NCBI GenBank assembly: GCA_964035545.1
Contig: OZ037767.1
Location: forward strand, 21,344,628-21,408,627
Length of the DNA: 64,000 nucleotides
Direction of reading: 5' to 3'
Source: Bugula neritina
Taxonomy: Eukaryota; Animalia; Bryozoa
The translations under genes were made by a program, and so were the position numbers. Positions 1 through 64,000 of this stretch are shown piece after piece. The notes beneath the pieces are model-generated. The model ran no database searches. It had not been told where the DNA came from and saw only the letters and a program-made list of their open reading frames with translations. Position 1 is the stretch's first letter, and each line of letters opens with the position of its first letter.

Positions 1-422
1 TTTCAGCTTATTATTGTGTCAAAATGTAGTCCAATTTGATCTGTAACATTGGACTACTTCAAAATTATTATACATATGTTTTAGTATATTGCCATAAAAT
101 AGAATTTAGAAGCAGTAGTGGAGAAGTTGAGATAACCTAAGTTCTTTAATTTTATTGTTAAGTTTTGGTTTGGGGCACCGGTTGAAATTTTTGCGAGAAC
201 TTAACTTCTTATGCTACATTTCTAATCTAGAACACAGGCTTTTATCAATTTCTCCATTACTGTACCTACCTCTAAAATAGTTTAATAATATAAATATATT
301 GTTTTAACTGGTGCTCTATGTTTTATATCATGTATCAATTAGACACTTTGCACAGCATGATTACATTATTATAGTAATTATTAGAATTATATTAAATGAT
401 GTTTATTCATACTCTCTTGTAG

Positions 423-3400
423 AATTGGGTTCTCTGAGGAGACAAGTAAACTGGACTATACTAAGTTCCTTCAAGCGTTTGAAGAAGGAAGGAAGGATCA
501 GTACGAGCCCGCACTACCTGACGTCACTCACTACAAGCACTTTGACCACCTGTCACCTGAGAAGGCTGAGGCTAAACTGATTAAATACACCACAGAGCAA
601 TCTGCTGCCTTGACAGCGGTGAGTAATATAATATATGATAGTAGTGAGTAATATGATGGTAGTGATTAATGTAATACGATAATAATAGTGTTAATATAAT
701 ATGATGGTAGTGAGTAATATATGATAGTAGTAAGTAATATATGATAGTAGTAAGTAATATATGATAGTAGTGAGTAATATATGATAGTAGTAAGTAATAT
801 AATATTATAGTAGTAAGTAATATAATATTATAGTAGTGAGCAATATAATGTGTCAATAGTAATATAATATCATAGTAATGAAATATTCCAACTATGCAAG
901 CCAGTTATTGATTTGTGTGGCATTGTCTACACATAAAGAGATGACAATTCCTCTACCAGGAATAATGTCACGTGTTATCGTAACACAGCCTGTCAAATAG
1001 ACCAGCTGTCAGCCAATAGGAGGTTATTTGATGTGTTATCTAAAGCAAATAGCAACGCTCCTATGATACAGTACAGTGCATTGTATACAGTATAGACTAT
1101 AGTGTCTCATGCAATTGTTTACTCGTCTCTAAGGATGCACTGCAACAGTCAGTCAATATCTTAACACTAAATGCTAGACTCACTCTGAACACAAGCAGCA
1201 CTGCTGCAGCAGCATAATATATTATATGAGGCTATAGCTCAGTTCTATACACTTGGCTGGTGAAAGGCGGTGGGCTATGGATATGCCCCGTAGTCTAGTG
1301 AGCTGTAGTAACACCGAGTCTTACTCTAGGATTAATACTGACTCTTCAACAACTCAGAATAATATAAACTTTACTAACTGTAGACTCGTGAGTGCATCGT
1401 AATTTCATGGCTTATCTAATATACACTGTATAATATATACAGTGTTTGTACAGTATATACTGTACAGCACAGTGTATGTACAGTGTACTCTCAGTATACA
1501 TACAGTATATGTACAGTGTATGTATGTAAAGTAAATTTATATGTTGTATACAGTGTATAGGTATACACTGTTTGTACAATACATGTACATTGTATGTACC
1601 ATATACTGTATATATAGTATATGTGTATATTTTATATGTATAGTATATGTAGCCCTACAGTATAAACATGTATGCTTGTATAGTAAATAAACATATTAAT
1701 AATTTTGTTCATATTTTTACACTAAAGGTAGTACTTTTTATACTTCACTCCTTGTGGCATGTGTTTGCATGTGCTAGCATGTGTTAGCATGGGCTGGCAT
1801 ATGTTGGCACGTGTTGGCATGTGCTAGCGTACACGTGTTGACATGTGCTTGCATGTGTTAAAATGTGTTGGTATGTGTTGGTATGTGTGAGATACTGACT
1901 TCAAGTTTTGTTCTTCTAGATTTTCCAAGCCATTGACAAAGATAATACAGGAAGGGTGAAGGTTGAAGATTTCCGGAGAGTTCTTGACTCTTTCTGTTTC
2001 AAAATGACTGACTCGCAGTTCCGGAGTGTGATAAATAAACTCAAATCCAATGGCCAATCAGATATCAGTTACCCTGCTTTCATGGATGCTTATCTAGCTG
2101 GCACGAATATGCAAGTGAGTGGCATAAAGTCTCTTAACAATCACAGAGCTGTATTTATCTTTAGCTATACTTTCTGCTACATCTTCAGCCAATCAAAAGG
2201 CTGCTTATGAGTTTCTGTGAATTTACAACCTTAAAGTTTGTGAAATCTGCTACACTCTCAAGGTCATTTGATCTCATTTATCTTCTAAGGCTAAAATTAC
2301 ATTCGCAGCTTGTGATTTTCTTTTCATTAGAACGTAGATTTCAATGACAGACTGATGACTGACCTGCGAACGGCAACCGACAGCTTGTCTGGTGAGTCGT
2401 TTCTCCAGACATTACGAGACGCTGTCAGCAACAAGTTCTATCACATAGCTAGACACTTTGCTGAGATTGACTATGCCAAGATTGGAGTTGTCTCTCGTGA
2501 TGATTTTCATGATGTTATCGCTAAGCACTGCTTCAGAATGACTCAGAATCAGTTCGACAATCTCTGGTCAACTTTGAAAGTCAATCAGTTTGGTGAGTGA
2601 TGCTTTTAATACCTGCAGTTGGAGGGGGTTATCAGCCCCCCCTAATTAGATAGCTATATAGCCAATGATCAGTAAAATATTGTATACAGTAGGGGTGGGC
2701 AATTGAGGATCCCATAGCTATCTGTGGCCCTTAGCCCATTTTTCAGTGGCCCTTTTAATGCTTAGAATAAATAAAAACTGCTATACGCGTTCTGATTACA
2801 CAGCATAGGTTTGGCGACAAATTACTTTATTATAACAAAATATAATATGTGGCCCTTCGTTCTGGTGGGCTTCTGAACTTGGCCCTCGTGCAAAAGAAGT
2901 TGCCCACCTCGGGTATACAGTATGTCACAGTTCACACTCTAAACCTCCATCTCTTCTCCAGGCAACGTAGATTACAGAGACTTCCTCAAAACATTCTCGT
3001 CAAGTCAATTTATAAAAGCACCGCAAGCTAACGGGGACGGCAGGCAGTCTACGCTACTTGATCAACGGCCAGGCACCCAGGTTAGCTACATCATATTATG
3101 TTTAGAGCTGTGAGCTTAGCTCAGTTGTATGTAATACAACTTAAAGTTACGCTCACTACTCAATAGATGTATATTATGTGGCACAATTTGGAGTTACCTT
3201 TCCTGTTATGTGGTGTTGTAGAATGGAATAGAGCGAGAGCTACTGTTTAGCAGAAGTCAGTCGCGAGCAGGGAGTCGTATGCTGGCTAGTAGAGCGGGAG
3301 GGGGAGGACCGGCCCGCGCTGTGACCCCAATGGTCAACGCTGAGACTATCGAGGCAAGAATCAAGTCAGTTGTGAGTCGCAACTGGAAGAAGGTGCAGGA

Positions 3401-5232
3401 ACAGTGTAGGCAGTGGGACTTGTCTAACTCTGGCGAGATTGAAGTCAGTCAGTTCAAAGGTAAGAGTCCTTTGCTGAATCTCTATTTTGTACATTTCTAT
3501 TCTCAGTTAAATCTCTGTTCACATTTGCATGTAGTTACACATCTTGTTTCAATTCTTGTTAAGCTTGTGGCTTCATTTAAATAAAATATGTTGTTAGTTT
3601 CAGAAATGTCTAACTTTTTCAATAAAAATTCAAAACTTACAGTTTACGGAGATGCTTTTTGTGTAAAAATCTTTTCACTTGTTTCTAGAATTATGTGATA
3701 AATTCAAGTTTAACCTTGACCCTGCTGACTTCCACCTCCTTTCTATCAAATTTGACATCAACAACAATGGCCGCTTCTCATACACCCACTTCCTGAAGCA
3801 CTTTGTTCTCACTGTGACCCCTCATAGTCCGGGTGTGAGAGAAAGATCACAACTTCCAGAGACTAAGGCACAGGTAAGGTCCTGTGTGAAGTTCAAGGCC
3901 ACACCTTGCTTAAGTTGTGTGGTCACATTTGAGAATCTTAGTACATGGAAGTCTTGTTTTCTTGAGTTTAGTCTGAACTCTCATGTTAGCTTTATTGTTC
4001 TAGTGAGCTATAAAATATATATTCAGCTACACAGTTTATGTGCATTGAAATCGCATACTATAATCCATTGCTAAGATTTATTGATCAAACTAACGTATTT
4101 TATATTTTTTGTAGACCCCAGCACCAACAAAGGTAAATTTTCCGACAGTTTTCCATTTCCAATATAATTTAGTCTTTTATTTAGTTTGTGGTCACAGCAG
4201 AAGTGACCTTAACACTTGCTGACAGTGACCTTGACTATTAACGACAGTGACCTTGACACTTGCTGACAGTGACCTTGACACTTGCCGATAGTGACCTTGA
4301 CTCTTGCTGACAGTGACCTTGACTATTAACGACAGTGAGTTTGACACATACTGACATGACCTTGACACTTGCTGACAGTGACCTTGACACTTGCTGACAG
4401 TGACCTTGACACTCATCAACAGTGGTCGTGACACCTCTCTACAGTAACCAGCTTTGTTTCTGTTTGGTCTCCGTCAGTCTTTGTCAAGGATTAAGTACTT
4501 TTGTTTTTGCCACTGATTGGCAGTTTTGAATTGTGTGACTGACGATTGTAGTAATGTTTACACTGTTTCTTTGCTTTGCACAGCCCATTCTATTTTGTAA
4601 TATTGTCACATGTTTTTGGAAGTATTGATTCACAAGATCAAAGGTTGAACACATTTTGATAAACTAACTTACTTTTCAGAAAATTGTGGCAATGCTATGA
4701 AATAGACATCACTTTTACCCAACCATCAAAGTTGAAAGTAGTGGTAAAGGTGTTTGCCCACAGTTGAATGTGTGTATTGTGCCAACTTACCAGTAGCATA
4801 TGACATAGAATACACTACTTATATAATATATGACAAATACTGTTACAATGACATCACTTACACATTGATGTGGGGTAAATATAGTATAATGTATGATATA
4901 ATGCATAATTTAGCATTAGTTAGACTTAGAGCACTTTATTACCATTGCAGCAGTCTCCAGGGCTCACCAGTGACCAGTTCTACATGGCTATGCTTAGAGT
5001 ACGCGACACAGTTTTGACCAACTGGAAGGACATGAGAAGACAATTCCGTAAACAGGATCCAACGAGTAGCGGGGCAGTTTCTCCATTTCACTTTAGAGAC
5101 ATTCTTAGACAGTACAACGTAAACCTAACGGAAGACGAGTTCTATCACATCATGACCTATTATGACAAGGGAATGACGGGTAACATCAGTTACAATGACT
5201 TTATAGGTCACTTCCTTCGTGCAGTCAAGTAG
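423..5232 (+). CDS. EFCAB6: EF-hand calcium-binding domain protein, EFCAB6-like (3' part; 5' exons lie outside the window)
   Basis: Frame-consistent GT-AG exons 423-618, 1920-2114, 2331-2592, 2962-3080, 3222-3459, 3689-3873, 4115-4132 (microexon) and 4951-5232 (stop TAG). Repeated paired EF-hands (DKDNTGRVKVEDF, DLSNSGEIEVSQF, DINNNGRFSYTHF, DPTSSGAVSPFHF, DKGMTGNISYNDF) and a C-terminal WKDMRRQFRKQD...ISYNDF segment like EFCAB6. AATAAA near 5496. Confidence 0.8.
619..880 (+). repeat. Intronic ~20-bp minisatellite repeating the donor motif GTRAGTAATAT
   Basis: Begins at the 619 donor GTGAGT; units such as agtaagtaatatatgatagt. Confidence 0.85.
1756..1890 (+). repeat. 10-bp tandem repeat (gcatgtgttg-like)
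   Basis: About 13 degenerate units in an EFCAB6 intron. Confidence 0.8.
2690..2912. mobile_element. hAT-type MITE
   Basis: Imperfect TIR TAGGGGTGGGCAA...TTGCCCACCTCGG; 8-bp TSD GTATACAG at 2682-2689 and 2913-2920. A related copy starts at 52349. Confidence 0.8.
4193..4432 (+). repeat. 22-bp minisatellite (gacagtgaccttgacacttgct)
   Basis: About 10 tandem units in an EFCAB6 intron. Confidence 0.85.
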
Positions 5233-5852
5233 CACCCAGCTCCGTGAACTTTCACCTGGTTTTTTAAAGTAAAACTCATTTAATTTTAGTAGCAAATCCT
5301 TCCCCAGCATACCGTCCACAACCACAAGGTCATTCTATTCAGCACATCACAACTCTTTATAGGAAGTGGTTCAGAGATTCTGTCCTAACTTATAATAAGA
5401 AACCATGTGTTAATGAAGACATAAAGCCTTGTAATTTATAGTATATCAATTGTATTTACAATATATATTTAAAAAATATACACTATTTGTTTAAAAATAA
5501 ATTTATGAAACACAACTTTCAAATATATATTATGTAGATAAACCAGCATAGCAATAAATTAAAAATATTTTTCCAATATGTTACAACACACAATACAGTA
5601 ATAGAACTGAGTGCTTTGACTAGAATGGTTTTAAAATAGAGAACAATAGTATAGGATAACACATGGAGATTGTAATTAGCAACTTTCATAGCAAATATAT
5701 AGAATGTTTACAACACCTGTAATTCGCATAGCAAGTTTGTAATGTTTCTACAATGATATAGTTATTTATGAACAGCTATGCTAACACTGCATCATATGCT
5801 AAAACTGCATCATGTGCTAACACTGCACCATGTGCTAACACTGCACTATGTG

Positions 5853-20506
<14,654 letters not shown>

Positions 20507-22659
20507 TACTATGTTGGAAGTAGAGCTGAGGAAGGGCCTTGAAACAGACAAAACCATGAATGAGCTGCAGCACTGGTTATTTATAAGTTGTCATTGTTAG
20601 CATAATATAATCTATATAACTAGTATTATATATAGAATGTCATCATCTCAATGTGTTTTTCATCATGACATCATTTTTTGACAGCTGGTTTTAACAGCTG
20701 TTTACCTCCTAGATTGAGGACAAACTTTAACATTCTAATTTATCTGTCAGAGAGTCTGCCTGCACAGACTGCACGACAAGTAATGAGTCAAGTTTAAAAA
20801 GCAATGTGAAGATAAACAAAAGCAGGATTACCACAGGATCACTTTACATAATAAATGCCAAAAAACAGCAAAATAATATTATATTACATGTGTTATAATA
20901 GAATACAGCATATATTACATAGAGTATATTGTTACAGGAGCTTTTTTGGTAGCTTTGAGAAAACTATTGTGTGATAAAAGCTTTTTGTGAAAGCTTTCAT
21001 GATAGCTATTTACTGGCAGTTTTTGTTCAATGAGTCAGAGTAGCTCAATTTTCCTCTTGTTAAAGATGCAGGCAACCTAAACTGTATTGTCCAAATAATT
21101 GTAAGTTTCAAGTATTATACTATCTTTTGCTTTTAACTTCATTAACTAAATGTTTTGTCAGCTGTGTTAATTAATGTTAGGTTAACAAAATGTTTTTACA
21201 GTTATAGGTTACAGTCCGAGTTTGAATTTGAGTTTTGTAAGAAATATACTGTTGGCAATAGACAAAAAGTAGAGTTGTGGCCTGCTTCTGTGTCCTCCAT
21301 CCATTCACCCTTCGTTAAGTGAATCACCATACATAGGCATCCGTGCCAAACAGCACGTGCTGACACAGTAAAAATTATTGGCTGACACATATATCATGCA
21401 AAACATAGAGTATATTATATATTACATAGAGTATGTCATATATTACATAAAGTATATCATATAATACATAGCATATATCATATATTACATATATAGTGAG
21501 AGATAATTGGTCATCTGAGCTTACATTAGCCATAGGAGATTCACTGAGTCATAGCTTATCAATGGCTATGGGGATTATGATAAGCCAATTAGATTGAAGA
21601 TAACATGCTGTTTTCATGAAAGTCAAATAAACTCCATAAAGATACAGTTTCAAATTGCGATAGTAGAAACTGGAATATATAATATTTGTCAGGTAGAGTC
21701 AAGTCCCGTTGGCTTCATTGTGAGCATTAAGTGTTATAAATTATATTCTATAGTATACTGTTCAATATTATATTATCTAGATTCTAGAATCTAGATAGAC
21801 AAAGTCTGAATAAGCCATATTGTTTGCCAGGATTCCTGGTGGGTTGCTTTCTAAATATAGAGGCAGGCAGATCATGTATAAATAAAATGATGTAATAACA
21901 GGACCAGATTAGTCACTTACCAAGCACAGCAGTGATGTTTAGAGACAGCTTGCCGACACACACATTAGGCAGCACCCTGTCAACATACACATAAACATAT
22001 CACACACTTTCTATTTCTTCCTGTGTATTCACCTTGGCTGTTATAGGTAAGATTTACTAGAATATTCTATTAGTTTCATGTGGAAACACTGATTTAATAG
22101 ATACTATATTAAATATACTTATCAATGTATTGTAACACAACCTGTTCGGAGAATGAGTATCCTACTTGTAGGAAAGTGTGAACTAATCCCAATACATCAA
22201 CACGTAATCAACACTTAGAAGGAAATAGCAACTAGAGGCCAGGAAGAGAAACTAAAGAGCATGGTACTATCACAACACATACTGATAACAAATGCACAAT
22301 GACTACACAGAGTCATGTTCAGCAACTAATCGTGACGTAGCAACTAGTCACAAATGCCGCAAATATTGACGTTATAAACCATCGCCATAGCAACAAATTG
22401 CCATATCATTATGTTGCACAAAAGATTAGCAGAAGAGAGATGGATGACTCCATTGTATAAGTGACTCAGGGTGGAGATACTTGGTGCGTCTATTTTGGGT
22501 GAAATAATTAGCAACACAGCAAAGAGAAGTGCCTTAATTAGTCTCAACAACTTGCACATCTGCTTAAATCTGCTTAACAAACCATAGAAGTTTCATCTGA
22601 TAAGTGTCAGGCTTCATTGTAATTATATTACAATAAACTCTCACTCACGTTTGCAAGTT

Positions 22660-22859
22660 TATAATCTCTATTTCTGTGAGAAAACCCCTGATGGAAGGGG
22701 TTTTTGTTGAATAGGGCTAAGGACTTATTCAGATGAGGCACAGGAGCAATTACGACTGGATGCTCTTCCTAACATCACCATTGGCCTTTGACTGGGCTCG
22801 AACCCATGACTTCGTGCTTACTAGGCAAACGTTCTAACCCCTAGACCACGGCTGCTCCC
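22660..22859 (-). mobile_element. tRNA-derived SINE
   Basis: Minus strand GGGAGCAGCCG TGGTCTAGGGG (A box) ... GGTTCGAGCCC (B box), followed by a non-tRNA body AGGAAGAGCATCCAGTCGTAA that resembles, from memory, the conserved GGAAGGGCATCCGG core of some metazoan SINEs. No acceptor-stem closure; 3' end approximate. Confidence 0.75.
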
Positions 22860-25800
22860 TAGGAACTATATTACAATAGTTGCAATATAAAGATAACTTA
22901 CTTTTCTCAGCAAATTATTATTTAGAGTATATGAGACTGCTGAAGGGCAGCATACAGTTGAGTCTAGACATCTTGCAAGTGAATTAGAATAATCTAATCA
23001 TAATTACTTTGTTAAATATACTACGCTAAATTTTAGCCTGCATATTACAACTAAATAACTGAGCTGTGCTGTGCATCAACTGACTGGTAACTGTACATAG
23101 AATAGTAGTTTCAACTAGTTGCCACAGAGTACTACTGCAGTTCAATTAATCAAAGCCTTTCAAAGTTAGTAGATGTCAAATCTAATGCAGAGATCAATTA
23201 TTAACAGAGCACACACCCTAGGCTTCATCTTAGACACGTTAACAATTTTTATAGAATAGTTTCACTCCAAGTCACGTTTTCACATGGCTTCCGGGCTTTT
23301 ATTAAATGCTGGTATGCACATGTGGCATTATTATGTGAAATTTTTAAGTTATTGTAGTTTACTATTTCACTTTATTATACATTGATGCTAAAATTTTGTT
23401 TAAGGTTATCTCTATACCATATTTAAAATATTATATGTGGCTTCTATGATGTCCAATTTCCTTATTACTGTCATAATGCTGGTTAATTGAGTAGTGAATG
23501 GGCTTCTATATAATAAAACAGTTCTCTTTTTACTTCGTAGTGCCAAATAGAATTGTATAATTTTCCTACCTATTAACTAAACAAGAAGGTTAACCTAGCT
23601 GGTTTAACGTAATATTTATTATAAGCTTGTCCCCAACTAAAGCAAAAGAGTACAACAAAAAGTTTTAAGCAAACCCTCTACTGTGTCTATTTTTAGAGAA
23701 AAAGGGATACATTTAGAAAAAAATTGAACATATCCGCTAAAGTGATCTCGGTCCTACTAGTCCAGACCAGAATATTGTTTTACAAGTCTGCCTTTTAAGT
23801 TCAAGTTTGGCTTCCAAGCTTTCAATCAATCATTTCAATTAGTGTACAGTATTTCAGGAGTGAGAGATGAATCCCAGATGACAGATTGATGAAAAATTAG
23901 GTAAAAAATAATAAACCTTATCACAAACCTTTTATCAAAATTTCCTGCCTAAGAGTTTTAGAGATTGTTGCTATAAATATTCCAAATGATTTTTTAATGT
24001 TACTCTGAAAAAACCTTCCAACAGAGCATGCCTCAAAGTCGAATTACTTGATTAAAGTGATAAAAAAAGTATTTGATGTCAGCAAGGATTACAACAACAA
24101 TATGAGCACTAAAAGAGTGAAGGACCTACTACAAGAGTTTGTGGTACATCTAAAGTAGTGGGCTTAGAAGCCTGGATAATCCCGAACAAAGTTCTTTTTA
24201 TTTCACCTGCTCACAGGAGAAATTGTTAGCTAATTAACAATGAGATACTCATACTGTATTGGAAAGTTTCTTAAAGTTGAACTAAAACTTACAGGTACAA
24301 GTATTTAAAGTAACGCCTAATGATGAAGTTTGAGACAAACGTTTTACAGTTTTTTTTACTTTACAACACTAAGAGTAAGAGCAACTTTGGAAGTTTTGCC
24401 ATTTCTATTAAACTTGGACAATGGAATATAAATTAGACTAGTAAATTTTTGTTTTGACTTTGGGTTATACAAACTTTAAATTTAAGAGCTAGGGTAAGAC
24501 CTTACAATTGAATTTGCAACTACTACTATTAAGCAATGTTACCGGCTTACACTAGCTTGGCTCACACAGTTACAGTGACAGTCTGGGTTATTAGTTGAAA
24601 CAGTATGAGTATGACTATCAGTATCACTATAAGTATTACTATCAGTATGACTATCAATATCACTATGAGTATGAGTATGATAACCATAAGCTCACTTTCA
24701 GTATGTCAATGTGGATCATAACCATTACAATCAATATCTAATTTTATGATATAACTTATAAATTTATAGAACCAAATAACACGCTTTATAATTAGCATTA
24801 GCTCATACTCATAGTGATATCACTGTGAGTGTAACAACAATATTTAATTTTATGCTATAACTATAAGTTAGTTAATAAGGACTTATAATAATTTAAATCA
24901 TAATATAAATATTCTCATAATCAAAAAATCAAAAGATATGCATAAAATTAAATTAAAATTATTAAGAAAGCTACCAGTTAAAGTATTAGTATTACTATTA
25001 GACATTAGTATTAGTATCAGTAAAACACTTACACTAACAGTAAGTGTAAAGCTATAAGTATAAGACAAAGTCAAATGAAATGTCAAAAACAATTACTATT
25101 ACAGTAATACTATTACTATTAGTATTACAAAACCAAACAAATTGATTAATATTATAACCATAATCTTGTTCATAATGATTTATTGATAATGACTAGTCTT
25201 ATTAGTTATTAATATGAATAATTATTATTTAAATGTAATTATTATTATAAGATATTGCTATTGTCTAGCAGTATTACTATTAGTATTACTATTACTATTA
25301 GTATTAGTATTAGTTATTCACTTATAGTTATACTTATAGTTATAGTTAATGTTATAGCTATGGCCTTATGACTCATATAAATATGAGTTATGGGTCAACC
25401 ATAATCACAATGTTAGTCAGTAACACTAACTGTAAGTTACTAGTAGTAGTTAGTAGTTAATGCTACTGAATTATTAAAACTGATAAAACATCATGATCAA
25501 TACGCATACATTGAACAATAACATTATCTTGCAGTTGTTTAGTCGGGTGTCTATAAGTATAATCATAAGAACAAGTGTGCTTTTACATTCACTTTCAGTG
25601 TACTAGAGTTTACAAACCATTGTTAGGTAAGGAGTAAAGTTGACCAATTAGCGAACACTTGTGGGCTGTTGTAAATCGCTAAAAACAGCACCAATTTAAG
25701 AGTGACTGCGTGCAGAGTACAGATAAACATTGTTGTGTAAAATCTAGGTCTTCAACTCCAAACATGATATCCGAACTACTGTACTCAGTGACCACCAACT

Positions 25801-26487
25801 CGGTGCTATTTCAAGCGAACTCTCCAAACTGTTGTAGCCAATTTATCAAATGAACAGGCGAATAGTTTTATTAAATTTTCTCAAAAAAATTTGTGTGCGT
25901 ACGTACACTTTCTAAACTATCGTCAACCCCATGGTGATTATCATAGCTTAATAATAATGTTGTTGATATCAAGTATTGGTATTAAAATACTATGTGACAG
26001 AAAATTATCAAGTAGAACGTTGTAATGATAATAATTATAATAATTACAAAAGTTGCTAAAATGTATTTGTAAAAATTAAATGAAATAAGTGGTTATATTT
26101 CAAGTTTTTTTTGTTAGTATACTTATAGTTATAGTTATACTTATAGTTATTGTAAGTAAGATTCAAAATTTAAAAGAAATCAAATTTTAGTTATTGGATG
26201 CAGTATTGCCTTCTTAGTTAATGTTATGCTCCGTGCTTATAGTTATTGAACTAAGTATTACTATTAGTATAATACCTAATAGTAACACACTGTTCGCTAA
26301 AACAAAGCTTTATAATGGTTAAATAATGTTATAATTATTATTATATTCCTCATAAATGTTGAAATAAAATTTTTCAATTGTAGCTTCAAATGCAATTTAA
26401 ATTTCTGTAATACTTTGGTACTGATGTTAATTTCTGTCTCCTTCGATTTTTTTAAAAGTTTACTTCTATTTACTAGTTACTATAAAA

Positions 26488-29400
26488 ATGACCATGAGTG
26501 AGAACCAAACTCATCAGCCGAAGACTATAGTTTATCATTTGACTGACCTGTTTGATATTCACCAAGATATTGCCCCATCTGAAAGTGATGATAAAGATTG
26601 TATTCTTGCTAATACTACAGTTGCACATGAATTGGATGTCCCTCCAGCCATGTCTACTAATGCTGTAAGTTCACACCTATGACCTACATATGTATTCATA
26701 TTAAAAAATAATACTGAAATTGAGTTCTAGTGCTCAGATCTAATTTAGTTCTTATTATTTTGATGGTCACTCAAAAATGAAATACATTGTTGCTAGTTTT
26801 TTAATCATTTTAATTTCATGTTATAATAGACTTCCCTGTGAATTTTTGTATAACGGCTACAACTGAGTAAACTACTCTCTGAAATAGTCAAACCACTTTG
26901 TGGCTACAGCCGAGCTGTATGTCTTAGAGTTATCCCAAGATGTAGCTCACAATTAGTGTGCTTATACCGATGTGATACAAATTCTCTTCTAGATTCAGCA
27001 GATTCATAGGACCAAGACTTGTGTAGCGACATATGAAGATGTGAAAGCCCTTATAGAACAGCACGAGCTGGAACACACTCTCAAGTTTGTTACTTTCAAA
27101 GTTACCAAGGCGTTCACCTCCCCAACCCCTTCTGTAGAATCTAGTAAGAACTCTTTTATGTTGGAGTTAATCAGCACTCATTTACATTGCGTTGACCCTG
27201 CACTAAAAGTTGGTCTTGAATTTGTATACTATTTTAAACCCATATACGAGGGGCAAAACTTGACAGCGATGTTCTCTGTCGACTGTGCTCTCTGTTTACG
27301 CTTTGACTTCCGTAAAGCTGACTACAGTAGATTTATTCCATAAATCCCATATGTAAATTCCGTACTGTAAAGTCCTAACTGAAACTGTAGCGAAACCGTT
27401 GGGGGTTACGAATGGCTTAAAGTCTTCTATTGTTCTTTTGGCAATAGCCCCTCTCCAATTTACGACAAAGGCCGATAGCTTGATATCACTGAAAGTATCT
27501 TCGAGAGTTTCGACAAATGGCCTGTATTTTGCGACTTTATCCCTATAAACCTTTTCCGGGTCGATCCCGTCACTACAAATCGCCACGTCTATGATGTACG
27601 CACAGTTCTCTTTACTTACGACAAGATCCAGTTTCAGTAGTCCTTCTTTTGTCCGGAACATTGGTTCCCAGTCTACTTTAAAATCCACCTTTGCCATGGT
27701 ATCTGATACATATTTACATATTGCGTTGTGTCTTTTGATTCTGGCTCCGTGAGAGCGTGGACACTGTTGTAAAATGTGTGCGATGGTATTCGGTGCATTC
27801 ACGCACACAGGGCAACTTCTCGAGTGTGCGCTCGACAGGCGAGACAACATCATGCCGCTGGGCAAGAGATTGTGCCTTAAATGCACGGCTCTGATGAAGT
27901 CCCGCCCTGTCAGCCATGAGTGGTTTGCTGTCTTAATCCATTGATGGACCTTGGGACAGGTTTGATGGCAGATGAGCCCTTTCCCGTCTACTGAAATATG
28001 TAAAAGTTCTCGAAAATGTTCCTTGATGTTTTCCTTAGATGTCACTGGGGTTCCTACGATGGTTGGTGCTGGGGTCGGTAAATTGCCGGTAATGACGTTA
28101 GTTAACGGGTTATTGTATGTTAATAATCTGCAGTTTCTAGTGTATCTTAAGAGCGGAACTTGGAATAAGAAAGATGGGATGCCAAGTCCGCCGTCTTTAG
28201 TTGCTGAGTGGAAAATTGCTTTTGAGCAGTTGATTCTAATTTTTAGCCATTGCTTGACAAACGCTCTTGTCAATGTGTCTAGATGTTTCAGGCTACCACT
28301 GCATACTGTGGAGATGACCAATTGGTGTAGCAATTTTGGTATTAAGTGCTCTCTTAAAATTTTGAGTCTTTGTTGGGGTTTAAGGGGAGCTCTTGTTATG
28401 TTATTCATAGCCTTGACAAAGTCCTCTTTGGGTGTGTGAATTGCTCCTAGAGCTCCTATTTTAGCACCTAGACATTTGTAGGTGTCATTGATGGTCAATG
28501 CTGCAATTGAGTTCTGATTGTTTTTGAGTATGGGTCTTGGATTACACACCCACTTTTTCCGTTTGCTAGTTATTCCTAAAGTCGCACTTTTCTTATGGTT
28601 AATTTTAAGCCCACATAGCGCTAATTGCTCCTCCAATATTTTAAAATTCTGCTGCAGTCCCGCGTCTGTCTTGCTAAAAATAACTAGATCGTCTGCGTAT
28701 GCCATGAATGTGATGGTAGCGCCATTCTTAAATTGATAGTTTAAATTACTGTCCAGGTTTTCTGTACACAGTTCCATTACCGCATTGAAGAGGTGTACTA
28801 ATAGAGGGTCTCCTTGTTTAATGCCACGATTTATCTCAATCTCCCTTCCCATTCTTTCAGGTAGTCTCAATCTTGTTGTTTCTTTCTCATAGAAGCCTTT
28901 AAGATATTTGATTAGATGTTCTGGAACACCTAGTCTCCTGCACGCCACCCATAGGGTTTGGTGCGAGACGCTATCAAATGCTTTAGACACGTCTATGAAC
29001 GCTAGCTTTAGATTTTTATACTTTTCCTTTGCCTCGCTGATAGTTTTCTGTAGTAGTTGGGTATTGAAGTAAAGGCCATCGTCTTTTTTGAAGCCTTTGT
29101 GTCGATCATTGTAGGGTAGTTTGCTTGAGAAGCGCTCACCGAGGATGGAATGGTAAAGCCTGCTAAAGGTGGAGGTTACTGTGATCGGTCTGAGATCTCC
29201 TGGGTCGGTGGTACCAATGACCTTTGGTATGAGTGTGGTAGTTCCCCTGGGCATACCTGATGGTGATATCCCACTTAATAGCCAAAGATTACAGCATGAC
29301 ACAAGTAGTGACACATTCATTTTCTTGAGATCTCTCCATGTATATCCGTCTAATCCCGGGAGCCCTTGCTCTTCTTTCCTAAAATCTCCTTTATCTCTGC

Positions 29401-32400
29401 TGGTGTAATTGGTTGTAAAAGTTCGTTGTGAACTTGTAGTGCTTCTAGATGCCGGTTATCTGTTATAGACCTGGTCTCAAAGATGTTGCGCCAATATGCC
29501 TCGGCTGTAGATAGTATTGCCGCCTCCTCATCCCCATAGGTGCCAGAGATTATTTGTTGTGTAATTATCCTTGGATCTGATTTTAGTCCATTTTGTACTT
29601 TTTTGAATATGTCCTTTCTCCTCCTTCTTCCTGTTCTTGCCATTTTCCTTTGATGTATTACTTTTGCTCTTTCATTGGTGTTCCTTTATTGGGGAAGTTT
29701 GAATCGAAAACTCCGTCTATAAAATGTTGGCAGCTAATTAAGGTTTTAGGGTCAGTCGATATTACCATTCTATTTCACATTAGGTCAAAGTCAATGTTCA
29801 TTAGCTGTCCTTCGTGTCCGAAGATGACTTCCGGTGAATCATGGTCCTCCATTTACATCTGTCTTTGCTGAGAGATTGCCAGCTACCAATAGGGATCTTC
29901 AGGTCTTTTAGATTGCGTTTAACGGTATCCTTGAATCTCAGTCGCGGCCTGCCAACACCACGGGTGCCTTCTTTCAATTGTGAATAGAGAATTTGTTTAG
30001 GTAATCTAGAATTATCCATTTGATGCACATGACCAGCCCATCTCAGGTTTTTTTGAATGAGTAGTTCATACATGCTGGGTAGATTTGCCTGTGCTAGAGT
30101 CTCCTCATTCGAGATGAAATCCCACCACTTCACGTTCAAGATCTGGCGTAGATGTCTCATCATATAGGTGTTGAATTTGTGAGCGGCTATCCTGTATACA
30201 GGCCAGGCCTCCGCTCCATAGAGCAGAGAGGACAGGACAATGGCTCTGTACACTGTACACTTGGTCTTGAATGACAGATTCTTATTGTACCACACTTTGG
30301 TCTTTAGTCTGCCGAATGAGATTGAAGCATTGGACATCCTTGTATGAATCTCTTCATCCATCTTGTTGTTGCACATCACTGTAGACCCAAGATATTTAAA
30401 CTTATTGACGTTGGCAAGGTCTTCATTATCTATGCAGATACTGTCACCACTGTCATGGGCTCCAGGTGCCGGTTGGTAGAGCGTTTCCGTTTTCTTGATA
30501 TTGATCTTCAGACCAAAAGCTTTGGAAGCTCTGGCGAATCTGTCGACTAATTCCTGTGCATTGCCATGGCTGTGTGCAACGAAGGCAGTGTCGTCAGCAA
30601 ACATGAGTTCTCTAACCAATACTTTCTGTGTTCTTGTTGTTGACTTGTATTGGTTCACATTGAACAGATCAGCTCCAGGTCTACTTTGAATCCAGACGCC
30701 TTTATCACAGTTTTCAAATGCGTGCTGTAGAACAGCCGATAAGAAAATAGAGAATAGCGTTGGAGCCAACACACATCCTTGTTTCACACCATTGTTGACC
30801 TGGAATGACTCAGATAACTCCTCCTTCAGCTTGACTGAGGCCTTCATGCCAGTATGGAGAGCGCTGATAAGATTGGTGAAGTGACTGGGAAAACCGAGTT
30901 TCTGTAAGATCTTCCACAGGGTCGCCCGATCAACAGTATCGAACGCTTTGGTGAAGTCAATGAAGACCATGTACAGGGGCATATTTTGCTCGATGCATTT
31001 TTCCTGTATCTGCTTCAGTGCAAATATCATGTCTGCTGTTCCCCTTCCACTACGGAATCCACACTGAGTTTCGGGTAGGAAGTTTTCTGCATATGATGTC
31101 AGTCTATTTAGAAGGACACGAGCAAAAACTTTACCGGGAATTGAGAGCAGGGAGATACCTCTGTAGTTACCGCACAGCTTCCGATCACCCTTTTTGAAGA
31201 TGGTTATAAGTTGGGCAGCTTTCCAATCTTGAGGGACTACAGCAGTTTTCCATGCCTCCTTTATTATCTCATGGAGAGTACTTATTAGTTTGGGCCCTCC
31301 CCTTTTGATAACCTCAGGGTGAATACCATCAGAGCCAGGTGATTTCCCTTCACTTAGCATCGAAGTTGCCTTGATGATATCTTCAATATCTGGGCAATCG
31401 TCCATCCAGTCCTGAATGGGAGCTTGTCTCAGGTTCTCAATGATGTTGTCATCAATATCTGGAGTCTCGTTTAGTAGCTTGCTGAAATGCTCTGTCCATC
31501 TCGCTAGAAGATCTTGTTTTTCTGTCAGGAGTGTTGAGCTGTCACTGGCCAGGAGCTGGTCAGGATGACTCACTCTTGGACCCCAAACAGTTTTCGTGCT
31601 TTGGTATAAGCCTTTCATGTCGTTAGTGTCAGCAAACCGTTGCAGTTCAGCAGCTTTTGCCAACCACCAGTCGTTCTTGAGCTCCCTGCATCTTCCTGTG
31701 AGTTTTCTGCCAGCCATTCTAAGCTTTGACTTGTTCGAGCGAGTATCCCTGGTTAACATGTCTGCTCTGGCCTTGTTTCTCTTCTGGATGAGTTCTTGAA
31801 GCTCATCATTATTCTCGTCAAACCAGTCCTCATGCTTCCTGCTGACAGTGCCGAGGTGCACTTTTGACTCTGCATAAACTATCTCTTTGAATGCTCTCCA
31901 CTTATTCTCTACGCCCTCTGGAGCAGAGTTCAGTTTCCCAGCAAGGGACTTTTCCAGTTCTTGTCTTACTTCCTCATTCTTAGGTCGAGAAACGTCCAGC
32001 TTCTGGCAAGGTGTTCTCCCTTTCTTCATTTTTCTCCTCACTCTGAGCTTAGCTTTTGACCTGATCATGATGTGGTCAGTACTGCAATTTGCCCCTCTCA
32101 TCGCCCTTGTGTCCAGAATGTCTGGTAGATCACGTTGTCGTGTGATAACAAAATCGATGAGATGCCAGTTCTTGCTTCTCGGGTGCATCCAAGAAAACTT
32201 GTGAGCTGGTTTATGCTTGAAGAAGGTGTTGGTAATGCACAGTTGATGTTCACTACAGACTGAGATCAGAAGTTCACCATTGGAGTTCAGGTTTCCGCAG
32301 CCATACTTGCCTATCACACCGGGCCAGGTTGAGTGATCTTGTCCAACCCTAGCATTGAAGTCTCCCATGAGTAAGATCTTATCAGCTGCTGGGACTGATC

Positions 32401-35400
32401 TTAGAGCCTGATTCAGTTGGTCATAGAATCTGTTGATGTTTTCTTGGCTGTTTGTCATCGTGGGAGCATAGACAGCTATCACAGTGCACCATCGCTCATC
32501 AGACAGAGGAACCCTGAGTGACATCAGTCTGTCGCTTATAGCCTTTGGCTCTTCGATTAGTCTCGAAACAAGTTCGTTCCTGATAGCAAGAGCCACGCCT
32601 GACTCACTGCGCTCAGATGCAGTTTTGCCACTCCAATAAATGGTGTAGCCTGACTCTTCACGAATGTTACCGGTATCTTTGAATCTGATTTCACTCAGTG
32701 CTGCATTGTCGATGCCATACTTCTGTAGTTCAGATGAAATGATTGCACTTCTTCTCTCAGGTCTTTCTGTGTTCTCCCGGTCTAGCATTGTTTGTATGTT
32801 CCATGATGCAAGGTTGAGTTTAGAAATTTGGACCTTTTTATCCTGGGCGACGTCCTGCCAATATGATTTCGTGTTCATTTTTCTTTTCATGATTCAATCG
32901 GATTATGCTGACAAGAAGTTTAAGGATACTTAGGGTTTTGTCAGTTGCTTAAGCACCCCTCTCCACTAAAGAAGTACGCTGTGCTGGCAAGGAGTGTCCA
33001 GGACGAGCACAGCAGTTCAGTAGTCGCAGTGACTGGCCGAGTAAATTCGCCTTCTCAAAGTGTCACGTTTCTGGATGGATTGTTGTCTGGGTGATCAACC
33101 CATAGATCCTCATACTATTAGCCTGGGTGTATCTACACCCAGTTACCAGTGGTGACCGCTTGGAGGTTAGTATGAAGTCTTGACTGATGGGAACTTCTCT
33201 ACAGTACATCATTGCCATCAGTCCTTGGATGCTGGGGTCCGTAGTGTAAACTGGTACAGCTCTTGGTTCCACCATCCACCACCACCATGTTGGTGGTGGA
33301 TGGTGGAACCATCCAAAGTCAATGTTACTGAGTAAAAATTCAAAGTCCGCATTTAATGTAGTTTGTTGAGTTGGAGTGTTGTCAGAGTCTTCCTCGTTTC
33401 TAGGTGTCAACATATCTTCACATTCTCCTTTTTGGATGTTGTCCAGTATCCCTTTGTATTGTGGATTTTTATTCCTCACTCCTTTAATCTGTTCTATTGT
33501 GTACATCGAAAGCTTACTTTGTATTCTTTGATTGATGTTCCTTGCCCCTTCAAATTCCTTTTCCCATCTGGCTACTTCAGATAGGGTTTTATAGTTCCAA
33601 CGTTGTTTCCTTACAGTAGGCACCGCTGCGTGGTAAAGTTCACTATTTGCTCTCCTGAGGTTAAGTGAGAGTCCTGCCGCCTTCCCAAATGGGTGTTTGC
33701 ATATAGAACATGTTAACTGCCCACAGCTTTCGCATCTTACAGGCACCGATTCCTTGAACGAATCATACTGAGTTAGTTGGCACGTTTCCGCCGACTTGCA
33801 AACTGGATTTGCACAAAATACTGTCTTAACTGTACCGCTATATGTGAGCGACACTTGTGAACTGGCCTGATGACAAGCCGAGTTATCACAGTTCAGAGAC
33901 AATACTCTGAAAAGTGATAAAGAGAGAGATGCGGGTTATCCTGATCGTCAGTCGTCTGTCCTCCGTTAGCCACTGGGAAGGTGTCCCAGAGTTACCGACT
34001 CTCACCACTAGGAGGTGGAGGTACAGCCTTTGATGCAAGGATATAACTGTGATCAGCAGCTATATCAGTTGACTCTAGATGTAACTTCTCTTGCACCCAT
34101 TTTACTGACCTCTTGATCACCTTGTGGTAAGTTTTATGTGTATACTCCCTAGTTGTTTCCTCAAAACACCTGTTCCTGGAAGATGGCATTCCTTATATGA
34201 TAATTGGTAAAAAGGTGTATCAGTGTCAGCATGGTGTAGATAAAAACATGTCTTCAAAGATCAAGTACAAGGTAAGTTAGTTCATCCAGTCATAATCTGC
34301 AAGTCTATCTGGCTGTTACATCACAACCTGCATCTACATGTTGTCTAGTAACTAACTAACCACAGTCACATTCACTGTTATACTCACTCAGTCACTCTCA
34401 CACTTGTGTTCATAGTCAAACACACACAGTGACTGCTATAGCATACTGCACTTTCTTCTTAAGGAAAGAGTAGATGCATATCAGGCTGCTGGTCAGAATC
34501 TGTATAAACGAAGACGATCATCGTCAAAGAAGATGCGTTGCAGAGCTTACATCACAGTGCGCCGACTATTAAAGGTCAACACTGTGGTAGGTTACATTAC
34601 TAAAGGTTAACAATGTGGTAGGTTAAACTTCTGAAAGTCAACACTGTGGTAGGTTACTATACTGAGAGTTGTTACTGTGGTAGGTTACATTCTTGTGCTG
34701 CAGTTTAAGTTTATTCAGTTTCAGATGAGTTGCATCTCATCTGAACATCTCAGTGTGTTTATTTATTTAGTTTGCACCGAATCTCTCGCTCTATCACAAA
34801 AGGATAGCTATACAAAATGTGAAGAAGAAATTATCAGCTAGTGAATACACTTTCACCGATGTGTATGAGGTCTCACTTCCGGATGTTTCTTTCCACAATC
34901 ATGACATTGATGAGGTATGATCTGTTGTACTCCACTTTATATACACACTGTATAATGACTAAATGATTAATATTATATACTGAATATATACTGTACACTT
35001 CCTGTGTATTGACTGTATACTGACTGTGTATTGACTGTATACTAACTGCGTATTGACTGTGTACTGACTGTGTATTGACTGTATACTAACTGTGTATTGA
35101 CTGTGTATTGACTGTATACTTCCTGTGTACTGACTGTATACTTCCTGTGTATTGACTGTATACTAACTGTGTATTGACTGTATACTGACTGTGTATTGAC
35201 TGTATACTGGCTGTGTATTGACTGTATACTGACTGTATACTGGCTGTGTATTGACTGTATACTGACTGTGTATTGACTCTATACTGACTGTTTATTGACT
35301 GTATACTGACTGTGTATTGACTGTATACTGACTAAAATATATTGATATTAACAGGAAGCAGATGGTAAGCAAGCCTTAGACCCAAGAATTATAAGAAAGA

Positions 35401-36300
35401 TTCACAAGCTGGTTGGAAAAGGAGTGGACACAGTGAAGGCTATGAGAGTCCACATTGAGGAGTATAATGAGGATGTGCTGTTTGCTGGCAGGGCCCTTCC
35501 CCGCCCTTCCAACCGTCGGTTTAATCCTCTCAATCATACCATAGACTGTCATATGCGAAATGCTAAGCAAAAACTCAAGTATGTTTGTAGCTCTTGCATA
35601 AAATATTTATACATTAGGCCTACTATACATAACCTGTAAAGGTACATTTCTATACATAACGTGTGAAAATATAATTGTGTGGTCTGAACAGGTTTTATGC
35701 AAAGTACAAATTATTTCTAGGAAAGGGGCATGTGTAAATGCTGCAAAGGTAGACGTGGCAGCAGTAGATGTGACAGTAGAAGATGTGGCAGCAGGAGTAG
35801 TCTTAACTACAATTCCTTCCAGTAACCAGTGAGTTTATACTGTATACTCAGTGAGTTTATACTGTATAATCAGTGAGTTTATACTGTATAATCAGTGAGT
35901 TTATACTGTATACTCAGTGAGTTTAAACTGTATACTCAGTGAGTTTATACTGTATACTCAGTGAGTTTATACTGTATACTTAGTGAGTTTATACTGTATA
36001 CTCAGTGAGTTTATACTGTATAATCAGTGAGTTTATACTGTATAATCAGTGAGTTTATACTGTATACTCAGTGAGTTTAAACTGTATACTCAGTGAGTTT
36101 ATATTGTATACTCAGTGAGTTTATACTGTATACTCAGTGAGTTCATACTGTATACTCACTGTGATTTCAGAGAGACAAGGCATAGTTCGGTAGAAGTAGC
36201 CACAGTAGAGCCTGTAATATTGGAGGCAGCAATAGTAGAAGTGGCAGCAGACTCATTCCCAGATGTATCACTGCACCACATGCACAGTCACACCATGTGA
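26488..36300 (+). CDS. CaRF/ALS2CR8-domain (calcium-responsive factor-like) DNA-binding protein, ~391 aa
   Basis: Phase-consistent exons 26488-26664, 26993-27143, 34153-34271, 34464-34586, 34771-34914, 35355-35578, 35721-35828 and 36171-36300. Motifs EDGIPYMIIGKKVYQCQHG, SKKMRCRAYITV, YEVSLP...HNH and LDPRIIRKIHKLVGKG...NRRFNPLNHTIDCHM match the CaRF domain pattern. Intron 2 holds the R2/RTE nest. Confidence 0.78.
27296..29320 (-). pseudogene. R2 RT and restriction-like endonuclease segment (674-aa open stretch of a disrupted ORF)
   Basis: TTLIPK..LRPIT, FIDVSKAFDSVSH, QGDPL, AYADDL, APLKPQQRL, GGLGI, CCHC and RLE motifs. The canonical KPD reads KLD. Confidence 0.88.
29801..32890 (-). CDS. 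RTE ORF: AP endonuclease plus reverse transcriptase, 1029 aa, uninterrupted
   Basis: APE motifs SWNI, LSE, VYAPT, GDFNAR, IDFVI and TDH; RT motifs NYRGISLL, QCGFR, FIDFTKAFD, GVKQGCVLAPTLF and FADD; RTE-type C-terminus LRWAGHV...GRPRLRFKD. Confidence 0.95.
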   Translation of the reverse strand: MKRKMNTKSYWQDVAQDKKVQISKLNLASWNIQTMLDRENTERPERRSAIISSELQKYGIDNAALSEIRFKDTGNIREESGYTIYWSGKTASERSESGVALAIRNELVSRLIEEPKAISDRLMSLRVPLSDERWCTVIAVYAPTMTNSQENINRFYDQLNQALRSVPAADKILLMGDFNARVGQDHSTWPGVIGKYGCGNLNSNGELLISVCSEHQLCITNTFFKHKPAHKFSWMHPRSKNWHLIDFVITRQRDLPDILDTRAMRGANCSTDHIMIRSKAKLRVRRKMKKGRTPCQKLDVSRPKNEEVRQELEKSLAGKLNSAPEGVENKWRAFKEIVYAESKVHLGTVSRKHEDWFDENNDELQELIQKRNKARADMLTRDTRSNKSKLRMAGRKLTGRCRELKNDWWLAKAAELQRFADTNDMKGLYQSTKTVWGPRVSHPDQLLASDSSTLLTEKQDLLARWTEHFSKLLNETPDIDDNIIENLRQAPIQDWMDDCPDIEDIIKATSMLSEGKSPGSDGIHPEVIKRGGPKLISTLHEIIKEAWKTAVVPQDWKAAQLITIFKKGDRKLCGNYRGISLLSIPGKVFARVLLNRLTSYAENFLPETQCGFRSGRGTADMIFALKQIQEKCIEQNMPLYMVFIDFTKAFDTVDRATLWKILQKLGFPSHFTNLISALHTGMKASVKLKEELSESFQVNNGVKQGCVLAPTLFSIFLSAVLQHAFENCDKGVWIQSRPGADLFNVNQYKSTTRTQKVLVRELMFADDTAFVAHSHGNAQELVDRFARASKAFGLKINIKKTETLYQPAPGAHDSGDSICIDNEDLANVNKFKYLGSTVMCNNKMDEEIHTRMSNASISFGRLKTKVWYNKNLSFKTKCTVYRAIVLSSLLYGAEAWPVYRIAAHKFNTYMMRHLRQILNVKWWDFISNEETLAQANLPSMYELLIQKNLRWAGHVHQMDNSRLPKQILYSQLKEGTRGVGRPRLRFKDTVKRNLKDLKIPIGSWQSLSKDRCKWRTMIHRKSSSDTKDS
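33108..33286 (-). ncRNA. HDV-like self-cleaving ribozyme of the RTE 5' UTR
   Basis: P1 GGUGGUG (33286-33280) / CACCACU (33154-33148) with a G1-U wobble; P2 CUUCAUACUA / UAGUAUGAGG; P3 ACC/GGU; L3 UCCAAGC; J1.1 GG; P4 CUGGGUGU/ACACCCAG; J4/2 GCUAA with the catalytic C at 33121; ~100-nt J1/2 containing a hairpin. Confidence 0.88.
33956..34026 (-). ncRNA. HDV-like ribozyme core of the R2 5' end (P1 5' strand absent)
   Basis: P2 CUGU(A)CCUCC / GGAGGACAG; P3 ACC/GGU; L3 UCCUAGU; P1 3' strand GAGAGUC (34003-33997); GG; P4 CUGGGA/UCCCAG; J4/2 GCUAAC with the catalytic C at 33969. Confidence 0.85.
34570..34692 (+). repeat. ~33-bp degenerate repeat of the CaRF-like exon-4 end plus donor
   Basis: ...CTGTG|GTAGGTTA repeated 4 times. 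Confidence 0.75.
34995..35335 (+). repeat. ~22-bp minisatellite (gtgtattgactgtatactgact)
   Basis: Tandem units in CaRF-like intron 5. Confidence 0.88.
35827..36165 (+). repeat. 22-bp minisatellite (cagtgagtttatactgtatact) making up a whole intron
   Basis: About 15 units; the first carries the real donor CA|GTGAGT at 35829. Confidence 0.92.
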
Positions 36301-36324
36301 TGTATTTCTATTGAAACAGTAGTC

Positions 36325-36488
36325 ACTGGGGGACCATTCTTCTAGCACACTGGGTACCATTCTCCTAGAACACTGGGGTACCATTCTCCTAGCACACTGG
36401 GGTACCATTCTCCTAGCACACTGGGTACCATTCTTCTAGAACACTGGGTACAATTCTTCTAGCACACTGGGTACCATTCTCCTAGCAT
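36325..36488 (+). repeat. 23-bp repeat (cactgggtaccattctcctagca) in the CaRF-like 3' UTR
   Basis: About 7 units, followed by AATAAA near 36515. Confidence 0.85.
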
Positions 36489-37113
36489 GAGTGGTACTAC
36501 AGATGGAGCCGTCGAATAAACTTTTCAACTTGTAAATGTTTGTAAAAGCCAAGTATAGACTCTGGTACCTGTTGTTATGGATTTTTATGTGCCATTGCCG
36601 CTAGTGTATAATTTTATTTTATATTTATCAACAGCTTTGTACAGTGCAAATTCCATGTAAATACGATAGTTATTTAAATCTTTGTAAAAAATATATAGTT
36701 GGATTGTCTCATAATTTTTACTTCTCATCTTTTTGTAACTAATCATCTCAGCCCTAAATTAGCAGGTGTATGATTTCAAAGGAGTTGATGAAAAGGATGT
36801 GCAGAGTTTACTCAAGATACTATGTATTTGTTAGCTGAACTTTTGATTGTAGACACATTGTACAAAAACACATGCAGTTATTAGTCTGATATGCCACACT
36901 GACTCAAATACATTAAATTATTATTCTAATGTTTTACCAGAAAATATTTCCAATGATAATTCTCATCTGATGAATTTTTAGTCTAAAAGTATGTGAATGG
37001 TTTAAATTCTTCACATAGTTCGTAAAGTATAATGTGACCAGTAATTTGTAATAGAATATTTGCTTTGGCTATTTTTAGTTGTATGTTTGTACACCTGTTC
37101 ATTATTTCCAGCC

Positions 37114-38771
37114 ATGGCCCCTTCTAAGCCAGACAATCTGATAGATCTTCAAATCAGATTAGAAAGTTTAAAAGGAACAGTCAATATATTGTCAGAAAAA
37201 GTCAAAAATGCAAATGACGGCGTTAATGTGAAGTTGCCCTCTCGGATTCAGAAGTTAGCTTCCCTTGCGTTATATATAATCTGTGTGTGTAACATTTCAA
37301 TTTGAATGTCACTATTAAAACTTGATATTATGTGTTGAAATGTTGGGATTTCTGCAGAGTGCAGAAAGATGTGGATCTGCAGCAGAGGAGATCTGAGTCG
37401 GTACAGGATAAGCTGGAGTACGTTCAAGAGAACATGGTGAGCAAGGCGGAGTTCAAGAGACTCGAACAGTTTGTTAAAGTAAGCTTCATAGCAACCACCT
37501 GCTTCTCTCTCAGTCAATATATAACTGAGCATATGCACTGAGGTCTATAGCGTTCTCTTGTAGGGTATGAAGACAATGACATCTTCAGTAACAAAACTTC
37601 GTACAGACTCCATAACTCATATGAATAAGACCAACAGAGATCTCTCTAGAGTTCAAAGTGCTGCGAAGCTGCAAGGTAAGTTATTCGTAGCTTCTGGGCG
37701 TTTCTTTCCTGTTTATTCACTCTGTGTTATGTTACTATCAATGTAACTTACAAATTACTTTGCATATACGTAGACTATAGCGAAATGTGCACTATTAGAA
37801 AAAGTCCTAAATCTAAAAGTACAAAATTGTCTAATAAATAAATGCCTCATTTAAACATAATGTGTTCTGGATTTATCTACCTCCATATTTTGCAATATAT
37901 TATTTTAACAGTCTGCACAACTCTGTGTTGAGCTACTACAGTAAAGTTCAGATTTCATAGTAATTAAAAAGGTGCGTTGTCAAAGGGAATTTGTGGGATA
38001 AAATAAGATTTTACTTTCCATCTCATGATATTATATTAATAATGTCTACGTACTTTCTCATTGGTGTGTTGCCTTGTTCTCAGGTAAGGTTGTTAACTCA
38101 TTATTCATGGAACAGAAGCAGGTTAAAGGCTCAGTTAGTAATATGAGAGAAGAAGTCAATGTGTTGGATGGAGCAGCAAAGAAAGCTTTAGATGTAAGAA
38201 CAGATAACTCTATTATAAATAGTTCTGCGGTACATGAAAGAACAGATAATTCTTTATTAAGATTATAAAACAGGAAATGGACTCGCTGTATGATCAAGAT
38301 CATCGAACTCAAAAACAACTAGACGAGTTGGAAGAAAGAGTAGAGAAGATTGTAGAAGTTTTAAACAGAGGCGAAAATGACCGAGAATCTAAACACGGAC
38401 TTAAACTTGAGTACGCACTTGAATCAATTTATTTACACTAACTTGAAATGCATTTTAAGTTCGAGTATGTTTTAGAAAATTTTATTACTTTATTCATTGT
38501 AACTTGCGGATGCAACTTGAAAGTAATACTCTGTGCTATACTAAAAGGTGCGCTTTACTACAATGCTCTTTGCAGTACTAAAGCATGCAGCTAACTTTTA
38601 CTCTTTTCTTATAGAATGGTGGAGAAGGAAGTGACCAAGTTGTTTAAGTTTATATGTTTAGTTATACTGGCAATGAGCATAGTTATGTTCTGGTGCCTGT
38701 GGTGGCAGTATCGGGTGCATAGTAGAGACCCCCGCACTGTACTTTCTCAAAGGCAACGAGCTGGGCTATGA
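37114..38771 (+). CDS. Unrecognised coiled-coil protein with a C-terminal transmembrane helix (~258 aa)
   Basis: Phase-consistent exons 37114-37253, 37358-37478, 37564-37675, 38084-38193, 38274-38410 and 38615-38771. Heptad-rich, charged body and a hydrophobic stretch LFKFICLVILAMSIVMFWCLWW near the C-terminus. The start may lie in an upstream exon. Confidence 0.68.
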
Positions 38772-39116
38772 AAATTCTGCTAAATCTCGCATGCTCTTGA
38801 TTATTCGCTGTTATATTTTTCTACTTTCAATGGTTCATTATAAAAGAAAACTGTTATTTTATTATTAATTATAGTCATTATTATTTTTAATGTTATAATT
38901 ATATACTTTGGATTATTCAATGAAGCCATTGAAAATTTTTGTCAGAATATGGATTTGACATAATAAGGTGGCGACATATGCAATCACTACATACTGGTAA
39001 TGAGCTGGTTGAAATGAGTCAATTTACCAGCTCAGTTTGCACCTTAACAGCTGCTTCTATAAACACTGTATTTATGATCCGCTGCAAAACAGCTGTTGCC
39101 ACTAAATTATCTTTCT

Positions 39117-39334
39117 TCACACAAATGTGGTGCTCTGTAAAGGTCGTTCATCTATCACGCATTTGTTGGCAATATTGAGGGCGGATAGAGCCAGCTTTCC
39201 TGTCAGCTTACGACGAGGGTCAAAGCCCGCTTCAAGGCGCTGCATTAGGTTTATTAAATACTTGTTATTCTCCTCGTGACGAATACTTCGTATGTACTGA
39301 CCCACTAGTACCATCACCGACATTGCAAACACAC
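39117..39334 (-). CDS. Probable terminal coding exon of an unidentified gene
   Basis: Acceptor ttatacag|, then an open, relatively GC-rich frame GVFAMSVMVLVGQYIRSIRHEENNKYLINLMQRLEAG...STTFV*. Upstream exons were not resolved. Confidence 0.35.
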
Positions 39335-42189
39335 CTGTATAAGTAATGTATGACCATGTATAAGTACAACGCATGCACACATATAAGTAACATATGAACA
39401 TGCATAAGTAACACATACACACGTGTAAGTACGCATGCATTTGTATAACCAACATATGAACATGTATAAGCAAAGTATAAGCATTTATAACTAATATTAT
39501 ATTATGCACTTGTATAAGCAATGCATACACTTGTATAAGTAACTGATAACATATACACCTCCCATGCAAATGAAAGAAACTACTGTTTTAGCAAGACATG
39601 TTTAAAAAGTATGTTTCCAGCCTGCAGAGAACTTAAGTGACTCTAAATTCCAAGAGCTGTGAACATTAAGTTATATAATGCTAAGCAGCTGAAATTTGTG
39701 TGGCCAGTCATAATATTATTATAATGATTATTTTGGCAGAAAATTTGAGAGCATAATGGTCACACACACCACACACACCCACGCACACACACACAGGCGA
39801 ATGTATATAAGCACACACGCTCATATAATGCATATAAACATACATGCAAGCAGAGATCAGCACACATATTTTATATTTTGTTATAGAACCACAGGAATAT
39901 TCATTGTGGTGTCAGGGATAGCACTGACTACCACACAATGATATGATTCACTCACGATAATTAATAAATAATATATTATGTTGTGTACATTATATGGTGC
40001 ATAATTTATAGTATAACATGTGTGTGTGTGCTGCTTGCTTAGAATTAATTTAATACTTAAATTAGAATTCTTCCAGTGATGCGAAAATTCCTTTCACAAC
40101 TGTTTTTCACAAGTCAATAAAGTCAACAAAATATACATTTCTGATATTTAATAGAGTAATTTCCAACATACGATATAGGACATAACCTAGACTTATTTCT
40201 TACCAATAACTACTGTTATATAGAGGAGGGCACCTAGTTCGTCCTTGTCTTTGTCATAATAAAGAGCATCACTTGATAGGTTGGCTCCAATGTTGGGCTG
40301 TGCCAGCATATTTTATCTGTAAAGCACACCTCACATATCAACAGGCAGGTATATTATATTCGTATATATCATATCAGCAGTGTAGCTGCTTTCTGTCATA
40401 TGAAGGCTATGTATCACAAGGTTTAGGAAATGTAGATCTTTTTCTGCCATAAAAAGTGCTGTGTATGTATGCACTTTGTAAGTTCATCGAGAAGCTTGAA
40501 GCTAAAATGAAACTGTCTTGGGCCAGGGTTGAGATTTCAATTGCAAACTTATTTTTATCTCAGCGAACTGTACAAAGTGCCAGTATATAGCTTGTTTCTT
40601 GTTTTTTCTCGCTGCCACTCTGTGGACTCCGTTAAATGAATAGCAAGTAGTTGACTTTGTGTGCAACAAACTTTGCTCTTTATGTTTTCACCCATTATTA
40701 CTTCAACTCCTTTTCTTGTTTTACAAACTTGATCATATGGACAAAGACATCGCATCAACATTACCAGTACACCACACTATGCTAATTTCTTTCCTAGCTT
40801 GTATACAGCTTTATATTCTTGGCCTTCTCAAAATCTTTATTCATAGAAAAACCCAGCAACTTTCATATTTGTTCTAGAGAGTCCACCAAAATCCACCAGC
40901 TTACTAATTATTTACTTTACCATTGAGAAGGTTATGATTCAGTAAGTCGTTGCTAAGGACAAATTCCCGTAGGAGTCTCGTTAAATGAGTCATTGGGAAA
41001 AATAGTTGGTGGAGCACATGCTTCGTGAGTATAAAAGGTTGTGGGGTTGAATCCTAGATGTGTCTTTTACTTCAGCGAGTATGCCAAAGGGCTTCGTTAG
41101 TGCAATTATAGTTTTGATTAGCTAGGACAGAGGGCAATCTAAATAGCTATATTTTGATAAGGCCATGTTGGGATAACCACTTTACCTGCAGAGTGGTGGT
41201 GTTTATATGTGAGTGTCATTGTGGTAGAGGAGAACCATAAAAACTAGTATGGGAAATAGTTTATAGATTTTAGATTATAGTATGGTTTGAAAACCAAATC
41301 TAAACTACATGTATGTAACCTAAAAAAGTCAGTAGAAATATAGTGTTGCTTGCGGAGCCAAGTTGAGATAGAATGTCCTCTTGACTTCTGTTACGAAAAT
41401 AGCAGTAATAGTTTGTAATATATTGAGAATGTACTATTTTATTAATATTACAGTAGGTACCTAGCATATCTTGGGTCGAATATGAATAACTTACCTTTTA
41501 GTTGCTTCTCTATCTGTTTTGGTTTGCTATAAGATTATATACAGAGTGTATTTTACCCACACACCGTGTCGCATTAGGCATTAGCCTTACTTTAATTCAC
41601 CCTCAAGTACTGCTCATTGATTTCATATGCAAGCATATCTCACCTCTCTATAAAGCTATCGATTTCTTGCTGGCTTGGTAAAAATATCAATTAAAATAAT
41701 AATTACCTCAGTATATTATACTCTGACATCATTTGGCATAATCGGCATCAGCTGCACGTTATGTTTTGTGTCAACAATAACATTGTATTATATAGCAGCT
41801 GCATTTTTAGTAAATTTATTTACACATGCATGCATGTGTAGTTCAACTTGTTTGTGCTAAATTATATAGAGCATATGATGACTATAATATAGCTACATTT
41901 TCCTCTATATTTTTCAAATATTGGGCATATATATAATAATAATTATTTTATATATCTAGCGTTTTGTTACATGTTATAATGCTAGCATTATAATATTATT
42001 GGTAATAATATGACCAGCTATAAATAGTTTCAGTTTTATAATGAATATATAGCTTGAACCATAAGACAATTTGTATATGCTACATGCATGTAATATGTAT
42101 TCACAAATTTTAATTACATCACATTATTTCAACTAAAATTTTCTTAGTAGGCTCTATTTAGTGATATTTTTTAGTAGTACACTGTTACC

Positions 42190-42226
42190 ATATATATACA
42201 GTATATATATACAGTATATATATACA

Positions 42227-42279
<53 letters not shown>
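42190..42279. repeat. (AT)n microsatellite
   Basis: Long AT dinucleotide run. Confidence 0.9.
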
Positions 42280-42282
<3 letters not shown>

Positions 42283-42860
42283 AAATATAAATAAAGTTTA
42301 GTGCATTGAGTGTGTTGGGTGTGTGTCGGTTGTGTGTGTGTGTGTGCATCATGTACATCACAGTACATGTGTGTGTGTTGTTTCGTGTAGATCATAATAT
42401 GTTTCTTCAGTGTTTATTAAAGATGTTTTCCGTAAGATAGCTAGGGTTTATTTGAAAGACAGATAACATTGTTATTGTTTTTGAAGTTTCCATGCAATGA
42501 TTGCTCATAGTTACAATCAGTTGACAGCTGTTCAGAGTTGTGCACTCAGTTTAGAAGTTTTTCTCACTTGAATAGTTCACAACGGTGATGAAAATATTTC
42601 TATAAGCAGCTTCGAGTTAGTGGTGAATGAGTGCAGTAGTTTGTAGTTCCGCAGTTTGAAGTTGGAAACACAACTTCAAAAACCAGATATTAAACTAAAA
42701 TCATCTTTCACCACTATAACTCGGGGCTGCTTATAGAGCTATTCTAGCAATGAACTGAAAACTTTTTCTAGTTCAGTGAACTCTGGAGTAAAGGCTTTTG
42801 CGAGTGGCGTATTTACCGTATCGTAAACATTCAAAACATTATTACGCTAACACAAAAAAG

Positions 42861-45814
42861 ATGGCAGCCTCCATACAACGTATATGCCTGTCAACTTCGC
42901 CTTTAATTTTTGAATCTATTTTAAGAAATACTCCCTCTGTTTCACTTTATCAACGCCGGGAAGGCCACAAGGTAAAAGAGATGATTTTTTTTCTAGGTGC
43001 AGTGTTACTTACTATTGTTTTATTTTCTAAGGTTGCTTTAATCAGTATGAGTTTGACTATGACTATGAGTAACTGTAATATGAATATCGAAATTTCTGTT
43101 AGTATTACTCTATTAGTATTAGTATTACTATTAGTATTACTATTACTATTAGTATTAGTATTAAGTATACTATTTCTAAACATTATCATTATGATTAACT
43201 TCAACTTAAAGTTTTTGTTCAAAATAACATAGAACATTAGTGATTAACTATAAGTATAAGATTAAGTATAACAATAACTTATTGAATAACTATAAGTATA
43301 ACTGCGAATAAGTATAACATTCTGTGATTTTTATTCTGATTTAATTTGAATTTCATTAATTTAGACCATTATGATTATCATGATTATCGTTGAGATTATT
43401 CATATTCATATTGTAATTATCATTCATATTCATGTTGACATATTGATGTTGGCATCTACTTCTGCAGCCACAAGCTCTGCTTCCAACAGATAAGACTAGT
43501 TCTAGTTTAGTTGAGTGTTTAAATTATTGTTATACTTTGCGCTCCTGGACTAGTTTTAATTTTACACCTACGGTTAGATGATTAGGCAGTCTGCAACTCA
43601 AGTTCACCTGGTCATGGTGGTGAGTAATCATTAGCTGGTCAAGAATAGTCCATTTTAGTTTGAATCTCTCATCATTAATCGTGATCATGATCTGGTCAAT
43701 TTGAATGACTGAGTGATTCATTGCCATTGTGTGTGACAACCAGTGCTGTATTTCACTCTCTTTTTTATCTGGGCCCCAAGGGCAAGTCTTCGATTATCAA
43801 CTCTTTATGTTAAGCTACCTTTTAAGTTTTAGCTGTATGACTAGTGTTGTGTTATTTCAGATCTAGAGGTAATTTGAAGTTGATCATTATCACTATGACT
43901 ATCTCAATTTGGATAATCTTGTGATACTGATAGCTGTATATTTAGTATTTCAATATAGAAAACAGCTATTCAGTATCACCTCTACTGCAAGGGTTGACTT
44001 GATAAGAAATAATTATTGGTAATTAAACATTTTCACTATTCAACTTTAGCATTAATGTTAAATTTGGTTTGTTTTAAATGTGCTTAAGTTTAATTTTTTT
44101 CATTTGAGAGACTTGTACTGTAGTTATAATTATATTGATACTGTAGTTGTAATTATATTGATTCCACATAGTATTTTATCCATCATAAAAATAATTATTG
44201 TGTTCGTTTCTATTGAAGTAATGAAATAATTATGGCTATTATAATCTTGAATTGGTAATTGAATCCTGTACTATGGTGATTGTACATTAAGGTAAATATC
44301 AAGTACCCACGCCCTGGGTCTTGGCCGCGCCAGTTGATAGTCAAAGTGACAGAACCAATATACCCAGAAATAAAAGTCAACCCAAGCAATACATGTACCA
44401 GACGCAGCAGTTTACCAAATTCTTTTGATATTCTCTCTAAATATGAAGAATTTCTCCTCAATCACCAAAAGTAAGACACACTACAGCAAAGTTTACTTGT
44501 CCTCATTATTGTGTTCACCAATAAAGTTAAATTAACTTTATGATTTTGTTAACCCTTGAAAGTCAAGTTAGTTATTGATTTTTCTTCCATACATTTAATG
44601 GTTTGAAATTTGTTTTAGAAAATTGCACGATGAAAATGCAGATGGTATATTGGCTTTTTACCATCTTGGATCTTGTTCAGCTAAACTTTTCAACAAATAC
44701 AGGGTAGGCTTACTTGTCATTAGTTATACCTGGTATAGAGTGAGTATACATAGTTATACTTAGTATAGAGTGAGTATATATAGTTATACTTAGTATAGAG
44801 TGAGTATATATAGTTATATCAAGTGTAGAGTGAGTACACATAGTTATACTTGGTATAGAATGAGTATATATAGTTATACCAAGTGTAGAGTGAGTACATA
44901 TAGTTATATAGGGTAAGTATATAGAGTGAGTATATATAGTTATATCAAGTGTAGAGTGAGTATACATAGTTATACTTAGTATAGAGTGAGTACATGTAGT
45001 TATACCAAGTGTAGAGTTAGAATGTAGTTGCTAGCAAATAGTGTTGTGTGTAATCCATCATGTTTCAGGTTGCATTCATGAAGCAAGAGTTCGACATTGC
45101 AAGGTTAAATCGTAAAGTATTTCATCATGCTGTGAAAGACACTAAGTATGAAACTCTCAACACTATCATATTCCAATCAACAGTATTGGTTATGTGTCCT
45201 AAACCAAAGGTAAGTCTTTTATTGTGTATCTTGGCTCAGTAAGTAGCAACACTATTACACTGCTGCCTTTTCTTTATATGCATGGCAGTATTAACCATTC
45301 TAGTGACCATGAATGTTGCACGTCTGGAGTTACTTTCGCTTGGTACGTAATGTCAACTTTGGTAAAGGAACCATCTAGCTGTTTATCATTAGCAGTGACT
45401 TGAGTCTAGCTTTCTATCATTTATATTGCAATCGTAGAGAGCCTAATATTAATAAATGAATACTGATTAGAGCTCTTACAATAGAATTAACTGTTGAGGG
45501 GTGGCTGCTTGGTTGCATGAATTGTAGATATCAGAGCAGAGTAGTTGCATGTTATGTGTGTAATGCAGGTACTGGAGATGGTGGAGTTGGCCAAGAAAGT
45601 ACCGCCACTCTATCTACTCTGTGCTGTAGTTGAAGGTCGTCTACTGAGCAAGACGGGGGTAGAAACGTACGCCTCGTACCCTGACAAACTGTCGCTACTG
45701 GCTCAGACTTCTGCGACACTCTCCCAGTCTTCTCAGCAAATCACCCGTCTACTCAACTCCCACCAAACTCTGTTATCCACCAACTTGAAAACTTACAGCG
45801 ATTTTAATTCTTGA
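42861..45814 (+). CDS. MRPL10: Mitochondrial ribosomal protein uL10m, 253 aa
   Basis: Exons 42861-42971, 44292-44470, 44619-44703, 45069-45209 and 45569-45814, all in phase. Presequence-like N-terminus, KVNIKYPRP...VTEPIYP, and KKVPPLYLLCAVVEGRLLS...Y...P...L...LS...LL..HQ..L typical of MRPL10. Confidence 0.85.
44722..45020 (+). repeat. 30-bp minisatellite (tagttatacttagtatagagtgagtatata)
   Basis: About 10 units in MRPL10 intron 3, each containing GA|GTGAGT. Confidence 0.88.
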
Positions 45815-46151
45815 TTTTGTGTAGTTGATTATTTAATCTGTTTTATCAAAAGTTCACATGAGCTGACCGCTGTCAACCAAATATTCAGCTCTTTTAAATT
45901 TAAGTAAGCTCTGATGTAAAATTAGATTCCATATATTATAGATGTTAATAAAGTGTTTCACAATTTTTATACAATTAACTGTGAACCGGTAGCTGACTGT
46001 ATTAGGTCATGAGTGTTCAGAGTAGAATATAACAGCAATGGACATACTTTGTACAAGTTTATTAACACCAACACCAGATCGGCCATAATGAGTAACTAGT
46101 TATAACTCATAGCTAATCAGCTGACAATTATTTACACAGTAATTGCAGACA

Positions 46152-49100
46152 CTATCGAACACGTTTTTGCTGTCGGTCTCTGTATATATCTCTGGCTGGA
46201 GCCTTGTTGTCAGACTCGCCATCGCTGCCGGGGTCTCCACTAGAGTTCACCATTTTCCTCTTCTTGCTCAGCACACTGGCTTTGTTGGCAGAGTAGTTGG
46301 TGCCGGCATCCATCTCCTGGAGCCCGTTGGCAGCACTATCTTCTTCCAGTGTGAACGCTGCAAGTCAAAAATAGCAGAGCTGAAAGAACTTCAATTTACA
46401 ACAACCTTAGCACAACTTGCTTGTCAGAAACATCTCTATATTTCAATTAGAATAATTAAATTTTTGTGAATAGACTGAAATTCTCACCATCAGGCAGCTG
46501 CATTTGAACAAAATGCTCCATAAATTTATCAATTTTAACAAAAGGTCCGATGAAACAGGATGGCGGAGGAAGTAATGTGAGAAGATGAGAGGCTGCAGGA
46601 GGGGGTGGGAATACTCCGCCCGGTACTGGGTGAGATCCTGTGGCTAAAATAGAAAGGGGCTGTGTACATGTTGCTAGGATAATGCGTGTACATGCTACTA
46701 GGATATTGTGTGTACATGTTGCTTGGATACTGTGTTCAAAGTTTAAATGAAATAATGGAAAAGGTGAAAGTTGGCGTGAACTTACGTATTACTTGTTTGG
46801 GTTTAAATGCTATCATCTGATTGGGATCAGGTCTAGGGAACTCGGTCTTGGCTTTAAATTCAAGGTCATCGTCGAGTGAGAGAGGGTCAGCATGAGTGAG
46901 TAATGGTAATGCACTATGATGGAGAGAGGTAGTTGATCTTGTATCCTACATAAATTGCAACATAAATTTATTAAATTATCTAATGATATAACAGAAATAA
47001 TCAGAAGCTACATTCAGCTGAAAACTACAAGCTAATATATTGTAGACTAAGCAATAGTGAATAATGAGTTAAGTTACTATTAGGAAAGTTTCTCTAAATG
47101 TCAGGTTCAATAGTATATTTGAAATATGTTTTTGACACATAGTGAGTTGACAGGGGTCTATCAAAAGCTAACCCCGGCAATTCCTCCCCAAACAACCAGC
47201 CAGCCTCTCTTACAGCTGAACACGAGTTGCTGATCCACTAAAAGCTTACTACAACTCAATAGCCACTAACTAAACACATAAGATATTTGACTCGCCTTGT
47301 ATCCCAGACACCTCAACTCTGCCGTGCTGCACGGCAGCAGGTCTAAGTATTTGTATCTCTCTACCAACAAACTGCCTTCTCGCCCTTCCAACTCTTTCAG
47401 GGTCTGGTGTACAGCGAGTCTTCTTTTTTCAACTTTATTAATGGATGGTAAATCACCGATCTGAGACTCAAACTCAACAAATTTTCTCCAAACATCTCTA
47501 CAGAAAAACATCAAATTATGACAATATTAAATATGTATATTATATTATTTAGCACGTATATTATACAAAATGTGGAACTTACATCGACTTCTCTGGTGTT
47601 AACTGTGAAGATGTTAGCACTCGCTCAAATAGTACTCGAGTATTGTTATCCTCTAAAGAATAAAATACAAAACAGTATGTACTGTACATAACTACAATAC
47701 ATGTGTGTGCGTATGTACCTGTGTGCACTACATGTGTGTATGTATGTGTGCACTACATGTGTGTATGTACTGTGTGCACTGTATGCATGTACTGTATAAG
47801 GTACTATATATAATGAAAAACAAATTAATATGAACACCACATGGTATATGCATACATAAAACAATACCGCAAAATATGGTCACACAATGTTATGTAATAT
47901 ACTTACCTCATACTACGTATGCTTACCTCATACTATATATACTTACCTCATACTACGTATACTTACCTCATACTACGTATACTTACCTCATACTACGTAT
48001 ACTTACCTCATACTACGTATACTTACCTCATACTACGTATACTTACCTCATACTACGTATACTTACCTCATACTATATATACTTACCTCATACTATATAT
48101 ACTTACCTCATACTACGTATACTTACCTCATACTATATATACTTACCTCATACTACGTATGCTTACCTCATACTACGTATACTTACCTCATACTATATAT
48201 ACTTACCTCATACTATGTATACTTACCCCATACTACGTATACTTACTTCATACTATATATACTTACCTCATACTACGTATACTTACCTCATAGTATATAT
48301 ACTTACCTCATACTATGTATACTTACCCCATACTACGTATACTTACCTCATACTATATATACTTACCTCATACTACGTATACTTACCTCATACTATATAT
48401 ACTTACCTCATACTACGTATACTTACCTCATACTATATATACTTACCTCATAATACGTATACTTACCTCATACTACGTATACTTACTCCATATCATAAAC
48501 ACTTACCATTCAGATGCAGCATGTAGTCTATAAAACTCATCACATACTCGGCGGAGTCACCAAATTTCTTCAGCCCAAGTTCAAAAATCTTGTATGCTAC
48601 CCCTTTGTCCTGCAACCATACAATACATCTGTTAGACTCCAGTCTACGCAGTAAGAACTCAGTCTACACAGTAGGAACTCAGTCTACGTATTAAGAACTT
48701 AGTGTACACAGCAAGAACTCAGTCTACACAGTAGGAACTCAGTCTACACAGTAAGAACTCAGTCTATACAGCAAGAACTCAGTCTATACAGTAAGAACTC
48801 AGTCTACACAGTAGAAGCTCACTTTGCTACAGTAGAACTCCATGAGTGCTGCAGAGACAAACACGTGATAGGTCGATCTCTTATCTTCACGCGCCATTTT
48901 GAAAACGGCTCTGGCTGATTTGATACCCTCGGCACGTCTGGCAAAACTCATGTACTGAACGTAGCACTACAACACATATGTGATACAATGTAATATAGTA
49001 ATATTTGTAATATAATATAGTAATATCGTATTACATATAATATAGTAGTGAGTGTAATATAATAATATTAGTAATATAGCAACATTGGTAATATAGAAAT

Positions 49101-49631
49101 ACAATGTAATATAGTATAGTTACATATTATTGTACTATAGTATTATTTGTATGTAATAGTGCTGATGGTATAGTAATGGTTGAGATACAGCGATACAATG
49201 CATTGTATTATTACTATATAGTAATATGTACATGTAGCAATAATATAGTAGTATTTGTAACATATTATGTTTACATAATAATATAGTAGCAATATTAGTA
49301 AATATATGAGGTGTGGTAAAAGATGACAGGAGACGTACAAGCGTAGGGTCGTGTTCCTCAATGCTGATATATTTCTTGTATATCGAATGCACCTTATCAT
49401 ACTTCAAACGACCCTGCAAACAGTAAAATAATATACATAAACCAAGTAGCTGTACTGGTAGTAGTAGTAGTAGTACCAGTAGTAGTAGTAGCAGTAGTAG
49501 CAGTAGCAGTAGTAGTAGTACTAGTAGCAGTAGTAGTAGTAGTAGTAGTAGTAGTACTAGAAGTAGCAGTAGTAGCAGTAGTAGTAGCAGTAGTAGTAGC
49601 AGCAGTAGTAGCAGTAGTACTTAGTAGTAGT

Positions 49632-49705
<74 letters not shown>

Positions 49706-52700
49706 TACTAGTAGTAGTAGTAGCAGTGATCTCACCTCTTCAAAGTCAGCGTATGCAAAGTAGAGAAGAAGTGTGTCCTTTAGCAGCCCTGAAATTGCCC
49801 TCTCGTACATATTGGCCGCTTCCTCTGCAAATATCTTAGAAGCATTCTGGTCTCCCTTCTCCGAGAGCAGTCTACTAGACTGTTCCAGGTAGCTGGCAGC
49901 CTCATACCAGATATCTGGATGATAGCCCAGACAAAGCAGACATTGCTCGTAGGCAAACATCACCCTCTTTGTGATGATAGCGTGGTCAGCTGACCTCAAA
50001 GGGTTGGACTTCTCCCAGTCTATGAACTTCTTCCACAACTCAACCTGAATATTTATATGACACGATGAGTTTAACGAAACACACTCCTCTCCAATCCAAA
50101 CCTATCAAATGTTTATTTTGTAACGTAGTAATGGCAACTAAACATTAGTTACCATGGTAACTACCTGCTTCATTTCCTCTGGAGAGTTGACTGGGGGCGT
50201 AGACGGTACGTTTCGGTTGATACCTTTATTCTGCATGTCAAACTCTCGGGCTACCCTCTTTGCCACCGAATATTCTTTACTTCTTTCTTCTATCATTTTC
50301 TTGGCTATTATCTGGTTAGTGTTCTGTAAGGCATCATTACATGTAATAGTAAATATCACCATATGTAATAGTAAGTATGATCACATGTAATAGTAAGTAT
50401 CATCACATGTAATAGTAAGTATGATCATATGTAATAGTAAGTATGATCATATGTAATAGTAAGTATGATCATATGTAATAGTAAGTGTCACTTACATTCT
50501 CGTATGTACAATATTCCTTCCAAAGCTGCTCAACTCCACTCATAGGGGTGACTGTACCTCTGTGATAAACTCTGCGTACAGCCGTGATTCGCTGGTTCTC
50601 CGCATATGATCCGACAGCTTCCCTGCAGTGTTACATATACAATGTCACATACACAGTGTTACATATATAGTGTCACATACACAGTGTCACATATACAATG
50701 TCACATATATAGTATCACACATACAATGTCACATATATAGTGTTACATATACAGTGTCACATATATAGTGTCACATATAATACAGTGTGTCACATGTACA
50801 GCATTATATATAGAGAGTCACATATATTATATATTATACAGTGTTATATATACAGAATCATATATACAGCGTCAGATGTGAGAATGCCTTGGTAACCTAC
50901 ACTGATTTCAGAAAGGTGATGTAGTCTGTCCACACAGGCAGAGCGCTGTGGTCTTGACCAATCTTATCTATGGCAAAGTCGTAGGCCTGCAAGAGCATAT
51001 TAGAAAGAAGCTCAAACTTATGTTGAAAGCAGCACAAGAAGGGAACACAACTACTAATATTCTGCAGTATTTTAACCAATACATACCTGCGCCATTTTCT
51101 CTTTGAAAGTAGGAAGTGATGCCTTTGTATCTTTGATGTACTGCAGATAGCACCTCCATAAGTCTATATTTAATATCTTAATCAAACATCTTTGAAATAG
51201 TTTCTCTACCTTTTCGTAGTTGTGTGCCCTCATCTGCATGAATAACATAACAGGTTAGTAAACCGTTTATGACAACTTATGATTTATGACAACGGGCAAG
51301 TGAAAACATAGCGAACTTTCATTAAACATGGTCATTTTTAAGAAAAGACAATCCCTTAGCACAATCAGTAGCTTGTTTATTGGATATTACCAAATTAAAA
51401 ATTTTAGGATAACCATAAAACAATCTAAATCTTGTAACCAACAGAGGGGACACTAAGTATGCAGGTAAAGGACCATTTTTGTTTACTTTTTTCTGATGCA
51501 CTGTTCTAAAAAATTGCCACACTAGGCATTATGGTCTATGACGTGTTGAGTGCCACCATCTTAACCAAAATAGCTTTGCAACAGATTAAGCAAAACAGGT
51601 AGTGCACACAACTCTTAATGAAAACTGACCAAAGCTCATCTCCATTAAGTGACTACAGTCTAGACTCTAGATTGAACTTGTACGCTGGCAAGAGACTAGA
51701 ACACAGAAATGAAGCCAAAAATCTTCAATACATCAACAACCACAACAATTAGTTGTAGGAATCCTGTTCAACACTTGACAAGTACGTTGCGGTTGTATAC
51801 CAAGTAATCTTGTTTTTATACCCTAAAGCAGGGCTGCTGCCCTTCCAATCTCAACCAACTATTCTCAACTAGAACTAGCCACTCTGACACTTAACTGCAT
51901 TAAATATTTGTTATTCTGATGGCTTTTTCACTACGTCAGCATATATTAGTAAAAGAAACAGTATAGGTGTTTAACAGTGTAAATTTAGGCTGTACTTTAT
52001 AAGTCTAAAAGCATTTGTGGATGAGTTTTGGCCAGAAACAAAGACTACCTTAGAATTACCATTGCGAGAATAAAATATCTGAGTAATAACATTTAGCAGA
52101 CCATAAAATATTAGGCAATTTATGAATTTGTACACCTCAGCATAGCCTTGTATTTGATATAGCACAGCTTTCCATGTTATGTTACTGATCAACAGTTTAA
52201 TGTTATATGGTACTTTTGAACAATGTGTAACCAGCATGGAATGACAGCTAAGAAACCTATTACCTCGAAAAGATAGTTGCATGGTTTATGCAAAGACTGG
52301 GAAAAACAATGGACCGACTGAATTGTTGTTCAATTTGAATCTCTAGAGCAGGGGTGGGCAACTGGGGCCCCTTGCCCATTTTTCAGTGGCCTTTTTAATG
52401 CCCAAGAAAAAATGGCATTGTTATTCTGAGCACAGCACAGCATAGGCGACAAATTACTTCATTATAATAAAATTTATTATGTGCACAATCTTGTGACCCT
52501 TCATTTTGGCTGACTTCTGAACTTGGCTCTTGAGTTTAGTCCAATTCTCTTGCACCACTAATGCACTACTGGGTCATATCTCGAGAAAATTTAGTAGCAC
52601 AGACCTTAAGGATAAGGTAGTAATCTAAGTATCATAATCTTTTATACGGAAGCATTGAACCATTGTCAATTCAAGGTCATGCTTGAGTTGGAAGCTGATT

Positions 52701-55700
52701 TCAAAGATGTCACATGTTACTGCAATGTCAGATGCTTTAGTAATTTGTCAAAATATTGGGCAGGTTTAACAGTCTAAATGTAATCGGCATATAATATATT
52801 CGAATTAGGAGCATGAGCATGATGAATTTAGAGATTTAGTTGATTCTAAAATTTGGCATTTCTGATTGCATCACGAGCAGGCCAACAGTCAACTGTCAGC
52901 AGGATTGCTAGTAAAGATACACAACCTGACATCGACAGAATTATCCAAGGCTCTCAGTGATGGTTGTACAATATAACAATATCACTAAAACTGAAGACCT
53001 TTAGCACTGACCAACTATTTGGGATGTGCTGAGATATATGTACTTTGTGTTTATGCATATAATATGTACTTCACAACATAAGTTTCTGCAAACTTTGATG
53101 AATTATGGGTGGTAAACAACCTTATAAATATCTTATTTATATACAGATAGAACCTGGTCATCTAGAAAGTCATACATGTAGCCTGCAGTAATTGTTGGAA
53201 CTTCATTACTTAATTATTCTGAGATATTTAGAATAACCAAATTTGAAAAATACTGATGCATTGTGGTATTTAACATTATTATATTAGTGCAAGGTTAGAT
53301 TAAATTTAATGTATCTGAAAGAAAGCTTGTGCTATGGTGCAAGAATACCAAATTAATAACTTTTCGCTGACTAGTCTTGTAAGCAATACATATGTAGTAT
53401 AATGATCATCAGAGAGGAGCCCATTTGATACAGAAATAAAATAGCATTCCAACTCTCATCACCATTTAAAGGCAATGCCTGCAACTGGCATTAAAATATT
53501 ATTATTAGGAGCTGCAAGTATGAGTGAAGACAACTCCTGATAAAACAATATGTTTTTAAATGCATATATCTAAATTTGCAGATCAACTGTTGACTAGTTA
53601 TAGATCATAACTGCGATATTCATGACTTTAGATCAAGCAAGACATCAACACGTAATCACCATTACGGATGCAACACACTTCTTTAGGATGTAAGACAAAC
53701 AAATAATTCAAGCAGCCAAAATAAGTACTTTGTTGGAAATGCATGTTTGAGTATAATATATTTTATAGTCATTTCACTGCAGAAATAAACAGCAATAAGT
53801 TAATGCAGGACGCTTAAGAAAAGTTAATAAGTTGAAGTTAATATACATTGTGCAACACAATTCTACAGCTAGCGCACTGATGCAGCTCTGTAAAATCACA
53901 GGCTCTATAGCAGGAAAAGAATATGCAATATATTATATACAATACACTAAACACAAGCTTGTAAAGTTGGCTTTCTTATTTAGCCATGAAGATTTGTGGA
54001 GCGCATTTATGAAGTTACATATTTTATTTCCAACTTCAAATAGCAGAAATTGCTAGCCTAGCCTTCACCAAGAGCTCCATGCCTGGGGCAGCCGCAGAAA
54101 TGAATCCTTCCATTGTAAATTAGTTGTTACAATCAGAAGTCTTACATCTGAAAGACATCTTCAGTTATACAAAACTGAGCATTATAAAAGCAAAAGCCAT
54201 TATGTACTTTAGCATTTGACAACTATTTATTACATTTTCAGCATACTATCCAATACCTAAAGCTTCAACATTTTAGAAATTTTTTCTTCGAAAGTTTTAA
54301 AGAAGCCCAGTGAAGACCACACATACTTATTGGAGAGCTGAAATGTGTGCCCATATCTAAGTTATTCCTGTACTCTATTACTGACAGTTATGATTTGTTC
54401 ATTTAATCTCTCACTTTGCAGAAGAAGTTTTGGGAATTTGAGTAATTTTAGTCAAACATATACAGATGCTGTTCTATATTCTAAAAGAAAATTTGTTAGC
54501 ACTCTACTACATAAAATGTATTCAGAAATTGAATCGTTTTGTCTTAAAACGTTGTAGCCTGTAAAGCTTAGTGAAAATAACAGCTTCTTTTACTTTTTTG
54601 CAGAAATTACTTGACCAACTTTCATTGCATGCTATCCTTAGCTGCTGCAATACACAGCTAGCTTCAAAGTTCAAAGTTTAAACTTTCAAACTGAGAAAGT
54701 TAGCAATAATTATCATCAGTTTTATAATACCTGACCTCAGAGCAAATCTAACAGAACAATATTAGCAAGTAATTATAATTTATCCCAAATTAATTCGAGA
54801 CATGTTTGCACAAAATTTCTTATAAAACTAAATTGTTTGAGCGTACAATCTTTTTACATTTTGTAGATGATAGGAAAGATATACATGTGAATGTTTTTAT
54901 ACTGCATAAATGAAGTGTGTCGGGGATTTATTGCCGGCAATTATTGCCGCTATCACCATGTAGCAGGCCATCTAGCACAACTGTAAGTGCTACCATTGTA
55001 AGATAGTTGTTTTTGAGTGCTAGAGAAAACTAAAATGGTTAATTATAATTACTAGTCCAGTTGTTTAACCATCTATAGCGGTTTACATTTAATGTCACAC
55101 CTGTCTCTCGTCACAGGCCAACAAAATCCAGCTATAAATAGATCTGTGTATTTTGCAGTAGTAAGGATTTTACTGATCTCTTTTATACTGGAAACTCTTA
55201 TACACCTGTCAAAAATTATCTATTTGGAGTGAAGCAAACTCTACAGATTATTGGAGTTGTGTTTCCAGACCAAGAGTACAATAGCAGAGGCGCAAAATCT
55301 TTGACAAAAGTCAAGGGTTGATTTTTCTAGAAATTTTCCATTTTCAATTAGAATAAAATAAAATTTTCCAGTTTTTGTAGTATGTACCAGTCACACCATG
55401 TTCTACAAATTGCACCTCCCCAACATATTAATAGAGTAAAGTAAAGCGAGCCTAGCCTGTTGGTTGCAAAATTATCAAAAAGTGAAATAAATTTATAGCA
55501 ACATAAGTTTACTCTTATGTTGAAGTATAGGCACAAAACTTCAGTCAGTAAAAAATTACAGCCTTTTTTCAATTAGCAAAACCTGAAACGTTGGTAACTG
55601 ATTGACTTTTGACTGAGTAGAATTTGGTTGGCATTCAAGCAGCAAACTTTTGGTTTTGTCAATTTCAATACCCAATGCAAGTGGAACAGATCCAATACTT

Positions 55701-56475
55701 AATAAACAACCCTTTGTTGTAAATGTGAAAAATAATGGATTGGACCAAAATTGAAACACTGGCAGCAAGTTATTCAATAGGAACACCACAATTACATATT
55801 TAGCAATGTATTTGATGACAGCATAATCCAAGTCTTTTTATATATTGCTGAAAGTTATCAAAATGCTTTTTAGAAACTCAAGCCTTAATATTTGTATTTT
55901 GTACAGAAAATTTAAAGGTTAGTTGAATTAAATATTGCCAATATTAACAATTCTAGAGTGTTGCAAACTACCAAGTAGGCTTAATAATTGTGCATTTTAA
56001 GGATGTTTTCTTGGGGTAATTAACATAACATGTCAGTATAAACAGTATTTCCTTTACTTGGTAAAAATTTGATTGAAATACTGACACAAGCAAAATCAGA
56101 CTTTCAATAAAGAGACAAATTATGGAATACATAATGAAAGATATAATAAAATCATAGACAGAAAATAATGATATTTAGGTAACCTCGTGTTCAATGTAGA
56201 GCCTCCAATACTTGCTGCAGTTAGGGAACTGAGCTATCAGCTTTTCATAGAATGATCGAGCATCAGCACACTTTTTCCTCTACAAATCAAATGATTTAAT
56301 GACACAGGTTGCACTTCAAAAAATTTCACATGCAATTTTCAATGTATAGCAATTTTACTTAACAGCTACTAACTTGGTATTCACGAATAAAGATGCCCCA
56401 TGCTTCTATGTCAAAGGGTTCATCCCGGAGACGATCTTGTGCCTTTCGAAACCTTTCTGCTGCTCCTTTATATTC
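46152..56475 (-). CDS. CSTF3: Cleavage stimulation factor 77 kDa subunit (suppressor of forked)
   Basis: HAT-repeat exons: 56475-56374 ([16 protein letters not shown]), 56279-56184, 51233-51087 ([14 protein letters not shown]), ~50987-50901, ~50622-50496, ~50323-50166, ~50044-49735 ([36 protein letters not shown]), ~49413-49339, ~48967-48823 ([19 protein letters not shown]), ~48610-48497, ~47649-47583, ~47496-47296, ~46945-46787, ~46617-46488 and a terminal exon ending RQQKRVR* at 46152. The start codon is uncertain: an upstream mini-exon (ATG|GT at 58915-58913) or the in-frame ATG at 56553. Confidence 0.93.
47898..48488 (-). repeat. 20-bp minisatellite of consensus 5' splice sites (sense strand atacgtagtatgAG|GTAAGT)
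   Basis: About 29 units directly downstream of the true donor ATG|GTAAGT at 48496. Confidence 0.95.
48640..48820. repeat. 20-bp minisatellite (cagtaagaactcagtctaca)
   Basis: About 9 units in a CSTF3 intron. Confidence 0.88.
49445..49727. repeat. Compound (TAG)n/(CAG)n trinucleotide microsatellite
   Basis: Lies in CSTF3 intron 49414-49734; gives the poly-L/poly-T stretch in the ORF track. Confidence 0.93.
50335..50870. repeat. Two intronic minisatellites (22-bp at 50335-50485; 16-bp at 50626-50870)
   Basis: catatgtaatagtaagtatgat and gtgtcacatatayart units on either side of a CSTF3 exon. Confidence 0.8.
52349..52533 (+). mobile_element. Truncated copy of the hAT MITE seen at 2690
   Basis: CAGGGGTGGGCAA start and colinear similarity (gcccatttttcagtggcc, ggcgacaaattactt, cttctgaacttggc); right TIR missing. 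Confidence 0.7.
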
Positions 56476-58456
56476 CTTCAAAAATCGCAAATTATGTGCT
56501 AGAACTTCGAGCAGAAGTTGAGCATCAAAATCTTTTTCAACAGTTGGCATCATGCTGCAAGCTAAATTACTTACTGAAATTATTTGAATTCAAACCTTTT
56601 CAGTTAGAGGAAGATAATCTTTTGTTTGAGCAGTAGGAGTTACATCGGATGACATCTTTTTGAATTATTGTGTAATTCCGAACAGTTGTTGCGCTCAAAC
56701 AATTTTTATGCAATTACAAAAGTTGGAATCTTTAAACAATGCTGCTTTATAATGAGAAGCTACAGAAGACCATCAAAACACATTAATGGTACAGAGTATA
56801 TGGACTTTATTCATCACATCTAAAGAAACTCCACTATTGATTTTCAATACTTCTAACATTGAAAAACCTAAAAATCTAGTTGAACAAAACAGACATCTAC
56901 AAAAATCAAAACGTTGATTGAAATACACAACAAAAACTTTTGCACAGAATATAGAAAAACTACTACTAAACAATATACTTTATTGATGCTTTCGATGACT
57001 AAACATCTTGAATAATCTTTAACTCATCATGACCCAAAGGCCTAAAATACAAAACAATTCACTTAGGCATCATATATTTTTAAATATATGAAGGACAGCC
57101 CTTGTATTGGTTAGTAAGCGAGCTACAATCTGAATAATGCCTTAATAACAAATGTAGTTTCACCAATTGCACAATAAAAAACATCCTAACAATAATATCC
57201 AGGACTAAAATGATAGTCTGAAAAAACATGACTAGTAGCTATTACAATATACAAGTACTAATGAGGTAAGAAACACCAAATTTGAAATATAATAATTTGA
57301 ACATGTAGTATATACATATAAATCATATTTGCAGAGTAAACATCTCGTAACAACTTATCACTGTGAATTAATTTGATACACAAACGAAACTATAGTGCTT
57401 TAATTAAAAACTGGTTAAATGTTCAACTTGACATTTTAATACAAATTTTTACAATAAGAATGTGATCATAAAAATAGTTTTGTTAAATTTTGATCATAAA
57501 AGTAAATGACCAAAAACTGTAAGTGAACCTTGCAAGCAATTTTATAAAAAAATGTTTAATTTCCTTACTATTAATTTTATATTTTGATAATGATATTTTT
57601 TGAATCATTAAATTATCCATACTATTTTATTTAATACTTATTTCTTATTCTATATGTTTCAATTTAAATACAATATTCAAGTTTATTGTTACTGCTAGCA
57701 TCACTGATGGTTTAAGATAAGTGCCATTAATTCAATTACTATTAGTATTAGTATTACTATTAGCATAAGCATTAGCTATATTTTTAAAATTTATATTTTG
57801 GTATTGCTTGAATTATCACATTAATGATTAATAATATTATCTAATATCTTGTTTTAGTTTAATAGATACTTATACTTACAGTTATTAATATTCATAATGA
57901 TCACTCGTAATCACGGTAACGGGTATTGGTTATGCCTATGAACTATGCAATTGAATCATGAAATGATGAATGTAATTGTATGCCGCTATCACTATGACTA
58001 TGCCCTATCGGCTATCACTTATCAGTATCGCTCTGAGTATGAGACTCTTAGTCTTACTCTAAGTCTATGTTAAGCCTAATGCCCTAGCCCCTAGAAGAAG
58101 GCCTAGCCCTATGGGCTATGGGGTATGCCTATGGCTATCACTTTCACTATCACTATGAGTATGAGTATCAGTATGACGTATGACTATCAGCATCAGCATG
58201 AGTATCACTATCAGTATGAGTATCACTATGACTATCACTATGACTATCGTCTATCAGTATGACTTAGACTATGAGTATGAGTATGGCTATGCGGATGCTT
58301 ATGGTGATGGTCACTTGGTGTAGCTACTTCAAGTTTATAGATTAAAGCAAAGGTGCATACTTATTTAAATCTAAAGGTTGTACAGGTGTCTTGAAAATCG
58401 TAGCTTTTCAAGGTTGAAATGTTCGCATCTATGATAGATATGGCGATGAATAGCCG

Positions 58457-58861
58457 GGGTTGTTCTATATGCAGTCGGCTGGCTCAGCATTCAGCGGGTA
58501 TCTATCTTTTGATTAGCTAATTATGTCGCGCCATAATCTCTAAACGTGATGGTGATGTATGTGACTGTCGTAGCGCACACGCTCACTCCAACTCGCGCAT
58601 CAATTAACACTAACATTTTCAATTTCACAGCTTAGAATTTTTTTATGCAATAAGTTACCTAACTCAAACTACATTGTTGATGAATTGATATAAGTGTCAT
58701 TTTTATTTTTGAATATTTTTTTTAATAATGAAACTAAATGCAGTTGTTTTCATGACAGTAGTAACAATATTATAGAGTAAACAAGTCAGACACCCTCCAT
58801 CATCAGCTAATCAAGAAACATAACCAAATGTCGAGCCAGCCGACTGCATATAGAAAATTCC
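58457..58861. mobile_element. Mutator-like (MULE) MITE
   Basis: Perfect 9-bp TSD GAATAGCCG (58448-58456, 58862-58870); imperfect ~60-bp TIRs GG....TTCTATATGCAGTCGGCTGGCTC. Confidence 0.82.
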
Positions 58862-59196
58862 GAATAGCCGATGGGTATGTCCTTGGTTGAGGAACGCTAG
58901 AATAGGTAATACCATTCATTCCGATTCTCCAAGTGGCCGCTCAAAAAGAAATACATTTTCGAACCGTTGGCAAAGTTAACAACTCCTAATTTAGATAACA
59001 TTGCGGTTATATATCAAAAGGTTAACCAAGTAATCGTGCACACATTACACGCTGCACACACGCAAAGTTGGCGTTTATACTATTAGTTGTAACGCAGTAA
59101 ATTATAAACGGCAAAACTACCGGTTGGACACAATGAGCTCACTCAATAATCTTATATATCTTTATCTAGAGCATACGCTAGTTTGCTGACAGCCTG

Positions 59197-59214
59197 CACG
59201 TGCACCTGAACGTG
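59197..59214 (+). promoter_or_regulatory. Tandem E1-E2 E-box (CACGTG-N6-AACGTG), candidate CLOCK:BMAL/CYC site
   Basis: Sequence CACGTG CACCTG AACGTG, about 155 bp before the cry 5' UTR donor CAG|GTAAGC at 59370. Confidence 0.65.
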
Positions 59215-59952
59215 ATAGCAGTACTATAGTAATCATTCAGATAACAAAACGGTGCATATTGCTGACGAACTGTGATGGTAGGCGCATGTAATAATACTCG
59301 TTGATTTCAAATTCACTTCAATTTTGTCTTTTATAGCACCATATCAGCTGGTGATTTTTTTTATACACAGGTAAGCTACATCCACTAGAGTCTAAGATAA
59401 AGATTAGAGAATATTATTATAATTATTAAATTTAATATTATTATTACTATTACTGTATTAGTATTAGTATTACTATACTATCAGCATGAGTATCAGTAAT
59501 ACTAATATTTATATTAATAGAATAATACTAATAATTGATAGTCATACTGATACTGATAGGGATAGTAATGGTTGATACTTGAAAGCTGATACTCATACTC
59601 ATAGTCATACCGTAACGGTAATACTAATAGTAATACGATTACTATTAGATTTAGTATCACTGTTACTATTAGTATTACTATTACTATTAGTATTAGTATT
59701 ACTATTATTATTAGTATTACTAATTTAGATACATTTTGATTTTTATTTTATTTATGATTTGAATTATAAAAAATAATTAATAATTTAAAATATAACTTGA
59801 TATTATTATTAGTAATAGTAATACTAATAGTAATGCCTAATGCCCAATGGTATTGCTATAAATATAAGTATAAGTAATTTATTTTTAGTAGTAGTATAAG
59901 TATAACATAAAGTTGAACTGCATGACTATTAGTATAAGTATAGCTATATTAA

Positions 59953-60552
59953 CCTGGATTATGCTTCTGCTGTTTGGGACCCCTATACTACAAAAGAAAT
60001 AAATTCCATCGAAGAGGTACAAACACGGGCAGTGAGAGCCATAGCTAACATCAAGGGTAGAAGAGGAGTGCGAGAAGCAAAAGAAAGACTGGAGCTGGCC
60101 GCCCTCGATGAAAGAAGAAGAACTCAACGGCTAAGACTCCTTATGAGGATACTCCAAAAGGAAGAATATCACCCAGCACTCTCTGCAGCGTATGACGAAC
60201 TAATAAATACCCCGGAAAGTTTTATCCAAACTAGAGCCCAAACACTAGGACAGCCAAGATCAGTCAGCACCAATAATAACTGCTATTATAACAGCTTCTT
60301 GCCACGAACAATCCGTGACCTTAAAGGGAACAATCTTTGCAAGACTAATTTACACACAGAATAATCTAAACATTGACAGGTTAACTTACCTGTACTAATA
60401 AACAATGTTGCAACACACACTGCAACCAATTTATGGACTATTGTATGCATTTTACTTTCTGACCAACCATAAACATATGAGGCATGCCGCTTCTGCTACC
60501 TTGTGGTCTAGCATGATCGTAATCTGGAGAAAAAAAAAAAATGGAGAAAAAA
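59953..60552 (+). mobile_element. 5'-truncated LINE fragment (CR1/L2/Crack-like C-terminus)
   Basis: LDYASAVWDPY...IEEVQTRAVR...LDERR and YNSFLPRTIRDL motifs, a 3' UTR and an A-rich tail at 60530-60552; lies in cry intron 1. Confidence 0.8.
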
Positions 60553-61453
60553 GTATAAATAACTATTAGTATGCATAATTTTATTAATTTTACTTAAAAT
60601 TATAAATAAATGATTATGATAGATACTAATACTAAGAGTAATAGTATTATATTTAGTTAAACTTGAAGTTAGTGTTATAATAATATCAAAGTTATATTAT
60701 AAATATAATAAATTGATAAAAATAATATGATTATCAATATCATATCGATATTCATTATGATTATGACTCATTATCATAAACATAATCATAATGCTAAACT
60801 AAAGCAGTAAACTATAACAGTAAAGTTAGGGTAATAAATAATAATAATTAATTATAATATAATTATTGGTTAAATGACAATTATAATTTCAAAAGTATGG
60901 TGAATCTGATGCGGATAGGTATTATAAATTTTAAGTTTTACTTACAGTTATAGTTATAAAATACAGATACCTACTACATATACTATAATATTGATACTAA
61001 TAATAATAGATATAATGACTATCACTAAGGCACAAGTGTGTAAGTCAGTATGAGGATAATTGTAACTGAAACTTGGTCACATTGTCAATTAGATCACCCT
61101 AGGTCAAGTATAACTAAAAGGCCTTGTAGTTGTACAATCATGAAGGATTATAACGAATCATGACTATAATCTTGTCATTTTCATTATCATGTTAGTAATT
61201 TTTATATTATTATTATAAGAATTAGCAATAAGCTGAAGAATGATAGTGACTTCAAACGGATAGTCAATAGTTGGTAATGATGTCATGGCCTAACCACTTA
61301 CAAATAAAAGATGGGCTGTATTAGCCAATTACTGTTTCAAATTAAGTAAAATATTTAGTGTCAATATGCTTTTGATGTTTTTCAGGCTCAGCTCGATTTA
61401 AGCACTAATCTTGAAAAAGTTTACTCTCAAAATGAGTGCACTACTAAATCGTG

Positions 61454-63807
61454 ATGTCAACACCTAAAAATGAAATAGCCATTCCGCATGAATTGTTGTT
61501 TGAGTCAAGTGATGAGGAGGTGTCAGGTGATGCCGGTACAGCTGTGCACTGGTTTCGTCGCTGTCTACGCTTTCATGACAATCCTGCCCTCTGTGAAGCT
61601 ATCCGCTCCACTGATAGCTTCAGATGTGTCTACATAATAGACCCCTCAAACTTCTCTACCAACTCATCTGTTGAGAGTAACAAGTGGAGGTAACACATAA
61701 TCCCAAAGTGCATCTTCCTGTTATCTATTCACCTCGTTTGTAATTACTTGAACTAAAACAGTTGACTTGACTTTTTTATAGTTGCAGGAGTAACTAATCA
61801 TACATTTGTTAGATGTGTTTGAATGCTAAAGTCCTTGTGTACTTTATAAAGCACTGTACTTATATTTATCTGAGCTGTTGCCTATTAACTGCTCGTTGTT
61901 GTAGATTCCTTATAGAGTCTCTACAAGACTTGGACCACACTCTAAAAAGACACAATTCCCGACTGTATATCATAGAGGGCCAGCCAACCTACATACTCCC
62001 TTTGTTATTCAAGGTACGTCATAAGTAAATGAGAGTTATAGCTGATATTTAGCCTCGTCAAACAATAGCTAAACTTATCAGCTTCCTGTTGAAACAATCC
62101 AAACTTTCACCGGGTTGTTGAATAAAAGATATTTTATTCAAAGCAGTTTTTTATCCCGAAAAACATACTTTAGCGCATATGTGAAGAGATGTGTTAGGGG
62201 ACATGTTGAGAGGATAAGTAAGGAGATGTGTTAAGGGGACAGCACACAAAGCTGATCAAAACTAATGAGTTTAGTGCTAAGGTCACCTAGCTGCCCATGA
62301 GCTGCCCCTGAGATGTGCATGGTGCTGACACGCATCAACTGTAAATGTAGGGTAATTATGTGTATGTGTGAAGAACCTGGATTGATAATTGAGGATAAGT
62401 AGTATGTTGAGATATAATTACATATGTAGATTTCTTGATGGCTTGTTTTATTTACATATGTCCTATAAACGAATACCTTACCTATATTTGTAATTTTCCA
62501 ACTCTCTTGATTTTGCTTGCTGACAGCACTGGAATGTCACGGTGCTGTCCCTTGAAGAAGATCCCTCTCCTTACGGCGCCAGGCGAGATGATGCCATATG
62601 CTCTCTTTGTCAGCAAAATGGAGTTCATGTCATCAAGCGATGCTCCAACACTCTCTATCCTATAGATAAGTGAGTAGTGGCAACACAAATGTCCATTTAT
62701 AGAAATATTGTAGAATGTGCCATGTGATTTGTATTGTGATATGACACGTCATGTCATGTGGTATGGCATGTCACATGATGTGTCGCACTCAATTTCTATT
62801 CTAGACTCGTCAACCTGTGCAAGGGTTTTAAACCAATCACCTTACAGAGATTTTACGGCGTCTTTGAAACTGCTGGCTTTCCAGAGTATTGCACTGAGGC
62901 TATCGAATTCAACAAGTTGAAAATATCAGCTGATCAATCAGATCATGAAATGAAGTATGGAATATCTACACTAGAACAGCATGGTGTGTATATACTCTAT
63001 ATCTGCACTAGAACAGCATGGTGTGTATATATACTCTATATCTGCACTAGAACAGCATGGTGTGTGTATATACTCTATATCTACACTAGAACAGCATGGT
63101 GTGTATATATACTCTATATCTACACTAGAACAGCATGATGTGTATATATACTCTATATCTACACTAGAACAGCATGATGTGTATATATACTCTATATCTA
63201 CACTAGAACAGTGTATTGTAGGGTTGACCAAGTTGATGGGGTTAAGTAGTGCGTTGTGGCCAGGGGGAGAGACAGAAGCTCTAAGAAGGTTACAGAGTCA
63301 CCTTGAGAGAAGGGTATGTTTACAGTTAGCCTATCATATCTACTGTATGCACATCATTGCATATTTCTCTTGGTATGTTATCAAGTTTTCCCAGGTGTTA
63401 ACAGTTTCAACTGTTTCTATATATGTTCTCGTCACTCCATTCATTGCCATGGTGGGTTGGACACTCGTCGGTAAGTCATTTCTCACTGTATTTATGCATA
63501 GGAATCTACCTCTACCTCGGCCAGGTTACATTTCTAGTGCCTGTACTTGAGAGCAGTTCAACTAGTCTATTGCTAATGATGGAAAACAAATTGTTAATCT
63601 CTTCTTTTATCATTTCTCGATCAATTGAACTTAGATTTTAGCTTTTGTTCTGTATGTTTATAGATGTGGGTGGCATCTTTTGAAGAGAGGCCAAGGCTAA
63701 CACCCGCGTCCCTCCTGCCATCTTCTAATACTCTAACGCCTTACCTTGACCTCGGGTGTCTTTCAGCACGACGACTTTATTACGAGATGAATAACCTTTA
63801 CAGAAGG
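61454..63807 (+). CDS. Cryptochrome, mammalian-type (repressor class) CRY, divergent; continues beyond the window
   Basis: Exons 61454-61689 ([16 protein letters not shown]...NKWR), 61905-62012 ([26 protein letters not shown]), ~62527-62669, 62805-62983, 63222-63313 ([19 protein letters not shown]) and 63664-63807 ([17 protein letters not shown]...PYLDLGCLS). HLER..WVA.F.RP is characteristic of vertebrate-type CRY. Upstream non-coding exon donor at 59370, acceptor at 61385. Confidence 0.88.
62962..63212 (+). repeat. 37-39-bp tandem repeat of the cry exon end plus donor
   Basis: ATATCTRCACTAGAACAGCATG|GTGTGTATATACTCT, about 6.5 copies; makes up the whole intron 62984-63221. Confidence 0.92.
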
Positions 63808-64000
63808 GTCAGTATATTCACATTGTATTCACGCTTCTTTCTATCTCCATCTTCTGTTTTCCCTCACAATATCTCACCTCTTCAGTTGTCTCCATTTATC
63901 ATGTTTTCACTCCACCTTTTTGCTGCCAGCTAACTTTCTTCTATTTTCTCCCCACATTTTCTTCTTCTGTTTTATTTCATATAGACATAACCCTTGCTTC

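Follow-up and report, generated by a model that had tools for sequence, protein, structure and literature searches.

A decayed R2 retrotransposon outside the rDNA of Bugula neritina, and 28S-like leaders in its relatives

Identity and structure of the element

In this work, a 64,000-nt stretch of the Bugula neritina genome (hereafter the window) was found to contain, on the minus strand at 34101-27204, what is probably (about 0.7) an old, dead non-rDNA copy of an R2-clade element, later interrupted by a young APE-type LINE. It lies antisense within an intron of an ALS2CR8-like gene and is of an already described type, namely a degenerate non-rDNA R2 copy. The R2 ORF has a Pfam RVT_1 match (E 1.6e-25), and the top PDB structure match of its protein is the Bombyx R2 8gh6 (R2Bm, E 4e-98); R2Tg and other R2 proteins come next, and LINE-1 ORF2 is far behind (1e-16). 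These matches agree with the preliminary description of this DNA, which had placed an R2 on the minus strand outside the rDNA. The N-terminal part of the ORF (33314..33902, minus strand; tblastn against the copies L021, L022, and L023) includes one C2H2 zinc finger and a Myb-like region, both read from the alignment. The rest (27296..29785, minus strand; three-frame translation, Pfam RVT_1, PDB matches to R2Bm and R2Tg) includes the reverse transcriptase, the CCHC motif, and the restriction-like endonuclease (RLE). The C-terminal 284 aa align to R2Bm residues 856-1040 (E 9.5e-29), the CCHC and K(P/L)D...D motifs included, and Pfam finds no APE domain in this ORF. Thus, the element has the single ORF with an R2-type reverse transcriptase, the C-terminal CCHC and RLE in place of APE, and the N-terminal zinc finger and Myb-like region of the R2 clade. 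The remaining R2 character, insertion at the 28S site TTAAGG/TAGCC (the slash marks a junction), is absent, as the window copy and all its relatives lie outside 28S.

The 6.8 kb that had been taken for one full-length R2 consists of 3.37 kb of R2 and 3.5 kb of a nested LINE. The latter is a young APE-type non-LTR element of 3,515 bp (29799..33313, minus strand) with Pfam matches to Exo_endo_phos, Exo_endo_phos_2, and RVT_1 and an intact ORF of 1029 aa (32890-29801). It is flanked by a 13-bp target duplication, aacattgactttg, at 33326-33314 and 29798-29786, and has at least 28 further copies that are 96-99% identical. In the R2 copies L022 and L023, which have no such interruption, the sequence passes straight from window position 33314 to ~29798, with an overlap of 19 nt in L022 and 13 nt in L023. 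In three-frame translation, the R2 frame has stops between ~29785 and 29660, a frameshift near 29365, and an open stretch of 674 codons at its end (29320-27296). The tblastn alignment shows that the window zinc finger reads LNLRRAN, with both histidines replaced by asparagine. By alignment reading, L022 and L021 have C-x2-C...LHLRRAH or LHLRKAH followed by the W...E...IKGVRN region, and L023 has no second histidine (LHLRRAQ; tblastn alignment). Because of the broken frame and the zinc-finger loss, the window copy is dead irrespective of the state of its ribozyme, and with the LINE at 33313-29799 inside it the copy is not a clean full-length R2.

The host gene is represented by two probable exons on the plus strand, which were searched against Pfam separately. 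The upstream one (26993..27144) has an open frame and splice signals, with the donor GTAAGA next to it, and no Pfam match. The downstream one (34152..34271) scores 32.1 bits for ALS2CR8 (cut-off 28.9; E 1.5e-7). With the ends of the element as corrected below, the intron without the insert would be ~109 nt long and not 214 nt as calculated earlier.

Ends of the element

The element had been described as starting right after AAGG at 34027 and ending at AAAA/TAG. Both ends lie further out. Upstream of 34026, ~75 nt are common to three other non-rDNA copies in unrelated flanks (L022, L025, and L021), which share sequence to ~34101. This 5' extension (34027..34097, minus strand) is probably a structured J1/2 insert of the ribozyme; it is present in L022 (~80% identity), in L025, and at the start of L021. 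According to RNAfold, the insert is closed by the stem GGUGCAAG / CUUGCAUC, which L025 retains with one G-U pair changed to G-C. The 5' stretch was found nowhere in the genome except with R2 copies; its comparison with the rDNA unit covered 3 kb around the R2 site. At the other end, the sequence continues for 28 nt beyond 27232, to 27204, and this tail is common to L021 (2 mismatches/28) and L020, again in unrelated flanks. The 3' UTR (27204..27295, minus strand) therefore includes the tail TAGTATACAAATTCAAGACCAACTTTTA (27231-27204) and has no poly(A). In a pattern search of the genome, the tail occurred only at the ends of family copies, that is, at two R2 ends. Since both earlier junctions fall inside sequence common to copies in unrelated flanks, AAGG and TAG are internal element sequence. 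Two outcomes that had been named beforehand as refuting the earlier explanation were both found, namely a 3' UTR that reaches past 27232 and a GACTCTC-like strand in other copies.

The preliminary description had explained this copy as a full-length rDNA-specialist R2 with ends at 34026/27232 that inserted off-target at AAGG/TAG, mimicking a 7-nt core of the 28S target, with the empty site ...CAAAGG/TAGTATAC... and the rDNA junction TTAAGG/CTGTACCTCC. It is true that AAGG precedes the P2 strand of the ribozyme, that TAG follows an A run, and that the P1 3' strand matches 28S. However, the supposed flanks are conserved in copies of unrelated context, a LINE is nested within the 6.8 kb, and the joined empty version of those flanks gave 0 matches genome-wide at <=3 mismatches, so we consider this explanation very improbable. 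Equally improbable is that the stretches common to the copies at both ends come from a repeated target sequence, such as a small repeat or an RNA gene, for which this R2 lineage is specific, and not from the element. R2-superclade lineages with other targets do exist, namely R8 and R9 (PMC5035012), but the same joined pattern (<=3 mismatches, genome-wide) gave zero uninterrupted targets, no Rfam RNA gene lies there, and the tail and the 5' stretch are confined to R2 copies as described above. The corrected ends would imply the empty host site ...GGTCAGTAAA(ATG)/GTGCAGGGTC. With the corrected ends, neither the window copy nor L021 has a target duplication beyond that of shuffles, and the window-copy flanks so defined do not resemble 28S. 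As far as these sequences can tell, there is no evidence for 28S-like target recognition at the window site, contrary to the proposed off-target insertion by recognition of a 7-nt core.

The ribozyme of the window copy

The 5' region of the element contains a putative HDV-like ribozyme core (P2, P3, L3, P1 3' strand, P1.1, P4, and J4/2) at 33956..34026 on the minus strand, which is near-identical in L022. P2 is formed by 34026-34017 with 33964-33956, P3 by ACC/GGU, L3 is UCCUAGU, P1.1 is GG, P4 is present, and J4/2 is CUAAC with the C at 33969, so this layout is as described earlier. No Rfam family matched anywhere in the window at gathering thresholds; the full-length match to drz-agam-1 (34037-33957) reached 22.5 bits (E 0.043), below the gathering score of 37. 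P2, P3, and P4 were reproduced in the nested RNAfold structure, the energy of which is no better than that of shuffles (z -0.01). The elements of the predicted HDV-like double pseudoknot are present, but the P1 5' strand is absent here, and the family offers too few intact copies for covariation.

The P1 3' strand GAGAGUC lies at 34003-33997. No good partner for it exists within 270 nt upstream, as had been noted, and the best candidates pair at 6/7 positions with 2-3 Watson-Crick pairs. The genome's own 28S reads ...CTATGACTCTCTTAAGG/TAGCC at the R2 site, and GACUCUC at -13 to -7 is the sole perfect complement of GAGAGUC in 28S -113..-1, which bears out the match given in the preliminary description. 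The predicted duplex energy with GAGAGUC is -9.5 kcal/mol for the 28S strand versus -0.3 kcal/mol for the corresponding window strand (34098..34110). Because the leader with the P1 5' strand is missing, the window ribozyme lacks P1 and should be inactive.

A 28S-derived leader in other copies

In other copies, the position just before the shared 5' start (34098..34110, minus strand) appears to hold a 13-nt 28S-derived leader with the P1 5' strand. The window reads GGTCAGTAAAATG there and agrees with L022 only in the last 4 nt, AATG (34101-34098). The identity to 28S -13..-1 is 11/13 in L021, 9/13 in L025, 7/13 in L022, and 4/13 in the window copy, and the background frequencies of >=11, >=9, and >=7 matches are 8e-6, 9e-4, and 0.02, respectively. 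Moreover, the 28S similarity of the copies' 5' ends stops at -13. In three copies, the leader has T where 28S has G (...TTAATG). This T may be a change that arose in an element-borne leader and was inherited, or the element itself may begin with it, behind a 28S deletion of 2 bp. The leader evidence comes from four 5' ends, none of which has leader and ribozyme core both intact. A search for more such ends returned L021 and one 3-mismatch match (L066, C3:6136700), which has no R2 sequence behind it and was taken as chance; the reversed-pattern control gave 4 matches. Given the likeness of these 13-nt leaders to 28S -13..-1, the RNA of this family probably began with 28S sequence left by cleavage at the predicted site, and complete off-target copies would therefore bring their own P1 strand. 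Contrary to what had been supposed, copies of this family do have their own version of the GACTCTC strand. The earlier view that an off-target copy lacks P1 stands for the window copy, which has no usable 5' strand, but it is not general. To conclude P1 loss from an off-target position is faulty logic, because cleavage at -13 leaves the P1 strand from 28S on the 5' end of the RNA.

The family comprises about seven copies and fragments dispersed at non-rDNA sites without a common flank, which differ from each other by 17-30%. The window copy has a dN/dS of 0.12 against L056, and against L021 and L023 its synonymous sites are saturated with a pN of 0.12-0.14; by these measures, the copies appear to descend from long-lived selected lineages. 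The preliminary description had suggested looking for family members at 28S junctions, and none was found, as all 16 assembled 28S sites are uninterrupted; the rDNA arrays are under-assembled, with 16 units. A 28S half-site search for R2-interrupted rDNA units returned only a pseudo-unit (C9:1.4715 Mb), and its R2, the single one inserted in 28S, is of another lineage (43% identical). From the 28S-like leader in the other copies, we infer an rDNA home of the family.

Proposed origin and alternatives

We hypothesize that active ancestors of the family were transcribed together with 28S or with a leader derived from it. The P1 3' strand GAGAGUC would have paired with 28S -13 to -7, with the 75-nt element insert accommodated in J1/2, between the P1 strand and P2. 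Self-cleavage, presumably at -13, would have left the leader GACUCUCUUAAGG at the 5' end of the RNA, and such an RNA may occasionally have been copied into a non-rDNA site, leader included. Other fossil copies would then still show the leader, aligned to the predicted cleavage site, and the window copy would be without it through an incomplete 5' end or decay. A family copy resident in rDNA would have the 28S junctions ...GACTCTCTTAA(GG)/(T)GGGTGCAAGAG on the 5' side and ...CCAACTTTTA/TAGCC on the 3' side.

The same copies could also belong to a non-target-specific R2 lineage, like the documented R2NS families (PMC5035012). In the Bugula lineage, the 28S-derived leader would then be fixed in the element, the ribozyme would be self-contained, and the element would spread outside rDNA on its own. 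The dispersed sites of all copies, their absence from the assembled 28S genes, and the T shared by three leaders would fit such a lineage. On the other hand, the copies are very few, each is a separate and deeply diverged sublineage with saturated dS, and the young near-identical bursts of R2NS families are missing; the shared T may be the first element base, and the under-assembled rDNA arrays, with 16 units, may hide rDNA-resident masters. We therefore regard an R2NS-like lineage as unlikely, though to be taken seriously. A related and similarly tentative idea is that this lineage turned the P1 strand supplied by 28S into an element-borne leader, which would have freed the ribozyme from rRNA co-transcription and made life outside rDNA possible.

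Comparison with known R2 systems

In R2 of Nasonia vitripennis and R2-B of the flour beetle, the ribozyme P1 uses upstream 28S and cleavage occurs at -13 (Eickbush, Burke and Eickbush, 2013; PMC3774820). The same paper documents R2 5' ends that have kept 28S sequence and, in silkmoths, J1/2 loops of 216-498 nt. The Bugula family resembles the Nasonia and flour beetle elements in the P1 5' strand taken from 28S, the predicted -13 cleavage, the 28S nucleotides kept on the RNA and seen at 5' junctions, and a J1/2 that may hold long element sequence. It differs from them in that its copies are non-rDNA fossils, with none in assembled 28S, its cleavage is predicted, and the window copy has lost the leader. 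Non-rDNA copies of R2, and of R1 with upstream 28S sequence, have been described in Drosophila (Stage and Eickbush, 2009; PMC2718515), where they are likewise incomplete or degenerate. Full-length non-rDNA R1 copies there begin with 7-28 bp of upstream 28S, to which the leader described here is comparable. However, non-rDNA R2 of Drosophila is 1-2% divergent from the copies in the rDNA, and the members of the Bugula family differ far more, even among the non-rDNA copies themselves. The non-target-specific R2NS families of planarians and the liver fluke (PMC5035012) share with it an R2-clade dispersal outside 28S in unrelated flanks, but their copies are >98% identical to the consensus, in contrast to the handful of old, mutually diverged copies in Bugula.

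Fossil non-rDNA copies whose 28S-like sequence starts at precisely the position, -13, that P1 predicts are a small but clean footprint. They give in-genome support to the published model in which upstream cleavage leaves 28S nucleotides on the 5' ends of R2 RNAs, and they show that off-target R2 copies need not lack P1. The window copy itself does not bear out the proposed minimal R2 target recognition at AAGG/TAG and is an unsuitable basis for rules of R2 off-target insertion, for example for R2-based gene insertion tools. If the leader did become element-borne in this lineage, the family would illustrate a concrete evolutionary path by which an rDNA specialist can turn into a non-specific R2.

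Identity and Boundaries of the R2 Copy

Judged from its sequence, the stretch 34101-27204 (minus strand) contains an R2-clade non-LTR retrotransposon. The best solved-structure match of its C-terminal open frame (29320-27296, minus strand, 674 codons, Pfam RVT_1) is the Bombyx mori R2 protein (E 4e-98), followed by zebra-finch and other R2 proteins, all far above LINE-1 ORF2. The last 284 residues of this frame align with the region of R2Bm that carries the CCHC motif and the restriction-like endonuclease (E 9.5e-29), and the N-terminal part (33902-33314, minus strand) contains a single C2H2 finger as well as a Myb-like region. When the genome was searched at the DNA level with the R2 5' region as query, four related loci emerged. 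The locus L022 (contig C3, 20.04 Mb), which is ~80% identical to the window copy and has the ribozyme too, shares with it ~75 nt upstream of the 5' boundary set in the preliminary description, up to 34101. The loci L025 (C9) and L021 (C3, 20.59 Mb) begin at the 5' side in the same way, with G(G/A)GTGCAAGA, and have some of the sequence after it in common with the window copy; their flanks are unrelated. No host exon was found within 34027-34101. At the other end, the 3' sequence is common to L021 and a further locus, L020, through ...TAGTATACAAATTCAAGACCA.CTTTTA and ends at 27204, so that the conserved stretch runs 28 nt beyond the AAAA/TAG previously read as the terminus; as a 28-mer, this tail occurs in the genome in the window copy and L021 only. 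Since other copies share stretches beyond both, AAGG (34030-34027) and TAG (27231-27229) are internal element sequence. The earlier boundaries were therefore wrong, and the AAGG/TAG empty site built on them is lost, the joined site having no match in the genome at up to 3 mismatches. The corrected flanks show neither 28S resemblance nor a target duplication, and the idea of a natural example of minimal R2 target recognition is not upheld. The element lies between a probable host-gene exon (26993-27144, plus strand) and an ALS2CR8-like exon (34152-34271, plus strand; Pfam ALS2CR8, CARF-like, above cut-off), in an intron that would measure ~109 nt without inserts and is brought to ~7 kb by the R2 and a nested LINE.

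A Nested Element and a Broken Frame

The 6.8-kb span had been described as one full-length R2, but it holds a second non-LTR retrotransposon that was overlooked (33313-29799, minus strand), with an intact 1029-aa ORF encoding APE endonuclease and RT domains. On either side of it stands a 13-bp duplication, aacattgactttg, with no mismatch (33326-33314 and 29798-29786). In the uninterrupted relatives L022 and L023, position 33314 is joined straight to ~29798, and the overlap at that junction in L023 is 13 nt, as long as the target duplication. The nested element has at least 28 further copies in the genome with 96-99% identity and was therefore inserted recently into an R2 that was already old; its family looks recently active. 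It has no poly(A), terminates in ...GCTAATG, and its 5' end has a perfect palindrome of 46 nt (33310-33265). The R2 proper, excluding this element, is 3,370 bp. Three-frame translation revealed stops within ~29785-29660 and a frameshift near 29365, and both zinc-finger histidines are replaced by asparagine, whereas L022 and L021 retain both and L023 the first one. On these lesions the copy is dead, a degenerate non-rDNA R2 fossil of an already known type.

Distribution and Origin of the Family

The family comprises ~7 copies or fragments at dispersed sites: C3 has four, C2 two, and C7 and C9 one each. Their nucleotide identity is 63-84%. By coding-sequence comparison, purifying selection acted while they diverged: dN/dS against the copy at L056 is 0.12, and against L021 and L023 synonymous sites are saturated with pN just 0.12-0.14. 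Each fossil therefore derives from a distinct, long-lived active sublineage. None of the 16 assembled 28S R2 sites (13 on C6, 3 on C135) is interrupted. A single R2 occupies a 28S site; it is 5'-truncated, belongs to another lineage (43% aa identity), and sits in a 28S pseudo-unit on C9 (L058, G000:C9:1468000-1477999, ~3251-5514) that is 96-98% identical to the array copies and lies outside the main arrays; the A18 tail of this R2 adjoins TAGCTAAATGCC at the canonical site, and 28S -28..-1 is deleted at the 5' junction. The family may have a non-specific lifestyle, like that of the R2NS families (PMC5035012). The overall pattern fits rare escapes from masters absent from the assembly, and these masters most plausibly reside in under-assembled rDNA.

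The rDNA array at G000:C6:7120143-7267448 has six units in one orientation and then seven in the opposite one, meeting head-to-head near 7.19 Mb, with a spacing of 11.3-13.3 kb; the inverted layout could be either genuine or a product of misassembly. A dense cluster at C3:20.00-20.04 Mb, 1.3 Mb from the window (L022, L034, L036, L041, L042, L047, L050-L054), contains fragments of several R2 lineages with 34-73% aa identity to the window's R2, two different lineages being adjacent in L022, and looks like an R2 graveyard. Another lineage (L059, G000:C9:316853-318535; 45% aa identity) has a 747-aa open frame free of stops; no 28S sequence was found in the 10 kb examined around it, and it could represent one more R2 outside the rDNA.

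Ribozyme and 28S-Like Leader

The HDV-like ribozyme core is arranged as the preliminary description had it: P1 3' strand GAGAGUC (34003-33997), P2 CUGUaCCUCC / GGAGGACAG, P3 ACC / GGU, L3 UCCUAGU, P1.1 GG, P4 CUGGGA / UCCCAG, and J4/2 CUAAC with its C at 33969. The Rfam match to the HDV-like drz-agam-1 is full-length and sub-threshold (22.5 bits vs a gathering score of 37; E 0.043), and RNAfold recovers P2, P3, and P4 at an energy no better than that of shuffles. GAGAGUC has no acceptable partner within 270 nt upstream in the window. Its sole perfect complement in -113..-1 of the genome's own 28S is GACUCUC at -13..-7, and the proposed 28S-complementary P1 strand thus holds. The 75 nt from the expected P1 strand to P2 are predicted to form a hairpin domain with GGUGCAAG / CUUGCAUC as its closing stem, which L025 retains with G-C in place of one G-U pair. 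In published R2 elements, J1/2 can hold long inserts, of 216-498 nt in silkmoths, and cleavage can fall at -13, as in Nasonia vitripennis and flour beetle B (PMC3774820).

The 13 nt directly before the shared 5' start were compared with 28S GACTCTCTTAAGG. L021 (AACTCTCTTAATG) matches at 11/13 positions, L025 (GGCTGCCTTCAGG) at 9/13, L022 (GTGAAACTTAATG) at 7/13, and the window copy (GGTCAGTAAAATG) at 4/13; among all window 13-mers, at least 11 matches occur at 8e-6, at least 9 at 9e-4, and at least 7 at 0.02. The 28S similarity ends upstream of -13. This pattern is a prediction of the published R2 model. After cleavage at -13, the RNA would still begin with 13 nt of 28S, a leader that would travel with any complete cDNA into a new site; a full-length copy of such an R2 outside its target would therefore come with a P1 strand of its own. 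The window copy has no P1 5' strand owing to an incomplete or decayed 5' end, and not because it left the rDNA. Non-rDNA R1 copies of Drosophila likewise retain upstream 28S sequence (PMC2718515). The leader footprint at -13 in the sister copies is the one, modest, point of interest.
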